IMG/VR virus record: IMGVR_UViG_2667528172_000003 | Span: 212 to 64,211 of that record | Origin: a virus | DNA length: 64,000 nucleotides | Direction: 5' to 3' (one strand) | In this document: piece after piece, positions 1 to 64,000 of the stretch | Numbering within the stretch: the stretch's first letter is position 1 | How the letters are laid out: every line of letters begins with the position of its first letter | Program-made: the position numbers and the translations under genes | The notes under the pieces: generated by a model | What the model saw: the letters and a program-made list of their open reading frames with translations, nothing else | Database searches by the model: none | Told to the model about the DNA's origin: nothing

Positions 1-227
1 ATCAAAATACTCTGATTGCTCGTCAGCGTATTGCGGGTGGTGAACGTCTTGCTGATCCCCGCTTTGGAGACATCGACCGCCGCCGTCATCTGCGTCGGGC
101 CAGACTCCAGCACTCGGCTCCCGGTACATCCCGGAATAAACTCTGGATAAGACTGAACGTCGTTCACTAACTGATACATTTGTTCCGCGCTGTATGGAAC
201 AAGCGCAGTACGGCTAATCTGAGGCAT
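1..227 (-). CDS. ratA: RatA/PasT (YfjG) ribosome-association toxin, N-terminal part (runs off window)
   Basis: Minus strand reads MPQISRTALVPYSAEQMYQLVNDVQSYPEFIPGC; canonical position divergent from smpB; alternative in-frame ATG at 239. Confidence 0.95.
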   Translation of the reverse strand, partial: MPQISRTALVPYSAEQMYQLVNDVQSYPEFIPGCTGSRVLESGPTQMTAAVDVSKAGISKTFTTRNTLTSNQSIL

Positions 228-383
228 AGCATTTCCCATGGTCACACAACCGACAAATAATAACATTTATCACCTGTTAAAAAAACGCTAAGCCTCATCT
301 CGTGCTAATATAGCGCGTTAGACCTCACAGGACGCAATGAGGTGACTTTTTGAAATCAGATTACCGATGGCTTTACGATACTT

Positions 384-866
384 ATGACGAAGAAAAAAGC
401 ACACAAACCAGGCTCGGCGACCATTGCGCTCAACAAGCGTGCTCGCCACGAGTATTTTATTGAAGAAGAATTCGAAGCTGGCCTTGCATTGCAGGGCTGG
501 GAAGTAAAATCGCTGCGCGCCGGGAAAGCCAATATCGGTGATAGTTACGTGATCCTGAAAGATGGCGAAGCCTTCCTGTTCGGTGCCAACTTCACGCCGC
601 TGACCGTCGCTTCGTCACACTACGTGTGTGACCCAACGCGTACCCGTAAGCTGCTGCTGAACAAGCGTGAACTGGAGTCCCTTTATGGGCGCATTAACCG
701 TGAAGGCTTCACCGTGGTTGCCCTGTCGCTGTACTGGAAAAATGCCTGGTGCAAAGTGAAAGTTGGCGTCGCGAAGGGTAAAAAACAGCACGACAAACGT
801 ACCGATCTGAAAGAGCGCGAATGGCAGCTCGACAAAGCACGTATTATGAAAAACGCAGGACGTTGA
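384..866 (+). CDS. smpB: SsrA-binding protein SmpB
   Basis: 160 aa, [33 protein letters not shown]; directly upstream of tmRNA. Confidence 0.99.
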
Positions 867-955
867 TTCTGCACACTTATTGTACTATTCAATAAGTTAG
901 CGTTCCGGGCTGGTATCCAGGATCTAAAATCTGGTATACTCAGTTCAACACTATT

Positions 956-1319
956 GGGGCTGATTCTGGATTCGACGGGATTTGCGAAACCCAAGGTGCA
1001 TGCCGAGGGGCGGTTTGCCTCGTAAAAAGCCGCAAAAAAATAGTCGCAAACGACGAAAACTACGCTTTAGCAGCTTAATAACCTGCTCTGAGCCCTCTCT
1101 CCCTAGCTTCCGCTCTTAAGACGGGGATTCAAGAGAGGTCAAACCCAAAAGAGATCGCGTGGAAGCCCTGCCTGGGGTTGAAGCGTTAAAACTAATCAGG
1201 CTAGTACGTTAGTGGCGTGTTTGTTCGCAGCTGGCGTGCGAATGTAAAGACAAACTAAGCATGTAGTACCGAGGATGTAGAAATTTCGGACGCGGGTTCA
1301 ACTCCCGCCAGCTCCACCA
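956..1319 (+). ncRNA. ssrA: tmRNA
   Basis: GGGGCTGATTCTGGATTCGAC 5' end, tag ORF ANDENYALAA* at 1046-1078, T-arm and CCACCA 3' end. Confidence 0.99.
1283..1319 (+). repeat. attL core (tmRNA 3' end)
   Basis: ATTTCGGACGCGGGTTCAACTCCCGCCAGCTCCACCA, repeated at 39120-39156 with one mismatch. Confidence 0.93.
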
Positions 1320-1411
1320 CTTTTGATAGGACTGCAACCGGACAGCGGCAATAAAAACAGCCACTTACGGACACTGACCAGACAGCAGGCAGACCGAGAA
1401 AAGACAAAAAT

Positions 1412-1431
1412 ATGCACGTGAAATGCACGTG
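1412..1431 (+). promoter_or_regulatory. Probable integrase arm-type sites (tandem ATGCACGTG, 11-bp period)
   Basis: ATGCACGTG at 1412 and 1423; same motif and spacing (ATGCACGTA, ATGCACTTG) at 39053/39064 beside attR. Confidence 0.6.
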
Positions 1432-1442
1432 CACTTTAAAAG

Positions 1443-1472
1443 AACCCCAGATTTCACGGTCTGGGGTTTTTC
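1443..1472 (+). terminator. Intrinsic terminator supplied downstream of ssrA by the prophage
   Basis: AACCCCAGA/TCTGGGGTT stem followed by T-run. Confidence 0.8.
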
Positions 1473-1525
1473 TATTTGTAACTAAGGGTAACAAAATCCC
1501 GTCCCCCTTTCGTGCTCCGCTCGCC

Positions 1526-1571
1526 TTGACACTGTTTATTTTTACAGTAAAAATACTGTATACAACCACAG
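1526..1571 (+). promoter_or_regulatory. TTGACA -35 plus two tandem LexA (SOS) boxes
   Basis: CTG-TTTATTTTTA-CAG (1532-1547) and CTG-TATACAACCA-CAG (1556-1571); TTGACA at 1526-1531. Confidence 0.85.
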
Positions 1572-1590
1572 TGGTTTTCCGGTGGCTTTT

Positions 1591-1857
1591 ATGTTCGTTG
1601 AACTGGTTTATGACAAACGCAATGTAGAGGGGCTCGAAGGGGCCAGGGAGATTATCCTGGCAGAGCTGACGAAGCGAGTGCACCAGATTTTCCCTGATGC
1701 CGAAGTAAGGGTGAAGCCGATGCAGGCGAACGGCCTGAATAGCGATGCCAGCAAAAGCGATCGGGAAAAGCTGAACCGCATGCTGGAGGATATGTTTGAA
1801 GAGGCCGATATGTGGCTTGTGTCTGGGCTCCCGAGCGTTCGCCAAGTTGGATTGTAA
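1591..1857 (+). CDS. DinI-like family protein (phage-encoded)
   Basis: MFVELVYDKRNVEGLEGAREIILAELTKRVHQIFPDAEVRVKPMQANGL typical of DinI/MsgA-like proteins; LexA boxes upstream. Confidence 0.85.
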   Translation: MFVELVYDKRNVEGLEGAREIILAELTKRVHQIFPDAEVRVKPMQANGLNSDASKSDREKLNRMLEDMFEEADMWLVSGLPSVRQVGL

Positions 1858-2059
1858 TGTAGTGCGGGCTGCCAGGCATTATGCTGGTGGCCTACCCTGA
1901 GATTATCCATTAACCAAGCTTAATACGGAGTACTAACCAAGAACATTCTAAATTTCTTAAAATGTGATACAGTAAGGTTAATCAATAGCCATGGAAGAAT
2001 CTGTTTGCGACAAATTAAAAAACAACTCTTCCATAATATAATCACAGGATTGGGGCACA

Positions 2060-3094
2060 ATGGTTCGCCTAGGATATATAGACTATATTAAATCTTTTGC
2101 AATCTTACTCGTTCTATTAACACATGCGCATGAGCTTGCAGTAATAAAGTCAGTCCCTATGACTAGCATTTTATACTCAATTGATAGAATGGGAGTTCCA
2201 TTATTTTTAATGGCCTCTGGCATTCTAATGCTTGACAAAGCTAAAGATAAAGGATTGGGAATATTCAAGTCAAAGAGATTATATCAATTTATTATCCTGT
2301 TAATAATTTATAGCATTCTCACGAATACTATAACGTATCACTTAAATATAGGTTATAGTTGGTTTAATTCTTTCAGCCTTGCTTTGGAATTCAATAATGT
2401 TTTACTTTATGGGAAAACTGGGAGTGCGGTCCATCTCTGGTATATGTTCCTTTTTATACCTTTATACATTTTATCTCCTTATATTAGTAAAATGGTATCT
2501 TCATGTTCTGACCGGGAATTACTTGTATTCATTGTCATATGTGTAGTACTCAATCAAGGAGCCACTTCTTACGATGCATTAATGGGTGAAGCAACATTCA
2601 TAAATCATTTTTACAAGGATATGACTGGCGCGTGTGTAAGTTTCTTTATATTCGGTTACTGGTACTGCCGCAAATTTAATACACCGAAGATACAGATAAA
2701 TAATATATTAATTGGCTCTTTTTTATGTGTTTTGACGCTTTATATAAAATTTACTTTGGAAATTGAACAAGGTAAAATACTTGGTGTTTTAAACTGGTAT
2801 AATTCATCAATAACTATAGCTATATCAAGCTTTGGTTTTTTTATTGTTTTTTATGAATTAACAAAAAACCTTAAACCATCAAAAACAATTACTTTTATTT
2901 CCAAATTTTCATTTGGAACTTACTTATTCCATTATGGGATATTATTAGTATCAGCAAAGTATTTAAACACCACCCTTATAACATTAAACCCAATAGAAAG
3001 AACCGTTTGTTTATTCTTTATATCCTTATCATCATTTCCTATATGTTATTTACTCTCAAAAATAAAAATAACAAAATGGCTGACTGGAGGGTAA
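2060..3094 (+). CDS. Acyltransferase-3 family membrane protein (OafA/Oac-like), AT-rich moron
   Basis: N-terminal R..YID..KSFAILLVLLTH, GVPLF.M.SG, HLWY.F motifs; ~10 hydrophobic segments. Confidence 0.85.
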   Translation: MVRLGYIDYIKSFAILLVLLTHAHELAVIKSVPMTSILYSIDRMGVPLFLMASGILMLDKAKDKGLGIFKSKRLYQFIILLIIYSILTNTITYHLNIGYSWFNSFSLALEFNNVLLYGKTGSAVHLWYMFLFIPLYILSPYISKMVSSCSDRELLVFIVICVVLNQGATSYDALMGEATFINHFYKDMTGACVSFFIFGYWYCRKFNTPKIQINNILIGSFLCVLTLYIKFTLEIEQGKILGVLNWYNSSITIAISSFGFFIVFYELTKNLKPSKTITFISKFSFGTYLFHYGILLVSAKYLNTTLITLNPIERTVCLFFISLSSFPICYLLSKIKITKWLTGG

Positions 3095-3100
3095 ATAATT

Positions 3101-3134
3101 AAATGACAGGCCATTAATTTCTGGCCTGTCATTT
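3101..3134. terminator. Bidirectional terminator between convergent acyltransferase and tail genes
   Basis: 13-bp inverted repeat AAATGACAGGCCA / TGGCCTGTCATTT, 8-nt loop. Confidence 0.75.
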
Positions 3135-3136
3135 GA

Positions 3137-3562
3137 TTAAGCTATGATCTGTATAAATTCAGGCCAAACAATATCGGGGGCGGTAGAAGTATCAACCGAT
3201 TCCAGTTCATCCAGATAATCAAGCCAGGTGTTATATTGTGCTAGTTCGTCATCTTTCAGACGTCCAATTACCGCCTTTCCGGGCCATTGTTTATCATTCA
3301 TATACGTGTTAACTTGACCAATTAAAACCTGTTTTTGCGCATTAGCTGCTGCAACTTCCTCTTCATGAGTCATTGGCGGAGCATCAACCCACATCGGCAT
3401 ACCTGAACTATCAGCCCCTAAAATCTTGCCATCAGGCCAAGATACTCCAGCAAACGAATCATAAATTTCTTGTGTAATCTCAACTGAATCGTCGGGTATA
3501 ACAGAGTTATATTGCGTATCGTAAAAACCATTATTTAATGAATTAAAAAATAGTTTATTCAT
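3137..3562 (-). CDS. Tail fibre assembly chaperone (Tfa-like)
   Basis: C-terminal WLDYLDELESVDTSTAPDIVWP motif; ATGA overlap with fibre stop. Confidence 0.85.
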   Translation of the reverse strand: MNKLFFNSLNNGFYDTQYNSVIPDDSVEITQEIYDSFAGVSWPDGKILGADSSGMPMWVDAPPMTHEEEVAAANAQKQVLIGQVNTYMNDKQWPGKAVIGRLKDDELAQYNTWLDYLDELESVDTSTAPDIVWPEFIQIIA

Positions 3563-4188
3563 GCCAAATACCCCATTGCTAAAATTGCCCCGCTTGCTGC
3601 TGTTGCAGCAACGCCACTCGATGCTGTCATTACCGATCTGCATACGACGGTTGACTCTGTTGTGCTAGCTAAATCAATACCCCATGATGTTGCCCGGCTA
3701 CCATTCCAAACCGTACTCGAAGCGCCAATTTCAACAGCACAAGAAAATACTGGTTTACCAGAAAATGCTACAGGAAATGATGCAGTTCCAACCCCTGAGC
3801 TCCCCGTCGATATGGGTAACCACTGGATACAAAAGTTAGTAGTTCCGGCTCCGCCCCCAAATGCAGGGATCACCAATCTCCCAGATGTGGCCCCAATAGC
3901 TTGGGGTGCGCCTACTAAACCTAAATTTTTATTCAGCGCATTCGTGAATTTTGTCACCAACCCGTTAACATCTGCATTATCCAGCGCATCCACACCAGAG
4001 TTCGCAATGAATTGCCCCACCAGCGCGGCAATCGTCGTCGACTGACGAAGTGCTTTGTTTACCTGGGCGCTGGCCGCCTTCCCAGCGGTAAAGCCAGACA
4101 GCAAAGCCGGGAGCGCCTCCCAGTCAGCCTGTGGCGTAACGTTAGCGTTAGGATCAAGCGCGAACGCTTTAAAGTTATTTGTTGCCAT
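3559..4188 (-). CDS. Short tail fibre-like protein (209 aa)
   Basis: MATNNFKAFA baseplate-attachment N-terminus; C-terminal IQW...FPVAF...A.G module typical of fibre tips; position between baseplate and tfa. Confidence 0.7.
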   Translation of the reverse strand: MATNNFKAFALDPNANVTPQADWEALPALLSGFTAGKAASAQVNKALRQSTTIAALVGQFIANSGVDALDNADVNGLVTKFTNALNKNLGLVGAPQAIGATSGRLVIPAFGGGAGTTNFCIQWLPISTGSSGVGTASFPVAFSGKPVFSCAVEIGASSTVWNGSRATSWGIDLASTTESTVVCRSVMTASSGVAATAASGAILAMGYLA

Positions 4189-4868
4189 TAGAGTAAAGTC
4201 CCCCATGCTCCTACATCGAACCCGCCGATGTATTCGTTATCTAAATCAAACCCAAAGAATTTTGAGCCCTCGGATGGTGTTTCTACCGAAGGCGTTTCAA
4301 CATCACCGGCCCATACGCCAGCTGCTTTAACGGTCAGATAGCCCTGTTTGATAGCGGCGATCAGTTCGAGCGACACATCAGCAATATCAGTCTCGGGGAA
4401 TACCCAGACCGAAATCGTCATGTCCTGGTTGTCGACGATCTGCATCTTCAGGCCAGAGCCTGCAGTCGCAGCGTCAAGGATGGGCGGCAGAGAGTCGTTG
4501 CGGCCGTCCCAGTTGTTGATAGCGATTTTTGCTTTCAGAATGATGCGGTAGGTGTCATCGCTCAGCGACGTATAGCCTGAATCCGGATCATACGGCCCTT
4601 GCCAGACGCCCTGGTCATATCCGAGCCCGTCGGTGTCCCAGCTGAAATAAACCCCTGTAATGGGCTGGCTGACTATACGGCTACGTCCGATCCAGAGCCC
4701 GAGGGTATCAAGCTGGACGCCAACCGCCGTATCAATGTCAAATGCGCTAACCAGCCCCCGGGTGGCTGATGTGATGTCAATCAGCGGCCGGGTGCTCAGG
4801 TCGATGTGATCAAAGTATTTCGGTCTGGTGGCGTGGTAGTTGGTGATTAAATCTGTGTACTTGCTCAT
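4188..4868 (-). CDS. Baseplate wedge protein (DUF2612-like)
   Basis: AVGVQLDTLGLWIGRSR and LSDDTYRIILKAKIAINNWDG motifs; follows baseplate J. Confidence 0.8.
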   Translation of the reverse strand: MSKYTDLITNYHATRPKYFDHIDLSTRPLIDITSATRGLVSAFDIDTAVGVQLDTLGLWIGRSRIVSQPITGVYFSWDTDGLGYDQGVWQGPYDPDSGYTSLSDDTYRIILKAKIAINNWDGRNDSLPPILDAATAGSGLKMQIVDNQDMTISVWVFPETDIADVSLELIAAIKQGYLTVKAAGVWAGDVETPSVETPSEGSKFFGFDLDNEYIGGFDVGAWGTLL

Positions 4869-6064
4869 GACGTCACCGTTAGAACAATATTTTCCGGCTT
4901 ACAGGACGCTGATTCGTTGTAGGCAATATTGATGTTAGCCGCCGCTACCGTTCCGGCAGATTTGCCAATCAGCAGCTCCTGAATATCGTAATAGCGTGCA
5001 CTGCCACCACTCACCACTCCGAGGTTCGCCGGGGAGTAAATGCGGCTCAGCAGAACAGAATCACCGATCGTCAGCCCGTTGATGTAATCCGCGACGGCCT
5101 GCTGAATCTGTACGCCAATTTGCGACGTGTAGCCCGTAAAGGCTTTCAGTGTGATATGCCCGAAAATCGGGACATCAGTCGAGCGCGAAAAACTGATCAC
5201 GTGTGGATTGCCGTAAGTGTCCGGTACCGTGACAGAGGTCGTCCCGTAGGTCGCCGTTCCCTGCCCTTTATTACCCCGGATAGTCTGGGCAATGTCGGTC
5301 ACGTCCCCGCCATCCACGATGGCCGAGATAGAATGTGGCGGCAGCCCGTTACTATCGGTAGCGCCAGTATCATTCTCGTAGAGCTTGTGACGTGTCACGC
5401 CAGCAACGTTAGCAATCGCACCGTCGACGCCCTCAAACGGCGTGATAGAGGGTAGCGCGACGCTCTGCCCCTGCCTGATGCGCAACTCTGCGTCGGTTTC
5501 TGCCGGTGCGCCTACGGTGGCCGCTGCCGGGTTTGTTGCCGATGTCCAGCCTCGGGTCGGCGTGTTGATGGTAGTAATTGTCCCCGCCAGCGCTGCGACC
5601 GCGCCGCTGTTTGAGCAGGTGGCAGTGGCCGTCACCGTACCGTCAACGCCAATCACTACCGAGGCAGGAAGACGCCAGATCACGTTATTAGTGTCTTTCA
5701 CGGTACCGTTCGTGATGGTTGTTCCTGCGGTGCCGGTGAGCAGCAGATCCACGGTGGAGTTCGTCGCCCCTTTGCGCGCGATACCGTTAATTTTCACGTT
5801 ACTGGTCAGCGCTGCGCCGTAACCCGTAGCAGGTGAGAAGCAGTTGTAAACAGTAATGGCCGTGTTATTGGCATCGTGAATAGCCAGCGCCACCAGCGCC
5901 ACCATCTGGCCGTCTTTGCTGTCCGGCTCCAGATAAGCGTCACTGCCGTAAATCTGCTGGAAATAGCTTGTCAGGGTATCGAGTATCGTCTGGTAATCAG
6001 GCGCGCTGATCCCCTCAGCGGTTACCGTTGCCGATAAGCCGAGTGTGTCCAAATTGAGGGCCAT
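4865..6064 (-). CDS. Baseplate J/gp47-like protein
   Basis: 399 aa; G...ETDAELR.R and AI.NV.GV motifs. Confidence 0.88.
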   Translation of the reverse strand: MALNLDTLGLSATVTAEGISAPDYQTILDTLTSYFQQIYGSDAYLEPDSKDGQMVALVALAIHDANNTAITVYNCFSPATGYGAALTSNVKINGIARKGATNSTVDLLLTGTAGTTITNGTVKDTNNVIWRLPASVVIGVDGTVTATATCSNSGAVAALAGTITTINTPTRGWTSATNPAAATVGAPAETDAELRIRQGQSVALPSITPFEGVDGAIANVAGVTRHKLYENDTGATDSNGLPPHSISAIVDGGDVTDIAQTIRGNKGQGTATYGTTSVTVPDTYGNPHVISFSRSTDVPIFGHITLKAFTGYTSQIGVQIQQAVADYINGLTIGDSVLLSRIYSPANLGVVSGGSARYYDIQELLIGKSAGTVAAANINIAYNESASCKPENIVLTVTS

Positions 6065-6418
6065 TTATGCCTCGCTGGTTACTGTCGTTGTTCCGTAGAT
6101 AGTGTCGATCTCAGCGAAGAACTGGACGCGGCGCGTCGTCGTGTTCACTGTCGTATTGAAAGAGAGAATGGATTTAACGCCCCGCGTTTCGAGAATGCGC
6201 TTACGAATCGCCAGGTTGTAGGTTTCCGGCTTCTGCTTACCGAGTACGGACTGAATCCACGGTGTCCCCTCTGTGGTGTCGAGAAACCACTGCCCATACC
6301 ACAATTCGAATCGCGTTTTCACAGCCTGCGCGACGGCCTCCGGTGAGTTAATCAGCCAGGTATCATCGCCGCTGCCAAAAGTGTAATCGCCGTCGTCGTC
6401 CTCACGTCGGTATCGCAT
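6065..6418 (-). CDS. Baseplate wedge subunit (gp25/gp46-like)
   Basis: AVAQAVKTRFELWYGQWFLDTTEG.PW; synteny before baseplate J. Confidence 0.7.
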   Translation of the reverse strand: MRYRREDDDGDYTFGSGDDTWLINSPEAVAQAVKTRFELWYGQWFLDTTEGTPWIQSVLGKQKPETYNLAIRKRILETRGVKSILSFNTTVNTTTRRVQFFAEIDTIYGTTTVTSEA

Positions 6419-6420
6419 AA

Positions 6421-7074
6421 TTACCCTCCCAGAGGTTTTGTATTGCTGCCGCCGCTTTCAACGCCGCCATGCGTATGCTTATCAACGATTGATCCATCCA
6501 CCAGCTGCAGGCGGCCGTCAGGCAGAATTTTCAGGCCGTTGAGGTTGAAACCTCCCGGCGCGGTACCTGCTATCGCCCCACTTGAAGGATTAAGGCTCAG
6601 TTTGGTTCCGCCATCATCGCTACGCAACTCAACCGCGCTGGTACTGATACCGCTGATTTTCTGCGCCTGCGACTGCGGCCCGACGATACAGAACGCATCC
6701 GATAAATCATGCACCCGGTCGTCGACAGGCTCCTGTACCCCGCCGTTCTGCCACCAGAAATCGATGCAGCGATCGGCAAAAATCACCAGGCATTCATCGC
6801 CGGCTTTCACCGGGAAAGTTAACGTGCAGCCGCCGCCGCGCGGAAATATCACCGGCACATCCACCAGCAGCGGGTAATTTTTGGTAACGCGATTGCCGTC
6901 GTTATCCGTTTCAACCGAACGGATAGCAGGCTGCACAACCGCCGTCACCGCGCCGGGATCGAATGACTGAACAATGCCAGGCAAAGCGACGCGGAGCTGG
7001 TTCTTTGTTGTGTCCCGCTCAGATTTGAATGTTTCGGCGAGGTCGCCGCTTCGGGTCTGGTCAGATACTGCCAT
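6421..7074 (-). CDS. Baseplate spike / Gp138-like membrane-puncturing protein
   Basis: PLL.DVPV.FPRGGG OB-fold, DGRxHDLSDAF motif, C-terminal HTHGGV metal-binding tip. Confidence 0.85.
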   Translation of the reverse strand: MAVSDQTRSGDLAETFKSERDTTKNQLRVALPGIVQSFDPGAVTAVVQPAIRSVETDNDGNRVTKNYPLLVDVPVIFPRGGGCTLTFPVKAGDECLVIFADRCIDFWWQNGGVQEPVDDRVHDLSDAFCIVGPQSQAQKISGISTSAVELRSDDGGTKLSLNPSSGAIAGTAPGGFNLNGLKILPDGRLQLVDGSIVDKHTHGGVESGGSNTKPLGG

Positions 7075-7093
7075 TTGGTAGGCTCCAGAAAGC

Positions 7094-7119
7094 AAAAAAC
7101 CCGCCGGGTGGCGGGTTTT
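7094..7119 (-). terminator. Intrinsic terminator ending the HEPN moron inside the tail operon
   Basis: Minus strand AAAACCCGCC-ACCC-GGCGGGTTTTTT. Confidence 0.8.
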
Positions 7120-7138
7120 GCTAATTCACTGAATGAGT

Positions 7139-7534
7139 TTAAACAGCTTCGTCAGTCTTCATTTTTTCCCACTGAGAAAAAATAGTCTTAACCTCTAAGA
7201 GAGATTGCTGTGCCATTGCTTTATCAATTGCACAGCTAGTGAGGTCATAATCAGCTTCATTTCGAGCCAATCTCTGTTGCTCAAGTTTGTAAGCCATGGA
7301 TTTTAGGCTTAATGGATCATATGGCTCCAGTTTGTTTTCACTCTTATTTTTAAGATAAGAGATAAGGCTGGAATGATGATCCTTCGTATAAGCAGGAAGA
7401 CTGGTCAGATTCTCTTTTATTTCATGGTAAAGCGCATAATATGCCCGCGAAATAGTATTACGATAACCAACCTCAGAATCTTCCGCAAAGCAACGCTCCG
7501 CAGAAGATAAAAATTCAGAGCTAGTTATAGGCAT
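7139..7534 (-). CDS. HEPN-domain protein (131 aa)
   Basis: RNTISRAYYALYH and QRLARNEADY motifs characteristic of HEPN of the MNT-HEPN class. Confidence 0.75.
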   Translation of the reverse strand: MPITSSEFLSSAERCFAEDSEVGYRNTISRAYYALYHEIKENLTSLPAYTKDHHSSLISYLKNKSENKLEPYDPLSLKSMAYKLEQQRLARNEADYDLTSCAIDKAMAQQSLLEVKTIFSQWEKMKTDEAV

Positions 7535-8291
7535 ATTTACACCCTTTCAAGCTATTTCTTTCAACGGAAAAACGTGCAATAAGATTGCAATCATCCAGTA
7601 AATCGATTGAACAAATTTCATCTGCAAGTCGCATATTCATTGCAACCACCTGCTCAGGGGATGCATTGACTACCTCAACCAGATAAGTCCCACCTGATGC
7701 ACCGTTGATGTCAGCACGATATTCAGTTGGCGGGAATTCAGCCATAACTCTATGAACAGCAAGAGCAACTTGCATGTATTGTTCTGAAGAGCAACCTGAC
7801 TTTTTGTATGCTTCATCCATATCGTGAATTACCTCCTGCAAGAAGGCTTCTGCGTCATCCCTATGTTCTTCTTGGGATAACATTTTGCAATGACGTCCAA
7901 AATATTCTACGCATTTTGATAGTTTCCCTACCAAATATGCAACGCCACCAGCCCTGTAAGTAAACCACTTGGTTGGATACTTATCAGCTAAAGAATAGAT
8001 GTAGTAGTCCGATTTTTCGAGTAGAGAAAAACGCTCAAGCAGCTTACAAAAAATCCGCGCAAAGTTAACGTCAGCATGTGGGAGGATAGCTTCAAGCATT
8101 TCTATCCCGACACTCACCTCACCTTTTGCAATATGAGCCAAAGCTACAAGCGTGTCAGCAGGCGGAGTATGCTTAGAGCCATACTCCGAAACCACCTCTC
8201 GAAAGGTCCAAATATCAAGAGGTTGACCACTATTGATTATCTTAACCAACTGGTCAAAACGCTCTTCCGCTTTCAGTTTTGGTCTTGCCAC
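7521..8291 (-). CDS. Hypothetical protein (256 aa), helical/TPR-like N-terminus, alpha/beta C-terminus; overlaps the HEPN gene start
   Basis: Long AT-rich ORF, GTG start, 14-nt overlap with HEPN ATG; own promoter upstream. Confidence 0.75.
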   Translation of the reverse strand: MARPKLKAEERFDQLVKIINSGQPLDIWTFREVVSEYGSKHTPPADTLVALAHIAKGEVSVGIEMLEAILPHADVNFARIFCKLLERFSLLEKSDYYIYSLADKYPTKWFTYRAGGVAYLVGKLSKCVEYFGRHCKMLSQEEHRDDAEAFLQEVIHDMDEAYKKSGCSSEQYMQVALAVHRVMAEFPPTEYRADINGASGGTYLVEVVNASPEQVVAMNMRLADEICSIDLLDDCNLIARFSVERNSLKGCKYAYN

Positions 8292-8320
8292 AGTACGCTC
8301 GCTACTTATCTTTTGGTTGA

Positions 8321-8350
8321 ATTTTATGTTCGCGTATACAGTTTAGTCAA
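8321..8350 (-). promoter_or_regulatory. Putative sigma70 promoter of the helical-protein/HEPN moron
   Basis: TTGACT-N18-TAAAAT on minus strand, ~30 nt upstream of start. Confidence 0.6.
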
Positions 8351-8411
8351 TCCGAAGCTCATGCCGCTGAGCCGTTTCGCACAAAATCATCCATGCAAAA
8401 GGGATTGGACT

Positions 8412-8759
8412 TCAACCTGGCACTTTCTTACACGGAAAAGATCCGATGATTCTCGGCGCGTCCATGCTGTTCTGAAGCAGTTGGACGTTCAGGAAACGCT
8501 TTTCGGTGCCTGGGCGATGGATATACTCAAACCCATAGTTGTTGCCATCTTTAGCAGGCATCAGTCCCATTTTGATTTGCATGCCTGTACCGTCTTTGCC
8601 CAGCATCTTAACTTTTTGGGATGTTACGGTTTCGCCATTAATTTTAAACAATGAGTCAGGGATCGCGTCCATACGAAAATTACCACATTGCATCGTTATG
8701 GTGTTTGCACTTGCGCCAACAGACGCTAACGCCAGTAATGAAAAAATCCATCGTTTCAT
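8412..8759 (-). CDS. Small secreted/periplasmic protein (115 aa, signal peptide, two Cys)
   Basis: MKRWIFSLLALASVGASA signal peptide; RBS GAGGGG; follows tail gene stop. Confidence 0.75.
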   Translation of the reverse strand: MKRWIFSLLALASVGASANTITMQCGNFRMDAIPDSLFKINGETVTSQKVKMLGKDGTGMQIKMGLMPAKDGNNYGFEYIHRPGTEKRFLNVQLLQNSMDAPRIIGSFPCKKVPG

Positions 8760-8761
8760 TT

Positions 8762-9826
8762 CTATAAACCCCTCTGCAATGCGGTGCTCGATGGCATATC
8801 CTGCGCGCCACGCGCTTCGCACATCATATCCATGTACCACGCCTGGCCCCTTGTGTCGCCAGTGTACATAATCCCGCGCACAATATAAACGCCATCCGTT
8901 GCGATGCTGGCAGGCTGTGCCGTGGTGCCGCTAAGCGTGATATTACCGTCCGTGTTCTGGTCGGTGATTTGCCCACCAGCCATCGCGATATCGTTATTCG
9001 ACAGCGCGGTGCGATACACGGAAGCCTGATCCAGCTGAATAAGCCCGTTAACCCGGATGTTCGGGTTAATCAGTGCGCGGACGTTAACTCCGTTGCCGAT
9101 GGTCTGCTGTGGCATGCCGATAAGCCCGGTGGCGCTGTTGAGCACAATCGCGTCGTGAACATACTCGTTATTCGCCACCATCTGCCGCTGGCCGTCCACG
9201 AACTGCCATGTTGCGCCACATTGTCCAGCCACGTTATCCATAAGATGCCGTGTCATACCGAACAGCACCCGGCCACGGGGAAACACGGTAGCGGGCATTT
9301 CAGGCGTCAGCCCTTCGGTCGCGCCTTTGGCCTCGAAGTCTTTCATCAGCGCGCGGTTCACGTCTGCGACCGTATAACCGGCCGCCAGCGTCTGCGAAGT
9401 TATGCTGGTGGCAAAAGCCAGATCCGTATCGGCTGCCTGAATCAGAACGTAAGAATCAATGGGGCTGTCTTTTCCTGTTACCGAGTAACGAATTTCGCCG
9501 CTGAAAATCAGCCCATAGTTGCGGCCATCACTCTGGCCCACATCCGCCGCGTCGACTTCCCGCACGGTCCCGACGTCGCTGGCCGATACCTCCGGCGCGA
9601 TACCGTCGTATCCGGCTATCAGCCGCACTTTCGAAAACTCCTGCCCGGTGATGCGGTTCACCGTATCTGCCGAGAGGTTGTAGATTTTGAATGTTCCCAC
9701 CCGTGACGCGCTGCTGATGTTGAACCAGTCGATCGTAAAGGTCACTTTAAAATCGCTGAGCTCGATACCCTGCCCGTTCTCGTCCACGAGCTGCAGCTCG
9801 AAATGTCTCATCCAGTTCTGTGACAT
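8762..9826 (-). CDS. Tail/baseplate hub protein (Mu gpP/P2 gpD-like)
   Basis: 354 aa; LNSATGLIGMPQQT..GVNVRALINPNIR motif; synteny. Confidence 0.75.
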   Translation of the reverse strand: MSQNWMRHFELQLVDENGQGIELSDFKVTFTIDWFNISSASRVGTFKIYNLSADTVNRITGQEFSKVRLIAGYDGIAPEVSASDVGTVREVDAADVGQSDGRNYGLIFSGEIRYSVTGKDSPIDSYVLIQAADTDLAFATSITSQTLAAGYTVADVNRALMKDFEAKGATEGLTPEMPATVFPRGRVLFGMTRHLMDNVAGQCGATWQFVDGQRQMVANNEYVHDAIVLNSATGLIGMPQQTIGNGVNVRALINPNIRVNGLIQLDQASVYRTALSNNDIAMAGGQITDQNTDGNITLSGTTAQPASIATDGVYIVRGIMYTGDTRGQAWYMDMMCEARGAQDMPSSTALQRGL

Positions 9827-9828
9827 GC

Positions 9829-10131
9829 TTACTCCGTTGATACCAGTAAATGACTGCGGCCGCCCAGGTCGGTTTTCGTCGGATAATCCTGTGTGCTGTC
9901 GTCACAGACCACCACCAGCTTAAAGCCGAGCCCCATATAGCCGTACTGCGCCAGCAGGTCAGCCCCCGTTACGAGAGGAATACCGGAAATAACCGGCTCC
10001 CCTCTGTCGTTCTGCAGGTCCAAAATCCAGTACAGATCGCGCCAGGTGATGCTAATCCGCCAGGTGGTCCCCGCCAGGATGATGCTGAATTGCTGGTTAT
10101 CCGCTGTCAGCGGAATTTCCTGAATTGCCAT
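9829..10131 (-). CDS. Phage baseplate/tail protein (100 aa)
   Basis: EIPLTADNQQFSIILAG, GIPLVTGADLLAQY motifs; coupled in tail operon. Confidence 0.7.
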   Translation of the reverse strand: MAIQEIPLTADNQQFSIILAGTTWRISITWRDLYWILDLQNDRGEPVISGIPLVTGADLLAQYGYMGLGFKLVVVCDDSTQDYPTKTDLGGRSHLLVSTE

Positions 10132-10718
10132 TAGCCGAGCCCCAGTAATGACGCCGCGTTACCCGTGATGCTTTTCAGCAGCGAGGTATTTGGCGGCTTT
10201 GTGGTTTTGTTGCCGGTATTCAGTACCGCCGACGTGCTGGCCCCGTCCTTCATGTTGGTTTTATCCGCGACGGTGATCTGCTGCGTCTGCGAGATAAGAA
10301 CCTCCCTCAGGGTGAGGACGGCAGACAGGACGTTTTCGGTTGTCTTGTCTGTCGTCACTTCCAGCGCGCGGATTAGCATGTTGCTGTACAGCCGTTTGCC
10401 GGTTACCACATCGAAAGGGATACGGCTCGCCTGCAGGTCGAGTATCTCCTGATACGTCTGCTGGGGGCTCAGACCGAGCAGGCTGGTGGCCGTCAGATTA
10501 CTGGCAAAATCCAGCAGCGATCCGCCGCCAGCGAAACCGACCTCCATCACCACTTCAGACGGTTTCTTGTAGGCATGGTCGGCGATGGCGGCCCCAACCT
10601 CGACAGGGTGCTCGGTTATCTCCAGCGTGTCGGTGTGCTTCTCAGAAACAACCACGCTGGGGACTATCATCCCTATTTTTCGGGTCTGCTGTTGAAATAG
10701 AGTTGAGAGAATATCCAT
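10131..10718 (-). CDS. Phage baseplate (distal tail, Dit-like) protein
   Basis: SEKHTDTLEITEHPVEVGAAIADHAY..P motif after tape measure. Confidence 0.75.
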   Translation of the reverse strand: MDILSTLFQQQTRKIGMIVPSVVVSEKHTDTLEITEHPVEVGAAIADHAYKKPSEVVMEVGFAGGGSLLDFASNLTATSLLGLSPQQTYQEILDLQASRIPFDVVTGKRLYSNMLIRALEVTTDKTTENVLSAVLTLREVLISQTQQITVADKTNMKDGASTSAVLNTGNKTTKPPNTSLLKSITGNAASLLGLG

Positions 10719-12934
10719 TAGCCCACCTTCGTTTGATTGCCGCGCATAACCTGGGCGTTTGCCGACTGCTGTCGGCGCTCGACCTCGGTACCAACAGAAC
10801 GCGGATCACCACCACCGTAAATGTGATAGGTGTTCTGCTGCTGTACCTGCGTTCCCTTCCCGGGCATGTTACTCAACACCTTAGGAATGTAGTTGCGGGT
10901 TTCCTGCGGCATCAGGGCCATTCCGTGCTTCTGCACGTTCCCGATCCCCCAGTTGTATGAGGCCAGCGCCTTGCTCAGGTCACCACCGTTAGCTTTCAGC
11001 AGCTGTGAGAGATATTTAGCGGCTGCCTGAGCGGCCTTTTCAGGATTGAATACGTCGTTCCCGCGCAGTCCCATATCACGCGCGGTACCGTCCATAAACT
11101 GAAACAGACCTTTAGCGCCAGCACCTGAAACAGCAAACTGATTACCGCCCGATTCCGTGATGGCCACACTGCGCAGCAAACCTTCCGGAAGCCGGTAGAG
11201 CTGTTCCAGACTGGTGAGCATCGGTTGCATCCATCCCAGCAACTCAGAGCCTGCTTTTGATGGCTGCGGCTGCTTAACGCCTGCAAGGGGTAAGCCACTC
11301 GCATCTGTGGGGGTGAATGCTGCCGCCTCTGCAGTCGGGAACATTCCATCAGCAATTTGCTTAATACCCTCTGCAATTTTGCCGAGCACTCCGGTACTAC
11401 GTCCGTGATATTCAGCAGCCTCTTTCCGTGATTTTTCCTGTGTGCCGTTCAGCTCATCAATTTGCGGATCACGCTTGTCGTCATGAATCCCGCGAGCCTC
11501 TCCAGCCTCGCTACCAAACAGCCAGCCTTTGACGGTTTTACCCACATTTCGCGGATCGAACCCAAGATTGTCGTTAAACCATTCCGCCGTCTGGTTAGCG
11601 CTATCCGTCACTTCAGGCATTGCTGACGGTTTATCGCTCCCCTGATTCAGGAGCTGCTTACCAACACTGGCCGCATCAGCCCAGCGACCGTCTTTAATGG
11701 CGTTCAGCAGGTCGGCGATCATATTCAGCATCCTGCTGAACTCGCCCATCTGGTCGATGAAGTTGCTGAAATCCCACTTCAGGGACCATGATTTAGGGTC
11801 AATATTGAGCAGTTTCGCCAGCGCTTTCGCCAGATCGTTAACAGTCCCCTGCAGGTCATGGACCATTTTCAGTGCGGCGTCGACTTCCGGTTTCCACTTG
11901 CCCCAGTCGATAAGGCTGTCGCCGCCCTCCTTCCAGGTCTGATAGTCCTCCCACAGAAGAGCAATCCCCGCCGCCAGCGCGGTAATGAGGCCAATAGGTG
12001 ACATCCAGAACGTACTGTTCAGAATGCGCAGCGCAATCGTCAGCGCGCCAAACAGCGAGATCAGCTCCCGGGTTTGCTTATCCAGCGATTGCCACCAGGT
12101 AATAAGGCTGGATGTCCCCTCAATAAGCCGGAAGAACAACCGCCCGATGATGTCCCCGAGCGCCAGAATGCCTTTTATGGCTTTCGTCAGGGTCTGCTCG
12201 ATACGCGGGAAGTTATCCAGGATATGACGGCGCAGCGTGTCCAGCGAACCCGCCAGGCCACCAGCAAGATTAGAGCCGATTTTGTCACGGGCCATGCCCG
12301 CCATCGCGCCGAACTCGCGCAGGGAGGTCATGAATTTGTTGGAGCTTCTGGCCGCCTCGTCAGCATTGAAGCCGATAGCCTTCGCCATCGCGCTGTACTG
12401 CCCGGAGAAACCACCGACACCCCGGCGCATCGCCATGAGGGTATTTTCGTCAATGCCCAGCATCTGCGCATACTGGTTAGCCCGGTAGTACGGCATGCTG
12501 CTGAGCTTCTGGCCGACACCCGTAAAGATAGCGGCCATGTCGCGCATGTTACCGCTGGCGTCACGGGTCTGTACGCCCAGGCGATTCAGGAAGCCTTCCG
12601 CGCCGGGATTGTTACGAACAAACCGGGAGAGGCTTTCCAGAGAGGAGCGCGCCGCGTCCACGCTGCCGCCAACCTGCGAAACCGCATAGCCAATAGACTG
12701 AATCCCCTGAACCGTCGCGCCAGTGCGCTGTGACGCCCTGTAGAGGTTATCGAGCCCGGAGGCGATCTTAGCCGTAAAGGCCACTACGGTAAGCGCGGCA
12801 CCTTCGACGGCCAGCCCCATTTTGATGGCGTTTGCGGTCGTGCCGGCGAGGACTGAATCGAACTTTTCCGCGCCTGCTTCGTCGATATCAAAACCGAGCG
12901 AGACGAGGAAATCTTTAATAGTCTCAGCGTTCAT
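10718..12934 (-). CDS. Tape measure protein with C-terminal lytic transglycosylase (SLT) domain
   Basis: 738 aa helical; AITESGG..FAVS..GAKGLFQFM...ALASYNWG.GNV SLT motifs. Confidence 0.9.
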   Translation of the reverse strand: MNAETIKDFLVSLGFDIDEAGAEKFDSVLAGTTANAIKMGLAVEGAALTVVAFTAKIASGLDNLYRASQRTGATVQGIQSIGYAVSQVGGSVDAARSSLESLSRFVRNNPGAEGFLNRLGVQTRDASGNMRDMAAIFTGVGQKLSSMPYYRANQYAQMLGIDENTLMAMRRGVGGFSGQYSAMAKAIGFNADEAARSSNKFMTSLREFGAMAGMARDKIGSNLAGGLAGSLDTLRRHILDNFPRIEQTLTKAIKGILALGDIIGRLFFRLIEGTSSLITWWQSLDKQTRELISLFGALTIALRILNSTFWMSPIGLITALAAGIALLWEDYQTWKEGGDSLIDWGKWKPEVDAALKMVHDLQGTVNDLAKALAKLLNIDPKSWSLKWDFSNFIDQMGEFSRMLNMIADLLNAIKDGRWADAASVGKQLLNQGSDKPSAMPEVTDSANQTAEWFNDNLGFDPRNVGKTVKGWLFGSEAGEARGIHDDKRDPQIDELNGTQEKSRKEAAEYHGRSTGVLGKIAEGIKQIADGMFPTAEAAAFTPTDASGLPLAGVKQPQPSKAGSELLGWMQPMLTSLEQLYRLPEGLLRSVAITESGGNQFAVSGAGAKGLFQFMDGTARDMGLRGNDVFNPEKAAQAAAKYLSQLLKANGGDLSKALASYNWGIGNVQKHGMALMPQETRNYIPKVLSNMPGKGTQVQQQNTYHIYGGGDPRSVGTEVERRQQSANAQVMRGNQTKVG

Positions 12935-13564
12935 TATCCTCTCTCCATTTCTCTATACGGCGCTGGTTGTCAGCCTTAACGGCCAGGTGGTCATTCATCA
13001 GCGCGATATCGCACAGATCGACAGATCCATCCTTCAGCGCGTAATAAGGGATTAACCCGGCGTCAACCGGGTCAAGGAGATAAGACAGCCCGTCAGGCAG
13101 GCTGTTGAGGGTTAGCCCTGAGGCTGGTCCGCCGTCGCGCTGGTAGGGCTCACGGGCAAAAAATTTCCCAGCGAATCGGCGACCACCCGCGCCACCAGCT
13201 GCAGCATGGTTAGCAGGTCGATATCATCGAACATCAGCTGACCGCTGTTAAATACCGGCGTCCATCCGTCCATGTGCTTACGTGACACTACGGCCAGGCA
13301 AGGATGAATAATCGCGTTGGTGTCTTCTTCGGTCAGGGAAGACAGCTTTTCAGCGATACACGGCAGCAGGGTTTCAAACACCGGTTGCAGTTTGTCGAAT
13401 TTCACGGTGTCGATTTTGCCATCAGCAGGCAACAGGGAGCGAATGCTCCCGAAATCTGACATCATGCCAGCCAGCACTGGCAGCAGCTTACGGGTCACTT
13501 TCAGCTGGTCAAAAACGCTGAGTTTTGCCACGCGGTAATCGTGGCCTTTGATTGAGCATTCCAT
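12924..13564 (-). CDS. Frameshifted chaperone (gpGT-like), -1 shift at 13158-13169; not in ORF track
   Basis: -1 frame stays open to TGA at 12924-12926: FAREPYQRDGGPASGLTLNSLPDGLSYLLDPVDAGLIPYYALKDGSVDLCDIALMNDHLAVKADNQRRIEKWREDNER*. Confidence 0.8.
13112..13564 (-). CDS. Tail assembly chaperone (gpG-like)
   Basis: Between tube and tape measure; ends SLGNFLP with slippery GGGAAATTTTTT. Confidence 0.85.
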   Translation of the reverse strand: MECSIKGHDYRVAKLSVFDQLKVTRKLLPVLAGMMSDFGSIRSLLPADGKIDTVKFDKLQPVFETLLPCIAEKLSSLTEEDTNAIIHPCLAVVSRKHMDGWTPVFNSGQLMFDDIDLLTMLQLVARVVADSLGNFLPVSPTSATADQPQG

Positions 13565-13567
13565 CTG

Positions 13568-14008
13568 TTAAAACTCTCCGAGTACCTGGTCGATTTTGCC
13601 GCAGTCAAACACCCAGGGCATCGTATTACCGGCCTTAGCGTTGGCGTTATCCGGCTGTTTCTGGAACGCCACGCTGCGCGCCGTGATGATGTCTCCGCTC
13701 ACCTTGTTTCGGATCACAATGACGTTGTTCCCCCAGGTGCCTGAGGACTGACTCTGCGCGTTGTACGCCAGCGACAGCTTTTTGTTTGTCGGCGAGGTTT
13801 TCAGCAGGTTGACGGTTACCGTGCCGCTTTTATCCGCGTGCAGGCTGTGCATCACTTCGCCGTCAGCACCGATGGTCATGGTGTTTTTGGGGCCGCCCAT
13901 TGCAACGGTGATCCCCTCCTCTGAACTGGCGGAACCGTAGCCCAGATCAATCTCGCCGGTCGGGCCGGAGAGGGACGCCGTAACGTCCATAAAAGAATAA
14001 GTAGCCAT
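13568..14008 (-). CDS. Tail tube protein (DUF3277-like)
   Basis: MATYSFMDV..., GADGEVMHS...SGTVTVNLLKTSPTN. Confidence 0.85.
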   Translation of the reverse strand: MATYSFMDVTASLSGPTGEIDLGYGSASSEEGITVAMGGPKNTMTIGADGEVMHSLHADKSGTVTVNLLKTSPTNKKLSLAYNAQSQSSGTWGNNVIVIRNKVSGDIITARSVAFQKQPDNANAKAGNTMPWVFDCGKIDQVLGEF

Positions 14009-14019
14009 TCATGTTCTCC

Positions 14020-15165
14020 TTAGCGAACGACGTTGATCTGAACATCAGCGAAATGAACCGCACCCGCCAGCTTACAGGCCACCTGAATAACCGGTGCCTT
14101 ACGGGCTTCGCGGTCTGCCTGCGCCTGCTCGGAAATCGGCTGCGCGTAGACGTAATAGCCTTTTGTCAGCGTATCGCCGGAATCCAGCTGCCCGATCGGG
14201 CCACCGTTCCATACACCGGCAGCCACCAGCCCGTTTGTGACAGACTGATCCATCGACTGTTCGACATTGGAAAGGAGGCGCGTAACGCCAGCATCGGTCT
14301 GTGGGACTTTGGTTGTGCTGGTGTAGAGCAGGTTATACAGGTTGGTCTGAACGTAGTTCTGCAGCCAGTCGAGCCCGTGGCGTTCATCGAAGAAATCACC
14401 GCTGGACATGACGCCCTGCTGCAGGATTGCCGTATCGTTCTGGTAGTACACAAACACGTTGCAGTTCTTGGCATCCAGCGCCGCCGCCTGATTGGTGGTC
14501 AGGGTTTCATACGTGATCCCCGGCTCCTGTTTGAACTTCAGGGTAATGGTGGTGTTGCTGCCGTTGAAATTCACGGTAAACGCGCGGCCAAACGCCGACA
14601 GCGCGGCGTACTTGCTGCTGGTGGAATACTGCACGAAGGTGCGGCCATATTTTGCCGTCTTCAGCTTATAGGCCAGATCGGTTGTGGAGGTCGTGTTAAC
14701 CGCTTCCGGGTCCTGGATGGTAATCGCCAGAATACGACTGAGGCTGGAAGCCTCGATCGCGGCGGCCACGCTCAGCCAGTCGGCATCGTCGATGTCTTCA
14801 TCATCGGCTACGGCCAGACCGTACCAGCTCGTGTAATTCAGTACGGCGTTCACGGCCTGCAGCAGCGTTTCCGTCGAACCGCTTTCAGCCGATGCCAGCG
14901 TTTTCGCCCAGCGGCCGACATAGACCTGCTGAGGCTTCGGTGATTGCGAGAAATACACGGTAGCAGCTTCATATTCCGGGCTATCCACGCCGAAATCAGA
15001 GCCGATATCCTCTACAGAAGAATAAAGGCGAAGGCGCTCAGTGACCGGGATAACCGTTGAGCTCCCGAGGATGAGCAGCGAACCAAAGTTTCGACCAGTA
15101 GCCGCACGCGGCCCAATGATCACGTCGACATTAACGACGTTCGATACAGGTAATCCCTGCGGCAT
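14020..15165 (-). CDS. Tail sheath protein (DUF3383-like)
   Basis: [37 protein letters not shown] motifs. Confidence 0.88.
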
Positions 15166-15168
15166 AAT

Positions 15169-15714
15169 TTAGTCTCCGAAAAATGAGACGGACGCATCTT
15201 GCAGCGTCCGGACGTTGTAGGTACGAATGTTTTTGCGGGACAGCGTGATAGTGAGGTCGTAGCGCCTTACCCACTGCTTATTGATGAGCTCTGGCAGGTT
15301 GTAGATAGTCCCGGCATCCACGAGCGAAAGCCCCGAGCGGTTCAGTTCGGCGTTGTTCTGCTCGACGAATATCCCCGCGCGGAAAGTTGATGCAGTGTTG
15401 GCCCCCAGAGGGCCGTAAAAGCAGCAAATCACCGTGACCTGTTCCCATGTCCATTGCTCGGACTGTTCTTCCGAAACCTGAACATCGGACTGGCTTAACG
15501 GCTGGGGAACGGTAGTGATACCGAAGCCGCACCACGTTACCCCGTTATTGGGGATCTGCGGCTGCGGGTCAGTCCATCGGGGGAAAACAAGCGTAGCCGG
15601 CAGGCCAGAAACACCACGAATCCACCGGCTGATTTCACGCTCCAGCGCCTCGTCATACTGGGGGAGAGCCCCGACAGGCGTAAGATAACCGCGCGCGGTG
15701 CTGTCGTTACTCAA
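15169..15714 (-). CDS. Tail terminator/neck protein
   Basis: Probable TTG start at 15714 with GGAGG RBS (MSNDSTARGYL...); synteny before sheath. Confidence 0.7.
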   Translation of the reverse strand: MSNDSTARGYLTPVGALPQYDEALEREISRWIRGVSGLPATLVFPRWTDPQPQIPNNGVTWCGFGITTVPQPLSQSDVQVSEEQSEQWTWEQVTVICCFYGPLGANTASTFRAGIFVEQNNAELNRSGLSLVDAGTIYNLPELINKQWVRRYDLTITLSRKNIRTYNVRTLQDASVSFFGD

Positions 15715-16111
15715 CTGGCGTCCCTCCGTTAAAGTCCACCAGCTCACAATGTGCCTGGACGAATCCGGCACCGTAACGGGTGTACGGGTCAACGAACGTC
15801 ACGCGGTAGTCGCGGCCGCTGTAGGTCACGATATCGGCATCCAGTCGCGGGGCGCTGTCTGAACCAGGCTGGCCCTGGGTTAATCTGAACTGCGTCACGA
15901 TGAGGATCGCGCCGCTGATGTTCTGGCCTGCCTCCATTCGCCTGGCTTCCAGAGAACGGTCAACCGTCACCACGCCAGAGAACGGGATATCCTGAGCGGT
16001 GTTTTTTGTGAAATTGTCCTCATCCACCGTCTGAACCTGACGGTGACACACCAGGCTGGTGTCCATGAAGTCGGGATCGAGAAGAACATCGCTCACATCG
16101 AGAAGAGGCAT
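15707..16111 (-). CDS. Head closure/head-tail adaptor
   Basis: MPLLDVSDVLLDPDF, ADIVTYSGRDYRV; synteny. Confidence 0.7.
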   Translation of the reverse strand: MPLLDVSDVLLDPDFMDTSLVCHRQVQTVDEDNFTKNTAQDIPFSGVVTVDRSLEARRMEAGQNISGAILIVTQFRLTQGQPGSDSAPRLDADIVTYSGRDYRVTFVDPYTRYGAGFVQAHCELVDFNGGTPVE

Positions 16112-16617
16112 TATTTTTTCCTCACGACGTAGTTAATTGAGCGCAGCAGGTAACCGTGGGCATACAGCGGCTTGTCGCCGGGAATGCCTTCGGCCCTTCT
16201 GCGTTCGAGGGTTTTCTCAGAAAGCGGGTGCAGCCGGTCGCCAGCACCGATAACGGCTTTTGCAGCGTCACGGGCAATCTGTCCGGCGCTTTCCAGCTCA
16301 CGCATTGCCGCTTCAGTCTGCCCCTCCAGCGCGGCGGTTGCCGCTGCCTTGAGGTGTGCAGTGGTTCTGGGTTTTGAATCCTCGATCCCCATATCCAGAA
16401 AAGGACGCGGGGGGAGCGTGACCGTTGTACCGTCGATTTCCACTGTTGCGCCCGTCGAGTGGAGGTAGCCCAGTTCCGCGTTATTAATCGGAGAGCCATC
16501 CTCACGCCCAGCCTTGTCCTCAGGTATTCCCACCAGCACATCCATTCCGGATATCTGGCGGAGGGATTCCAGAACAGCCAGGGCGTTATCAGTGCGAACC
16601 GTTAACCCGCTTTTCAT
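16111..16617 (-). CDS. Neck/tail completion protein (HK97 gp10-like)
   Basis: VLVGIPED, NAELGYLH..G, PPRPFL, KPL..HG.LLRSI motifs. Confidence 0.75.
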   Translation of the reverse strand: MKSGLTVRTDNALAVLESLRQISGMDVLVGIPEDKAGREDGSPINNAELGYLHSTGATVEIDGTTVTLPPRPFLDMGIEDSKPRTTAHLKAAATAALEGQTEAAMRELESAGQIARDAAKAVIGAGDRLHPLSEKTLERRRAEGIPGDKPLYAHGYLLRSINYVVRKK

Positions 16618-17033
16618 TATGGTGTTCCAAGTTGTATCGCTCCCGCACCGAATATCATGAGGTATTCCCAGAATTCGGAACCGTAGCGAGTGTTATTCCA
16701 GAACCCCGCATCAGGATTAAGCGTCGCACTGACGTCATAGCTGACAGAAACCTTATCCACTGACTTTGATGTCTGAACACCACTATTCGCACCACCAGCG
16801 CCCCCTACGGACGACGAGCGCATGTCAGCGGCATAAAGTGTCATGTAATGCGCCACGAACAATTCAACGACATAGGGGAAAATATCCTCCCCAAACCGGG
16901 ACTCGCTCATCAAAACATCTGCCAGAGCGAGACGGGCCTGTATCATCGTGGTGGGAAATTTGGTTTCATCAGCGAACTGCGGGAAGTCAGCGCGGAATTT
17001 CTCAGGCGTCGGCAGGCTTTGGTTTTTTGCCAT
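16617..17033 (-). CDS. Head-tail connector (DUF4054-like)
   Basis: [32 protein letters not shown] motifs. Confidence 0.8.
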
Positions 17034-17283
17034 TGGCTTTAGCCTCTGCAAGTTGCTCCTCAAGCTCAGCAATGCGGGTTGCCTGGTCTGCCACCAGCGC
17101 TTCCAGCTCAGCAATACGCGGATCATCTGCCAGCGTAGGGGCTTCGCCATCGGGCGAGCAATGCGCTTTCACAAACCAGTGATCAGCAACGTCATTTTCA
17201 ACGTCATGAAACCCGGGGGTAAAAGCCTTGATGCTGGCTCCATCGTTAAAGTTAAACGCCGACAGCACATAGATTTTTTTCAT
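17002..17283 (-). CDS. Small phage structural-region protein (STY1053-like)
   Basis: [18 protein letters not shown] followed by coiled coil; directly after capsid gene. Confidence 0.65.
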
Positions 17284-17325
17284 AGCAGTTCCTCAGGAAA
17301 GCCCCCGTTTCCGGGGGCTACTGGC

Positions 17326-18267
17326 TTAAATGCCGTCCATGTAGTTAAGGGTTTCCGGATAGACCGGTTCAACAGCGCCCAGCTTTCCGTAGTAGGTTAC
17401 GAGCTGGTAGATGCCGCGATACTGGATCGGCACGCTCTGCAGGGGAACCATAGGGAAGCGCACAAACTTTTTATCGTTCGTGTATGCGACCATACGATCT
17501 TTGTTTGCAACGCCACGGCCGATTGCCCATTTCACAGGGCGGATATTCAGCGGCTTGCCGTTCTGGTGGAAAGCAATTGTGTTGGTTTCAAGATAGGTCA
17601 GCAGTGACTGATTACCTGCAGATGAAACGATAGTGCTTGCCAGGAAAGAATATTGGTCTGGCGGGATCAGCAAGTCTTCCGGAACTTTTGAATATGCGGA
17701 ACGGGTCCACGCATTGCTTAGTACCTGGTTAATGCTGGCGCGGATTTCGTCAGGGGTAGAGGTCGCCCAAGTTTTCGCTGCGTTCGTTGGGGTTACCTGA
17801 GACAGGTTCAAAAGCCCCTTTGCACCTTTTGCAGCGTCCCCGATATACACCTGCTCGTCAGTATCCATATTCCACTTCAACTGCATACCGTCGTATTTCT
17901 GAGTGTCAATCGGACGCCCCACCTGTGCAGCGGCGGCAAGTTCTACAATCGTCCATCCAAGTTCCATCCCCCACAGTTCCAGGGGGAAGCCTGTTTTTGT
18001 GATATCCACATTCAGGCCAGCGATTGCGGTTGCAAGCTGGTTAATCCAGTTCTTGCCGTTCGCGTTTGGGGAGCCTGCTGCTGCAAACGTCGTGTTGGTG
18101 AAAGAACTCATCTCATCTGCGATAGAAACGTCTTCACGCAGCTCAATGTCGCGGCTCCAGGTCTGGGACGTCAGAGGAAGGTTCAGAGTCTGGTCCAGGC
18201 GTTCCAGCTCATGGACCAGAAAAGCACCAGTGCTGTCGACTGTTGCCTGATCGAAGGTCATTGGCAT
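17326..18267 (-). CDS. Major capsid protein (DUF2184-like)
   Basis: 313 aa; GAFLVHELERLD, GLLN, MVAY...RFPMVPL motifs. Confidence 0.88.
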   Translation of the reverse strand: MPMTFDQATVDSTGAFLVHELERLDQTLNLPLTSQTWSRDIELREDVSIADEMSSFTNTTFAAAGSPNANGKNWINQLATAIAGLNVDITKTGFPLELWGMELGWTIVELAAAAQVGRPIDTQKYDGMQLKWNMDTDEQVYIGDAAKGAKGLLNLSQVTPTNAAKTWATSTPDEIRASINQVLSNAWTRSAYSKVPEDLLIPPDQYSFLASTIVSSAGNQSLLTYLETNTIAFHQNGKPLNIRPVKWAIGRGVANKDRMVAYTNDKKFVRFPMVPLQSVPIQYRGIYQLVTYYGKLGAVEPVYPETLNYMDGI

Positions 18268-18280
18268 TTGTCATGCTCCC

Positions 18281-18775
18281 TTAAATGTTATATGCCAGTT
18301 CAATGTTGCCGTCGGCGTCGCCGGGACCATTGAAATAAGCGTTGGTGATCTGAACGGTGTTTGTATCGTCCGCAGCCGCGAGGAAAGCGCCCAGTGGGCT
18401 TGCGGCGGTTGGGGTGCCAACGCGCATAAATACCGGGGCATAGAGAGCAACAGCAGAGGCGTCACCGCCGATATTGACCGTGACATAACCGCGTTTCAGG
18501 TTGTCGCCGGCAAAGTTGTAGCCGGTGCCAACCTGGCGAATCTTGTCGGGCTGCGAAGCTGTCGGGTAAGGGCGAACAAAAATACCTGCCAGCACCGTGA
18601 CCGGGTCGGCCGCCTCAACAGGCACGAACTTACCCCCGACAATCTTCCCGCCCAGCCCATACGCCGGGAAGGGTTTAGTCGCATCGAGAATATGAGGTTC
18701 TACGGTTAAATCCTGTGGGCGTGAAATACCCCCGGCGATGCCCGCAGGCATCCGGTAAAGAATGGTGTTAGCCAT
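18281..18775 (-). CDS. Capsid decoration/cement protein
   Basis: RMPAGIAGGISR N-terminus, GIFVRPYP, KRGYVTV; between protease and capsid. Confidence 0.7.
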   Translation of the reverse strand: MANTILYRMPAGIAGGISRPQDLTVEPHILDATKPFPAYGLGGKIVGGKFVPVEAADPVTVLAGIFVRPYPTASQPDKIRQVGTGYNFAGDNLKRGYVTVNIGGDASAVALYAPVFMRVGTPTAASPLGAFLAAADDTNTVQITNAYFNGPGDADGNIELAYNI

Positions 18776-18778
18776 GTT

Positions 18779-19984
<1,206 letters not shown>

Positions 19985-20007
19985 TTACCTGCTCGATTAC
20001 GGGCAAC

Positions 20008-20031
20008 AAAAAGGCCGCTCATTGGCGACCT
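20008..20031 (-). terminator. Intrinsic terminator in the minor-head/protease intergenic region
   Basis: Minus strand AGGTCGC-CAATGA-GCGGCCT-TTTT. Confidence 0.65.
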
Positions 20032-20066
20032 AGTGAGATGTGGAAAAATGTTCGAAATAACGTGCT

Positions 20067-20094
20067 ATTTAACATAAGGGTTCTTACCCGCACC
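20067..20094 (-). other. XerC/XerD recombination site (dif/psi-like), copy 1
   Basis: GGTGCGGGTAA-GAACCC-TTATGTTAAAT; XerD arm identical to E. coli dif, XerC arm 9/11, 6-bp spacer. Confidence 0.85.
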
Positions 20095-20243
20095 GACGAA
20101 AATGGACTCGATTAAAATGTCCCCTTAAAGCCATAAAAGTAGCGATTAACTAGGCTGAATATCGGTCTTTTCGAACACAACATTTTCATAACATTTCACG
20201 GGTATTGCAGTTCACATGAAATGAATGCTCAAAGCCGTATTTT

Positions 20244-20972
20244 TCATTTTCTTGGTGCAGGAATCTGTACTTCAGGCCAGCATTTGCAGTTCGGCAAACA
20301 TCCGGCGTGTCCGGTCATACCGTCCAGCGTCGGCGGGTTATCCCAGCGCACAAATTTATCTTTCATCTTTCGGTGAGAATCACGCGTTCCAGCCCCTTCG
20401 ATACGCCACCAGTAGCCCTCTGAGCCAACCGAAAGAGCTCTGGCCTGCGTCAGCGCGCCGGTAGCTCGTCCAATCTCTGTGCGGGCAATCAGCTGCGCCC
20501 TGCTGGCGGCCACGTCACCGGAGGCCATAATCATCTCGTAGAGCTGATCCGGACGTTCGCCAGTGATAACCGCCTGCATTGCACGCTGTTGTATGTCCAT
20601 CACGCGATCTGCAGCTTCCAGCGGCAGGGACTTCATCAGCTGAATCTGGCGGTATACGATATCCTGCGCCACCTGCCCGACAGGGGTATTACCCACCACA
20701 TCGCGCAGGCCAGCGCCGATTTCCTCTGATACCGATTTCCACAGGTTCCATTCCTCCTGCTCGACCTGGGCAAACATCCTTCGCCCGACCTGCTCTGCCC
20801 AGTCGCTGATTACCTCGGAATAGTCCACCAGCGTTTTCGAAATGCTGTCAGCGCTAGTCTGTGAACCATCGTAGGTACCATCGACGATCTGCCCTATCTG
20901 GTTTGCTATCGCCAACAGGCTTTTTCGATACTGGATCTCCGAACGACGGCGGAGGGCTGGTTTCAGATTCAT
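20244..20972 (-). CDS. Minor head morphogenesis protein (SPP1 gp7/Mu F-like)
   Basis: RAQLIARTE, Y.W...G..TRDSH, GHAG..PNC.C motifs; ATG with GGAGG RBS. Confidence 0.88.
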   Translation of the reverse strand: MNLKPALRRRSEIQYRKSLLAIANQIGQIVDGTYDGSQTSADSISKTLVDYSEVISDWAEQVGRRMFAQVEQEEWNLWKSVSEEIGAGLRDVVGNTPVGQVAQDIVYRQIQLMKSLPLEAADRVMDIQQRAMQAVITGERPDQLYEMIMASGDVAASRAQLIARTEIGRATGALTQARALSVGSEGYWWRIEGAGTRDSHRKMKDKFVRWDNPPTLDGMTGHAGCLPNCKCWPEVQIPAPRK

Positions 20973-22299
20973 CCTCCGACCACTGGGCCTTCGCATGGTC
21001 AATATCCTCGTCGGTAATGGATGCGCCAATACCCGTCACGCGCGCCGTCTCCCTGAGGTCGGTTAATGCGGCGGCGGGAGGCATCCCCAGCTCACGCACG
21101 GCGGTCGCCAGTGCGGTAGTGGTGTTGGTTGCCACGGTTGAACGGTCAACGTCTGACATCTGCCAGAGGGGGTTAAATTCGAACGCAAAATCGTCCGGCA
21201 GCGGCTCCCCAAACTCCGAGCGGTGAAGCACGTCATAGAGCAGACGAACTGGGCCACGTAGCGTATTTTCCTGCGCGGCACCGACGTCATCGTAGTAGTT
21301 CGCCAGATCCGAATCGCCCGTTGAAAACCCTTTCGGCGACTGGCGAAAAAGGCGAACCAGCGGAATGCCGACGGCTCCAGCAATATCCTCCTTGAACTCG
21401 CTCAGCAGATCAGATAACCCGGCGAACGAGTAGGAGTGCGTTTCGAAGGTATCTTCAGCATCAAAGAGAGACATCCCCTCATTGGTCTGGAACTGGCGCA
21501 CCATGTCCATTTGTTTGAGCAGCGCTTCGTATGGTTTTCCACCCATCGCAATAATTTTGCGCAGTTCCTTGATTTTTGCCGTGCGCAGATGCGCTTTGTA
21601 AGCGAGCTGTGCCGCACCAACACTCGTACTGTCATACGATGTCAGGCGGTCGAAGATACGCTCTACAACGGACATTCCCCACTCGTTTTCTGTGAGAGCT
21701 TGCTGGTACGGTAGGGTTATCCCATCCATACGAATCAGCCGGCTGTAATTCACCGTCCAGGGGGGAATACCCTGTGCAGAAGTAACGATTTCGTAAGTTT
21801 CGGGTTTACCAAGCTCAGGCCCGAGTGTCTTGATGCGTCGCCCGAGATTAGGGTTAATCATCCAACGATCGAGAACAGCGAGGCCTTTAAAGCTGCCTTT
21901 TCCCACTTTATCCAGCACCAGAGGCGTCAGAGGTGCCTGACCCTCAATGAGGATTAGCCCAACGGCACCACCATACAGCCTGGACCATTTCAGTATGAGG
22001 TTCAGCCGCTCCCAGAGTTTTAGCTCTTCAAATCGGGCCTCCAGAATCCCTCGCCGCTTTGGGTCAATTTCGCTGGTTATTCTGGCCCCTTTTTTTGTCA
22101 TATCGTCGGGCTTTGCATCAACAGCTGCGCCGATGATCCATGAAGAACGATACGCCCATTCCAACAGCAGACGATTGCGGCTGGTGTAATTGGCTCGATA
22201 AGTTGACGCTGCATGCTGATTTGGCTGCTGCATGCCAACTCGCGCGACAAAGTTATCGTAAGAGTCGGCTGTGGCGACTCTTCCTGTTTTTTTCGCCAT
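20854..22299 (-). CDS. Portal protein (DUF1073-like)
   Basis: 481 aa after terL; YRSSWI...VD..PDDMT, WSRLYGG, WG.SV, IPL.RLF..SP.GF motifs. Confidence 0.88.
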   Translation of the reverse strand: MAKKTGRVATADSYDNFVARVGMQQPNQHAASTYRANYTSRNRLLLEWAYRSSWIIGAAVDAKPDDMTKKGARITSEIDPKRRGILEARFEELKLWERLNLILKWSRLYGGAVGLILIEGQAPLTPLVLDKVGKGSFKGLAVLDRWMINPNLGRRIKTLGPELGKPETYEIVTSAQGIPPWTVNYSRLIRMDGITLPYQQALTENEWGMSVVERIFDRLTSYDSTSVGAAQLAYKAHLRTAKIKELRKIIAMGGKPYEALLKQMDMVRQFQTNEGMSLFDAEDTFETHSYSFAGLSDLLSEFKEDIAGAVGIPLVRLFRQSPKGFSTGDSDLANYYDDVGAAQENTLRGPVRLLYDVLHRSEFGEPLPDDFAFEFNPLWQMSDVDRSTVATNTTTALATAVRELGMPPAAALTDLRETARVTGIGASITDEDIDHAKAQWSEDESETSPPPSFGDPVSKKPVGDSKPDRADRRWYLRWFTD

Positions 22300-22304
22300 A
22301 GCTT

Positions 22305-23921
22305 TTATGCTCCGAGCTTAGACCAGATATCGAGAGAGGAATCCATTGGCGCATAGTTGATCATCACTGAGTCAGCCAGGTTAGGCGACTTAGTGCCATC
22401 AGGTTGCTTATTAACTGATATTTTCCCTACGCCATTAATGGAATAAGTCGGTTGTGAAAGCTCGATGATGAGTTTGTCTTTGCTCTCCATCGCACCGCTG
22501 ATGGAAATGATTTCGTCAGGGTCGTAGGGCATCTTCTCAACCACTGCACGGTATGTGTTTCTAAACAACTTGCGGAGATGCCACCAGCTCTGTGCTTTAG
22601 CGTTGGCGAAGAAATCCTTGTTAAGCCGCGCATTCTGTCCGTTGTCGCCGCGCACAGCTTCGTCCTCAGGGTCAAACACACCGCCACTGCCACGGAAAGG
22701 GGTAGCAAGCATGATTGGACGCTGCTCGGCTTTACGTAGCTCATTGATGGCTCTGGCATCACCTCGAACGCCAGCGCCCAGCCCATCCTCGTCAAAGCGA
22801 AACTCTTCGAGGCGATCCTCTTCGCAGAAACCGAAAACCTTCTCAACAGACTGGTAAATATCACTGCCAACACCGGACCACTCCCGTACATTCTCAAGCA
22901 GGAAACCGTGTCGGGTAGAAAATGAGTTTTTATCCCGCCCTTCGTCGGCGACGTCCATTGCGCCCAGGCGTTTGCCAGTTGGCAGGATTCCCAATGTGAT
23001 ATGTGCATCGACGGCAGCCTGTACCCATTCTGAGGGGATCAGCACACCTTCAGCTGACGCGCTGTAGTTCAGGTCTAATTCCTGTGCCACAACAACCGGG
23101 TTATCGATTTTGTCGCATTCCTTGCGATACCACTCATCGTCTTTACGTGGATCACTGCGCCAGTGGAATGTAAACACAGGGATTTTCCCGCTGTGCCGTT
23201 TCTGGGCAAAAGGGTTTGCCATACCGTTGACCGATGAAAGATCTATACGGCAGCGTGTTGTTTGAGAAAGAGAAGCCTCAATAAGCATCGGTCGCTTAAG
23301 GAATGCCGCCTCATCCACGAAATAAAGCGTGGTGCGGTCACCACGTCCGATATTATCGCCTGCTTCCCCAGTAATCACTGAGCCGCTCTCCGGAAACTCC
23401 ACCCGCATATAAGGTGCATGTTTCTTATAGTTCCAACCTCCCCGGAATTCGACGGGCAGCATTTCAACGAATTTACGGGCTTTCCAGAACAGCGCTTTTG
23501 GGCTGCCGGTACTGTCGACATATTCCTCTTTACGGGAACCGAACCCGATCACCATTTCTTTGTTGAACAGGCAAAGCGAACAGGCCAGACCGATAGAGGT
23601 CCAACTAAGCCCCATTTCGCGGCTTTTTTCTGTCAGTCCGTTCTCTAGCCCCTTGCGGCGTTCCATAATCCAGTTTATCCATTCTTCCTGTTTCGGAAAC
23701 AGCAAGAATGGTATGGACACGGGAAGCCCAAAATCGAGGTTACGCGGGTCCGTCGTCATCCCCCAATCAATAATAAATTGTGCTGGATTATCACGGTAGA
23801 ATGCCCTTAACATCGGCAATGTTTCTGGATGTTGACGAATACGTTGTAAACGTTCCATTCTCCACTCGAACACCTGCACATAATCAGGGTTTTGGAAATC
23901 AAAAGGAAATGGAATAGGCAT
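22305..23921 (-). CDS. terL: Terminase large subunit
   Basis: [10 protein letters not shown] ATPase motif, [13 protein letters not shown] Walker B, G.DVADEG.D and SPNLADS nuclease motifs. Confidence 0.92.
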
Positions 23922-23952
23922 TTTTCTCTTTTAACCACACAGGAATTGATGT

Positions 23953-24369
23953 ATGAGTTTTTCTAGGCTTTTGTCCCACTTCACAACCCTGAAATCTGAA
24001 CAAGTTGGCTCTACCAATTACGTACTTGGAGCGTTCCAATCAGACATTTCAGGGCAAAGTCGAACTATTTTAATTGACGTATCTCACCAAAGCAGAACGC
24101 AAGCTAATTATCTGTCCAGCCTAAATATGATGATGGGCAAATGGGACTGTTATAACTTGGTGGTTTACTTAAATTCTGCAACGCAAACCCTCAGCCCAAG
24201 CATTAAAGCGAATGTCTGGTGTTTCGTAGATGCTAATGCACTCCCATTAACGGTTAATGGATATGAGATATTCCCTCTTATCAACCAAGATCCGGAGCAG
24301 GTTCATTATGAGGGTATGCTGTGCTTTTCACCCAGTCACCGAGCATGCGTAACTGAGGACAGCATTTAG
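23953..24369 (+). CDS. Hypothetical moron (138 aa), antisense between terS and terL
   Basis: AGGA RBS 8 nt before ATG; fills terS-terL gap; no recognisable family. Confidence 0.65.
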   Translation: MSFSRLLSHFTTLKSEQVGSTNYVLGAFQSDISGQSRTILIDVSHQSRTQANYLSSLNMMMGKWDCYNLVVYLNSATQTLSPSIKANVWCFVDANALPLTVNGYEIFPLINQDPEQVHYEGMLCFSPSHRACVTEDSI

Positions 24370-24396
24370 CAGGAAAAATGCGGGTAAATCGTCTCT

Positions 24397-24424
24397 ATTT
24401 AACATAATGGTCGTTACCCGCACT
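24397..24424 (-). other. XerC/XerD recombination site (dif/psi-like), copy 2
   Basis: AGTGCGGGTAA-CGACCA-TTATGTTAAAT; same orientation as copy 1. Confidence 0.85.
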
Positions 24425-24569
24425 GGCGCAACAGCACCCATCACGCAAACGGCGCGAAGCCTCTGTTTTGAACAGAAAAGTGGTCAAATCGGGATGAATA
24501 AAACGTGCATAAAACGGGTCAAAAAGTGCATAGCGTTTTTACGGTTCGAAACGCCTGTTTTTGCAATTT

Positions 24570-25172
24570 TCAGCCTAGGTATTTTTTGTAGATATCTGCT
24601 GCTTCCTGCGGGGTCAGGTTCGCCGCGTCGGCTTTGGCTGCCTCGTCCATATTGTTGAACGGTTCGAAAATTTTCGGTGCTCCCAGCTCCATAAGCAGGG
24701 TTTCCGGAACTTTTACCCCCTCAGCCTCAAGCAGCTGCGCCGCCTCCAGCGCGGAGTATTTCCCGGCCACCTTGTGTTTCATCACCTCACGAAGCACATC
24801 ACGCTGGCGTTCTTCCTCGCTATAGACGCTGGTACCAAGACCGAGCGCCTTTGAGAAAACAGCAATATCGTTGTGCGTGGGCAGCACATCTTCAATCGTG
24901 GTTTTCACACCATCCGGCGATGTGGTGACAACCTTCCGTTTGCGAACGTCCAGGCTCTTACCGGCGACGCGGTTTATTTTCTCTCTGAGAGCTTCGCGAG
25001 CCTCAGTGAAAGCGCGCTCAAACTCGATATTCTCTTTACGCCAGCGACGGATCGTCGTCTCGTCCACACCTAAGCGCTGAGCAACCATCCGATTGCTGAT
25101 TTTGCTACGGGCTAATGCCATGTCCATAACGATACCGACGTAGGCTTTTCTGAAGCTTTTTTTAGGAGCCAT
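24570..25172 (-). CDS. terS: Terminase small subunit (N-terminal HTH)
   Basis: VAQRLGVDETTIRRWRKENIEFERAF; C-terminal LTPQEAADIYKK; upstream of terL. Confidence 0.8.
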   Translation of the reverse strand: MAPKKSFRKAYVGIVMDMALARSKISNRMVAQRLGVDETTIRRWRKENIEFERAFTEAREALREKINRVAGKSLDVRKRKVVTTSPDGVKTTIEDVLPTHNDIAVFSKALGLGTSVYSEEERQRDVLREVMKHKVAGKYSALEAAQLLEAEGVKVPETLLMELGAPKIFEPFNNMDEAAKADAANLTPQEAADIYKKYLG

Positions 25173-25416
25173 ACTTCCGCCTAAGTCAATGTGATTATTT
25201 TTTGTTCAAAATCCAATTTCTCCGATCCGGGTGCGGCGTATCACGCGGTAAATTCTGGCGTGCAGGCCGCGTCCTCTCTGGTGCCAAGTGCGGCATATCA
25301 GAGGGGGTAAAAATGCGGCATATCCTTTTTTTCGGGAAAACTGCGATTTGATGCCCGGAGGCTGCGCAGAATGGGGAGATAGTGGATCGCCCTAATATTT
25401 CCACTATGTGGATAAC

Positions 25417-26421
25417 TCAGTCCAGATCCATCTCTACCACTTCACCGAACAGGTGGCCGTAAACGTCCATTGTGGTTTTGATGTTCGAATGCCCAATAAG
25501 GCGAGAAACCTTCAAAATATCGACGCCTTTGTTTGCCAGGCGAGATACAGCAAAGTGGCGAAGATGATGGAATCGTTTAATGCCATAGTCGTTCAGGGTT
25601 CTGACGAGAACGCCCTGAGTGCCGTAGCTGGTAGCGAGGCATGCGCCGGTAAACTGGTTGCTGATAAGAGGCTCAGAGGTACCGAGTTTACTTTTATCCA
25701 GCAACGCGAAAAGCTCACGCGGCATCCTTACCCGGCGCTCCACTCCTCTTTTCAGCCCCTCATGTATAACGCCGTCAACAACATGCCCCCGGACGTCGAT
25801 CCAGTCGGCTGACACGTCGTTATAAGTAACCGCCAGAGCCTCACCGATGCGCAGGCCACAAATCCCGAGCCAGCACGCGATACGCTCACGAACTGGCGCG
25901 TTATTCAGTAGCTCCCTGACCGATGATGATGGCGGTATGGTGATGGGTCGACGCTTCCGGCGCGCGGGACGGTCAACGGGGTTAAAAGTGATGAGCCGTT
26001 TTTCCACCAGCAGGAAGAAAGCCGAACGAATCCACCGATAGCAGCCGGTGCGAACCGAATCAACGATATCGCGATGGCTGATATGGAGAATATTTTTTTC
26101 CAGTATCGGCCCCTCTACAGCGAGAAGATCGTGACGGCATTTCGTATAAGACGATAGTCGTATGATATTTTTTTCCAGCTTTCCAGCCTGATAGCCAAGA
26201 TAAAACAGAATTAACTTTCGGAAAGTCCAGGAATGGTCTATTCCGGTCCAGTTGGCGGTTCGACAGTCCAGCTCGATATTCTGTTTTTGCCAGAAAAGAT
26301 GTGCGGCATCATCAATATTCTTAAAAATGCGGCGGCGTCCATGACCGGATTTTTCATCCTTCCAGTGGACGTAATATTTTGATTGTCCAATGGCATCAGT
26401 GGATTGTTTTATCGAAGCCAT
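25417..26421 (-). CDS. Second tyrosine recombinase (334 aa) between lysis cassette and terS
   Basis: Catalytic R (GLRIGE), H-x-x-R (FHHLRH), H (LIGHS), Y (TMDVYGH); GAGGA RBS before ATG. Confidence 0.9.
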   Translation of the reverse strand: MASIKQSTDAIGQSKYYVHWKDEKSGHGRRRIFKNIDDAAHLFWQKQNIELDCRTANWTGIDHSWTFRKLILFYLGYQAGKLEKNIIRLSSYTKCRHDLLAVEGPILEKNILHISHRDIVDSVRTGCYRWIRSAFFLLVEKRLITFNPVDRPARRKRRPITIPPSSSVRELLNNAPVRERIACWLGICGLRIGEALAVTYNDVSADWIDVRGHVVDGVIHEGLKRGVERRVRMPRELFALLDKSKLGTSEPLISNQFTGACLATSYGTQGVLVRTLNDYGIKRFHHLRHFAVSRLANKGVDILKVSRLIGHSNIKTTMDVYGHLFGEVVEMDLD

Positions 26422-26487
26422 TTTGAACAATCCTCACGCAAAGAACATTATCAAAGCCTCTCGACGAAAAGCTTTGATAATGACCAT

Positions 26488-26511
26488 AAAAAGGGTCGCC
26501 GTAGCAACCCT
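26488..26511 (-). terminator. Intrinsic terminator after GrlR-like moron
   Basis: Minus strand AGGGTTGC-TACG-GCGACCCT-TTTT. Confidence 0.7.
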
Positions 26512-26587
26512 GAACATGTTAATAACTTGAGCAACTGGCAGCCTTAACATTTCCCTCTAGAGAAAAACACTATAAGGCTGGTTGTGT

Positions 26588-26911
26588 CTACCCCACCAAA
26601 TCGCCGATAAATTTTGCATGGACAGTTAATTGTGAGTTAGGTACGCCTGCTATTGAACCTTCAAGCAAATGACCATTCGGGGCTTCGTGGATATTAAGTG
26701 TGGTTCTGTATTCTTTAACCCCCGGAATGACACATTGTGCTTGAGGGTCGTGTTGGAACACCAACAAATCTAGCTTGTCATTCTTAATGATGCCTTGGTA
26801 AGTGAACCCAAAATCACCACCATTCACGGTATTACCACGCACAACCACAGTTCCATTGCCGACTTCATTCTGAGCACTTTTAAACACAACAAAATAAATA
26901 CCATCTTTCAT
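26588..26911 (-). CDS. GrlR-family protein (107 aa)
   Basis: MKDGIY..F...G.G..V..G..V.GGD....YQG ... HAKFI closely parallels LEE GrlR (MKDGIY...GGD...YQG...YAKFI); AAGGA RBS. Confidence 0.8.
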   Translation of the reverse strand: MKDGIYFVVFKSAQNEVGNGTVVVRGNTVNGGDFGFTYQGIIKNDKLDLLVFQHDPQAQCVIPGVKEYRTTLNIHEAPNGHLLEGSIAGVPNSQLTVHAKFIGDLVG

Positions 26912-26966
26912 GTTTGCAGTCCTTTGGAAGCAATACACCTCAGTTAGGTGCCTAATATTTATTGGG

Positions 26967-27569
26967 TCAAGATGGAGTATTCTCAATATCATCATGAGAA
27001 AATTCTTGTTTTTTTTGCGCTATGTGATCTCTCTCAAATTCTATCTGCCGAATACCTTTTAACTGGTTATTCGCTTTTTCGATAGCGGCCAGCAGCGGCT
27101 TGATCCAGAGAACAGCCTGGCAATACGTCAGCGAGCTGGTGGAAGTGGCGCCATCACTGGCTGCGTCAGCGTTCCCGGAATTGGTGTGCATTGCGCTGGC
27201 ACGTAAACTGTTCGCGTATTCGAGCAACCCACCAGCGACATCAGCAGGAACAGGCAGATCACAGGTTTTTTCACGGTGGAGGATCTCCCGGTATTCGATA
27301 ACAGTTTTATCGGAGCTGGCATCAATCAGTGAGTTAAGTCGGCTGGCGTTTTCGGCCACCTGGTTAAACCGGTTGAAGTTGAAAGCCTGAGCAGCGATAA
27401 CCCCCCCCTGCAGGGTGTTGTCACTGCGCAGAACGTCATTATCACTCTTCAGCGTAGCAACGTCAGATCGGCTGTTTGCCAGCAGGATGCACAACACCGC
27501 AATAACAATCACCACGGCCACCAGCGCTATCGAACGCCTTGCGGCTTTGATATCGGCAAAGGTGATCAT
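26967..27569 (-). CDS. Rz: Rz i-spanin (Qin RzpQ-like)
   Basis: N-terminal TM helix, coiled coil, follows endolysin, contains embedded lipoprotein ORF. Confidence 0.85.
   Translation of the reverse strand: MITFADIKAARRSIALVAVVIVIAVLCILLANSRSDVATLKSDNDVLRSDNTLQGGVIAAQAFNFNRFNQVAENASRLNSLIDASSDKTVIEYREILHREKTCDLPVPADVAGGLLEYANSLRASAMHTNSGNADAASDGATSTSSLTYCQAVLWIKPLLAAIEKANNQLKGIRQIEFERDHIAQKKQEFSHDDIENTPS
27128..27274 (-). CDS. Rz1: Rz1 o-spanin lipoprotein embedded in Rz (+1 frame)
   Basis: GTG start, KKPVICLFLLMSLVG|C lipobox, Pro-rich mature part. Confidence 0.8.
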   Translation of the reverse strand: MKKPVICLFLLMSLVGCSNTRTVYVPAQCTPIPGTLTQPVMAPLPPAR

Positions 27570-28090
27570 TTCAGACCGTCCAAGCAGAGAGCTTCTTCTT
27601 TACCTGCGCGAATAACCAGCCCAGGAAGAACTCGACCACCACCATAAACCCAGCGAGAGAACTGATTACACGCAGACTTATACGCAACCGGCCCCTCACG
27701 GAATAAATTAAACATGGTGGATTTACGCATATTCCCGCACCCGGCGCGGAACGTGACCGATACTACAGCGCTGAAAGTATCATCAGACAGATTTCTGCCA
27801 TTGGCATACCGATTAACGCATGATTCAGCATCGAGGATATTTTTTTCCCATTCCGCCGCGATCTGCTGGTCGTTTTTAACTGTGCCGGGTTTAACGCCGT
27901 GGGTGTTTCCCATGCCATCGGTGAGCACTCCAGCGGGGCAAACATAAGGATCACGACGACATGACTCCGCGTTACCGATGAGCTCAAGTCCGCGCTCATT
28001 GGTTCGAACATGCCCGTTACCGAGCACTATCGCGATGATCGCAGCAACTGAACAAACAATACCCGCAGCGCCTGCCTTTTTATTTTGCAT
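27566..28090 (-). CDS. SAR endolysin (GH24 lysozyme)
   Basis: Weakly hydrophobic N-terminus; E-x8-C-x5-T triad (NAESCRRDPYVCPAGVLT); FSRWVYGGG..LPGL..R. Confidence 0.9.
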   Translation of the reverse strand: MQNKKAGAAGIVCSVAAIIAIVLGNGHVRTNERGLELIGNAESCRRDPYVCPAGVLTDGMGNTHGVKPGTVKNDQQIAAEWEKNILDAESCVNRYANGRNLSDDTFSAVVSVTFRAGCGNMRKSTMFNLFREGPVAYKSACNQFSRWVYGGGRVLPGLVIRAGKEEALCLDGLK

Positions 28091-28397
28091 TTGCGTTTAT
28101 CCTGTTAATGGCATCTGTAACAACCTTGACGCTTGCCGGACGATCCGCAGGAGGTAGCTTTCGGGCATCATCAAAATATTTTTCCAGCAACTGAGTGCGG
28201 CGCTGGTCCTCTTTATGGAGTTTTCTAGCGTCAAGCCGACCGGATATAAAAGAGGCCAGAGAAAGAAGTACGCCAATCAGACCGAAAAACATGAAAACCA
28301 TGTCTTGGGTTGAAAATCCCAGAGCCGCTGATACAGCTGCCAGCCACGCGAAAAACTGGGTAACTAAATTACCTGACTGGTCATTCATACGATGCAT
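28080..28397 (-). CDS. Holin with dual-start motif (MHRM)
   Basis: Two TM segments, charged C-terminus, GGAGG RBS, Met1/Met4 starts; directly before endolysin. Confidence 0.75.
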   Translation of the reverse strand: MHRMNDQSGNLVTQFFAWLAAVSAALGFSTQDMVFMFFGLIGVLLSLASFISGRLDARKLHKEDQRRTQLLEKYFDDARKLPPADRPASVKVVTDAINRINANAK

Positions 28398-28456
28398 TCC
28401 ACACCTCCGGGTCCGGGGTGCTGTGTGTTGAAAAAAGAAATTATTTTGCGGAAAAC

Positions 28457-29008
28457 TTACGGCAGAGCATTTGATAGAGCCTCTTCGAGGCTGAGACGCC
28501 GGAAGCACTTAAGCTCTGTCTGGCGGCTACTGTTGATGATATTCACCTTACCGGCCAGCGCACTGGTGGTATTGGCAAACTCACCGCGCCATCGCGTAAC
28601 ACTCTCTGCTGTAGGGTTATCCAGCCCGACGTGCTCACCATGCCAGTGACTACCGCCATTAATTGAGCAGTCAAACCCTAACAGGATGATGTTTTTCGCC
28701 CCCATACTGGCAGCAAAAAGAATTGAGCGCTGCCCGGAGTTGAAGGCCCACCGGGTATCTGTATCAAACAGATTTAGCCCATAGCGTTTATGAGCCTGGT
28801 AATTACAGGTCCAGCGAGAGGCGGAGGAAGGCAGAACATCGATGTTTGCATCCCACCAGCGAAGATCACCCGCATAAATGTATTCACAATCAGGCACGGC
28901 TCGCCAGGTGGAGTTAACAGCAATAACCGGCAGCCCCGATCCGGAGATCAGTTCGCAATCTGATTTATTGAAAGACGGGCCGGATGCACAAATGATGAAT
29001 GTATTCAT
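28457..29008 (-). CDS. DUF115/GT29-like transferase-fold protein (183 aa)
   Basis: IICASGPS, VIAVN, YAGD..WW, NSG..SI..A...GA..I.LLGFDC, HWHG.H motifs. Confidence 0.6.
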   Translation of the reverse strand: MNTFIICASGPSFNKSDCELISGSGLPVIAVNSTWRAVPDCEYIYAGDLRWWDANIDVLPSSASRWTCNYQAHKRYGLNLFDTDTRWAFNSGQRSILFAASMGAKNIILLGFDCSINGGSHWHGEHVGLDNPTAESVTRWRGEFANTTSALAGKVNIINSSRQTELKCFRRLSLEEALSNALP

Positions 29009-29192
29009 TCGTGTTGACCTAGTTAGGGAATAATTTGTTACGGTTGCCGATGTTTATCTTCGGCTTGTCTCTGAGTGACTGTTATTAACCGTATGAGATA
29101 GACCACTGAGCAAATGCTGAAGAGGGACGTTCTTCGAAGGAGACCCTCGCAGCATGGAGCCAATACAATCATTAGTATTTTGCTACGCCCAC

Positions 29193-29215
29193 AAAAAAGC
29201 CCGCTATGCGGGCTT
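29193..29215 (-). terminator. Intrinsic terminator of the peptide/membrane-protein moron
   Basis: AAGCCCGC-ATA-GCGGGCTT-TTTT on minus strand. Confidence 0.75.
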
Positions 29216-29549
29216 AGATGACTCTTGCTTTTGGCGACAATGCTGATAAAGATATCATTGTGCCCGAAAATGCGGAGTAGATTAGAGGGAAGATAAAGGC
29301 GTCGGAATTCCTGAGCGGATTATCTAAATCGAAGAGGATTACAACAAAAAAAGCACTGGTTGCAAATGTAGCAGACGAGAACAACTCGTTCATTTTGTAC
29401 TGCAAATTTTCAAGTGCAAAAGGTGGTGTTTTCTTTGAAATGGCATCCCAAATTAAATGAACTATGAAATACCCAGCGCACAAATAGAAGTAGAAGTGCG
29501 TCAGTTGCTGGGTATTTTTTGGTATATACCAGTGTATCTCTGGCTGCAA
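29214..29549 (-). CDS. Small membrane protein (111 aa, ~3 TM)
   Basis: Hydrophobic segments; TTG start 1 nt after upstream stop; exact start uncertain. Confidence 0.55.
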   Translation of the reverse strand: MQPEIHWYIPKNTQQLTHFYFYLCAGYFIVHLIWDAISKKTPPFALENLQYKMNELFSSATFATSAFFVVILFDLDNPLRNSDAFIFPLIYSAFSGTMISLSALSPKARVI

Positions 29550-29550
29550 C

Positions 29551-29739
29551 TTAGTTCACCAGCTTTTTCTTGATGTAAAGGCCGGAGAATGCCGCTGCAC
29601 CAACGCCAGCCATTGTCAATGCAAGCGTGGTAGAAACCGTCAGCGCAGGGATCGCGATAGACACGCCACCAGTGACGGCAAATCCAGTGCCAGCACCGGC
29701 AAGGATGGATTTGATTAGTGTAATAATGTTCAGTTCCAT
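29551..29739 (-). CDS. Gly/Ala-rich hydrophobic peptide (62 aa)
   Basis: AGGAGG RBS; GAGTG, TGGVS, AGVGAAAFSG small-residue motifs; KKK tail. Confidence 0.75.
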   Translation of the reverse strand: MELNIITLIKSILAGAGTGFAVTGGVSIAIPALTVSTTLALTMAGVGAAAFSGLYIKKKLVN

Positions 29740-29809
29740 TTTGTCCTCCTGGCAAATCTTTCGTTTACCCGTGAGGTAATATTACATCACTAATACGTGA
29801 TATCCAATT

Positions 29810-29838
29810 ATTTTATAGCCGCATTGCCCTTTAAACAA
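29810..29838 (-). promoter_or_regulatory. Putative sigma70 promoter of the peptide moron
   Basis: TTGTTT-N17-TAAAAT. Confidence 0.5.
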
Positions 29839-29920
29839 AGGCACTTCCTTGTGCCATCAGCATCAAAGCTAAGCTGTGATTTTGAGAATGTGCTTATTCG
29901 CAGCGACCAAATTTAGGCAT

Positions 29921-30009
29921 AAAAAAACCCGCTCGGAGGCGGGTTTGATTTCGTGCAGGCGCAATAACCTACGATTTGAAGCATACATGACAAGTTCGGA
30001 CAAAATCAA
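29921..30009 (-). promoter_or_regulatory. Late promoter pR' and terminator tR'
   Basis: TTGATT-N18-TATGCT (29980-30009) just after Q, then AAACCCGC/GCGGGTTT hairpin + T-run (29921-29946). Confidence 0.65.
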
Positions 30010-30028
30010 GCTTAAAGTCGCTAATATG

Positions 30029-30832
30029 CTAAATTTTGTTCGCATCATCACGAAAGGTCGTTGCGTCCTGAAACGCCGAGTCTGCTTTTTGTTCTTCCCT
30101 GTGGCAGACATCAACAAGCACCTCAAGAAACGGTTTCCAGTTACGGGTCCATGTTCTGACGTGCAGATCCGGGACTCGCTTCAGTATCGCTTTATAGGCT
30201 GCAGTAGACGGCACCCCAGAAAATCCGTTTCCGCTGCAGCGCTCGCAGGTTTTAAACACCGGCGCGCCGCGCTCGCTTGTGGCTTTGCGGTCGAGCACCT
30301 CACCTTTGCCGCCACAACGGCATCGGGCCAGCAGCTCACCTTTACCGTTACATGCCGCGCATTTACGCTTGACCAGTTCGTGCTTGCTTTTCGGCGGTAC
30401 GATTTCCATTCCGTCAGAGTTGAAGACTCCAGGATGTTTGATCACATCCTCATACTGAGAGGTTAATCCGCTGCCGCTGCAGCTGTGACACGTCACGCTG
30501 GTTTCAGCTGAACGGGAGTATTCGGCAAAGGCGAATTTTGCGAGCACCAGCATGCACCAACCAAACTCTCCTGCAGCTGCTTTACGTACATTCCTGGGCG
30601 CTGATTCCATTGCATGACGCGCCAGAGCCTGTACAGCCAGCTGCTCCTCGCTTTTGCTGATCCCGGTCTTACCAAAGAAGGCAGCCAGACCAAACCGCGC
30701 GCGGCTGCTGGTGGTACCAATGGCCGCCATAACATCGGTGCCGGTGAGACGATCCGGAGAGGTTCCTTTCACGTCGTCGCTGATGTGCATCCCCTGAGGG
30801 CTGAAGTGTTTAAGTGAAGCTTCCAGTTTCAT
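30029..30832 (-). CDS. Q: Antitermination protein Q (Zn-finger, Qin QuuQ-type)
   Basis: LKHFSP, LTGTDVMAA.G, CxxCxGxG repeats; upstream of lysis genes. Confidence 0.88.
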   Translation of the reverse strand: MKLEASLKHFSPQGMHISDDVKGTSPDRLTGTDVMAAIGTTSSRARFGLAAFFGKTGISKSEEQLAVQALARHAMESAPRNVRKAAAGEFGWCMLVLAKFAFAEYSRSAETSVTCHSCSGSGLTSQYEDVIKHPGVFNSDGMEIVPPKSKHELVKRKCAACNGKGELLARCRCGGKGEVLDRKATSERGAPVFKTCERCSGNGFSGVPSTAAYKAILKRVPDLHVRTWTRNWKPFLEVLVDVCHREEQKADSAFQDATTFRDDANKI

Positions 30833-31806
30833 GCGGCCACCTGCTGCTTTTTATAGAATACCAACTCACGAACCTGATCGCCGTTCATGAGCATGTCGTT
30901 AAAGTCCCCGTTATCCGGGTAGTAGATGCTGATTTTTTCCAGGTCATTTTTTGCCAGTAAGTTGGCATGGGCACATTCCGTGGCCGCAGCCAATCCGGTG
31001 GCGCTGTTTACGTCTCGATCTGCGAAAATAATCAAATTCTTCACACCTGCAGGAACACGGAATTTCTTCATGAATCCGCTGGTCATGGTGGCCCAGGTGT
31101 TAACGTTGTACAGCTGCTTGCAGGAAAGAGCCGTTTCGATACCCTCGGCAATTCCGAGGGTCGTCGCTACCGGGAACATGCGAATAGCGACAGAACGTGC
31201 ATGATCCAGATAGCTTTCGTCCTGAAGAGATTTCTGGCGCTTCGCTCCGGCAGAATCCCTTAGTTGCGCTTTCCGATTACCGTCCAGCAAGGTTCTGTGC
31301 AGATAGCAAAGCTCGCCTTTATCGTCAGTTGCGAGTGAATACAGACACTGGTAAACCTTACCGCCGTAGCGTTGTTTATCATTGAACTTCACCGCCTCTT
31401 GTGGGAGCTGATAAATACCCCTGGCCTGCAGATAATCCGCCCCGGTAGTTCCTTTCAGGTTGACCAGTTTCGAAAATTTGGACAGAACCCGATCACGGGC
31501 GCTTACTGCATCTGAAGTGCGCGGGAACGCTTCGCGGGTAAAGTTGTTACCAATCAGCTGGTCTATTTCCCTGCAAATTTCATTGAATGGCTTCCCTTGT
31601 GTCAGAGTGACAAGCTTCATTCCGTCACCGCTGCCGCAGGTACAGATCCATGTTCCCCGGCCATCCCGATCATCAATACGCAGCTTTCCCCGCGCACCAC
31701 ATACCGGACATTCGCCTTTAAAATGATTTCTGGCATTAATGGGAGGTAACCCGAAGTGCTCAAAAATCATTGCCCATTGACCTTTTGCCGCTTCTGCCGT
31801 CTTCAT
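30829..31806 (-). CDS. Primase: Zn-binding domain + TOPRIM
   Basis: CPVCG...D..G.GTWIC.CG.GDG; GIAEGIETALS; IIFADRD; DFND. Confidence 0.88.
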   Translation of the reverse strand: MKTAEAAKGQWAMIFEHFGLPPINARNHFKGECPVCGARGKLRIDDRDGRGTWICTCGSGDGMKLVTLTQGKPFNEICREIDQLIGNNFTREAFPRTSDAVSARDRVLSKFSKLVNLKGTTGADYLQARGIYQLPQEAVKFNDKQRYGGKVYQCLYSLATDDKGELCYLHRTLLDGNRKAQLRDSAGAKRQKSLQDESYLDHARSVAIRMFPVATTLGIAEGIETALSCKQLYNVNTWATMTSGFMKKFRVPAGVKNLIIFADRDVNSATGLAAATECAHANLLAKNDLEKISIYYPDNGDFNDMLMNGDQVRELVFYKKQQVAA

Positions 31807-33419
31807 GCTCGTTTTCCTAACTGCTGTTTGATATCGCTAATCGCTTTCTGTGCTTGTAGTACTGAGGATGGGGCAACCGTGCCTGATGCCTCCTGCAGGC
31901 GCTTGGCCTTCTCCTGCCCTTTCGCATACGCAATCAATTTGTGCCGGATGAAATTAGAGACGGTCGGCGTGATCTCCATCGGGAAATCGCTCAACCCGTT
32001 AGGCCACTCGTCAAACCGTTCTCGAAAGGTATTTGCACACCAGCCATCGCTGACGGGCTTTTTCCCCTGCGATACGCGCTGGCGCTGATAGAATTTGATC
32101 TGACTCCACCAGGCCTGTTTCTCTGCCTTAGTGGGCTGATGCTGGTTTTTACCCAGCTTTTTGAGTTTGCGGCCGGCGTCGGTATCGACGTCCTCACCCC
32201 CCAGCGGCTTATGCCCACATTTCGGGCATACATAGACGCCAGCTGGCTTCATGTAATGGCATTGAGAGCATTCGTGTGGCAGCTTTTCGGCCCGTTCCTC
32301 AACTGCGCGGCGCGCGCTTTCCTCCATGCCGTCAGATTTACCGGGAAGATCGTCGTACTCGATTGAATCCGGATAACCCAAACGGTGTACGGTGCCGCTG
32401 TGATCGAAGATGAGGCAGGACTCTTTACCCGGTGCAGTGCGCAGGCCACGCCCGAGCGCCTGCAACCAGCGAATTTCGCTTTTAGTTGGCCTGGCGTAGA
32501 TGATGCAACGAACGTCACTATCGAAGCCGGCCACCAGAACGCCCACACTAACGATGATTTTCGTTGCACCGGTTTCAAAGCGGTGAATGATGGTCTGGCG
32601 CTCATCCACTGGAGTGTCGGCGGTCATGACCTCAGCATTAACACCCGCCAGGTTAAACTGGACTGTCAGGTAATTGGCGTGGGCTACGTTGACGCAGAAA
32701 GCGATGGTAGGCAGATCCCGGCCATTCTCCAGCCAGTTCTGTACGATGTCGCCCACCAGCGTAGAGCCGCACATGATTTCAGCCAGCTGCGTTTCGTTGT
32801 AATCGCTGCCGTACTCAAGCGATGCTTTGGTTTTAACACCTTTCAGATCCGGCTTAGTTGGCGCGTAAAATTCGTATTTACTCAGATCGCCACGCTGGAT
32901 TAACTCGCCGATGGTGGTCGGCTTAATCAGTCGGTCATAGTATTTGCCCAGGAACGGGGAAAACGGAGTACCCGACAGGCCAATCACCTTTACGCCTTTG
33001 CCGCGCAGACGTTCGATATCCTTCAGGATGCGTTTTTTACGCAGGTGTGCTTCGTCGATAATCAGCAGATCGATATTTTCAGGAAAAACACGACGAATAA
33101 GCGTGTCGGCGCTGGCAATCTGAATTTTCCGGTCCGGATCATAGTTCGGGTGATCTGCCCAGATATAACCGATTTCATCCCCCGGCAACCCATACTCCAC
33201 GAACCGATTAGCCGTCTGACCGATCAGTATGGTGTAAGGTGCACAGAACAGGACGCGCATACCACGGCTGACAAACCCGGCGACGATGAAGGCGGCCAAA
33301 CCCGTTTTACCGCTACCGGTTGGCGAGTACACCATGAAGGTGTCGTTTGCCTTCCATTCACGGCGCAACATGTTTAGCGCTCGTTCCTGTGCAAAATTCG
33401 GCGTGATCGTCAGCTCCAT
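31803..33419 (-). CDS. SF2 DEAD/DEAH-box helicase with C-terminal Zn finger
   Basis: SPTGSGKT, IIDEAH, LSGTP, GFD, QALGRGLR, CxxC..CxxC. Confidence 0.92.
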   Translation of the reverse strand: MELTITPNFAQERALNMLRREWKANDTFMVYSPTGSGKTGLAAFIVAGFVSRGMRVLFCAPYTILIGQTANRFVEYGLPGDEIGYIWADHPNYDPDRKIQIASADTLIRRVFPENIDLLIIDEAHLRKKRILKDIERLRGKGVKVIGLSGTPFSPFLGKYYDRLIKPTTIGELIQRGDLSKYEFYAPTKPDLKGVKTKASLEYGSDYNETQLAEIMCGSTLVGDIVQNWLENGRDLPTIAFCVNVAHANYLTVQFNLAGVNAEVMTADTPVDERQTIIHRFETGATKIIVSVGVLVAGFDSDVRCIIYARPTKSEIRWLQALGRGLRTAPGKESCLIFDHSGTVHRLGYPDSIEYDDLPGKSDGMEESARRAVEERAEKLPHECSQCHYMKPAGVYVCPKCGHKPLGGEDVDTDAGRKLKKLGKNQHQPTKAEKQAWWSQIKFYQRQRVSQGKKPVSDGWCANTFRERFDEWPNGLSDFPMEITPTVSNFIRHKLIAYAKGQEKAKRLQEASGTVAPSSVLQAQKAISDIKQQLGKRA

Positions 33420-33469
33420 TGTGCTGCCCCCGTGCTGATGAGATAATAATTTTGTGATGTGGTTTTCAT
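33410..33469 (-). CDS. 19-aa leader ORF overlapping helicase start
   Basis: MKTTSQNYYLISTGAAQWS*, GAGGGG RBS, stop overlaps helicase 5' end. Confidence 0.45.
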   Translation of the reverse strand: MKTTSQNYYLISTGAAQWS

Positions 33470-33863
33470 GGATTCCCCCTCACATGGCTGGTGGCCTCCC
33501 CAAAGGCTGCCAGCCTCCCTTCTGATTCAGCTCCTCTGAAAAAATCACTCTTCCAGGAAGAACCCTTTTCGTTTCTCAGCGCCTAAGCGCTCTGTACAAC
33601 CTTTCTGATACGGGCGTTTTTTTAAATTGCGCCCTTAAGACAGAGATCTACTTAACCAATGGATCTCTCCTGTTGGAAAAGACCCTATTCCTACCCCTAC
33701 ACCCAATCCCCCCTTACCCCCCTTTCCCTCTTCCCCATAAAAACGTACTACTTACCTAGTACACATGAGGAATTGGGTCAGTTGGTTGCCAACCTGAACA
33801 GGCACCTTTAAGCCTGCTTCTGTTCGGGTACCTTTAAACCCGAAACAATGAGGAGCGCGATTG

Positions 33864-34151
33864 CTATCCAGCCAGGGGAGGTTCGGCGGTATATCCCTGT
33901 AAAGCTCTGCCTTGATTTCTCACAAACAGGCGAAGCCTTGTGTTTGCTTCATGCCTTGCCCGGTTCTCCTTGCGGTAGGAAACGGGTTCAGCCTCGAAAG
34001 TCTCCTGATACACAGCGGCATAACGCTGGATAGCTTTTTGTCGTGCAGTTGGTGTCAGACTTAGTAACTGCTGCTTAATCCACTCGGCATCAGCTTGTGA
34101 GTGGGTATCCGGCAGCAGTGCGTTATCGAAGTTGCTCTCCGGTATGTTCAT
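33864..34151 (-). CDS. Hypothetical protein downstream of cro (95 aa)
   Basis: Overlaps cro end; AEWIKQQLLSL...RHEANTRLR. Confidence 0.65.
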   Translation of the reverse strand: MNIPESNFDNALLPDTHSQADAEWIKQQLLSLTPTARQKAIQRYAAVYQETFEAEPVSYRKENRARHEANTRLRLFVRNQGRALQGYTAEPPLAG

Positions 34152-34347
34152 CGGAAAAAACCTCATCCAGACTGGTTTCATATCCGAGCTGCTTAAAGGC
34201 GCTCACAATGCGTTTCCCAACTTCAATATCTGGGATTCGACGACCAGTTTCGTAGTGGCTAACGGCCCCTTGAGAGCTAGCGATCAACGCTGCCAGCTCC
34301 CCCTGGGTCACTTTTGCTTTCAGCCTTAAGCTCTTAATACCGCTCAT
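34123..34347 (-). CDS. cro: Cro-like HTH protein
   Basis: 74 aa XRE-type HTH (VTQGELAALIASSQGAVSHYETGRRIP); divergent from cI. Confidence 0.85.
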   Translation of the reverse strand: MSGIKSLRLKAKVTQGELAALIASSQGAVSHYETGRRIPDIEVGKRIVSAFKQLGYETSLDEVFSDEHTGEQLR

Positions 34348-34367
34348 TCGGATAGTTCCTATCTAAA

Positions 34368-34442
34368 TAATACATAACGTACTATACACACATAAAACAA
34401 TAATACAAAATGGAAGTTGCTCAAAAAATACGGATTGTAATA
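34368..34442. promoter_or_regulatory. Right operator region, 17-bp TAATAC-N5-GTATTA-type sites
   Basis: TAATAC-ATAAC-GTACTA (34368) and AAATAC-GGATT-GTAATA (34426); half-site TAATAC at 34401. Confidence 0.6.
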
Positions 34443-34451
34443 ATCATGGCT

Positions 34452-35114
34452 ATGAAACAGAGATGGCAGGACCTGGCCAAATCCAGGATGAAAGAAGTCG
34501 GAATGACTCAAGAACAGCTAGCTGAAGCACTCGGTATGACACAGGGTGGGCTAGGCCATTGGCTGAACGGAAGACGTGAACCTAACCTGGAGGTCATAGC
34601 AAAAATTTTTAAAATTCTACAAATGCCAGGTTTTGTGGTTGACGCTGACGGCGCAGTGAGCGACGCAAGAGCTGATCACAATGTGTCATTTCACGCCATG
34701 AATGAATCGAAAGGAAGCTACCCCGTAATCAGTTGGGTTAGCGCAGGGGATTGGATGGAAGCTGTGGAACCATATCATAAGCGCGCGATCGACCGCTGGT
34801 ATGATACAACCGTGGAATGTTCAGAAGATTCATTCTGGTTAGATGTCAGAGGGGATTCGATGACATCGCCAGCTGGGCTTAGCATTCCTGAAGGCATGGC
34901 TATACTGGTCGATCCTCAGGTTGAACCCATCAACGGAAAGTTAGTTGTCGCTAAGCTCGATGGGGATAACGAGGCCACTTTCAAAAAGCTAGTTATCGAT
35001 GCTGGTCAACGATTCCTCAAGCCGTTAAACCCTCAATACCCGATCATTCCCATTAATGGTAATTGCCGTATTATCGGCGTCGTGGTCGATGCAAAAATAA
35101 CCAACCTGCCATAG
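34452..35114 (+). CDS. cI: CI-like repressor (HTH + S24 autopeptidase)
   Basis: HTH MTQEQLAEALGMTQGGLGHWLNGRREP; VSAG cleavage site; GDSM and TFKK catalytic motifs; start could be 34446. Confidence 0.92.
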   Translation: MKQRWQDLAKSRMKEVGMTQEQLAEALGMTQGGLGHWLNGRREPNLEVIAKIFKILQMPGFVVDADGAVSDARADHNVSFHAMNESKGSYPVISWVSAGDWMEAVEPYHKRAIDRWYDTTVECSEDSFWLDVRGDSMTSPAGLSIPEGMAILVDPQVEPINGKLVVAKLDGDNEATFKKLVIDAGQRFLKPLNPQYPIIPINGNCRIIGVVVDAKITNLP

Positions 35115-35119
35115 TGCAC

Positions 35120-35142
35120 AAGCCGCGAAAGCGGCTTTTTTT
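35120..35142 (+). terminator. Terminator after cI
   Basis: AAGCCGC-GAAA-GCGGCTT-TTTTT. Confidence 0.85.
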
Positions 35143-35210
35143 ATCCCCTCCGTCACAAAAATAAACAAAAAAACCTTAACAAACATAGAGATAAAAATTA
35201 ATACTCAGAT

Positions 35211-35253
35211 TAATCCGTTTTGTATTGACGATTATTAATACGTTATGTATTGT
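35211..35253 (+). promoter_or_regulatory. pL-like promoter with two overlapping operators
   Basis: TTGACG-N17-TATTGT (35225-35253); TAATCC-N5-GTATTG (35211) and TAATAC-N5-GTATTG (35236). Confidence 0.75.
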
Positions 35254-35284
35254 TTAATCATCAACAAGCAAACGGAGCAGGAAG

Positions 35285-35500
35285 ATGAGCACTCAACAAT
35301 TGGTATCTGAAAATGGTCCCATCCATAAGCTAGCTATGGATATTGATCGCGTGGTAAACGTGCTTGAATATGCCGAATCTGACCCAGATACTGGCTATAA
35401 GCCAGCAGCCCTCATTCAAATTTGCATTAACCAATTAAAGAAAAATCTTTCAGTTATAAATCGCGAAATCGGGCATGACTGGCCGGAGAATAAACAATGA
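35285..35500 (+). CDS. Hypothetical early protein (71 aa)
   Basis: First gene after pL; AGGA RBS. Confidence 0.65.
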   Translation: MSTQQLVSENGPIHKLAMDIDRVVNVLEYAESDPDTGYKPAALIQICINQLKKNLSVINREIGHDWPENKQ

Positions 35501-35715
35501 TAACTGATACTGTAGTTCTCAATAAAGATGAAACAAGCTCTATGGTCATGAGTTGGGCGCATGATATAACTTGTTGTTCATCTTCATTATGGTTACTCCT
35601 TGAAAAAATGACCTCCGAGGAAGAAATAAGAGAACACACATTAATTACTTTAGTTGTAAAAACATTAGAAGAAGTAAACGAACAAATAAATAACTTCGAA
35701 ATTAAATCACTATAA
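35497..35715 (+). CDS. Hypothetical early protein (72 aa)
   Basis: ATGA-coupled to previous gene. Confidence 0.6.
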   Translation: MITDTVVLNKDETSSMVMSWAHDITCCSSSLWLLLEKMTSEEEIREHTLITLVVKTLEEVNEQINNFEIKSL

Positions 35716-35770
35716 ATAAAAACAATTAATAAAACACCTTAAATGGTGTGACCAAACTCACCCCGAGGAA

Positions 35771-36163
35771 ATGAAAATGCAAAATTCACTTTCTTTTAAC
35801 GAGCCAATTAAAACACCACAAATGCTGTTCGGTTCTGACAATATTAATGATTTTGGAAACAGAGTTAAAAGCTGCAGGATGGAAGGTGATTCAATGCAGC
35901 CGACTATCGAACCCTGTGAGGTTGTAGCTTTCGTTGATTGTGGAGGCCGCGTTCTTACCCCCGGCATCTATGTTTTTACGGGCGATTTTTTTGGCCGTAA
36001 CTGCCTCTTCATCAAGCGAATTGAACCCTTACCGGACGGGGCATTAAAGATTATTTCTGACAATTTCCATTACCAAACTTTCACTCTTAATTCTGGTGAG
36101 CAAAAAGATATGCGTATTCACGGAAGGGTTGTCGTTTCTTTAGCTGTGAGGCACTTCATATGA
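35771..36163 (+). CDS. Stand-alone S24 peptidase-domain protein (no HTH)
   Basis: MEGDSMQPTI, GIYVF, FIKRI, IISDN..Y, I.GRVV motifs; GAGG RBS. Confidence 0.8.
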   Translation: MKMQNSLSFNEPIKTPQMLFGSDNINDFGNRVKSCRMEGDSMQPTIEPCEVVAFVDCGGRVLTPGIYVFTGDFFGRNCLFIKRIEPLPDGALKIISDNFHYQTFTLNSGEQKDMRIHGRVVVSLAVRHFI

Positions 36164-36267
36164 CTTTCATCAAAGACAAAACGGCATATAGAACAGCGTG
36201 CCTTTATGCGGCGTGTGGTTACGAAGTAATCGCCAGGCTTTATCTTAAAAAAGCATATGGGAGGTAA
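36160..36267 (+). CDS. 35-aa small protein (not in ORF track)
   Basis: MTFIKDKTAYRTACLYAACGYEVIARLYLKKAYGR*, ATGA-coupled, supplies next gene's GGAGG RBS. Confidence 0.55.
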   Translation: MTFIKDKTAYRTACLYAACGYEVIARLYLKKAYGR

Positions 36268-36270
36268 ACA

Positions 36271-36495
36271 ATGCCAATTCAAGAACGCCAAGATATACAA
36301 GGCGTGAATGTTAAAGCTGAGCAGTTAAATGCCTTAATGCAAACAATTCACGCAAACCACGAACAATTTGACCGCCACCAACTGAATGGCCTTTTAGGTC
36401 TGGCTTATGACCTAGCCAGTTTAATTTATAGCTGGACAGAGAGGGAAGAAACAATCGTTTTAGCGAATGAAGATACGCAAATGGAGATTAAATAA
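36271..36495 (+). CDS. Hypothetical early protein (74 aa)
   Basis: GGAGG RBS; contiguous operon. Confidence 0.65.
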   Translation: MPIQERQDIQGVNVKAEQLNALMQTIHANHEQFDRHQLNGLLGLAYDLASLIYSWTEREETIVLANEDTQMEIK

Positions 36496-36861
36496 ATGGA
36501 TAACTTAATCACTACGTATCGCCGACGAATTTTAAAGGCTGCGTTATTACGCCACCAGCGTAAAACCGGAAGCGCCTGCATCATTATTAATATGCCTAAG
36601 GGGGGAATAAACACCGTCGAATTAACAGAAATACTGCTTGATGGTCTGTTGAGACGATTCGAAAAACTGGCTCTCAGTGAATACGGGAATATTGACGGCG
36701 TAAAAGCCATCAGAGGAATTTACAGCAACGCCGTAGATGTGAATGGCAGCGGTGAGTTCCTGACAGAAAGCGGAAAGGCATTAATCGACGATCTCATTGC
36801 TGAGCTGGTCGAGTTTGCCAAGAAACAAAAATCAGTCACAGCGGAGACAAGCCATGAGTGA
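36496..36861 (+). CDS. Hypothetical early protein (121 aa)
   Basis: Abuts previous stop; contiguous operon. Confidence 0.65.
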   Translation: MDNLITTYRRRILKAALLRHQRKTGSACIIINMPKGGINTVELTEILLDGLLRRFEKLALSEYGNIDGVKAIRGIYSNAVDVNGSGEFLTESGKALIDDLIAELVEFAKKQKSVTAETSHE

Positions 36862-37066
36862 TCAGACACCAATTATCACGCACGAACCAGTAAATATCGT
36901 GCTGACAATCGAGAACGGGAAAGTTATCCACGCGCGCCCGGTTCAGAACGGCGAGGTTACAGCATCGCTGGAGACTTTTTTATGGATGGCTGAACGCGCC
37001 GGTTACACGATCACCCCACCTGCAGGAGAGAAGGACAATGGCCCTGACAGCGATACGAATTCCTGA
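36854..37066 (+). CDS. Hypothetical early protein (70 aa)
   Basis: GGAG RBS, overlaps previous stop. Confidence 0.55.
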   Translation: MSDQTPIITHEPVNIVLTIENGKVIHARPVQNGEVTASLETFLWMAERAGYTITPPAGEKDNGPDSDTNS

Positions 37067-37259
37067 GTGGGTTCATCTGCATGCGGTCCATGTCCTCCTC
37101 CAGTTCAGAGCCAGGCGGATTCATACCTGCCGTATGCACGGCTCCGGAAACCTGAGCCTGAGGGTTAATCGCCGCTGGCGGCTGCTGTCCCGAGACGGCG
37201 GCCAGAACTGGGAAGTAATGAGCCATGAACGATACAGCAAACTGAAGGACAGAAAATGA
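37038..37259 (+). CDS. Small basic protein, possibly ParE/RelE-like fold
   Basis: SLRVNRRWRLLS..GG..W..MSHE.Y resembles RelE/ParE C-terminal strands; AAGGA RBS. Confidence 0.5.
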   Translation: MALTAIRIPEWVHLHAVHVLLQFRARRIHTCRMHGSGNLSLRVNRRWRLLSRDGGQNWEVMSHERYSKLKDRK

Positions 37260-37351
37260 AAGCATTTTTCCTTTCTCTGCTGTTTGGCCTGTTGCTGGTA
37301 GCCGTCGTGTTCGGCGCGCTGATTGAGTATAAATTTTTGATAGGTTTCTGA
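37256..37351 (+). CDS. 31-aa single-TM peptide (not in ORF track)
   Basis: MKAFFLSLLFGLLLVAVVFGALIEYKFLIGF*, ATGA-coupled. Confidence 0.55.
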   Translation: MKAFFLSLLFGLLLVAVVFGALIEYKFLIGF

Positions 37352-37359
37352 GGCATGCC

Positions 37360-37671
37360 ATGAAAAAAGGTACCACTGAAATTATTGAACGCTGGACCCG
37401 TTTAGCGGTGGAGGCCAAAGAGCTGGGGCTCACCACCATTCACATCGACCCGGAAAACATGTTGATGGTGCTGGGGGATCTGCCGGCCAGTTCGGCTGAA
37501 AAGTCAGCCGATTGCAAGAATGACTATCAGGATGCGATCGACATCTTGCGCGGCAGAGCTGCTCGCGAACTTGATGGTGGTTTTCGCGCTCATCACAACG
37601 CCCTGATTTATGCCGCTAATGAACTGGAAAATGCCCAGGCTTTCGGGCAGGAGGTCAGCCATGAGTCTTGA
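37360..37671 (+). CDS. Hypothetical (Ead-like region) protein, 103 aa
   Basis: GAGG RBS; position before xis. Confidence 0.55.
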   Translation: MKKGTTEIIERWTRLAVEAKELGLTTIHIDPENMLMVLGDLPASSAEKSADCKNDYQDAIDILRGRAARELDGGFRAHHNALIYAANELENAQAFGQEVSHES

Positions 37672-37870
37672 CTGTGTACCCCTTTCTACGTACTGCAGGG
37701 ACGCGGGGGAAACGGTAGAAGCCGTTAACAAACGGATACAAAGGGGGTTATGGAAGGAGGGCGTACATGTATTAAAAGTCGATGGCGTTAAAGAACGCTG
37801 GATTGACTTAACGGAGGTTTCGAAGTGGGCAAGAAAGAACAAGGATCATTATCTCTCCCAAGAGGAGTAA
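37661..37870 (+). CDS. xis: Excisionase
   Basis: 69 aa winged-helix type (YC...GET..AV.KRI.RG.W..G......G...WIDL..V.KW), GGAGG RBS, overlaps int start. Confidence 0.8.
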   Translation: MSLDCVPLSTYCRDAGETVEAVNKRIQRGLWKEGVHVLKVDGVKERWIDLTEVSKWARKNKDHYLSQEE

Positions 37871-38997
37871 CCATCCGCCAGCATAAAACTGGCGACACTC
37901 TGGTTATCACTTTCACATACAAAGGGGTTCTGTGCCGGGAGCCCCTCTCCAAAATGGAAGCAAACGCGCGCGGTGTGAAGTACGCCGAGCGCCTACTCGG
38001 GGAGATACAAAACCAGATCGTCAGTGGCACCTTTGAATATGCGAAATATTTCCCCAACTCCAAAAAGCTGGAGCTGTTCGGGGTGGTGAAGAAAACCAAA
38101 AACATAAAGTCTTACCTGGACGAGTACCTGAAAATCTGCCAGAACCGCAACCTTTCGCCGTCCACCATTAGCGGTTATGAAAAATGCCTGTCGGCGCTGT
38201 CAGCCCTGCATAAACTCCACGTGTCAGAACTGACGCCAGCAGTCCTTAAAAACTGGATAGCCAGCCGGAAAACAAAGCTGAAAACGACCAGGAATAACCT
38301 TTCGTTTCTGCGCAGCGCCATTGATGAAGCGGTTACGGATGGCCTGCTGACCATTAATCCGGTAACCCTCGTCAGCGCCAGCCGGTACCACGTGATCGAC
38401 AGCAGCCCAAGCGCCGACGATTACGAGGTGGACCCGTTCACGCCAGCAGAAACCCTCGCTATTTACCAGAGCTGCAGGTACCCGGAATGGGAAAACCTTT
38501 TCCGCTTTGCTTTCAATACCGGTCTGCGGAGCTCCGAACTGTGCGCGCTGCGCTGGCCTGATCTCGACACCATCGCGAACACAGCCCACGTTCAGGCGGC
38601 CAGTGTCGTAGGGGTACTTAAAGGCACCAAGACAAAAGCCGGTACCCGTAAGGTGGAGCTGAACAGTGAGGCGCTGGCGGCCCTGCAGGCGCAGAAGCAA
38701 TACACCTTTATGAAAAGTGAGTTCATATTCAGCGATCCGAAAACGGGAGAACCCTGGGCGAACGCCGACGCTATCCGTAAAAAAGCATGGGTGCCGACCC
38801 TGAAAAAAGCTGGCGTGCGCTACCGTAACCCGTACCAGACGCGGCACACATTCGCCACCAAGCATATTAGCCAGGGCGTTAACCTCTTCTGGCTTGCCGG
38901 ACAGATGGGCCACAAAGGGCCGGAAATGATATTCCGCAACTACGGTAAATACCTAGCTGAATATGACGGTAAAACCGCGATTTCAGCCGCTCTGTAG
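37825..38997 (+). CDS. int: Prophage integrase (arm-binding + tyrosine recombinase)
   Basis: GLRSSE, YQTRHTFAT, QMGH, Y catalytic motifs; adjacent to attR. Confidence 0.95.
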   Translation: MGKKEQGSLSLPRGVTIRQHKTGDTLVITFTYKGVLCREPLSKMEANARGVKYAERLLGEIQNQIVSGTFEYAKYFPNSKKLELFGVVKKTKNIKSYLDEYLKICQNRNLSPSTISGYEKCLSALSALHKLHVSELTPAVLKNWIASRKTKLKTTRNNLSFLRSAIDEAVTDGLLTINPVTLVSASRYHVIDSSPSADDYEVDPFTPAETLAIYQSCRYPEWENLFRFAFNTGLRSSELCALRWPDLDTIANTAHVQAASVVGVLKGTKTKAGTRKVELNSEALAALQAQKQYTFMKSEFIFSDPKTGEPWANADAIRKKAWVPTLKKAGVRYRNPYQTRHTFATKHISQGVNLFWLAGQMGHKGPEMIFRNYGKYLAEYDGKTAISAAL

Positions 38998-39119
38998 CGG
39001 GGGAAATATTGCAAAATGTTGGACAGAATCAGGACGTTAGACAGACCTCAATATGCACGTAAAATGCACTTGAGGTATATAACAGCAAGAGAATTTTTTA
39101 TTTTCAATGAGTTAAATAC

Positions 39120-39156
39120 ATTTCGGACGCGAGTTCAACTCCCGCCAGCTCCACCA
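39120..39156 (+). repeat. Prophage attR = displaced tmRNA 3' fragment, also left end of the P4-like island
   Basis: 36/37 identity with 1283-1319 (G>A in T-stem). Confidence 0.93.
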
Positions 39157-39200
39157 AAATTCTCCATCGGTGATTACCAGAGTCATCCGATGAAGTCCTA

Positions 39201-39238
39201 AGAGCCCGTACGGCGCAAGCCCTGCGGGCTTTTTTGTG
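39201..39238 (+). terminator. Terminator of CP4-57-type left end
   Basis: AGCCCG...CGGGCT + TTTTTT; this flank matches my recollection of the E. coli K-12 ssrA-intA interval. Confidence 0.7.
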
Positions 39239-39359
39239 CCGGCAATGTGTCCCGCGAAGTCCGAAGAGAACTAATTAAATCCGAACCTTTTAGGCCCATT
39301 GATAGGCCCAACGGAAAGCTCTATTGTTTTCGTTGGGCCTAAACGCATGGAGACTCCCC

Positions 39360-40601
39360 ATGGCAAGAAAAACCAAGCCTTTAACCGATACGGAAATCAA
39401 AGCCGCCAAACCTAAAGATGCCGATTACCAGCTGTATGATGGTGATGGGCTTACTCTGCTAATCAAGTCCAACGGTAGTAAGCTCTGGCAGTTCCGTTAC
39501 TATCGACCTCTGACAAAGCAGCGAACTAAGCAGAGCTTTGGAGCCTACCCTGCCGTCTCACTTTCTGATGCGCGTAAACTAAGAGCTGAATCTCGAGTTT
39601 TATTAGCAAAAGACATTGATCCTCAGGAGCATCAGAAAGAACAGGTGAGGAATTCTCAAGAAGCTAAAACCAACACCTTCTTATTAGTTGCCGAGCGTTG
39701 GTGGAATGTGAAGAAAACCAGCGTAACAGAGGACTATGCCGACGATATCTGGCGCTCTCTTGAGAGAGATGTTTTCCCGGCAATCGGTGATATCAGTGTC
39801 ACTGAGATTAAGGCTCATACTCTGGTTAAAGCAGTTCAGCCGGTTCAGGCCAGAGGTGCATTAGAGACTGTTCGCCGCCTTTGTCAGCGTATTAACGAAG
39901 TCATGATTTATGCGCAGAACACAGGCTTGATTGATGCAGTTCCCAGCGTAAACATCGGGAAAGCGTTCGAGAAACCGCAGAAGAAAAACATGCCTAGTAT
40001 CCGCCCGGATCAACTCCCACAACTAATGCAGACTATACGCATGGCGAGTATCAACCTGTCCACACGATGCCTGTTCATGTGGCAGCTTCTCACCATTACC
40101 CGCCCTGCCGAAGCCGCTGAAGCTCGATGGGATGAGATCGATTTTGATGCTAGCGAATGGAAAATTCCTGCTGCTCGAATGAAGATGAATCGGGACCATA
40201 CGGTTCCATTACCTGATGGAGCTATCGCTATTCTGGAAATGATGAAGTCTCTCAGTGGTGGCCGAGAATTTATCTTTCCCAGTCGCATCAAACCAACCCA
40301 GCCGATGAACAGCCAAACAGTGAATGCAGCACTCAAGCGTGCTGGTTTAGGGGGCGTTCTCGTTTCCCATGGTTTGCGTTCTATCGCAAGTACAGCTCTC
40401 AATGAGCAAGGGTTTCCGCCTGATGTTATTGAGGCAGCATTGGCTCATATAGACAAAAATGAGGTACGACGAGCTTATAATCGAAGCGATTATCTTGAGC
40501 AACGACGTCCAATGATGCAATGGTGGGCTGATTTTGTTAGCAAGGCCGATAGCGGGAGCATTGTTGAAAGCGGGAAAACGGGGTTAAAACTTGTGGGCTG
40601 A
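39360..40601 (+). CDS. intA: CP4-57-type integrase IntA (SlpA), 413 aa
   Basis: MARKTKPLTDTEIKAAKPKDADYQLYDGDGL; HGLRSIASTALNE; LAH...VRRAYNRS. Confidence 0.95.
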   Translation: MARKTKPLTDTEIKAAKPKDADYQLYDGDGLTLLIKSNGSKLWQFRYYRPLTKQRTKQSFGAYPAVSLSDARKLRAESRVLLAKDIDPQEHQKEQVRNSQEAKTNTFLLVAERWWNVKKTSVTEDYADDIWRSLERDVFPAIGDISVTEIKAHTLVKAVQPVQARGALETVRRLCQRINEVMIYAQNTGLIDAVPSVNIGKAFEKPQKKNMPSIRPDQLPQLMQTIRMASINLSTRCLFMWQLLTITRPAEAAEARWDEIDFDASEWKIPAARMKMNRDHTVPLPDGAIAILEMMKSLSGGREFIFPSRIKPTQPMNSQTVNAALKRAGLGGVLVSHGLRSIASTALNEQGFPPDVIEAALAHIDKNEVRRAYNRSDYLEQRRPMMQWWADFVSKADSGSIVESGKTGLKLVG

Positions 40602-41244
40602 GTTTTGAACTGGACTGGTGCTTTCCCCGCAAAGGTGCATTGGCTCAAACCAGACCTGGAGTAATCGTAGATAGATAGCAATCGAATCTGACAGTCTGGT
40701 TTGTGCCAAAAGCGGACGTTGAATGAGCAGTCTATGTTAATCAACGGGGAGCTGGTCAGGCCAAATTCAGTCTACCACAACAGATGGTGGAGTTGGCGTG
40801 TCTGAACGGAGTACTACTAAGCCCACCACGCATGACCGGGGATGGGTATTATGAAGCGATGATTGCATATCCGGATCAGAATCGGGTTGGGTTGATGGAG
40901 GATCTCTTGAAAACCTCATGCCGATCCCAGTATCGGGTAGTTTAAGTCCCCCTAGATTGATCAGAATATTTAAAATTTAGTCAAATAAATTAACAAGGCC
41001 CAACAAGCATAAGGTAGCTACTGAGTCACAGCAGGACATAACGTCAAATTTACATGGGCTCGATTTTCTGAGGTTTTACCAGCGCGTTACTAATCTGGCG
41101 GAGCCGGAGAGAAGAATTAGTCAAAGGCATTCTCCTGGTTGCCGCAGAAGCCCACGTGATGCAACACTTTTAAGTATATGTTATTGATTGTCTTATAGTT
41201 CAAATGATATATTCTATTTAATTTAACATTTGAGAATTGTTGAC

Positions 41245-41883
41245 ATGGAACCTACCGATAAAAATAGTAGCGGGTGGAACCCCAAATACGTTACTGGTCT
41301 TTTTTTAACTACCATAGGTGGTCTTTTAGGTGGTCTTTGGACTTTTTTTGACTATACCTATTCCAAAACTATAAATGATTTAAACAATCAAATTTCAGCA
41401 TATGAAAAATCAAATGAATGGAAGCTGCCTGAGACTTTATTAAAAATAAATAAATCAGTTGAATCTCTTAATTTAAGAATAGACGAAAGAAACAGATTGA
41501 ATTATTTAGAGTTAGAAAATGATAAGTTAAAACTCGAAAACAATGATATCAGATCCAAGATGATGAAAACAGAAGCTGCTTTAAACTCTGCCAATGAATA
41601 CTTACAAACGTTTGTATCAAAACATGATGATTTTATATTAAAAAGAGGAAAATCCTATGCATTAACAGAAAATAATTTATATATATCCGCGCAAAATGTT
41701 TATAGCACTACCGTAGAGGGTCAATTCGATAATGAACCTTACACTCTCGAACTGGGAAAATCCAAAGATTTTAGTGTTGGCAATTTAACATGTAAAGTGG
41801 TTTTAACAAGTATTGCCTATATGGATAACGAGGCCTCATTTTCCAAAAGCTGTTATGACAAATCAAAACAGCCAAAATTCTAA
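41245..41883 (+). CDS. Membrane-anchored coiled-coil protein (212 aa), unknown function
   Basis: TM helix VTGLFLTTIGGLLGGLWTFF, heptad segment, beta-rich C-terminus; AT-rich. Confidence 0.7.
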   Translation: MEPTDKNSSGWNPKYVTGLFLTTIGGLLGGLWTFFDYTYSKTINDLNNQISAYEKSNEWKLPETLLKINKSVESLNLRIDERNRLNYLELENDKLKLENNDIRSKMMKTEAALNSANEYLQTFVSKHDDFILKRGKSYALTENNLYISAQNVYSTTVEGQFDNEPYTLELGKSKDFSVGNLTCKVVLTSIAYMDNEASFSKSCYDKSKQPKF

Positions 41884-41954
41884 TGTGGGATTTGGTTCTA
41901 ACACAATCAAGTCAGTATGTTTTAAATATATACTGACTCAAAGGCATTGGGGGT

Positions 41955-43202
41955 TTATTTTCCTTTGTATCGTCCAAAAATATTTTTACGATGCCAATCT
42001 AGATATTGGAAAGTGCCTAGGGGTATCATCACTTTTTTGCATAAGTCGATCCCCAAAAGACGAAGCGTGAATTCATTTTTTAACTCCTCGCATAAAATTA
42101 ACTCACCACTATTTTCAAAGCTCAAGAAACCTTTATCAAATAAAATATCCACATTTGAAGATAATAAAAAACCATTAAAAGGGTCAAGACGTTCTTTATT
42201 ATTTGATACTCTCCAGGGCTTGATATGGCTTGCTCTAAGCATAAATTCATACGGAATACCAGTAACGATACATTTCCCATATAGTTTAATTAATTCTTTT
42301 CTGTACTTTCCTTGACCTTTACGTGCGGCTATAAGCTGTTCGCGTTCTGTTACCGAGAGTGAATCGTCATTTTCAATCATTTCAATATCATTGATTAGAA
42401 AATCAATATCTTCAAATTCATTGCCATCACTAGATTTATTCTTTTTAACGATATTAAAACCAAGTGCTTCTAATATATGAAAACAAGGTGAATTGACTCC
42501 TCCGCTAAACTCATCAGCAAACAAAGGTCTATTAATCAATGCAATAGCTGAAATACCAAAAATGACTTTAGGTGGATATCTAACTCCATCATATTCCAGG
42601 TCATAGGTTGTAGAGTTTTGGTATTTATAATCAGAATATATCAACTCACCAAACTTATCTAGTGTGTCTAAAATGTTCTCTCTAGTTAGAGAAGACATCA
42701 AAGCATTTAAGTTTGAAACTCTATGGCTTACCGATTTCGTATCTCTGTATCCTATGGATTTTTCTAATTCAATTATACTGTTATTTTTATAATATACTCC
42801 TGCCCTTGAAAGTAAATACCATGCAATTACCTTGCTAATCACTGAGCAATAGCCTTGATGTGCGGTGCCTAAATAAGTGATTGGCGAATACTTCTCTGCT
42901 CTTTTTTCTAATAGGTATTCACTGTGATTACTAATCTCTATTGGCATTTCCAACTGAGAAGATTTAATCTTCACCTTCCAGATCTCACCTGTTTTGTCAG
43001 TTTCTGACATAGACGAAGCGAGCGCAAATCCTACATAATTTATTACCCCACGGCTACAGAAAAAAATGAGGTCGCCTTTCTTAATGGTTTTAACCATTTC
43101 TCTATAATGGTTGTATTTTTTTGCGGGCCTTGCGCTGATCCAACCATTCTCAAGTTCTTTTTTTTGTGACCATGGGCTTTGCGTAATCCAGAAGTAATTC
43201 AT
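41955..43202 (-). CDS. Putative modification-dependent (type IV) restriction endonuclease: EVE/PUA-like + ScoMcrA-N-like + HNH
   Basis: YFWITQ...IKKGD.IFF; YDL.YDG.RYPPK..F..FSGG; RKGQG.YR..C.VTG..ASHIKPW..NG.LL..D..FD.G. Confidence 0.75.
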   Translation of the reverse strand: MNYFWITQSPWSQKKELENGWISARPAKKYNHYREMVKTIKKGDLIFFCSRGVINYVGFALASSMSETDKTGEIWKVKIKSSQLEMPIEISNHSEYLLEKRAEKYSPITYLGTAHQGYCSVISKVIAWYLLSRAGVYYKNNSIIELEKSIGYRDTKSVSHRVSNLNALMSSLTRENILDTLDKFGELIYSDYKYQNSTTYDLEYDGVRYPPKVIFGISAIALINRPLFADEFSGGVNSPCFHILEALGFNIVKKNKSSDGNEFEDIDFLINDIEMIENDDSLSVTEREQLIAARKGQGKYRKELIKLYGKCIVTGIPYEFMLRASHIKPWRVSNNKERLDPFNGFLLSSNVDILFDKGFLSFENSGELILCEELKNEFTLRLLGIDLCKKVMIPLGTFQYLDWHRKNIFGRYKGK

Positions 43203-43369
43203 GTGAAATATTCACACCTCATATTAAACGGACTGATTTATAAGATATTAACTTCCTAACTAAGTCAATGCAAACCACATTAGGTGAAAGCTCACCTCTT
43301 TTTCCCTACACACTTTTTCGACTTCCGTTTTTTTCAACCATCAGACCGTATTCCTCCAATATCAGATTC

Positions 43370-44035
43370 TTAGGGATCATTGAGGTAGCTCACTGTTGTA
43401 TCTGTCAGCTGGTGCTCTGTGACGTCCCGTACTTCGTTCCGTGTTTTGAACAGATTAAAAACCAGGATGTCTATCCGATACAGTACCCGGATGATACATT
43501 GAGCCGGGATATACAGATCGATTCCTATCACCTGCATCTCATGATGAAAACCATCTACCAGATTGAAGATCCGGAAGCGTCTGTCGTAGACAAACGCATC
43601 CTGCATAAAGTCGTTAGTTCAGAACTGATTCAGCAATTCCGGTTTTATCAACAGAGTCGGATTACGCACCGGCAGACCTCGCTTTACTTTACGATGAAAA
43701 TTTGGTTTCAGCAGGCAATAAATCCGGTGTACAAGCTTAAGATTCAAGCAGCAGCCCTATCTTCGTAGTCCCTGAAATAGCTTCTTAAAACTGTATGGCT
43801 GATAGTATTCTATTATTTCAGTCAACGCTCAGATCACCGGTTCATGTCGGCGTATTTCGGCTTGGAGAAAATATACCGTCTGCTCAGCGATAATGACCTC
43901 CATGCTTGGCGTAAGTACATGGCAAATTGCACTGTCAGATAGTTGACGCTCTAGAATTTTATCAATGATTTTAAGGTTTTTTTCTACTAAATCTTTTAAC
44001 TCGCAATTTTCCAGACCTAGGTCGGCAAATATCTA
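43370..44035 (-). pseudogene. Decayed IS3-family (IS407-group) transposase remnant
   Basis: IFADLGLENCELKDLVEKN (OrfA end) and PELLNQF*TNDFMQDAFVYDRRFRIFNLVD (OrfB DDE start) with stops. Confidence 0.7.
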
Positions 44036-44223
44036 TTTAAGCCACCTGACCTGCTCGCCGTTGATTAACATACAGCATTGGTAGCAATGCGACTATTTGG
44101 CTACGAGATCAACTGTGAACTTCCGCTATTCGCTCGTAGCAGACCTTCAGCTTAGTTACCTAGTCCGCTCAGTGCCAGAAGCGGACGCTTTCTCTCAGCC
44201 TGAATCTGATCAAATGCCAGAGG

Positions 44224-46281
44224 TTATATTTTGTGCGCTGCAAAGCGGCTTTCTGGTAATCCGGCAAAAAAAGGTGACCGAATGCTGAAAAGCGCACCGT
44301 CATAAGCGGTTGGCTCTGCGAGTCCTACCCGGGCACTGGTACATGAAAGTGTGTGGAGTGACGAACCACCAAGCACCGGGCAGGTTGTCTGGAGGGCTGG
44401 AGCAGAAAGAATGCTGTGTATTTCTCCCACCGGACTGTATCGGACAACCCAACTGCCGCCCCATTCTGCGTTCCACAGATAGCCCTGCTCATCAATGCAG
44501 GAACCATCAGGCGCGCCGCCGTCTTCGATTTTGGTGAACACGCGCTGGTTTTGCAGCGAGGGGTAATCGCAGCACATAATCCGACCCTGCATCGAGTCAC
44601 AGTAATAGAACGTGCCACCATCGGGGCTGAAACAGATGCTGTTCGGTATAGCGACATCGGGCGATGCAAACGTCTCAACAGTCAGCGTTGCCGCATTGAG
44701 TCGATGAAACTTACCGATGACTTTAACGGGATAATCGTCATCCATCGTCCCGAAGACAAAATTACCGGCACGGTCGCACCGTCCATCACCCATACGGGTG
44801 CCGGTGTCTCCCAGTGAAGCAGCCACTGGGGTAATTAATCCGCTGTTGAGATCATAGAAAGCCAGCCTTGTCGTGAATCCCATCAGCAGAATGTGATCCT
44901 GTTCAGTTAGGGCAAAGGAGCCAAGACGTTCAGGCAGCGACCAGCGCATCACAGCATCAATACCTTCTTCTATGGCGAGAAGTTCACTGGCTTCAATACA
45001 AAAAACGATAGTTTTATCCATCGGGTTGGTGCGTTTTAAGTAGTCGGTGATGGTTTGCGCTACCAGCATGGTGCGCTCATCAATGACCATGGTGCGGTCA
45101 AAGTCTTTCTGATTATAAATACGGTCTTCAATCAGCTCACCGTGCTTATCCACCTGCCCTTTGGTCGGACGCCAGCCTTGTAAATCCACGTCAATGTCCA
45201 CGCGCACCACTTTGTAGGGTGCCAGGAAACCATCTTCGATGCCTTCTTTCAGGGAATAGGTATAGACCGGTTCTCCGAAGTAGTCAGTACTGGAAACTTC
45301 TTCGGTTTCTTTCGGCGTGGCGGTGAGGCCAATCTGCGTGGCACTGCTGAAGTATTCGAGGATTTCACGCCAGGCGCTATCCTCCGACGCGCTGCCACGG
45401 TGGCATTCGTCGATAACAATCAGGTCAAAGAAATCAGGCGCAACTTGTTTAAACGCTTTCTGATGTTCTTCCGGCCCGGTGATGGCCTGATACAACGCTA
45501 GTTGGATTTCGTATGCCGGGTCGATATTGCGCCCGGTAATTTTTGTCATCGCGCTGCCAAAGGGTTGGAAGTCGTTGGTTTTTGTTTGATCAACCAGGAT
45601 ATTGCGGTCAGCGAGGAACAGAATGCGTTTCTTGTTTTTGGCTTTCCATAAACGCCAGATAATCTGGAAAGCAGTGTAGGTTTTCCCTGTTCCGGTAGCC
45701 ATGACCAGCAATACACGTTTTTGCCCGGCAGATACGGCTTCTATCGTTTTATTGATTGCCTGTAACTGATAGTAGCGAGGGGACTTTCCTGAGTTATCAT
45801 CATAGTAATCCTGGCTGATGACTGGCATTTGTTCGGTAGTAAAACCTTTCCAGGAACAGTATTTATCCCAAAGTTGTTCAGGACCAGGGAAATCTTCTAG
45901 CTTAATCTCAGATTCAAGCTGCACAGGATTAGTTTTATCATGGAAGATAAAGCCATCACCGTTGGAGGCAAAAACAAACGGCACATCAAGCAAACGCGCG
46001 TAATCCAGCCCTTGCTGCATCCCTTTGCCAATCTCATGCTTATTGGCTTTTGCTTCAATAACAGCAAGCGGTAACCCTGGTTTGTGGTAAAGCACAATAT
46101 CGGCTGACTTCACTGTCAGGCGTGCCGCCAGTTTGCCGAGTACAACCACTTTGCCATCGCGGAGTTTTACCTCCTGGCGTATCTGCGTCATTACATCCCA
46201 ACCCGCCTCTTTGATTGCAGGCAGAATGAATTTTGTGATGATGTCCGTTTCTGTCAGATGTATTTTGCTAACGCCAGCCAT
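44224..46281 (-). CDS. hsdR: In-frame chimera: EcoAI-type HsdR N-terminal 428 aa fused to N-truncated SMP-30/gluconolactonase
   Basis: [22 protein letters not shown] then KTIVFC|IEASELL junction (~44997); [25 protein letters not shown]; no hsdM/hsdS nearby. Confidence 0.8.
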
Positions 46282-46471
46282 AACAGAGTTCCCAACGATG
46301 GTGTGTGTCTCAGATTAACTTACAAAGATGTTCCAAATCATGACTTAAAACTAGGTTTTAATCCATAAACCGACACAGCATGTGCCTTTCACGAAAAAAA
46401 TTGTGATGAAAAAACATCTCAGCGTTCACAGGCAGCGCAGCACGCCGCCTGACACCGAACGCTTTAGACGA

Positions 46472-47551
46472 TCATGAGCCCATCTTTATCATTTTTTCTT
46501 TAAGCTTTTCGCCAATTTCCGTTGCAGTTGGCTCTGCATCAGGATCTTGAGTAAAAATTTCAGCCAGCACGGTGATGTAAGCCTCCCCCAGACCAACGGT
46601 GATTGCGCTGGCAGTGGCTGCTGATATTGCCCCACCAGCAACCGTTCCGACTCCCGGGAAAAACTTCAGAATATTAACAACAACGGTACGGCCTAAAAAC
46701 GTCGCGCCCCCGACGCCGATCGCCGATGCCACCAGCGTGGTAAGGGTTCCCTTTGATAGCTCAAGGCCAAATACGGATGTAATACCCGCAATCATACCAA
46801 CCTGAATAGGTGCAAGGATGACAGCGTCAGAAAAAGGGATCGGACTCGCGCCCGCTGCGGCTGCGGCCGTCGCGGAAGCCGCTACAATTTTATGCGACTG
46901 TGTCTTCCTATAGTTAATATTGGCCCTTTGCGCTGCAGCCAACGCTCTACGCTTTCCCTCAGGGATAACCTCTGATGTCAGTTCTATCAGGCTTTCTAAT
47001 CCCATTGGTTTTAGGACGTAACCATCATCCATCTCTTCCTGAATCGCACGGACTCGAATTACATTTTTGGATTCAGGAAGCAAGCGCTGAACTTCGTTTT
47101 TGAAACCATTGTCACTTCTCGCCTTGGTGACCACACAAATCACCGGCATATGGCGAGCCAGCATAGTGTGTAAATCAATCTCTGCCTGCTCGACCCTACG
47201 CCCGTCTTCTTGTATGCAAAGCCATGCGACATGAATATGGCGATTTGAATCTCTGTCAGACGAGCGTTCTGTTATCAGTTTTTCAAGATCAGCATGAGTC
47301 TCCTTGAACTGAGACATTTCCAGACCACGGGTATCAAAAATAGTGAGTGGTACACCCTCTTTCGTAATCTCACGCGTATTTTGAGTCACTGGTTTACCCT
47401 GGCCCGTTTCGGCCATTTTCTGCTGGAATACCGCGTTGATTAATGTGCTCTTCCCTACCCCAGAACGGCCAGCAATCAGTATCGAAATATTGCCCCGCTC
47501 CGTGGTGGCCTTTTGAATAGCGTCCTTTATGATATCGTCAATATTATCCAT
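46472..47551 (-). CDS. P-loop GTPase with DUF697/YcjF-like hydrophobic C-terminal domain (359 aa)
   Basis: GRSGVGKS, GKPVT, DTRG, VVTK; SPIPFSDA..QVGMI..I..VFG; AGGA RBS at 47551. Confidence 0.8.
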   Translation of the reverse strand: MDNIDDIIKDAIQKATTERGNISILIAGRSGVGKSTLINAVFQQKMAETGQGKPVTQNTREITKEGVPLTIFDTRGLEMSQFKETHADLEKLITERSSDRDSNRHIHVAWLCIQEDGRRVEQAEIDLHTMLARHMPVICVVTKARSDNGFKNEVQRLLPESKNVIRVRAIQEEMDDGYVLKPMGLESLIELTSEVIPEGKRRALAAAQRANINYRKTQSHKIVAASATAAAAAGASPIPFSDAVILAPIQVGMIAGITSVFGLELSKGTLTTLVASAIGVGGATFLGRTVVVNILKFFPGVGTVAGGAISAATASAITVGLGEAYITVLAEIFTQDPDAEPTATEIGEKLKEKMIKMGS

Positions 47552-48270
47552 TACGTTTCCTGTTATGAAATCGAGTTCAGGCACCAGAGCAATCCGGGGA
47601 ATGAGTGACATTTCTGGCATTAATTTGCATTAAGTTACTGATGGAGCCTGACAGACCATTCCGCAACAAGGCGGTCTGTCCGACATGAATTTTCAGAGAA
47701 ATCAGTATTGCGTTATTCGCAATTATTTACAACGCGTTACAGGTTACTTCCGTTGATTGCCAAAAGAAAGGTTGGCTGCACCCGCACTCAACAATAAACA
47801 AAAGTACGGTTGCAGAAGCAGTCATTGCTTACATTCAGAAAGCAGCCTGTTAGTACTTTCCCCTGCGGCGATAAGCCTTGCTTTTAAAATGCGCCTCGAG
47901 GCCTCTGCTACTAAGGGAAGCGCTCTCATATAGCCGTTTTAATTGACCATTGTGTCAGGGTGATACCGTACACGTCCTGGAGAAGTCGAGGTAACTTCTT
48001 CAGAATCCCCATCAGCAAGAGAGCTGCTTGATCGCTCTCGCGTTTTAACCAACGTCATGCTTGATAAACCCGACGATGCCGCTCCAAATTACGTTTTGCT
48101 TCTTATCCTATCCGAACAGTTGAAGATGCTTAACGACGCCTTTGAGGCAGAGGAAGTGCAGAGAATGACAGGCGACCCGAACTAATCCGGTTTCAGAGCC
48201 CCGCATACTGTGGACTGGCAAGATATGCCATCACCAATACAACGGGGCCCGATGTGGTGCCCGGAAGAGC

Positions 48271-51200
48271 TTACATCACCCCCTTTCCGGGCATAAGTGA
48301 AGAGAGTGTTGCAGATGCGATTTCTCTAATCTCAATTTCAGTGTCATTTGAAAGATCGCGGGCAAGCAATTCGATTTGCTCGAGTGTCATGAACCGCGTG
48401 TTAAGAAGTGCTGTAGCAGCATATCGAATACTGGATGACTCATCTTTGAGGAAAGGTATAAGCGTCATAACAGCTTCTGGGTGCAAGGTAACTTCAGTAA
48501 TAATCTGTCGTAACAGCGTGGGTTTGCAAACGCCATCCCTGATCCATTTGGAAATGTTTCTCTGTAATTCGGCAGATCCATCGAGCATATTCTTGAGTGC
48601 CTTCTCACCATTCCCACGAATTTTTGTTCGTTTTTCCTGCACCATCTCAAGAATAAGTGCCAGATTAGCGTCGCCCTTATCCTTGACCAAAATACCAGAC
48701 AAGGCATCACGAGGGCTGTCCGGGATAACACCACCATTCTCTGGATAGGGTTTCTCCCGCAGCTTCCAGTCTTCATATATGAGACGAATATCCTGAGATA
48801 ATTCATCAGACTGGGGAAGCCTGGCTGCAAATGAGGCCGCCGGAAGTGCTACATCCAGCATTTCACTCCGTAACCCCAGTTTTGCAATACTTTCATGTCG
48901 TGAATTGAAAGGTTCGGTAAGGGCCTCAAACAAGTGTGAAGCACCCTGCTCAGGCATAGAGGTTTCCAGTCGTTGCAGGAGTAATTGCTGCCAATCCTGG
49001 TCCGGCATATCCGTAATAAACCGGGTACCTATAAACAAAGCTGTTCCCTCTCCTTGCATAAGGATGCGTTTAATTCCGTCTATGACTTTTGGATGTGTTT
49101 TGTGCTGATAAAGAACAGTGGCGGCTAAAACACTGTAGAACTGACTGGCGTGCAGAATTGTTGAAATTAAATCATCGAAATCGTCTGGATCGATATCGAC
49201 CCTTTCTGGAGACATGTCTGCATCGACAGCAGGAAGCCTGCCAAAGGCTGAAACCAGTACAAGCGTTTTTCCCTCGCACTGCCTTTTTAAACTGGCAGCC
49301 TGCTGTCTTAGTTTATCTGGTTCAAGGCCTGAAGCTTTAGCTATCTGGTACAAAAACTTGCTTCTATCAATATCTTTATCCGTTGTTTCAAGATGTAGCA
49401 GGTCTTCCAGGCTGAGGTGATGAAAGCGACTTATATTCAAAAACGCGCCGAGCTCAAGCATGTGTTCAGGTAAAATCTCATCCAAAACCTGATGGTTATC
49501 GTTTCCAGCCAGCACAGAGAGGAGACCGATGCAATTCACATCAATTTCAGCGTAAACGCTATAAAAATCTTTCTCTCTTCCCGGATAGCGAGTGACTTCA
49601 TCCGGTAACTCAATACCTGCTTTTGCATAGCATTCCATTAACCCAACAAAACAGCTGGCGGACACCCCTCGTCCTTTATCTACGATGGCGTCAAGTGTAC
49701 TAAGCCCGACCTCCTCAGGGTTTTGGAGGATAATTTTTGCAGCGCCAAGAATGATACAATCCTGCACTTTCCTCCCGCCTATGAAATCAAACAGAGAATG
49801 TTTTTCCCTTAGCTGCTTTGGCCACTTTGACTTAATACTATTCAATGCAATTATTGCATCCTGGTAGCTAACCTCTGAGGGGCTACCAGAGAGAATACAT
49901 GCCCAGGAAACCAGCCAAAGCCAGCCATCATGAGAATGAAGGTTCGCTCTCACCTTTTCCCTTACAACATCCCAGCTATACGTTGACACCTGGCAAAGGG
50001 CGTCTCCTGCCGAATACATGCTTGAGGATGACGATAAGGCATTCCAGCAGCAGTCGGCAAAGATGCATAATGAGTCATCCGTAACAGGCCTTCCTGCTTC
50101 AATAATCAAGTCCAGAACCTTTACCAGCTCTTTCGTTGATGTCGTTTTTCCCTGGAGCATTAATTCGCGCCAAGCATCCAGAATGTCTTCTATCAGCCCA
50201 AGGTGGCTTGCAAAAGAGAGCAGTTCGCTACTGGCATCTCTTTGAATCACGTTAATGAGCAAGTTTCGTTTTAGGTTTTGCGGTTGCTGTTCGATAAAGA
50301 CAGCGGCGCTATACTCTGCAAAGGTTTTATGAATGAAGGTTACTGCTTCTTGATTAAGCGTGTGTATGCGCTCGATGACGCCTACGCTTTCCCAGAAATC
50401 AAAACATGCCTTAACCTTATTACTGCAAGCAAGATAGCTGCCTGGCATTTCTTTTTGCCATTCAGATACACAGTGTCGGAATGTTTCTTCAAAGGGTTCA
50501 GTACCGTGCTCAAACAGTATCCAGCCTAACAAAGAGATGAACCACTTTCGCTCTGGTTCACTTGGTCCAGTCACTTCAGAACGTACAGAGGGGTATGCCG
50601 TTTCCAGCAATCTGAATAACTGTCGATAAAGAGAAATTCGAGAGCTTTCTGGCTCAATACCTCTGGAAGATAAGGATGCGAGCATGGTTAAAATCAATGG
50701 ACTTCTCGATGCAACACCCTTGAGATGCAAGGATTTCAGTTGCTTTTTTGCGACATCGAAAGTGTGCCTTCGAACCTCCGGGCTTTCGAAAGGTAAGGCT
50801 TCCATCACTTGTATTAGTGCGTCGTCAGCCTGAGACTCCTCCAGAGGAAGAAGCTCATAATGTTTCCAGTTTCCCAGCTGACCTGGTCGGTAGCCTACAG
50901 GCCGACTGGTGAGTAATACCCTCGCGTCAGGATGGGCAACTGCAAATTTGTGAATGGCATCAGTAACGAGGTTTTGGCTGACCCCACATTCATCGAGGCC
51001 ATCACATAAAATGACTGCATCCTGCAGGTCAGGTGATTTGTATTTCAATCCAGAGCTGCTAAGCGCTACATCGATAAGGGCCTCTTCAAAACGGATGCCT
51101 TTATGATTGATAAGCGAGACAACCTGACGCAGTCGTGCCAGCAATACCAAATGGCCTTCAGCTGCATATGTTAATGCTATGCGGCGAAGCAGTAATGATT

Positions 51201-52248
51201 TTCCAATCCCTGGCCCACCAATGATAATGCCCCTGGTAACATATCTGCCAAGGGTATGAGCATCAAACTTGTTGATGTCACTCCTGCGCTTTGCTGAATA
51301 TTGGTGATAGCTGTTAAGCGCTTTGGATAAGTCATCAGGAAACTGCTCTAGATCTTTAATGACAGAGGCTTTGAGTGGGATCCAACATTTCTGTAGTGAA
51401 ACCGGTTTTGCCTGCCCCGGGATTGTAAACTGAGAATAACTTTTCTCAAGCCAATCACAAACGGCTGCTCTTAGTTGAATACCGCTTTCTGTGGTATCCA
51501 TTTTGATGCCGATACCAACGTTTCTGAAGTCATGAAGCAACGAGGTTACTGTTGCGCGACCTCTTATTCTGATGAGTTTTCGCGCGCGTTCAACCAGAAC
51601 TGACCACGCTCGACGTGGTTCATTGAATAAACGCCCCAGCAGGCTAATGGCATTGACCTCAGCACTATCATTTCCGTCTACAGCATCTACCGTGACAATT
51701 CGAAGGGAACGACACACCCGGGATAACTCCGGGAATTCAAGGCCAACGTTCTTGATGAAATCATCACCTATTTCGTGGAGGCCATCAATTCTCCCGGTCC
51801 CAATACGAACAATATTATCAGCCAGATTCGAGCGGATGGTCGTACTGCTGTTGGGGCAAACAACCAAAATTCCACAAGCAATGCTCTTGTCGTTAATGCC
51901 TGTTGCCAGCGCGCAAAGTGCATCCCATAAATCACTGCCACGCTTCAGGCCTCGCTTGACCTGAACCTCCACCGATTTTCCCGTGTTCGTTTTTAATGAA
52001 ATATCATCACCGGGCCCCCCCGTCTCAGCATCAATCAAAACCGGTACACCATTGAAAACATCCTCAATCCAGCTGACTTTCTGTTCCAGAAGGAGAGACG
52101 TCATAGCAATAGCTGCAACACGAGCCTGGTAATCTAATCCCCTTTCAGCCGCGCTTCCTCCGACTGATGACTTTTTACTGTTTTGTTCATCATTTTTTTC
52201 AGGTTGAACGGAATTGGGCAACTGGGGTTGAGCCACCGTCTTTTTCAT
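48271..52248 (-). CDS. Nuclease-NACHT (STAND) protein 1, ~1325 aa
   Basis: RGLDYQ..E.GGPGDD...EVQVK nuclease; GGPGIGKS; LCDGLDE; TSRP; SPL; FIHKTFAEY; HEAT-like C-terminus. Confidence 0.85.
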   Translation of the reverse strand: MKKTVAQPQLPNSVQPEKNDEQNSKKSSVGGSAAERGLDYQARVAAIAMTSLLLEQKVSWIEDVFNGVPVLIDAETGGPGDDISLKTNTGKSVEVQVKRGLKRGSDLWDALCALATGINDKSIACGILVVCPNSSTTIRSNLADNIVRIGTGRIDGLHEIGDDFIKNVGLEFPELSRVCRSLRIVTVDAVDGNDSAEVNAISLLGRLFNEPRRAWSVLVERARKLIRIRGRATVTSLLHDFRNVGIGIKMDTTESGIQLRAAVCDWLEKSYSQFTIPGQAKPVSLQKCWIPLKASVIKDLEQFPDDLSKALNSYHQYSAKRRSDINKFDAHTLGRYVTRGIIIGGPGIGKSLLLRRIALTYAAEGHLVLLARLRQVVSLINHKGIRFEEALIDVALSSSGLKYKSPDLQDAVILCDGLDECGVSQNLVTDAIHKFAVAHPDARVLLTSRPVGYRPGQLGNWKHYELLPLEESQADDALIQVMEALPFESPEVRRHTFDVAKKQLKSLHLKGVASRSPLILTMLASLSSRGIEPESSRISLYRQLFRLLETAYPSVRSEVTGPSEPERKWFISLLGWILFEHGTEPFEETFRHCVSEWQKEMPGSYLACSNKVKACFDFWESVGVIERIHTLNQEAVTFIHKTFAEYSAAVFIEQQPQNLKRNLLINVIQRDASSELLSFASHLGLIEDILDAWRELMLQGKTTSTKELVKVLDLIIEAGRPVTDDSLCIFADCCWNALSSSSSMYSAGDALCQVSTYSWDVVREKVRANLHSHDGWLWLVSWACILSGSPSEVSYQDAIIALNSIKSKWPKQLREKHSLFDFIGGRKVQDCIILGAAKIILQNPEEVGLSTLDAIVDKGRGVSASCFVGLMECYAKAGIELPDEVTRYPGREKDFYSVYAEIDVNCIGLLSVLAGNDNHQVLDEILPEHMLELGAFLNISRFHHLSLEDLLHLETTDKDIDRSKFLYQIAKASGLEPDKLRQQAASLKRQCEGKTLVLVSAFGRLPAVDADMSPERVDIDPDDFDDLISTILHASQFYSVLAATVLYQHKTHPKVIDGIKRILMQGEGTALFIGTRFITDMPDQDWQQLLLQRLETSMPEQGASHLFEALTEPFNSRHESIAKLGLRSEMLDVALPAASFAARLPQSDELSQDIRLIYEDWKLREKPYPENGGVIPDSPRDALSGILVKDKGDANLALILEMVQEKRTKIRGNGEKALKNMLDGSAELQRNISKWIRDGVCKPTLLRQIITEVTLHPEAVMTLIPFLKDESSSIRYAATALLNTRFMTLEQIELLARDLSNDTEIEIREIASATLSSLMPGKGVM

Positions 52249-52846
52249 TACAGTTCCTTTAAATCGGTTACGGTATAAATGAAGATGCAATTACAGTACA
52301 AGATATCACCACGATAAATTACCTGTGCAGCAATGCAACAGGCACATTAAAAAACGGTTGTGTCCTATGTACGCCCTTACCTTTGCTGTCTATTCCCGTC
52401 TCGAGCAAATAAACCAAGAACTGGTTTATATGGATGGGGAGAGGGTCGCAAAGGGTCGATACCTGTCTGAATAAAGTTGATTACGCCTTTCCAGGGGCTA
52501 TTCTGTGCTCACACTACAGACCCGTACGAGGGTAATCATGGGCTGATATTTGGCATTTACCAAATAAATTAGAGGGATAAAGGTGAAAGCTTTCATCGTT
52601 ACCAACATTAAGACGACCAGCACAGCACCTCATGAAAGTTCAGTCTAACCTCCCTCAGATAGCAAACCTAACCATTAACCATGCCGGGTTCTTTCGGTTT
52701 CAATGGCGAAACGCCTTCTCATATGAATAAGCAGTAGTCACACTCAATTCAGACCACTCTCTGGCCTGGCGTATTGTGGCCGCACCCTGCCTTCTGGTCA
52801 CGCTTGCTCCTCGTGGACCACAGTTTTGTCCCTGCTCATACTGTTA

Positions 52847-55800
52847 TTAAATTGCCGTCGCGATGAGCTTTTTCCCTGATTGAGTAATGCGTAACCCCAG
52901 ACGTCCAGTGAGTGGCTCAAGAACAGACAATATAAGTATTCTGAGCATTCCCGATGAGACGCTTTCGTACAGGCGCAACAAAATTTCGACGTCAGACGCT
53001 TTCCCACCTTTAGCAATTACCCCAACAATGCTGGATGCAAAGTTGTATGTCGTTGCAAGGGCTAGCTCTTCAAGTTTGTCGACAGAAGGTCCTTGGCCAT
53101 TGGCATGAAGAGCTTCAAGAGCACGGCCAGCTAAATAGTCGTGAGCTACATTTTCTTCAATTGAAGGCCCTATCGCCAGATAAAAGGCGTCCTGAAGTTT
53201 ACTGATCGTATTGGGAACACCCAGTTCCACAGCGTTAAGTAGAAGCCGCAAGGAGTCATAAGGCTCATAATCATCCTGAGCGATCCACTCTTCTATCAAG
53301 CTGTAGGGAACGGTTCGTCCGGGATGCAGTGGAATAGACTCCAGAATACCTGAATCAAGTCCGCACATTTTCTTGCGATATCTCAGACCAGTTGCAAGAG
53401 AACCGATAATTGATACGCGCTCTTTCGCATTCCACTTGCGACTTGCTAAAGCAGATACTGCTTGTTCAACAATTGCGCGTTCAGGTATATGGCCCAACAA
53501 GTCAATCGTTCTCATTACCATGTCGCTGTTCATAACAGGAAGCTGATCGAGCAAGACATCAAAGACATCGAGGAGGCCGGCATTTACCGCATAAAGAGAA
53601 GCAATGAGCCGAATGTCTTTATCGAGCCCATCTAAGGTTATTAACTCTTCAAATTTTGAAGTCGCCCCCTCCCTTTGCCAGTCGCCAAATAAGCCACTCA
53701 TAATATCCATGGCATTTTTTCGTGGTACCTGAGGCGACTGAATAAGCCGTACGAGAGTTTTGGTATCGACATATGTAGACGATAAAACTTTGCCAGCCGA
53801 GGCGTTTGAAGAGTAATCGTCAACGGCCATCGCCTGGACAACGAGCATCTCAATCTCGTGGGTTAGTTTCTGTTGTGTTAGATACCAGGTCGCCAATCGG
53901 ATTTCTGGTGGCAGGGAGGTGTCATTTGAAATCTTGATGGCAATATCGGCATCCACACAACCCGGCCTCATGTGCCCAATCAGTATGCTGATAGTCTCCC
54001 TGTCTTTTGTTCTTTCAGCGTGTTGCCTGAAGTGAGAAATATAGCGATTTAATACCGCATTACCGAGTCTGTTCACTTCAAGTTGTAAATCGCCAAGATT
54101 TGACAAAAACTCTGTATCGCCTGCAAGAAGGGTATCAATAACATTTAAAGAAATATCATTATCGCGAAGCCGCGCAACAATCACATCTGCGCCACAATGG
54201 AGTAGATACCTTTCACCTAGCCTCTGACGAACAGCCGGATGCAAGGGTTGGGAAAATGCATCAACAATAATACTGCTAATCATTTTTTCCGAATGAAATG
54301 GTCCTGTTCCCCAAAGGCTTGCAAATCTCTCGCCCATGATATTTCGCTGAGTCGGTGAAACGGACATACCATTCGCAAGACAACGTCCGAGTAGCCTCAG
54401 GCCAGTGTGGAAAACATCGTCCTCACGCTCAAGAATTTGATCAATTATAGCGCCAGGATTTGAGTGGCGTTCGAGTGCGAATTGTATGGCCTGGGCCCAT
54501 GGCCGCTTTGCGATCATTCCTAACCGGGTGGGAATTTGCTCGCTGTGTTTCTCAAGCAGCTCAGTCGAGGCCAGGTACTCCTGGACAATTGGGAAAGGAA
54601 ACGCACATCCTGCTGAGTTTACTTTGCGCAATATACCGCGACGAATCATGGCTTCATAAACATCATCTGTGTTTAAAGAGAGACCAAAACTTTTGATACA
54701 TTGCGCTAACTGATTGATTTTAATGCCAACGGTATTTTTCTCTAGTGCCTCGAACGCAGCACACTCAGCAATTTGCCGAAGCAAAGACGCATCAACGCTG
54801 TCATTCTGCGTTAATTTAAATGCCACAGGCCGAAACAGTGTCTCGAGGTAGATATCAAGTAGATCACTTCGTTTCAGACTCTCGTTTTCCTGACGCATAA
54901 CAAGCATGAGAGCAAGAAATATCGGGATACGTACAAGGCGAGCCAGTTCTGGATGAACATCCATTTTATTCAGGAGTGTTTGTGCAACAAGAGGCTCCCC
55001 GGGTCGGTAGAAGTCGACATACAAACGAACATCTTCATCTTGAAGTGGTGAAAGTTCTACCACTGTCGCATCTTCTGTTGGAACAATGGCTGCGGCATCC
55101 CTGACCGTCACCAACCAACGCAAACCTGGATAAGTGGCGCGAAAAACCTTAAGTCTCTCAAGTATGAGAGTTCTTCGGTCACTGGATACTTCATCAAGTC
55201 CGTCAAGCAAAAGTATGAAGCTTCCGGAATCAGCGGAAGTGCGCCAGTCAATTTTCACATCAAAATCGCGGTTATGACGTTCAGTTAAATATGCCGGGAT
55301 AGTCAAATCAGATTCAGATAGCTTTGTTACAGGAATAATCGCAGGCAGAAGGCCTTCAAGAGCTGTCTTGCGAGCAATTGCATTAACAAGTGTCGTTTTC
55401 CCAAAACCAGGGCCTGCAATGACCACCACTGCATTCAGCTCAGCGTTTGGGAAGTTGCGTAAATCAATCGGAGTATCAATGTTGAAATTCCGCCATCCCG
55501 GAATATCATCATCAAAATCAGGACGGCGCTCCCGGTCATAGCGGTTGCATTTTGGCCAGAGATATTCAGCGTCCGTTGACTGAACGAAATCAGTTCCAGG
55601 CACAGAAATAGTTGAAAGAGTGATGATCGCATCACGGTATTGCGCACTTCCCCAATGTTGAGGATCGCGAATAATAATTCCCGCTTCTGCACGAAGACGA
55701 TCGTAAAGCGCAGTACCATCAAAGCTCAAACGTTTAGCCGCGCCTTCCAGAGCCATCTCGGTTAGAACACTGAATAACGCAGAAACAGCAACTGATGTTG

Positions 55801-56344
55801 AAGGCATCCAATGGGGTACATAGTCCCGTACCAACATTTCAGATGGAAAGACACTGATGTCCAGATGATTAATTATCTGCCATACATTCTGAATATCGTC
55901 GTTGAGCAGCAGCTGAATTGATGACACTAATTTGAGTTGCTCAGCTGTCAGGCGTCTTTGCCATTCAATAATATCTGAGCTTTCGTGACGCCTCGTGATT
56001 TCTATCAACTGAGAGGCAAGCGCTGATGGCTCGCCCAGTACCAACTCAAGGCGATCTTCCAGTTTAAAATCCGTATTCAGCTGACGAAGGAATGAAGGCC
56101 AAAGTCCTTGCCATGCCGAACCTTTAGCCTCGAGTGTAAGTTTGACCTGATAGAACCTACGGGCCCCATCAGCAAAGCGAACAACAAAATCATCGACTGA
56201 TTGTGGTGCCTCAATTCTGACTTCTACAGGTTGATCCCGGCGCGGACGTTCACGCGGATCGAGCATTCTGCCGAGGTACAATGCTGCGACTTGATCTTGA
56301 TATCTGATGCCAGCCTGAGTTGCCGGACCTCCTCTTTCAGCCAA
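52847..56344 (-). CDS. Nuclease-NACHT (STAND) protein 2, ~1165 aa
   Basis: AGIRYQ..IEAP..VDD...FYQVK nuclease; AGPGFGKT; LLDGLDE; IPIFL; FPFPIVQEY; probable TTG start with GAGGA RBS. Confidence 0.85.
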   Translation of the reverse strand: MAERGGPATQAGIRYQDQVAALYLGRMLDPRERPRRDQPVEVRIEAPQSVDDFVVRFADGARRFYQVKLTLEAKGSAWQGLWPSFLRQLNTDFKLEDRLELVLGEPSALASQLIEITRRHESSDIIEWQRRLTAEQLKLVSSIQLLLNDDIQNVWQIINHLDISVFPSEMLVRDYVPHWMPSTSVAVSALFSVLTEMALEGAAKRLSFDGTALYDRLRAEAGIIIRDPQHWGSAQYRDAIITLSTISVPGTDFVQSTDAEYLWPKCNRYDRERRPDFDDDIPGWRNFNIDTPIDLRNFPNAELNAVVVIAGPGFGKTTLVNAIARKTALEGLLPAIIPVTKLSESDLTIPAYLTERHNRDFDVKIDWRTSADSGSFILLLDGLDEVSSDRRTLILERLKVFRATYPGLRWLVTVRDAAAIVPTEDATVVELSPLQDEDVRLYVDFYRPGEPLVAQTLLNKMDVHPELARLVRIPIFLALMLVMRQENESLKRSDLLDIYLETLFRPVAFKLTQNDSVDASLLRQIAECAAFEALEKNTVGIKINQLAQCIKSFGLSLNTDDVYEAMIRRGILRKVNSAGCAFPFPIVQEYLASTELLEKHSEQIPTRLGMIAKRPWAQAIQFALERHSNPGAIIDQILEREDDVFHTGLRLLGRCLANGMSVSPTQRNIMGERFASLWGTGPFHSEKMISSIIVDAFSQPLHPAVRQRLGERYLLHCGADVIVARLRDNDISLNVIDTLLAGDTEFLSNLGDLQLEVNRLGNAVLNRYISHFRQHAERTKDRETISILIGHMRPGCVDADIAIKISNDTSLPPEIRLATWYLTQQKLTHEIEMLVVQAMAVDDYSSNASAGKVLSSTYVDTKTLVRLIQSPQVPRKNAMDIMSGLFGDWQREGATSKFEELITLDGLDKDIRLIASLYAVNAGLLDVFDVLLDQLPVMNSDMVMRTIDLLGHIPERAIVEQAVSALASRKWNAKERVSIIGSLATGLRYRKKMCGLDSGILESIPLHPGRTVPYSLIEEWIAQDDYEPYDSLRLLLNAVELGVPNTISKLQDAFYLAIGPSIEENVAHDYLAGRALEALHANGQGPSVDKLEELALATTYNFASSIVGVIAKGGKASDVEILLRLYESVSSGMLRILILSVLEPLTGRLGLRITQSGKKLIATAI

Positions 56345-56883
56345 TTTTCGTTCCTCTGCACACAATGATGACGATTGCCTTACTCTCTTATGAGCAGTAT
56401 CGCACAGTGTCTGAAACCTAAACAATCATCAGAAAATTAAGCAATTTATCTCAATTGAATGAACATAATCGGCTGGAGCAACCACTTTATCCTGTTCCTG
56501 AAAAGCGATGCTATTCACCAGTAACTTGATGCCAAAGAGGTTCGCTTCATACTGGCGTGTCAGCAGATTTTTTTCTTCACTTGTTTGCAGCGAACCATAG
56601 ATTTTAAGGCAAGCTCTGCCAATAAAGGTTTTAGGCAGGGACTTAATAATGATAAACCCAAGATAATGCATCCTGAGCTATTCATGCATTTCTGTCTTGC
56701 CAGATTGCAACATTAGATTACTATTTTCATAATCAAATTCAGAACTAAAAAAGTGCAAAGTAGATCGCTGATAGAGCTATGCAAATTTAAAACGCTATTG
56801 ACCTCTTCAACAAAACGTCAGTACGTAAATGATTGTCCAGTAATGTCTGCTCCTCACTCAAAGCAGCCATATCAAATGGATGC

Positions 56884-57210
56884 ATGACAGGTTTGGCTGG
56901 CATTAAGAAGCGGGCGTTTGAGCATTTGCCCATGTAAACGGCGTCCCTTCAGAGCGCATTTGACTATGTTGATGAGGCCTTTGACGTGTGGCGGGAACGC
57001 TCTCGTCATACCTGGCAACTGGATATCTCGTGGCTCGGGACGCAGGGGATTAAACGCCAGAATGAGACAGCTGCAGAGAGTGACAACATCCCTGCTGAGG
57101 ATCAGCTTTCGCTGGAGCTTGAGGTTCCGCCTGTCGCGACTGAGAGCACTGCAGTGCCCGCCGTCGGGGAGCAAGAAAGCAATTCTAACGATGTGCGGCA
57201 AATTCCGTAG
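56884..57210 (+). pseudogene. Frameshifted 3' remnant of an HNH-type protein
   Basis: Three frames give TGLAG..KRAFEHL / HVNG / AFDYVDEAFDVWRERSRHTWQLDISWL, a C-terminus I associate with a stand-alone HNH family. Confidence 0.4.
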
Positions 57211-57513
57211 GACAACCCTGTATCCCGCTCATCGTCCGTAGGGTCGACGTTCTGGTCAGTCTGCCAGCGGGTGTTCTGCCAGGTGAAAAAGGTGATCCGA
57301 GAACAATGGTGATTAAACCTGTGGCGATTCAGTCCCGGTGAGAGAGGCGAATGCGTTTAGCGCCGAATGAAAACGCATCACTTTTTTTAGGACATAAGTG
57401 AGGCATGCCTTAGATGTTTATGCGTGAGAATGGAGGTCCGCTATGTGCCAAGAGCGGACATTTATAAATATTAAGACAGGATTGAATGCCAGGGCATGTC
57501 TGAGCTAATACTA

Positions 57514-57535
57514 TCTAGATTATCCGTGGCGATTC
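57514..57535 (+). repeat. Orphan copy of the IS right end
   Basis: TCTAGATTATCCGTGGCGATTC identical to 60775-60796. Confidence 0.85.
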
Positions 57536-57614
57536 GAATCCTGTTTTCATTATTCACCCAATATGCTCAAAAAGTACATGTGCCGTACGTTCATATACGG
57601 CTAGTTTTCCCCTA

Positions 57615-59210
57615 TTAACACCAAGGAATACAGATTCTGGTATCACCAACCGTTCCCAGCTGTACAGGTTTAGGAACGAGTTGCCCCGGATTATTAAAGA
57701 CAGAATTGCTTCCTCCCCAAATTTGTACTGGGTTACGAATGAATGAGTTTGACCCGCCAAAAATCTGGTTCGGATTACGGAGGAAAGAGTTGCTCCCTCC
57801 CCATATCTGATCGGGGTTGTTGATAACAGAATTTGGTCCCCCGGCAATCTGCCCCATATTTCTAGCAACCCAGCCATTTTTACCAACTAAGTCGTTGCTG
57901 TCTCCGAAGCAACCGTCACCACCAAATCCGTCCGTTGCACATTTAACAAGCTCGCGCGCCGTTAACCGGGTAGCCATGCATCCAGCTGCAGCATAAGGTT
58001 GCCCACCGGTTTGCACGACACATTGCACTGCGATTTGCTGTTCAGGATTAAGTTGTAAATTAAACATATTTGCACCGGCACAGCTTGCCATCTGGGTTAC
58101 ATCACCACCGGATTCCGCAGCGCATCTGAGTGCTACCTTTTGCTCTTCACTTGCATTCTCTCCGAGTAAATAATCCGAAGAACATGTAGCAAAATCTGAC
58201 GCATCGGAACTATCTCGTGCGCAACGGATAGCGGCTTTCTGATCATTACTGAGATTTTTACCTATCCAACCTTCACCAGCACAGCTTAAGAAGTCTGATT
58301 TGGAACCATTAGACTCTTGAGCACATTTTATAATGGCCTGTTGCTCGCTGGATAGACCTTCTCCTAACTCATTAGAAGCACATGTGAGAAAATCATCTGA
58401 ACCTTCACTATCGCGGGCACAGGCCAACAGTTTACGCTCCCTAGCTGGTAACTTTACATTTTTAGCTATCCAGCTATCGCCAGCACATGTTACAAAATCA
58501 ACGGTATCTCCGCCTGAGCTCTGGGCGCAGCTCACAGCCACTTCCTGATCGTGGGAAAGTGAAATTCCTAATTTCGGTGCTGCACAATTTGCAAACTCTT
58601 CAGCAGTTTTTTTACTAACCGCACAATCAAGTACTTGCTGTTGCTTCTCAGGCAAAATGACTTGATGACCAACGCACCCGATGAATGCTGACGTATTTAA
58701 CCCGTAATTATGGGCACACTCGATCGCCACATCTTGTGGGGACTTATTAACAGTAGAAATTGGTGCCGGAATTACACCATGAAATTGATCTAATGCTTGT
58801 TGTTGAACAAGGTTGCAAGGCATAGGTCCATTCGGACTATTACAGATTGGGCCAACATTAGGTACGTTATTAATCACATTAAATGTTTGCGGTAACGTGG
58901 CAGGAGCTGTGTTTAACTGTTGCATCTTCAAATATTGCTGTATTGCAGCGCATGGACCTGGGCCCAATGGGCCTGCACAAATAGGCCCGATTCCCGGTTG
59001 GATCCCTATTACCTGCAACTGGAATTGCACAGGTTGTTGTTGCATCTGAATATAGTTCTGAACAGCGGCACATTGGCCTGGCCCTAGAGGGCCCTGGCAA
59101 ATAGGACCTAAAACAGGATCGACAGCGATAATCTGTAGCGGTACAGCGAAGGTAATCAAAGGGTATATGAGGAACACGATTGGTAGAAAAATACGGAATA
59201 AACGGATCAT
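57615..59210 (-). CDS. Secreted Cys-rich multi-repeat protein (531 aa)
   Basis: Signal peptide; GPIC.GPLGPG.C repeats; ~33-aa L..EQQ.A..CA..S.G....F..CA repeats; NP.QI.GG.NS repeats. Confidence 0.85.
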   Translation of the reverse strand: MIRLFRIFLPIVFLIYPLITFAVPLQIIAVDPVLGPICQGPLGPGQCAAVQNYIQMQQQPVQFQLQVIGIQPGIGPICAGPLGPGPCAAIQQYLKMQQLNTAPATLPQTFNVINNVPNVGPICNSPNGPMPCNLVQQQALDQFHGVIPAPISTVNKSPQDVAIECAHNYGLNTSAFIGCVGHQVILPEKQQQVLDCAVSKKTAEEFANCAAPKLGISLSHDQEVAVSCAQSSGGDTVDFVTCAGDSWIAKNVKLPARERKLLACARDSEGSDDFLTCASNELGEGLSSEQQAIIKCAQESNGSKSDFLSCAGEGWIGKNLSNDQKAAIRCARDSSDASDFATCSSDYLLGENASEEQKVALRCAAESGGDVTQMASCAGANMFNLQLNPEQQIAVQCVVQTGGQPYAAAGCMATRLTARELVKCATDGFGGDGCFGDSNDLVGKNGWVARNMGQIAGGPNSVINNPDQIWGGSNSFLRNPNQIFGGSNSFIRNPVQIWGGSNSVFNNPGQLVPKPVQLGTVGDTRICIPWC

Positions 59211-59568
59211 AGCCCCCCTAGGAATCTAAAATTAGTTATGTCAAATGTCCCTTACTCAGATAGTTCCCGCCTGCAATTGAAGCATAGTCGATTACCTTTC
59301 TAAGCATCGCTAATAGTGCTCAATAAGGCATCGTACCTTTGGATGATTTTACCTGTGACCTGCTCCCGTTGATTAAGACACCACAGTGTTAGTGATATAG
59401 TTGTTGGAGTTGCGTATTTCCGCTCCTCGCTCATAGCAGACCTCGCAACACTGCAGGCGGTCCGCTGTATGCCAGGAGCGGAACCAGGTGTGCCAGAGAC
59501 TCTCTAAAAGTTGATGGTTCTTTTTGTATGGATACTTACACGTTTATCACGTGCAGATTCCATCACTT

Positions 59569-60797
59569 TGAATCGCCACGGGTTTAACAGACACCTCAGA
59601 GTCATTTAAGATGACTTAAAGAGAGGTGCCCATGAGCGGTAAACGTTATCCCGAAGAGTTTAAAATTGAAGCAGTCAAGCAGGTTATTGATCGCGGTCAT
59701 TCTGTTTCCAGCGTTGCAACACGTCTCGATATCACCACCCACAGCCTTTACGCCTGGATAAAGAAGTACGGTCCGGACTCATCCACTAATAAAGAACAGT
59801 CAGATGCTCAGGCCGAGATCCGCCGACTCCAGAAGGAACTGAAGCGGGTTACTGACGAACGGGACATATTAAAAAAAGCCGCGGCGTACTTCGCAAAGCT
59901 GTCCGACTGAGGTACGCCTTTATTCGTGACAACTCCCGTTGCTGGCCTGTTCGTCTGCTCTGCAGGGTGCTGGATGTTCATCCCAGTGGCTTTTACGCCT
60001 GGTTTAAGCAACCGTATTCTCAGCACCACCAGGTAGATCTGAGACTGACGGGACAGATCAAACAGTTTTGGCTGGAGTCCGGTTGCGTTTATGGTTATCG
60101 CAAGATCCATCTGGACTTACGGGATAGCGGGCAACAGTGCGGAGTGAACAGAGTCTGGCGACTGATGAATCGTGCCGGGATAAAGGCTCAGGTCGGGTAC
60201 CGGAGCCCTCGGGCACGCAAAGGCGAGGCCAGTATCGTGTCACCCGACAGGCTCCAACGACAGTTCAATCCGGATGCTCCGGATGAGCGTTGGGTAACGG
60301 ACATAACCTACATCAGGACTCACGAAGGCTGGCTGTATCTGGCCGTGATTGTTGATCTGTTCTCACGCAAAATTATCGGCTAGTCAATGCAATCCCGGAT
60401 GACAAAGGACATTGTCCTGAACGCACTGCTGATGGCTGTATGGCGGCGTAATCCTCAAAGACCGGTGCTGGTTCACTCGGACCAGGGCAGTCAGTACACA
60501 AGCCATGAGTGGCAGTCGTTCCTGAAATCACACGGCCTGGAAGGGAGTATGAGCCGTCGCGGTAACTGTCACGATAACGCGGTTGCAGAAAGCTTTTTCC
60601 AGTTACTGAAACGCGAGCGGATAAAGAAAAAGATCTACGGAACGCGGGAAGAAGCCCGCAGCGATATTTTTGATTACATCGAAATGTTTTATAACAGTAA
60701 GCGTCGGCATGATTAGAGCAATCAGATGTCACCGACAGAATATGAAAACCAGTATTATCAACGGCTCGGAAGTGTCTAGATTATCCGTGGCGATTCA
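59569..60797 (+). mobile_element. IS3-family insertion sequence (1229 bp), OrfB inactivated
   Basis: TGAATCGCCACGG...CCGTGGCGATTCA ends; OrfA 59632-59910; A7G frameshift motif 59871-59878; premature TAG at 60381 and 60714; no target duplication. Confidence 0.92.
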
Positions 60798-60799
60798 GA

Positions 60800-61375
60800 A
60801 CACTTTATAAAAACGATGAGTCTATAAGACATAAAAACCTTTTTGAATTATGTGCGGATATTGATTATTCGACCTTTCGTTCTAGTGTTATAAAGAACCT
60901 TTTAGAAGATTATGTCCACTTATATGAAAAAATCAGCCAACGATCGATAGCAAGCTCCCCAAAAGAAGTCATTTCTAAAGTTGAACTTCTATTTCCAGGC
61001 CGCTCACTTATTTATATCTTCTCTAAGGGAGAAGAAAACAAAACCCTTTCCAAACTAATAAATGGAGACTTCAGGGAGTTTAAAGAACTTAATACAAAAG
61101 ATGGCTACTTAAACACTACATTTGCAGATATAGGTAACGCTTGGGTAGTGATTGCACGTAATGAAACAATAATCTCTCATGTATTAAGCATACTAAAAGT
61201 AAAAAATCCAGAATATTTCCACAGTAATCATCGATTAACAAGTGATGATACGAATCTTACATTAGAGGTTCGTCGTGCTATAAAACATGATGATGAAGTA
61301 AAGATTGACGTAAATTTTGAAAACATCCTAAACTGCGATGAAAAAACCAATCTTAACTTAATTTCTGGATTTTGA
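60800..61375 (+). pseudogene. 5'-truncated AT-rich ORF abutting IS right end
   Basis: Frame open for ~190 codons from the IS boundary to TGA at 61375 without a start context. Confidence 0.55.
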
Positions 61376-61531
61376 CTTTTGATAAAACACCTCAATTAAA
61401 ATATAGAAAAGCTCTTACTGAACCTGACAAAATAAACTTTGATGACAGCAATGGAATAAATCAACTTTTGGAAGGTTTCTAATTCATTAATAAAAAACCA
61501 TTGAGGCCAAGTACATATGGCCTCAATACCC

Positions 61532-62606
61532 TCACTCATATTAAGCTCACCAAAAAGACCAATCATTAAATCGTCTTCAAGTACATGGAATGGTAATTCA
61601 ACATATTCACTTGGATGTCGTGGCTTAGCCTTTCCGTCATGAGGGGCATTTTTCGTATGCCCTTGGACTTTTTCACCACTCACTTTTATATATGGGAGAA
61701 CAACGATTCTCCCGTGATTTTTCGATATAATAGTTCCTTCGTGCCAGATACTTTCACCGCTTTTAAGTGAATCACTACTATTAGTCGCTTTAATAACCCA
61801 TCCAACATCGCCAGTTTCTTCATACCAAAATACATACCCACCCGCCATTAATACCTTATGACCCTTTGCATGAGCATCTGCAAGCATCCTTTTTACACTG
61901 GAAAGCTGTAATAGTTCATTTGCACGTGGTAATAACCGCATTCTAATTTCTGACTTTACTCTGCCCCAGTGATCTCGACCTGAAAATCCAAACGCTCTTG
62001 ATATCTTCTCTCTAAATGCAATTTTAGTGGTCTGTTCATTGTAATAGAGATGCCTACCCCAATCTCCATTTGCATGTTTTCCAATAACCATTCTATTTTC
62101 TTTCAAATGAGCAATTTCAATCAGCGGATTAATATTAATCTCTTGTAGCAGTTCATCTTTGATAGATATATTAGCGCGTTGGTAAGCATTTAATTTTAAA
62201 ATCACTTCATCTTCTTTGGGTCTTGACAGTGATGAAGTAATATTTAAAGCTTCAGAAAGCATTAAGCTTTCTTCATTTTGAAGCCTTTGCCTAGAAATTA
62301 TTGCTTTTTCAGCCTTTAAAAAATACGAATCTTTGACTTCTTGACTGATTTCAAACTCACCAATTTTTTCTTTATGAAATTATTTATTTCCCCAACTGCA
62401 TTCAATGCTTCTTCATAAGTACTAAACACCAATCCATAATCAAACTGTTCAAGTATCTCTTTCCTTCTTTTCCATTTGAAGGGCTCCTTATATTCGCTGA
62501 TGTACTCATGCAGAATCCAATCACTATTTATATATCTCGGATATGGATGAACGACTATGACCAAACCGTGGGGGTATTCTTTATTACGCTTGTTCAAATC
62601 CCTCAA
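61532..62606 (-). pseudogene. Single ~360-aa hypothetical gene broken by frameshifts
   Basis: 62316-62606 and 61396-62262 join via a slip in the A6 run at ~62364-62369; second likely slip near 61540 bypasses a natural GELKYE* end. Confidence 0.55.
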
Positions 62607-62723
62607 CGTTATGCTTTGATTTCGAACCAGCTTAATTTATCTGTATACCAAGCGTCATAAGCCTACATAATTTGTGATTGTAAGGTCATCAATTTCTAAT
62701 AATGCTTTTAATGTTTGCGCGCA

Positions 62724-62742
62724 ATGCTCTCCCCGCCCCGCC
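62724..62742 (-). other. P2/P4-type cos site
   Basis: GGCGGGGCGGGGAGAGCAT, 16/19 to P2/P4 cohesive end GGCGAGGCGGGGAAAGCAC, with matching AAGCGGGC and TGCGCGC flanks. Confidence 0.8.
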
Positions 62743-62820
62743 TGCCCGCTTAAAGGGGCGCTTTTAATGCAGGGGCATGACCGGCCTCAGGGCGCGCCAG
62801 TGCTGGCGCTGGCGGGGGAT

Positions 62821-63464
62821 TCAGTGTCGGTAAAACGCATGCAAAACCATGCACCTTATGAATGCATGTTTTTTATACGTAAAAATGGAGGGATTTTCGG
62901 GGATTTTTAAGCGGACTACTGCACGGCGGCGGGTGTAATTCAGTTTCTGTGCAGGCGTGAATTTTTCACGATTATCATCGCGCGAAGCCGCGTCAGGCCT
63001 GAATCCGATGGCCGTTAAAATGTCATTATCTTGCACCGAATAATTAATTTTTTCACCGGCGGCCAGCCAGACCTGTAGCGCCTCACGCAGATTGTCGATT
63101 GAGTGCTGCATGACGCAGCGCTGAATTGCGGAATGCTGCCCGGAATAATTCATCAGCTCAGGGGCAAGGGCGGCGGCCAGCTCCGCGCCGTGCGCCTGCA
63201 TAAGTCATTTAATCGGTCTCGGATGCTGATGCGCTGCACCTCCTCATGCGAGCGGATGTAGCGACCGGCAGCCTGATTAATTTCCCACTTTTTCACTGCG
63301 ATAATCTCGCGCAGCGTTTGCAGGCTCCGGCCGCTGTGCCCGCTGCCTGCAAGCTGTTCGCGGTATGCCTGTTCGGCCTGCGTCAGTTCATCCCTGCGTT
63401 GCAGCCAGGCAGATTTGTTTGCCTGACAGGCCTCAAAGACTTTCTGTAACGTCAGTGTGGTCAC
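62821..63464 (-). pseudogene. psu: Psu (polarity suppression/capsid decoration), frameshifted
   Basis: NKSAWLQR, INQAAGRYIRSHE.VQ.ISIRDRLND|MQ, GEKINYS.QD.DILT.IGFRPD match P4 Psu; 1-nt loss at ~63202. Confidence 0.9.
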
Positions 63465-63492
63465 GTATGTTTATCCTGATAACTAGCCGTGC

Positions 63493-63711
63493 TTACTCAC
63501 CGGCACGGTTAACGGTGGCCGCCGGTGCGGGTACAGGGATAACCGGTTCTGTCGCCGGTGAACGAATAACCCCGTCGATAGATTCAAGCGTGCGGAACGT
63601 GACCGAGCATTCGATGTTCATGCACTGGTGATAGCGCTGTTTGACGTTATAGGACAGATACCGATTAGTGCGGGAATGCGCACTTGTTTTGCAGATCGGA
63701 CAGTGAAACAT
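63493..63711 (-). CDS. Ogr/Delta-family Zn-finger late activator (single domain)
   Basis: CPICKTSAHSRT...RYHQCMNIECSVTF. Confidence 0.9.
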   Translation of the reverse strand: MFHCPICKTSAHSRTNRYLSYNVKQRYHQCMNIECSVTFRTLESIDGVIRSPATEPVIPVPAPAATVNRAGE

Positions 63712-63714
63712 TGC

Positions 63715-64000
63715 TTACACCTCCGCTTTTGTCTCGCCGTTTTCAGCCAGCTTTCTGGCGAGCATCATTCTCTTCGCAGGGCTGCGTAACAGCTCCGTAT
63801 CAACGTCAGTAATCTGCGGCCGGTGCATGCCCGTCACGGACAATACAGGCTCATGATTCATATCGAAGTGATACAGGCTGCCCTGAAGGCTCAGCGCATC
63901 GCGCAGTTCGCCGATGGCCACGGACTACGGTGCACTCTCTCCCTTCATTTCGAGGGCACGAACACGCAGAAGGAAAGTGCGAATGAGTGCGACGGGAACC
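63715..64000 (-). pseudogene. sid: Sid-like capsid size determination protein, 3' part with nonsense codon
   Basis: EPVL..TG......D......PA.R aligns to P4 Sid C-terminus; in-frame TAG at 63925-63927. Confidence 0.75.

Follow-up and report, generated by a model that had tools for sequence, protein, structure and literature searches.

Two adjacent nuclease-NACHT genes in a P4 int-psu hotspot are probably separate single-gene anti-phage receptors

The window, the whole stretch of 64,000 nucleotides of viral DNA that was analysed (IMG/VR record IMGVR_UViG_2667528172_000003, positions 212 to 64,211), carries two large genes, A and B, each joining an N-terminal Cap4-type nuclease to a central NACHT module and a long helical C-terminus. 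An earlier note on this DNA had described two co-oriented large ORFs about 600 bp apart, and we found both in place on the minus strand, with a gap of 598 bp. The genes, their parts and the features around them are the following:

39324-40601, plus strand: P4-family tyrosine integrase (Arm-DNA-bind_3, Phage_int_M and Phage_integrase), left boundary of the cargo hotspot
46472-47620, minus strand: DUF697 GTPase (Pfam), a context gene that travels with B in closely related islands only
48271-52248, minus strand: gene B, Cap4-nuclease/NACHT/HEAT protein, 1325 aa, ATG start
48274-49908, minus strand: gene B, about aa 781-1325, putative sensor of helical repeats, the last of them HEAT repeats (helical model; HEAT_2 at nt 48304-48483)
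49909-51468, minus strand: gene B, about aa 261-780, NACHT module, boundary approximate (Walker A G345-K350; Walker B D416-G-L-D419-E420; R449)
51469-52248, minus strand: gene B, about aa 1-260, Cap4-type nuclease, boundary approximate (E75, D81, D82, Q96, K98)
52249-52846, no strand: spacer between A and B, 598 bp
52847-56344, minus strand: gene A, Cap4-nuclease/NACHT/HEAT-like protein, 1165 aa, TTG start
52850-54166, minus strand: gene A, aa 727-1165, putative sensor of HEAT-like helical repeats (all-helical model)
54167-55669, minus strand: gene A, aa 226-726, NACHT module (Walker A G311-K316; Walker B D381-G-L-D384-E385; sensor-1 R415; winged helix)
55670-56344, minus strand: gene A, aa 1-225, Cap4/LmuA-type PD-(D/E)xK nuclease (E45, D51, D52, Q66, K68)
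62821-63464, minus strand: psu (polarity suppression; phrog_6366), split between two ORFs that overlap, at the right-hand edge of the hotspot

The proposal that this cargo lies in a P4 int-psu interval was borne out, as the P4-family integrase and the split psu bracket it; the hotspot is called on these two genes, since other P4 genes would fall past the end of the window. The two psu ORFs match phrog_6366 positions 1-90 and 90-185, respectively. The same interval also holds an HNH nuclease and what is left of a type I HsdR, and part of the nearby cargo shows decay: psu is split, HsdR is truncated and IS elements are present. When the 10-kb region was compared by megablast with 5,426 complete E. 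coli genomes, the sole match was 450 bp long, HNH-annotated and unrelated. The spacer between A and B contains neither a convincing small ORF nor a match to an Rfam family, and consensus scans for promoters and terminators, which also took in the flanks, stayed at background level. The DUF697 GTPase had tblastn matches in near-identical islands only; it was considered as a conserved third component and rejected as such at the family level, since no distant A or B locus has it.

Gene A starts at a TTG codon that follows a GAGGA ribosome-binding site at a distance of 7 nt, and its 1165 aa equal the length of its whole family (~1165-aa proteins across Proteobacteria). Its AF2 model (pLDDT 87.5, pTM 0.74) was made from the cluster representative P0123, from which gene A differs by 4 aa. 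In VIA-align comparisons, the nuclease part of this model superimposed on LmuA (9hr5_C, model residues 4-224: Z 13.6, rmsd 3.8, 194 aligned) and on Cap4 (7yib, model residues 1-229: Z 12.7, rmsd 3.8, 208 aligned). Among the PADLOC profiles it matched LmuA (E 3e-7), and in the comparison with HamA (8zue, E 2.3e-4) its E...DD...QxK residues align with the same motif of HamA. The gathering score of the Pfam model PF14130 (Cap4_nuclease) is reached by neither gene (A 14.5 bits vs 26.2, E 0.041; B no match), so that membership of the Cap4-type nucleases is assigned from structure and motif rather than from the Pfam model. The central module (residues 226-726) superimposed on NLRC4 (6b5b_B; Z 24.9, rmsd 4.8, 437 aligned), and the top Foldseek matches of the model were SeAvs3, NLRC4 and NOD2. 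It carries the Walker A sequence GPGFGKT (G311-K316) and the invariant Walker B sequence LLLDGLDE (D381-E385), and its Pfam NACHT score (PF05729, 26.0 bits) lies just under the cut-off of 26.7. Within the putative sensor, aa 804-996 match alphaRep/HEAT (E 1e-6). These HEAT-like repeats had been overlooked in the earlier note. When gene A was compared with the L070 allele, 55 of the 77 amino acid differences lay at or past aa 701 and 3 in aa 1-300; such a concentration in the sensor between Enterobacter alleles is as would be expected for an arms-race receptor.

Gene B starts at an ATG preceded by AAAGGA, has a length that agrees with its family, and differs from the cluster representative P0003 by 6 aa. 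Its AF2 model covers aa 126-1325 (pLDDT 83.4). The nuclease region was identified by alignment: hhalign to the A family begins at residue 18, the motif is common to both families in a separate alignment, and the N-terminus matched the PADLOC profiles PDC-M54A (E 2.2e-10) and LmuA (E 3.5e-4). From this homology to A, we infer that the B nuclease has the Cap4 fold. The NACHT module of B scores above the Pfam cut-off of 26.7 (PF05729, 32.3 bits), matches NLRC4 both in a PDB profile search (E 4.4e-5) and in Foldseek on the model (E 4.6e-9), and carries Walker A GGPGIGKS (G345-K350) and the invariant Walker B ILCDGLDE (D416-E420). That B ends in HEAT-like repeats, as had been claimed, is weakly suggested by matches to Pfam HEAT_2 (E 0.003) and to alphaRep (E 1.9e-5 at profile positions 1172-1306).

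Profile-profile comparison (hhalign) revealed a distant homology between the A and B families (E 3.5e-27, 17% identity over ~900 columns). The nuclease motif first noticed, G..YQ...E...DD...QxK, is real and nearly invariant in both families (E...DD...QxK conserved in at least 90%), and the central NACHT assignment is supported by Pfam (B over and A just under the cut-off), the DGLDE Walker B and the structure matches. Walker A is invariant in 94 A homologues and 73 B homologues, and the NTPase and nuclease motifs are complete in both genes. The alignment extends from A 11-951 with B 18-1009, so the impression that the sensor regions are unrelated holds for the last 200-300 residues, which cannot be aligned, and not for the remainder. 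ESM Atlas feature searches with both sensors returned generic HEAT-repeat leads only, with scores below 0.9. Local duplication was considered as the origin of the tandem and rejected, given this low identity and the wide and separate distribution of the families.

The earlier note had raised the prospect that A or B would match a named Avs or bNACHT type. We found no such match with PADLOC and NCBIfam (PADLOC-DB 2.0.0, 2023, without Avs7-24); in PADLOC-DB there was no full-length match, only matches of the N-terminal ~90 residues to LmuA, HamA and PDC-M54A, as well as one sub-threshold match of ~20 residues to the P-loop of GajB. Both proteins belong to the NACHT clade by their Walker A (GxxGxGK[ST]), their NLR-like NBD-HD-WHD fold and their DGLDE Walker B, which fits the pattern D[GAS]hDE defined for this clade (10.1101/2022.07.19.500537). 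Like the Cap4-nuclease Avs proteins SeAvs3 (PDB 8dgc) and SeAvs7, A and B are single-gene, lie in defence islands, and combine a nuclease, a STAND NTPase and a large helical-repeat sensor, and SeAvs3 is the top Foldseek match of A (E 1.1e-9). They differ from these Avs proteins in that their NTPase is of the NACHT clade (DGLDE; best matches NLRC4/NLRP3) and their HEAT-like sensors have no specific match to a solved Avs sensor. Near-identical spacing is seen in the REase+NACHT proteins of Kibby NACHT clade 2 (WP_044834066.1: REase 17-132, NACHT 289-737). Compared by description, clade 2 and A/B share a nuclease at ~1-130, a helical linker and a NACHT module from ~290. To our knowledge, no characterised clade 2 member has a sensor like those of A and B.

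The E. coli proteins bNACHT25 and bNACHT32 (Kibby clade 6) likewise fuse a PD-(D/E)xK DNase to NACHT, and their defence needs the nuclease residue D48, a position comparable to D51/D52 of A. A and B differ from them in length and C-terminal type: bNACHT25 has 752 aa, a short NCH1 C-terminus and depends on DnaJ (PMC12169576), whereas A and B have 1165 and 1325 aa and long HEAT-like solenoids. The Avs10/Erebus EruA/bNACHT64 type, which senses the major capsid protein and has an Enterobacter hormaechei representative (EhAvs10; PMC13581612), is a NACHT-clade antiviral STAND of similar length (model of 1318 positions); both genes are excluded from it by their scores against NCBIfam NF058535 (A 17.7 and B 11.9 bits vs a cut-off of 1000). 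In the Kibby supplements, none of the accessions checked was found and no tested bNACHT has the length of A or B, and we found no paper whose full text names any of six accessions.

We judged co-location on individually fetched loci. None of 52 species-level A loci has a B within 10 kb, and A is absent beside B in all of the ~40 distant, metagenomic B loci and likewise at the E. coli B locus, where the B homologue directly follows a type III CBASS. Homologues of A occur in CP4-57-like islands, beside other STAND/YobI ATPases, and also in one conjugative element; no B homologue was present among 401 sampled genomes of the class of Pseudomonas. Outside close relatives, the two families are solitary in ~90 loci. 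The tandem is confined to closely related Enterobacter/Enterobacteriaceae islands, plus one relic, and the A-B-GTPase block is intact in all 19 near-identical Enterobacter loci examined, with different flanks. Whether the genes occur together elsewhere, a point on which the earlier note had let its proposal depend, is thus answered differently at two levels: they are not co-located at the family level, and among close Enterobacteriaceae the A-B-GTPase block recurs.

The genes are also naturally separated. Nucleotide homology to relatives of 76-78% identity stops at the gene borders, and Klebsiella-type islands carry an intact B without A; in these, homology ends 200 bp upstream of B, at 52448. 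For one B variant, 713 contigs are on record, and B is often fragmented in Klebsiella assemblies (its cluster includes members of 283-713 aa). Conversely, an IS21 element lies inside B in E. hormaechei CP031574, where A is intact. The loss or disruption of one gene is no proof that the remaining gene still functions. A locus named Enterobacter kobei encodes an intact B (74% identical) with a 150-nt A relic upstream, which shows, as judged from sequence divergence, that the A-B adjacency is older than ~25% divergence. The downstream tail of a 76% A homologue (L069), whose contig (from SRR18111924) ends there, shows no similarity to the spacer or to the region upstream of any B.

These distributions bear directly on the possibility that A and B work together as an NLR pair, be it sensor/helper or hetero-oligomer, in which one would detect and the other would execute or amplify. 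In favour of such a pair, A and B are co-oriented neighbours with homologous NACHT modules, the A-B-GTPase block has remained whole in the 19 Enterobacter loci despite differing flanks, and the relic places the tandem before the present island. However, a division of labour is not apparent: both genes keep the nuclease and Walker A/B motifs, so that neither is a degenerate sensor or an effector-less helper. In addition, both families are solitary beyond close relatives, intact B without A is found on hundreds of contigs, and the genes are neither head-to-head nor operonic, with A-less B retaining just 200 bp of its own upstream DNA. The NACHT identity of ~17% would also make mixed oligomers unlikely. 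Plant paired NLRs (RGA4/RGA5-type) and NAIP-NLRC4 resemble A/B in being two adjacent NLR-like genes with homologous nucleotide-binding modules, whereas A and B show no conserved pairing across families, are both complete, are each found intact alone, and are co-oriented across a 598-bp gap instead of head-to-head. We therefore regard a cooperating pair as very unlikely. Given the tandem in 19 loci and the E. kobei relic, some functional linkage of A and B may exist. Specifically, in the Enterobacteriaceae tandem lineage, A and B, possibly with the DUF697 GTPase, might have come to cooperate in the course of evolution, as an NLR pair or a small network. One receptor might then guard its partner, strengthen its response or stand in for it, for instance by being set off once a phage blocks that partner; we give this little credence. 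If true, prokaryotes would have an equivalent of the sensor/helper NLRs of plants.

Two further explanations concern what the proteins respond to and whether they defend at all. A and B could each act independently but notice infection indirectly, when a host factor (a chaperone, for instance) is perturbed: the nuclease-NACHT proteins bNACHT25/32 need host DnaJ and do not directly bind the phage coat protein (PMC12169576), and in a 2026 survey no phage-encoded trigger could be identified for the defence given by Avs22-24 and bNACHT20 (PMC13581612). On the other hand, helical-repeat sensors of 440-550 aa are closer to the direct-binding Avs sensors than to the short NCH1 of bNACHT25, and the sensor-focused variation among A alleles fits direct co-evolution with phage ligands; neither point is decisive. 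By analogy with bNACHT25 and DnaJ, indirect sensing would be equally possible as a mode of detection, and as the full account of both genes we consider it unlikely. Alternatively, one or both genes might have no role in defence, as decaying island cargo or non-immune STAND regulators. The Pfam NACHT score of A, the fragmented B copies in Klebsiella and the partial decay of the neighbouring cargo would agree with this, but neither ORF is shortened when set against hundreds of homologues, all catalytic residues are conserved, and the fusion of a nuclease to a STAND NTPase in defence islands is a classic antiviral STAND signature (PMC13581612; 10.1101/2022.07.19.500537), making a non-defence role improbable.

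Of the two options offered by the earlier note, independent receptors or a sensor/helper pair, we favour independent receptors and argue against an obligate pair, because the families are mostly solitary, each gene is found intact where the other is missing or broken, and the motifs are complete in both. We propose, with a probability of roughly 0.72, that A and B are two separate single-gene, Avs/bNACHT-like anti-phage receptors that lie next to each other by chance in a P4 int-psu hotspot. Modelled on Cap4-nuclease STAND proteins such as SeAvs3 and SeAvs7, each receptor would be an autoinhibited monomer in the uninfected cell, until its HEAT-like solenoid at the C-terminus either captures a conserved phage protein or detects a phage-caused change in a host factor. 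The nucleotide-bound NACHT module would then open and allow homo-oligomerisation, which would bring the N-terminal Cap4-type PD-(D/E)xK domains together into an active nuclease, and the resulting indiscriminate DNA degradation would lead to abortive infection. There is precedent for this scheme in the Cap4 tetramers of SeAvs3 and SeAvs7 and in the nuclease-dependent defence by bNACHT25/32 (PMC13581612; PMC12169576). Since the last 200-300 residues of their sensors cannot be aligned, A and B probably sense different triggers, thereby widening the protection given by the satellite. The TerL or portal of the adjacent prophage, singled out in the earlier note as an obvious candidate ligand, might be one of these triggers, but nothing found here points to it specifically.

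Nuclease-STAND receptors are a well-mapped class of bacterial immunity. A and B enlarge it by two NACHT-clade members that have HEAT-like sensors and are apparently uncharacterised; as a pair, they do not seem to represent a novel type of system. Their carrier is a P4-type satellite of Enterobacter and Klebsiella lineages that are common in the clinic. Once found, the triggers of A and B would lengthen the list of phage proteins recognised by bacteria, and could help to show why phage therapy fails in these hosts. The variants found in nature with A alone or B alone are ready-made controls.

We analyzed gene A and gene B, two neighbouring nuclease-NACHT (NLR-like) genes in the cargo of the P4-type satellite. 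The earlier note had placed them about 600 bp apart in a P4 int-psu hotspot, and both its coordinates and its hotspot description are correct: the spacer measures 598 bp, and a P4-family integrase is followed by about 22 kb of cargo and then by a psu whose profile is shared between two overlapping ORFs, so that psu is probably frameshifted.

956-1319: tmRNA gene, with the prophage next
39324-40601: P4-family integrase, after the prophage and before the cargo
44224-46281, minus strand: HsdR-SGL ORF, 685 aa; PADLOC REase_I match (E 1e-267) over model positions 1-430 of 807, then SMP-30/gluconolactonase (SGL)
48271-52248, minus strand: gene B, ATG start preceded by AAAGGA, 1325 aa
52847-56344, minus strand: gene A, start codon TTG, ribosome-binding site GAGGA 7 nt before it, 1165 aa
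62821-63464, minus strand: psu, beyond the cargo; two overlapping ORFs matching Psu profile positions 1-90 and 90-185

Both proteins have the same lengths as their respective homologues. Alignments and models were based on the cluster representatives P0123 (A family) and P0003 (B family), which differ from the window proteins at 4 and 6 residues, respectively. In the family alignments, the following motifs are invariant or nearly so.

Nuclease motif E...DD...QxK: E45, D51, D52, Q66 and K68 in A; E75, D81, D82, Q96 and K98 in B
Walker A: G311-K316 in A; G345-K350 in B
Walker B, NACHT-type DGLDE: D381-E385 in A; D416-E420 in B

Together with structural matches and all-helical C-terminal regions, these motifs confirm the nuclease-NACHT-helical architecture that had been described for both genes, and they allow a more specific name for the nuclease, Cap4/LmuA-type. 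AlphaFold2 modelled A with confidence (pLDDT 87.5, pTM 0.74), and the anti-phage protein SeAvs3 is the top Foldseek match of this model; residues 4-224 resemble the Lamassu LmuA nuclease (9hr5, Z 13.6), residues 1-229 Enterobacter cloacae Cap4 (7yib, Z 12.7), and residues 226-726 activated NLRC4 (Z 24.9, 437 residues aligned). The model of B, which covers residues 126-1325 only (pLDDT 83.4), matches NLRC4 and NLRP3. Designed HEAT-like alphaRep proteins match residues 804-996 of A (E 1e-6) and approximately residues 1172-1306 of B (E 1.9e-5), and Pfam HEAT_2 gives a weak match at the end of B. Pfam NACHT is weak in both proteins, at 32.3 bits in B (above the 26.7 cut-off) and 26.0 bits in A (just below it). 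PADLOC matches (LmuA, HamA, PDC-M54A) are confined to the first ~90 residues, apart from a sub-threshold GajB match of ~20 residues at the A P-loop (E 0.021). NCBIfam models gave no meaningful match, with A and B scoring only 12-18 bits against the Erebus/Avs10 EruA model (cut-off 1000). We found no matching named subtype in PADLOC, NCBIfam or the literature, and no paper citing the available A/B accessions; on this comparison with named subtypes, A and B are classed as additional members of the known class of nuclease-NACHT receptors. Their domain spacing is similar to that of the REase+NACHT proteins of Kibby clade 2, which is only a lead.

BLASTP aligns A with B at the N-terminal motif only (E 0.004). 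Profile-profile comparison aligns the two families over 907 columns (probability 99.7%, E 3.5e-27, 17% identity), a clear case of distant homology, which argues that A and B are members of two old sister families; this distance rules out a recent duplication as the origin of the tandem. Because the alignment covers A 11-951 and B 18-1009, the view that the two sensors are unrelated is right only in part, namely for the last 200-300 residues, which alone are unalignable.

Whether the tandem recurs elsewhere depends on the evolutionary distance considered. At the family level it does not: of 52 A-family loci that a profile search detected in species-representative genomes, none has a B-family gene in its 10-kb flanks, and a metagenome scan found no A gene near about 40 genuine B-family loci (26-60% identity), where the only A signals were P-loop cross-matches inside B itself. 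Among close relatives it does: all 19 islands examined with A of at least 93% identity share a block in which an 80-aa ORF is followed by A, B and a DUF697 GTPase, while the flanks vary; the names borne by their A-cluster members are Enterobacter hormaechei, E. bugandensis and E. cloacae. At the nucleotide level, the homology that the window shares with 76-78% relatives breaks off at the borders of each gene, which is the behaviour of independent cassettes. The A homologues with 66-67% identity stand alone, one of them in a CP4-57-like island adjoining other large STAND-type genes and one within a conjugative element. In E. coli, a 75% identical B homologue directly follows a type III CBASS operon, with A absent. 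This CBASS-like operon (L060-L065, 5084-13981, B homologue included) comprises SMODS, bacterial HORMA, AAA, Cap17-like and exonuclease genes.

The two genes have also been separated naturally. In three loci (L169-L171, 7782-7931), a 150-nt A-family relic, equivalent to residues 1071-1120 of A (identity 54% in amino acids and 74% in nucleotides), is found upstream of an intact B homologue of 74% identity, at a distance of ~70 bp; these loci are inserted after cusCFBA, with Enterobacter kobei as host by cluster-member names. This argues that the tandem predates the divergence of the 74%-identical B type and that A was subsequently lost in the E. kobei-named loci. In Klebsiella-type islands (smpB, tmRNA, integrase, DUF3892, HsdR remnant, GTPase, B), an intact B directly abuts a truncated chromosomal gene, and homology with the window reaches 200 bp upstream of B, where it ends in a short ATCGACCCT microhomology at 52448 (9801 in locus L053); these two features suggest that the junction between A-containing and A-less islands reflects deletion by illegitimate recombination. 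There are 345 member sequences in the B cluster and 59 in the A cluster; the records of one B variant span 713 contigs. In E. hormaechei CP031574 (L166, 7132-13069), B is broken into pieces of 84, 210 and 1022 aa by an IS21 (IstA/IstB) in its 5' part, and the upstream A is intact.

We consider it most likely, with a probability of about 0.7, that A and B act as independent Avs/bNACHT-like abortive-infection receptors that are stacked in the hotspot, because each protein has its effector, switch and sensor and retains every catalytic residue, because each family normally occurs alone, and because either gene is found intact without the other. By analogy with SeAvs3/SeAvs7 and bNACHT25/32 (PMC13581612; PMC12169576), a trigger would be recognised by the HEAT-like sensor, and the NACHT module would then drive homo-oligomerisation, bringing the Cap4 nuclease domains together for DNA degradation. 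Between the two Enterobacter A alleles, 55 of 77 amino acid changes are in the sensor, from residue 701 onwards, and 3 are in the first 300 residues, a concentration that fits a receptor under diversifying pressure. Indirect sensing via a host factor is a live variant of the independent-receptor model, and a ligand role for the terminase or portal of the adjacent prophage is speculation. The earlier note's other reading, a cooperating sensor/helper pair, draws on the stability of the A-B block in Enterobacter, but A and B lack every hallmark of known pairs and we regard cooperation as very improbable; accretion in the hotspot is the best explanation for their being side by side.

The other cargo includes an HNH nuclease, the HsdR-SGL ORF, the DUF697 GTPase, an IS and unknown proteins. 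The HsdR-SGL ORF, in which the N-terminal half of HsdR is joined to the SGL domain, looks like a deletion chimera, and its counterpart in Klebsiella-type loci is called as two genes (186 and 492 aa). A 28-nt inverted repeat (40733-40760 and 44045-44072, 93% complementary) flanks the 3.3-kb low-GC HNH module, in place of which the Klebsiella-type island carries a DUF3892 module with the same flanks. The repeat core, CCGTTGATTAACATA, is found again at 59366-59392, and the tail after a 76% A homologue (L069) weakly matches this copy. Next to the HNH module, the satellite cargo also has a match to the entire Hfq-binding sRNA isrN (RF01396; 43831-43972, plus strand; 85.8 bits versus a gathering score of 44). 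The ~1.2-kb IS (59569-60797) has 38-nt terminal inverted repeats beginning TGAATCGCCACGG and split transposase ORFs, and two orphan copies of its end lie at 57313-57331 and 57514-57535. The window comes from a virus record of 64.6 kb; the host is probably an Enterobacter, given the A-cluster member names and an smpB region that shares only 80% identity with the Klebsiella-type locus. Upstream of the A-B-GTPase block in Enterobacter islands L070-L079 and L158-L165 are Mrr_cat and an unknown protein of 1283 aa that adjoins a reverse-transcriptase-like gene, and a giant sacsin-like ORF (PF25794 SACS, ~2500 aa) lies downstream.
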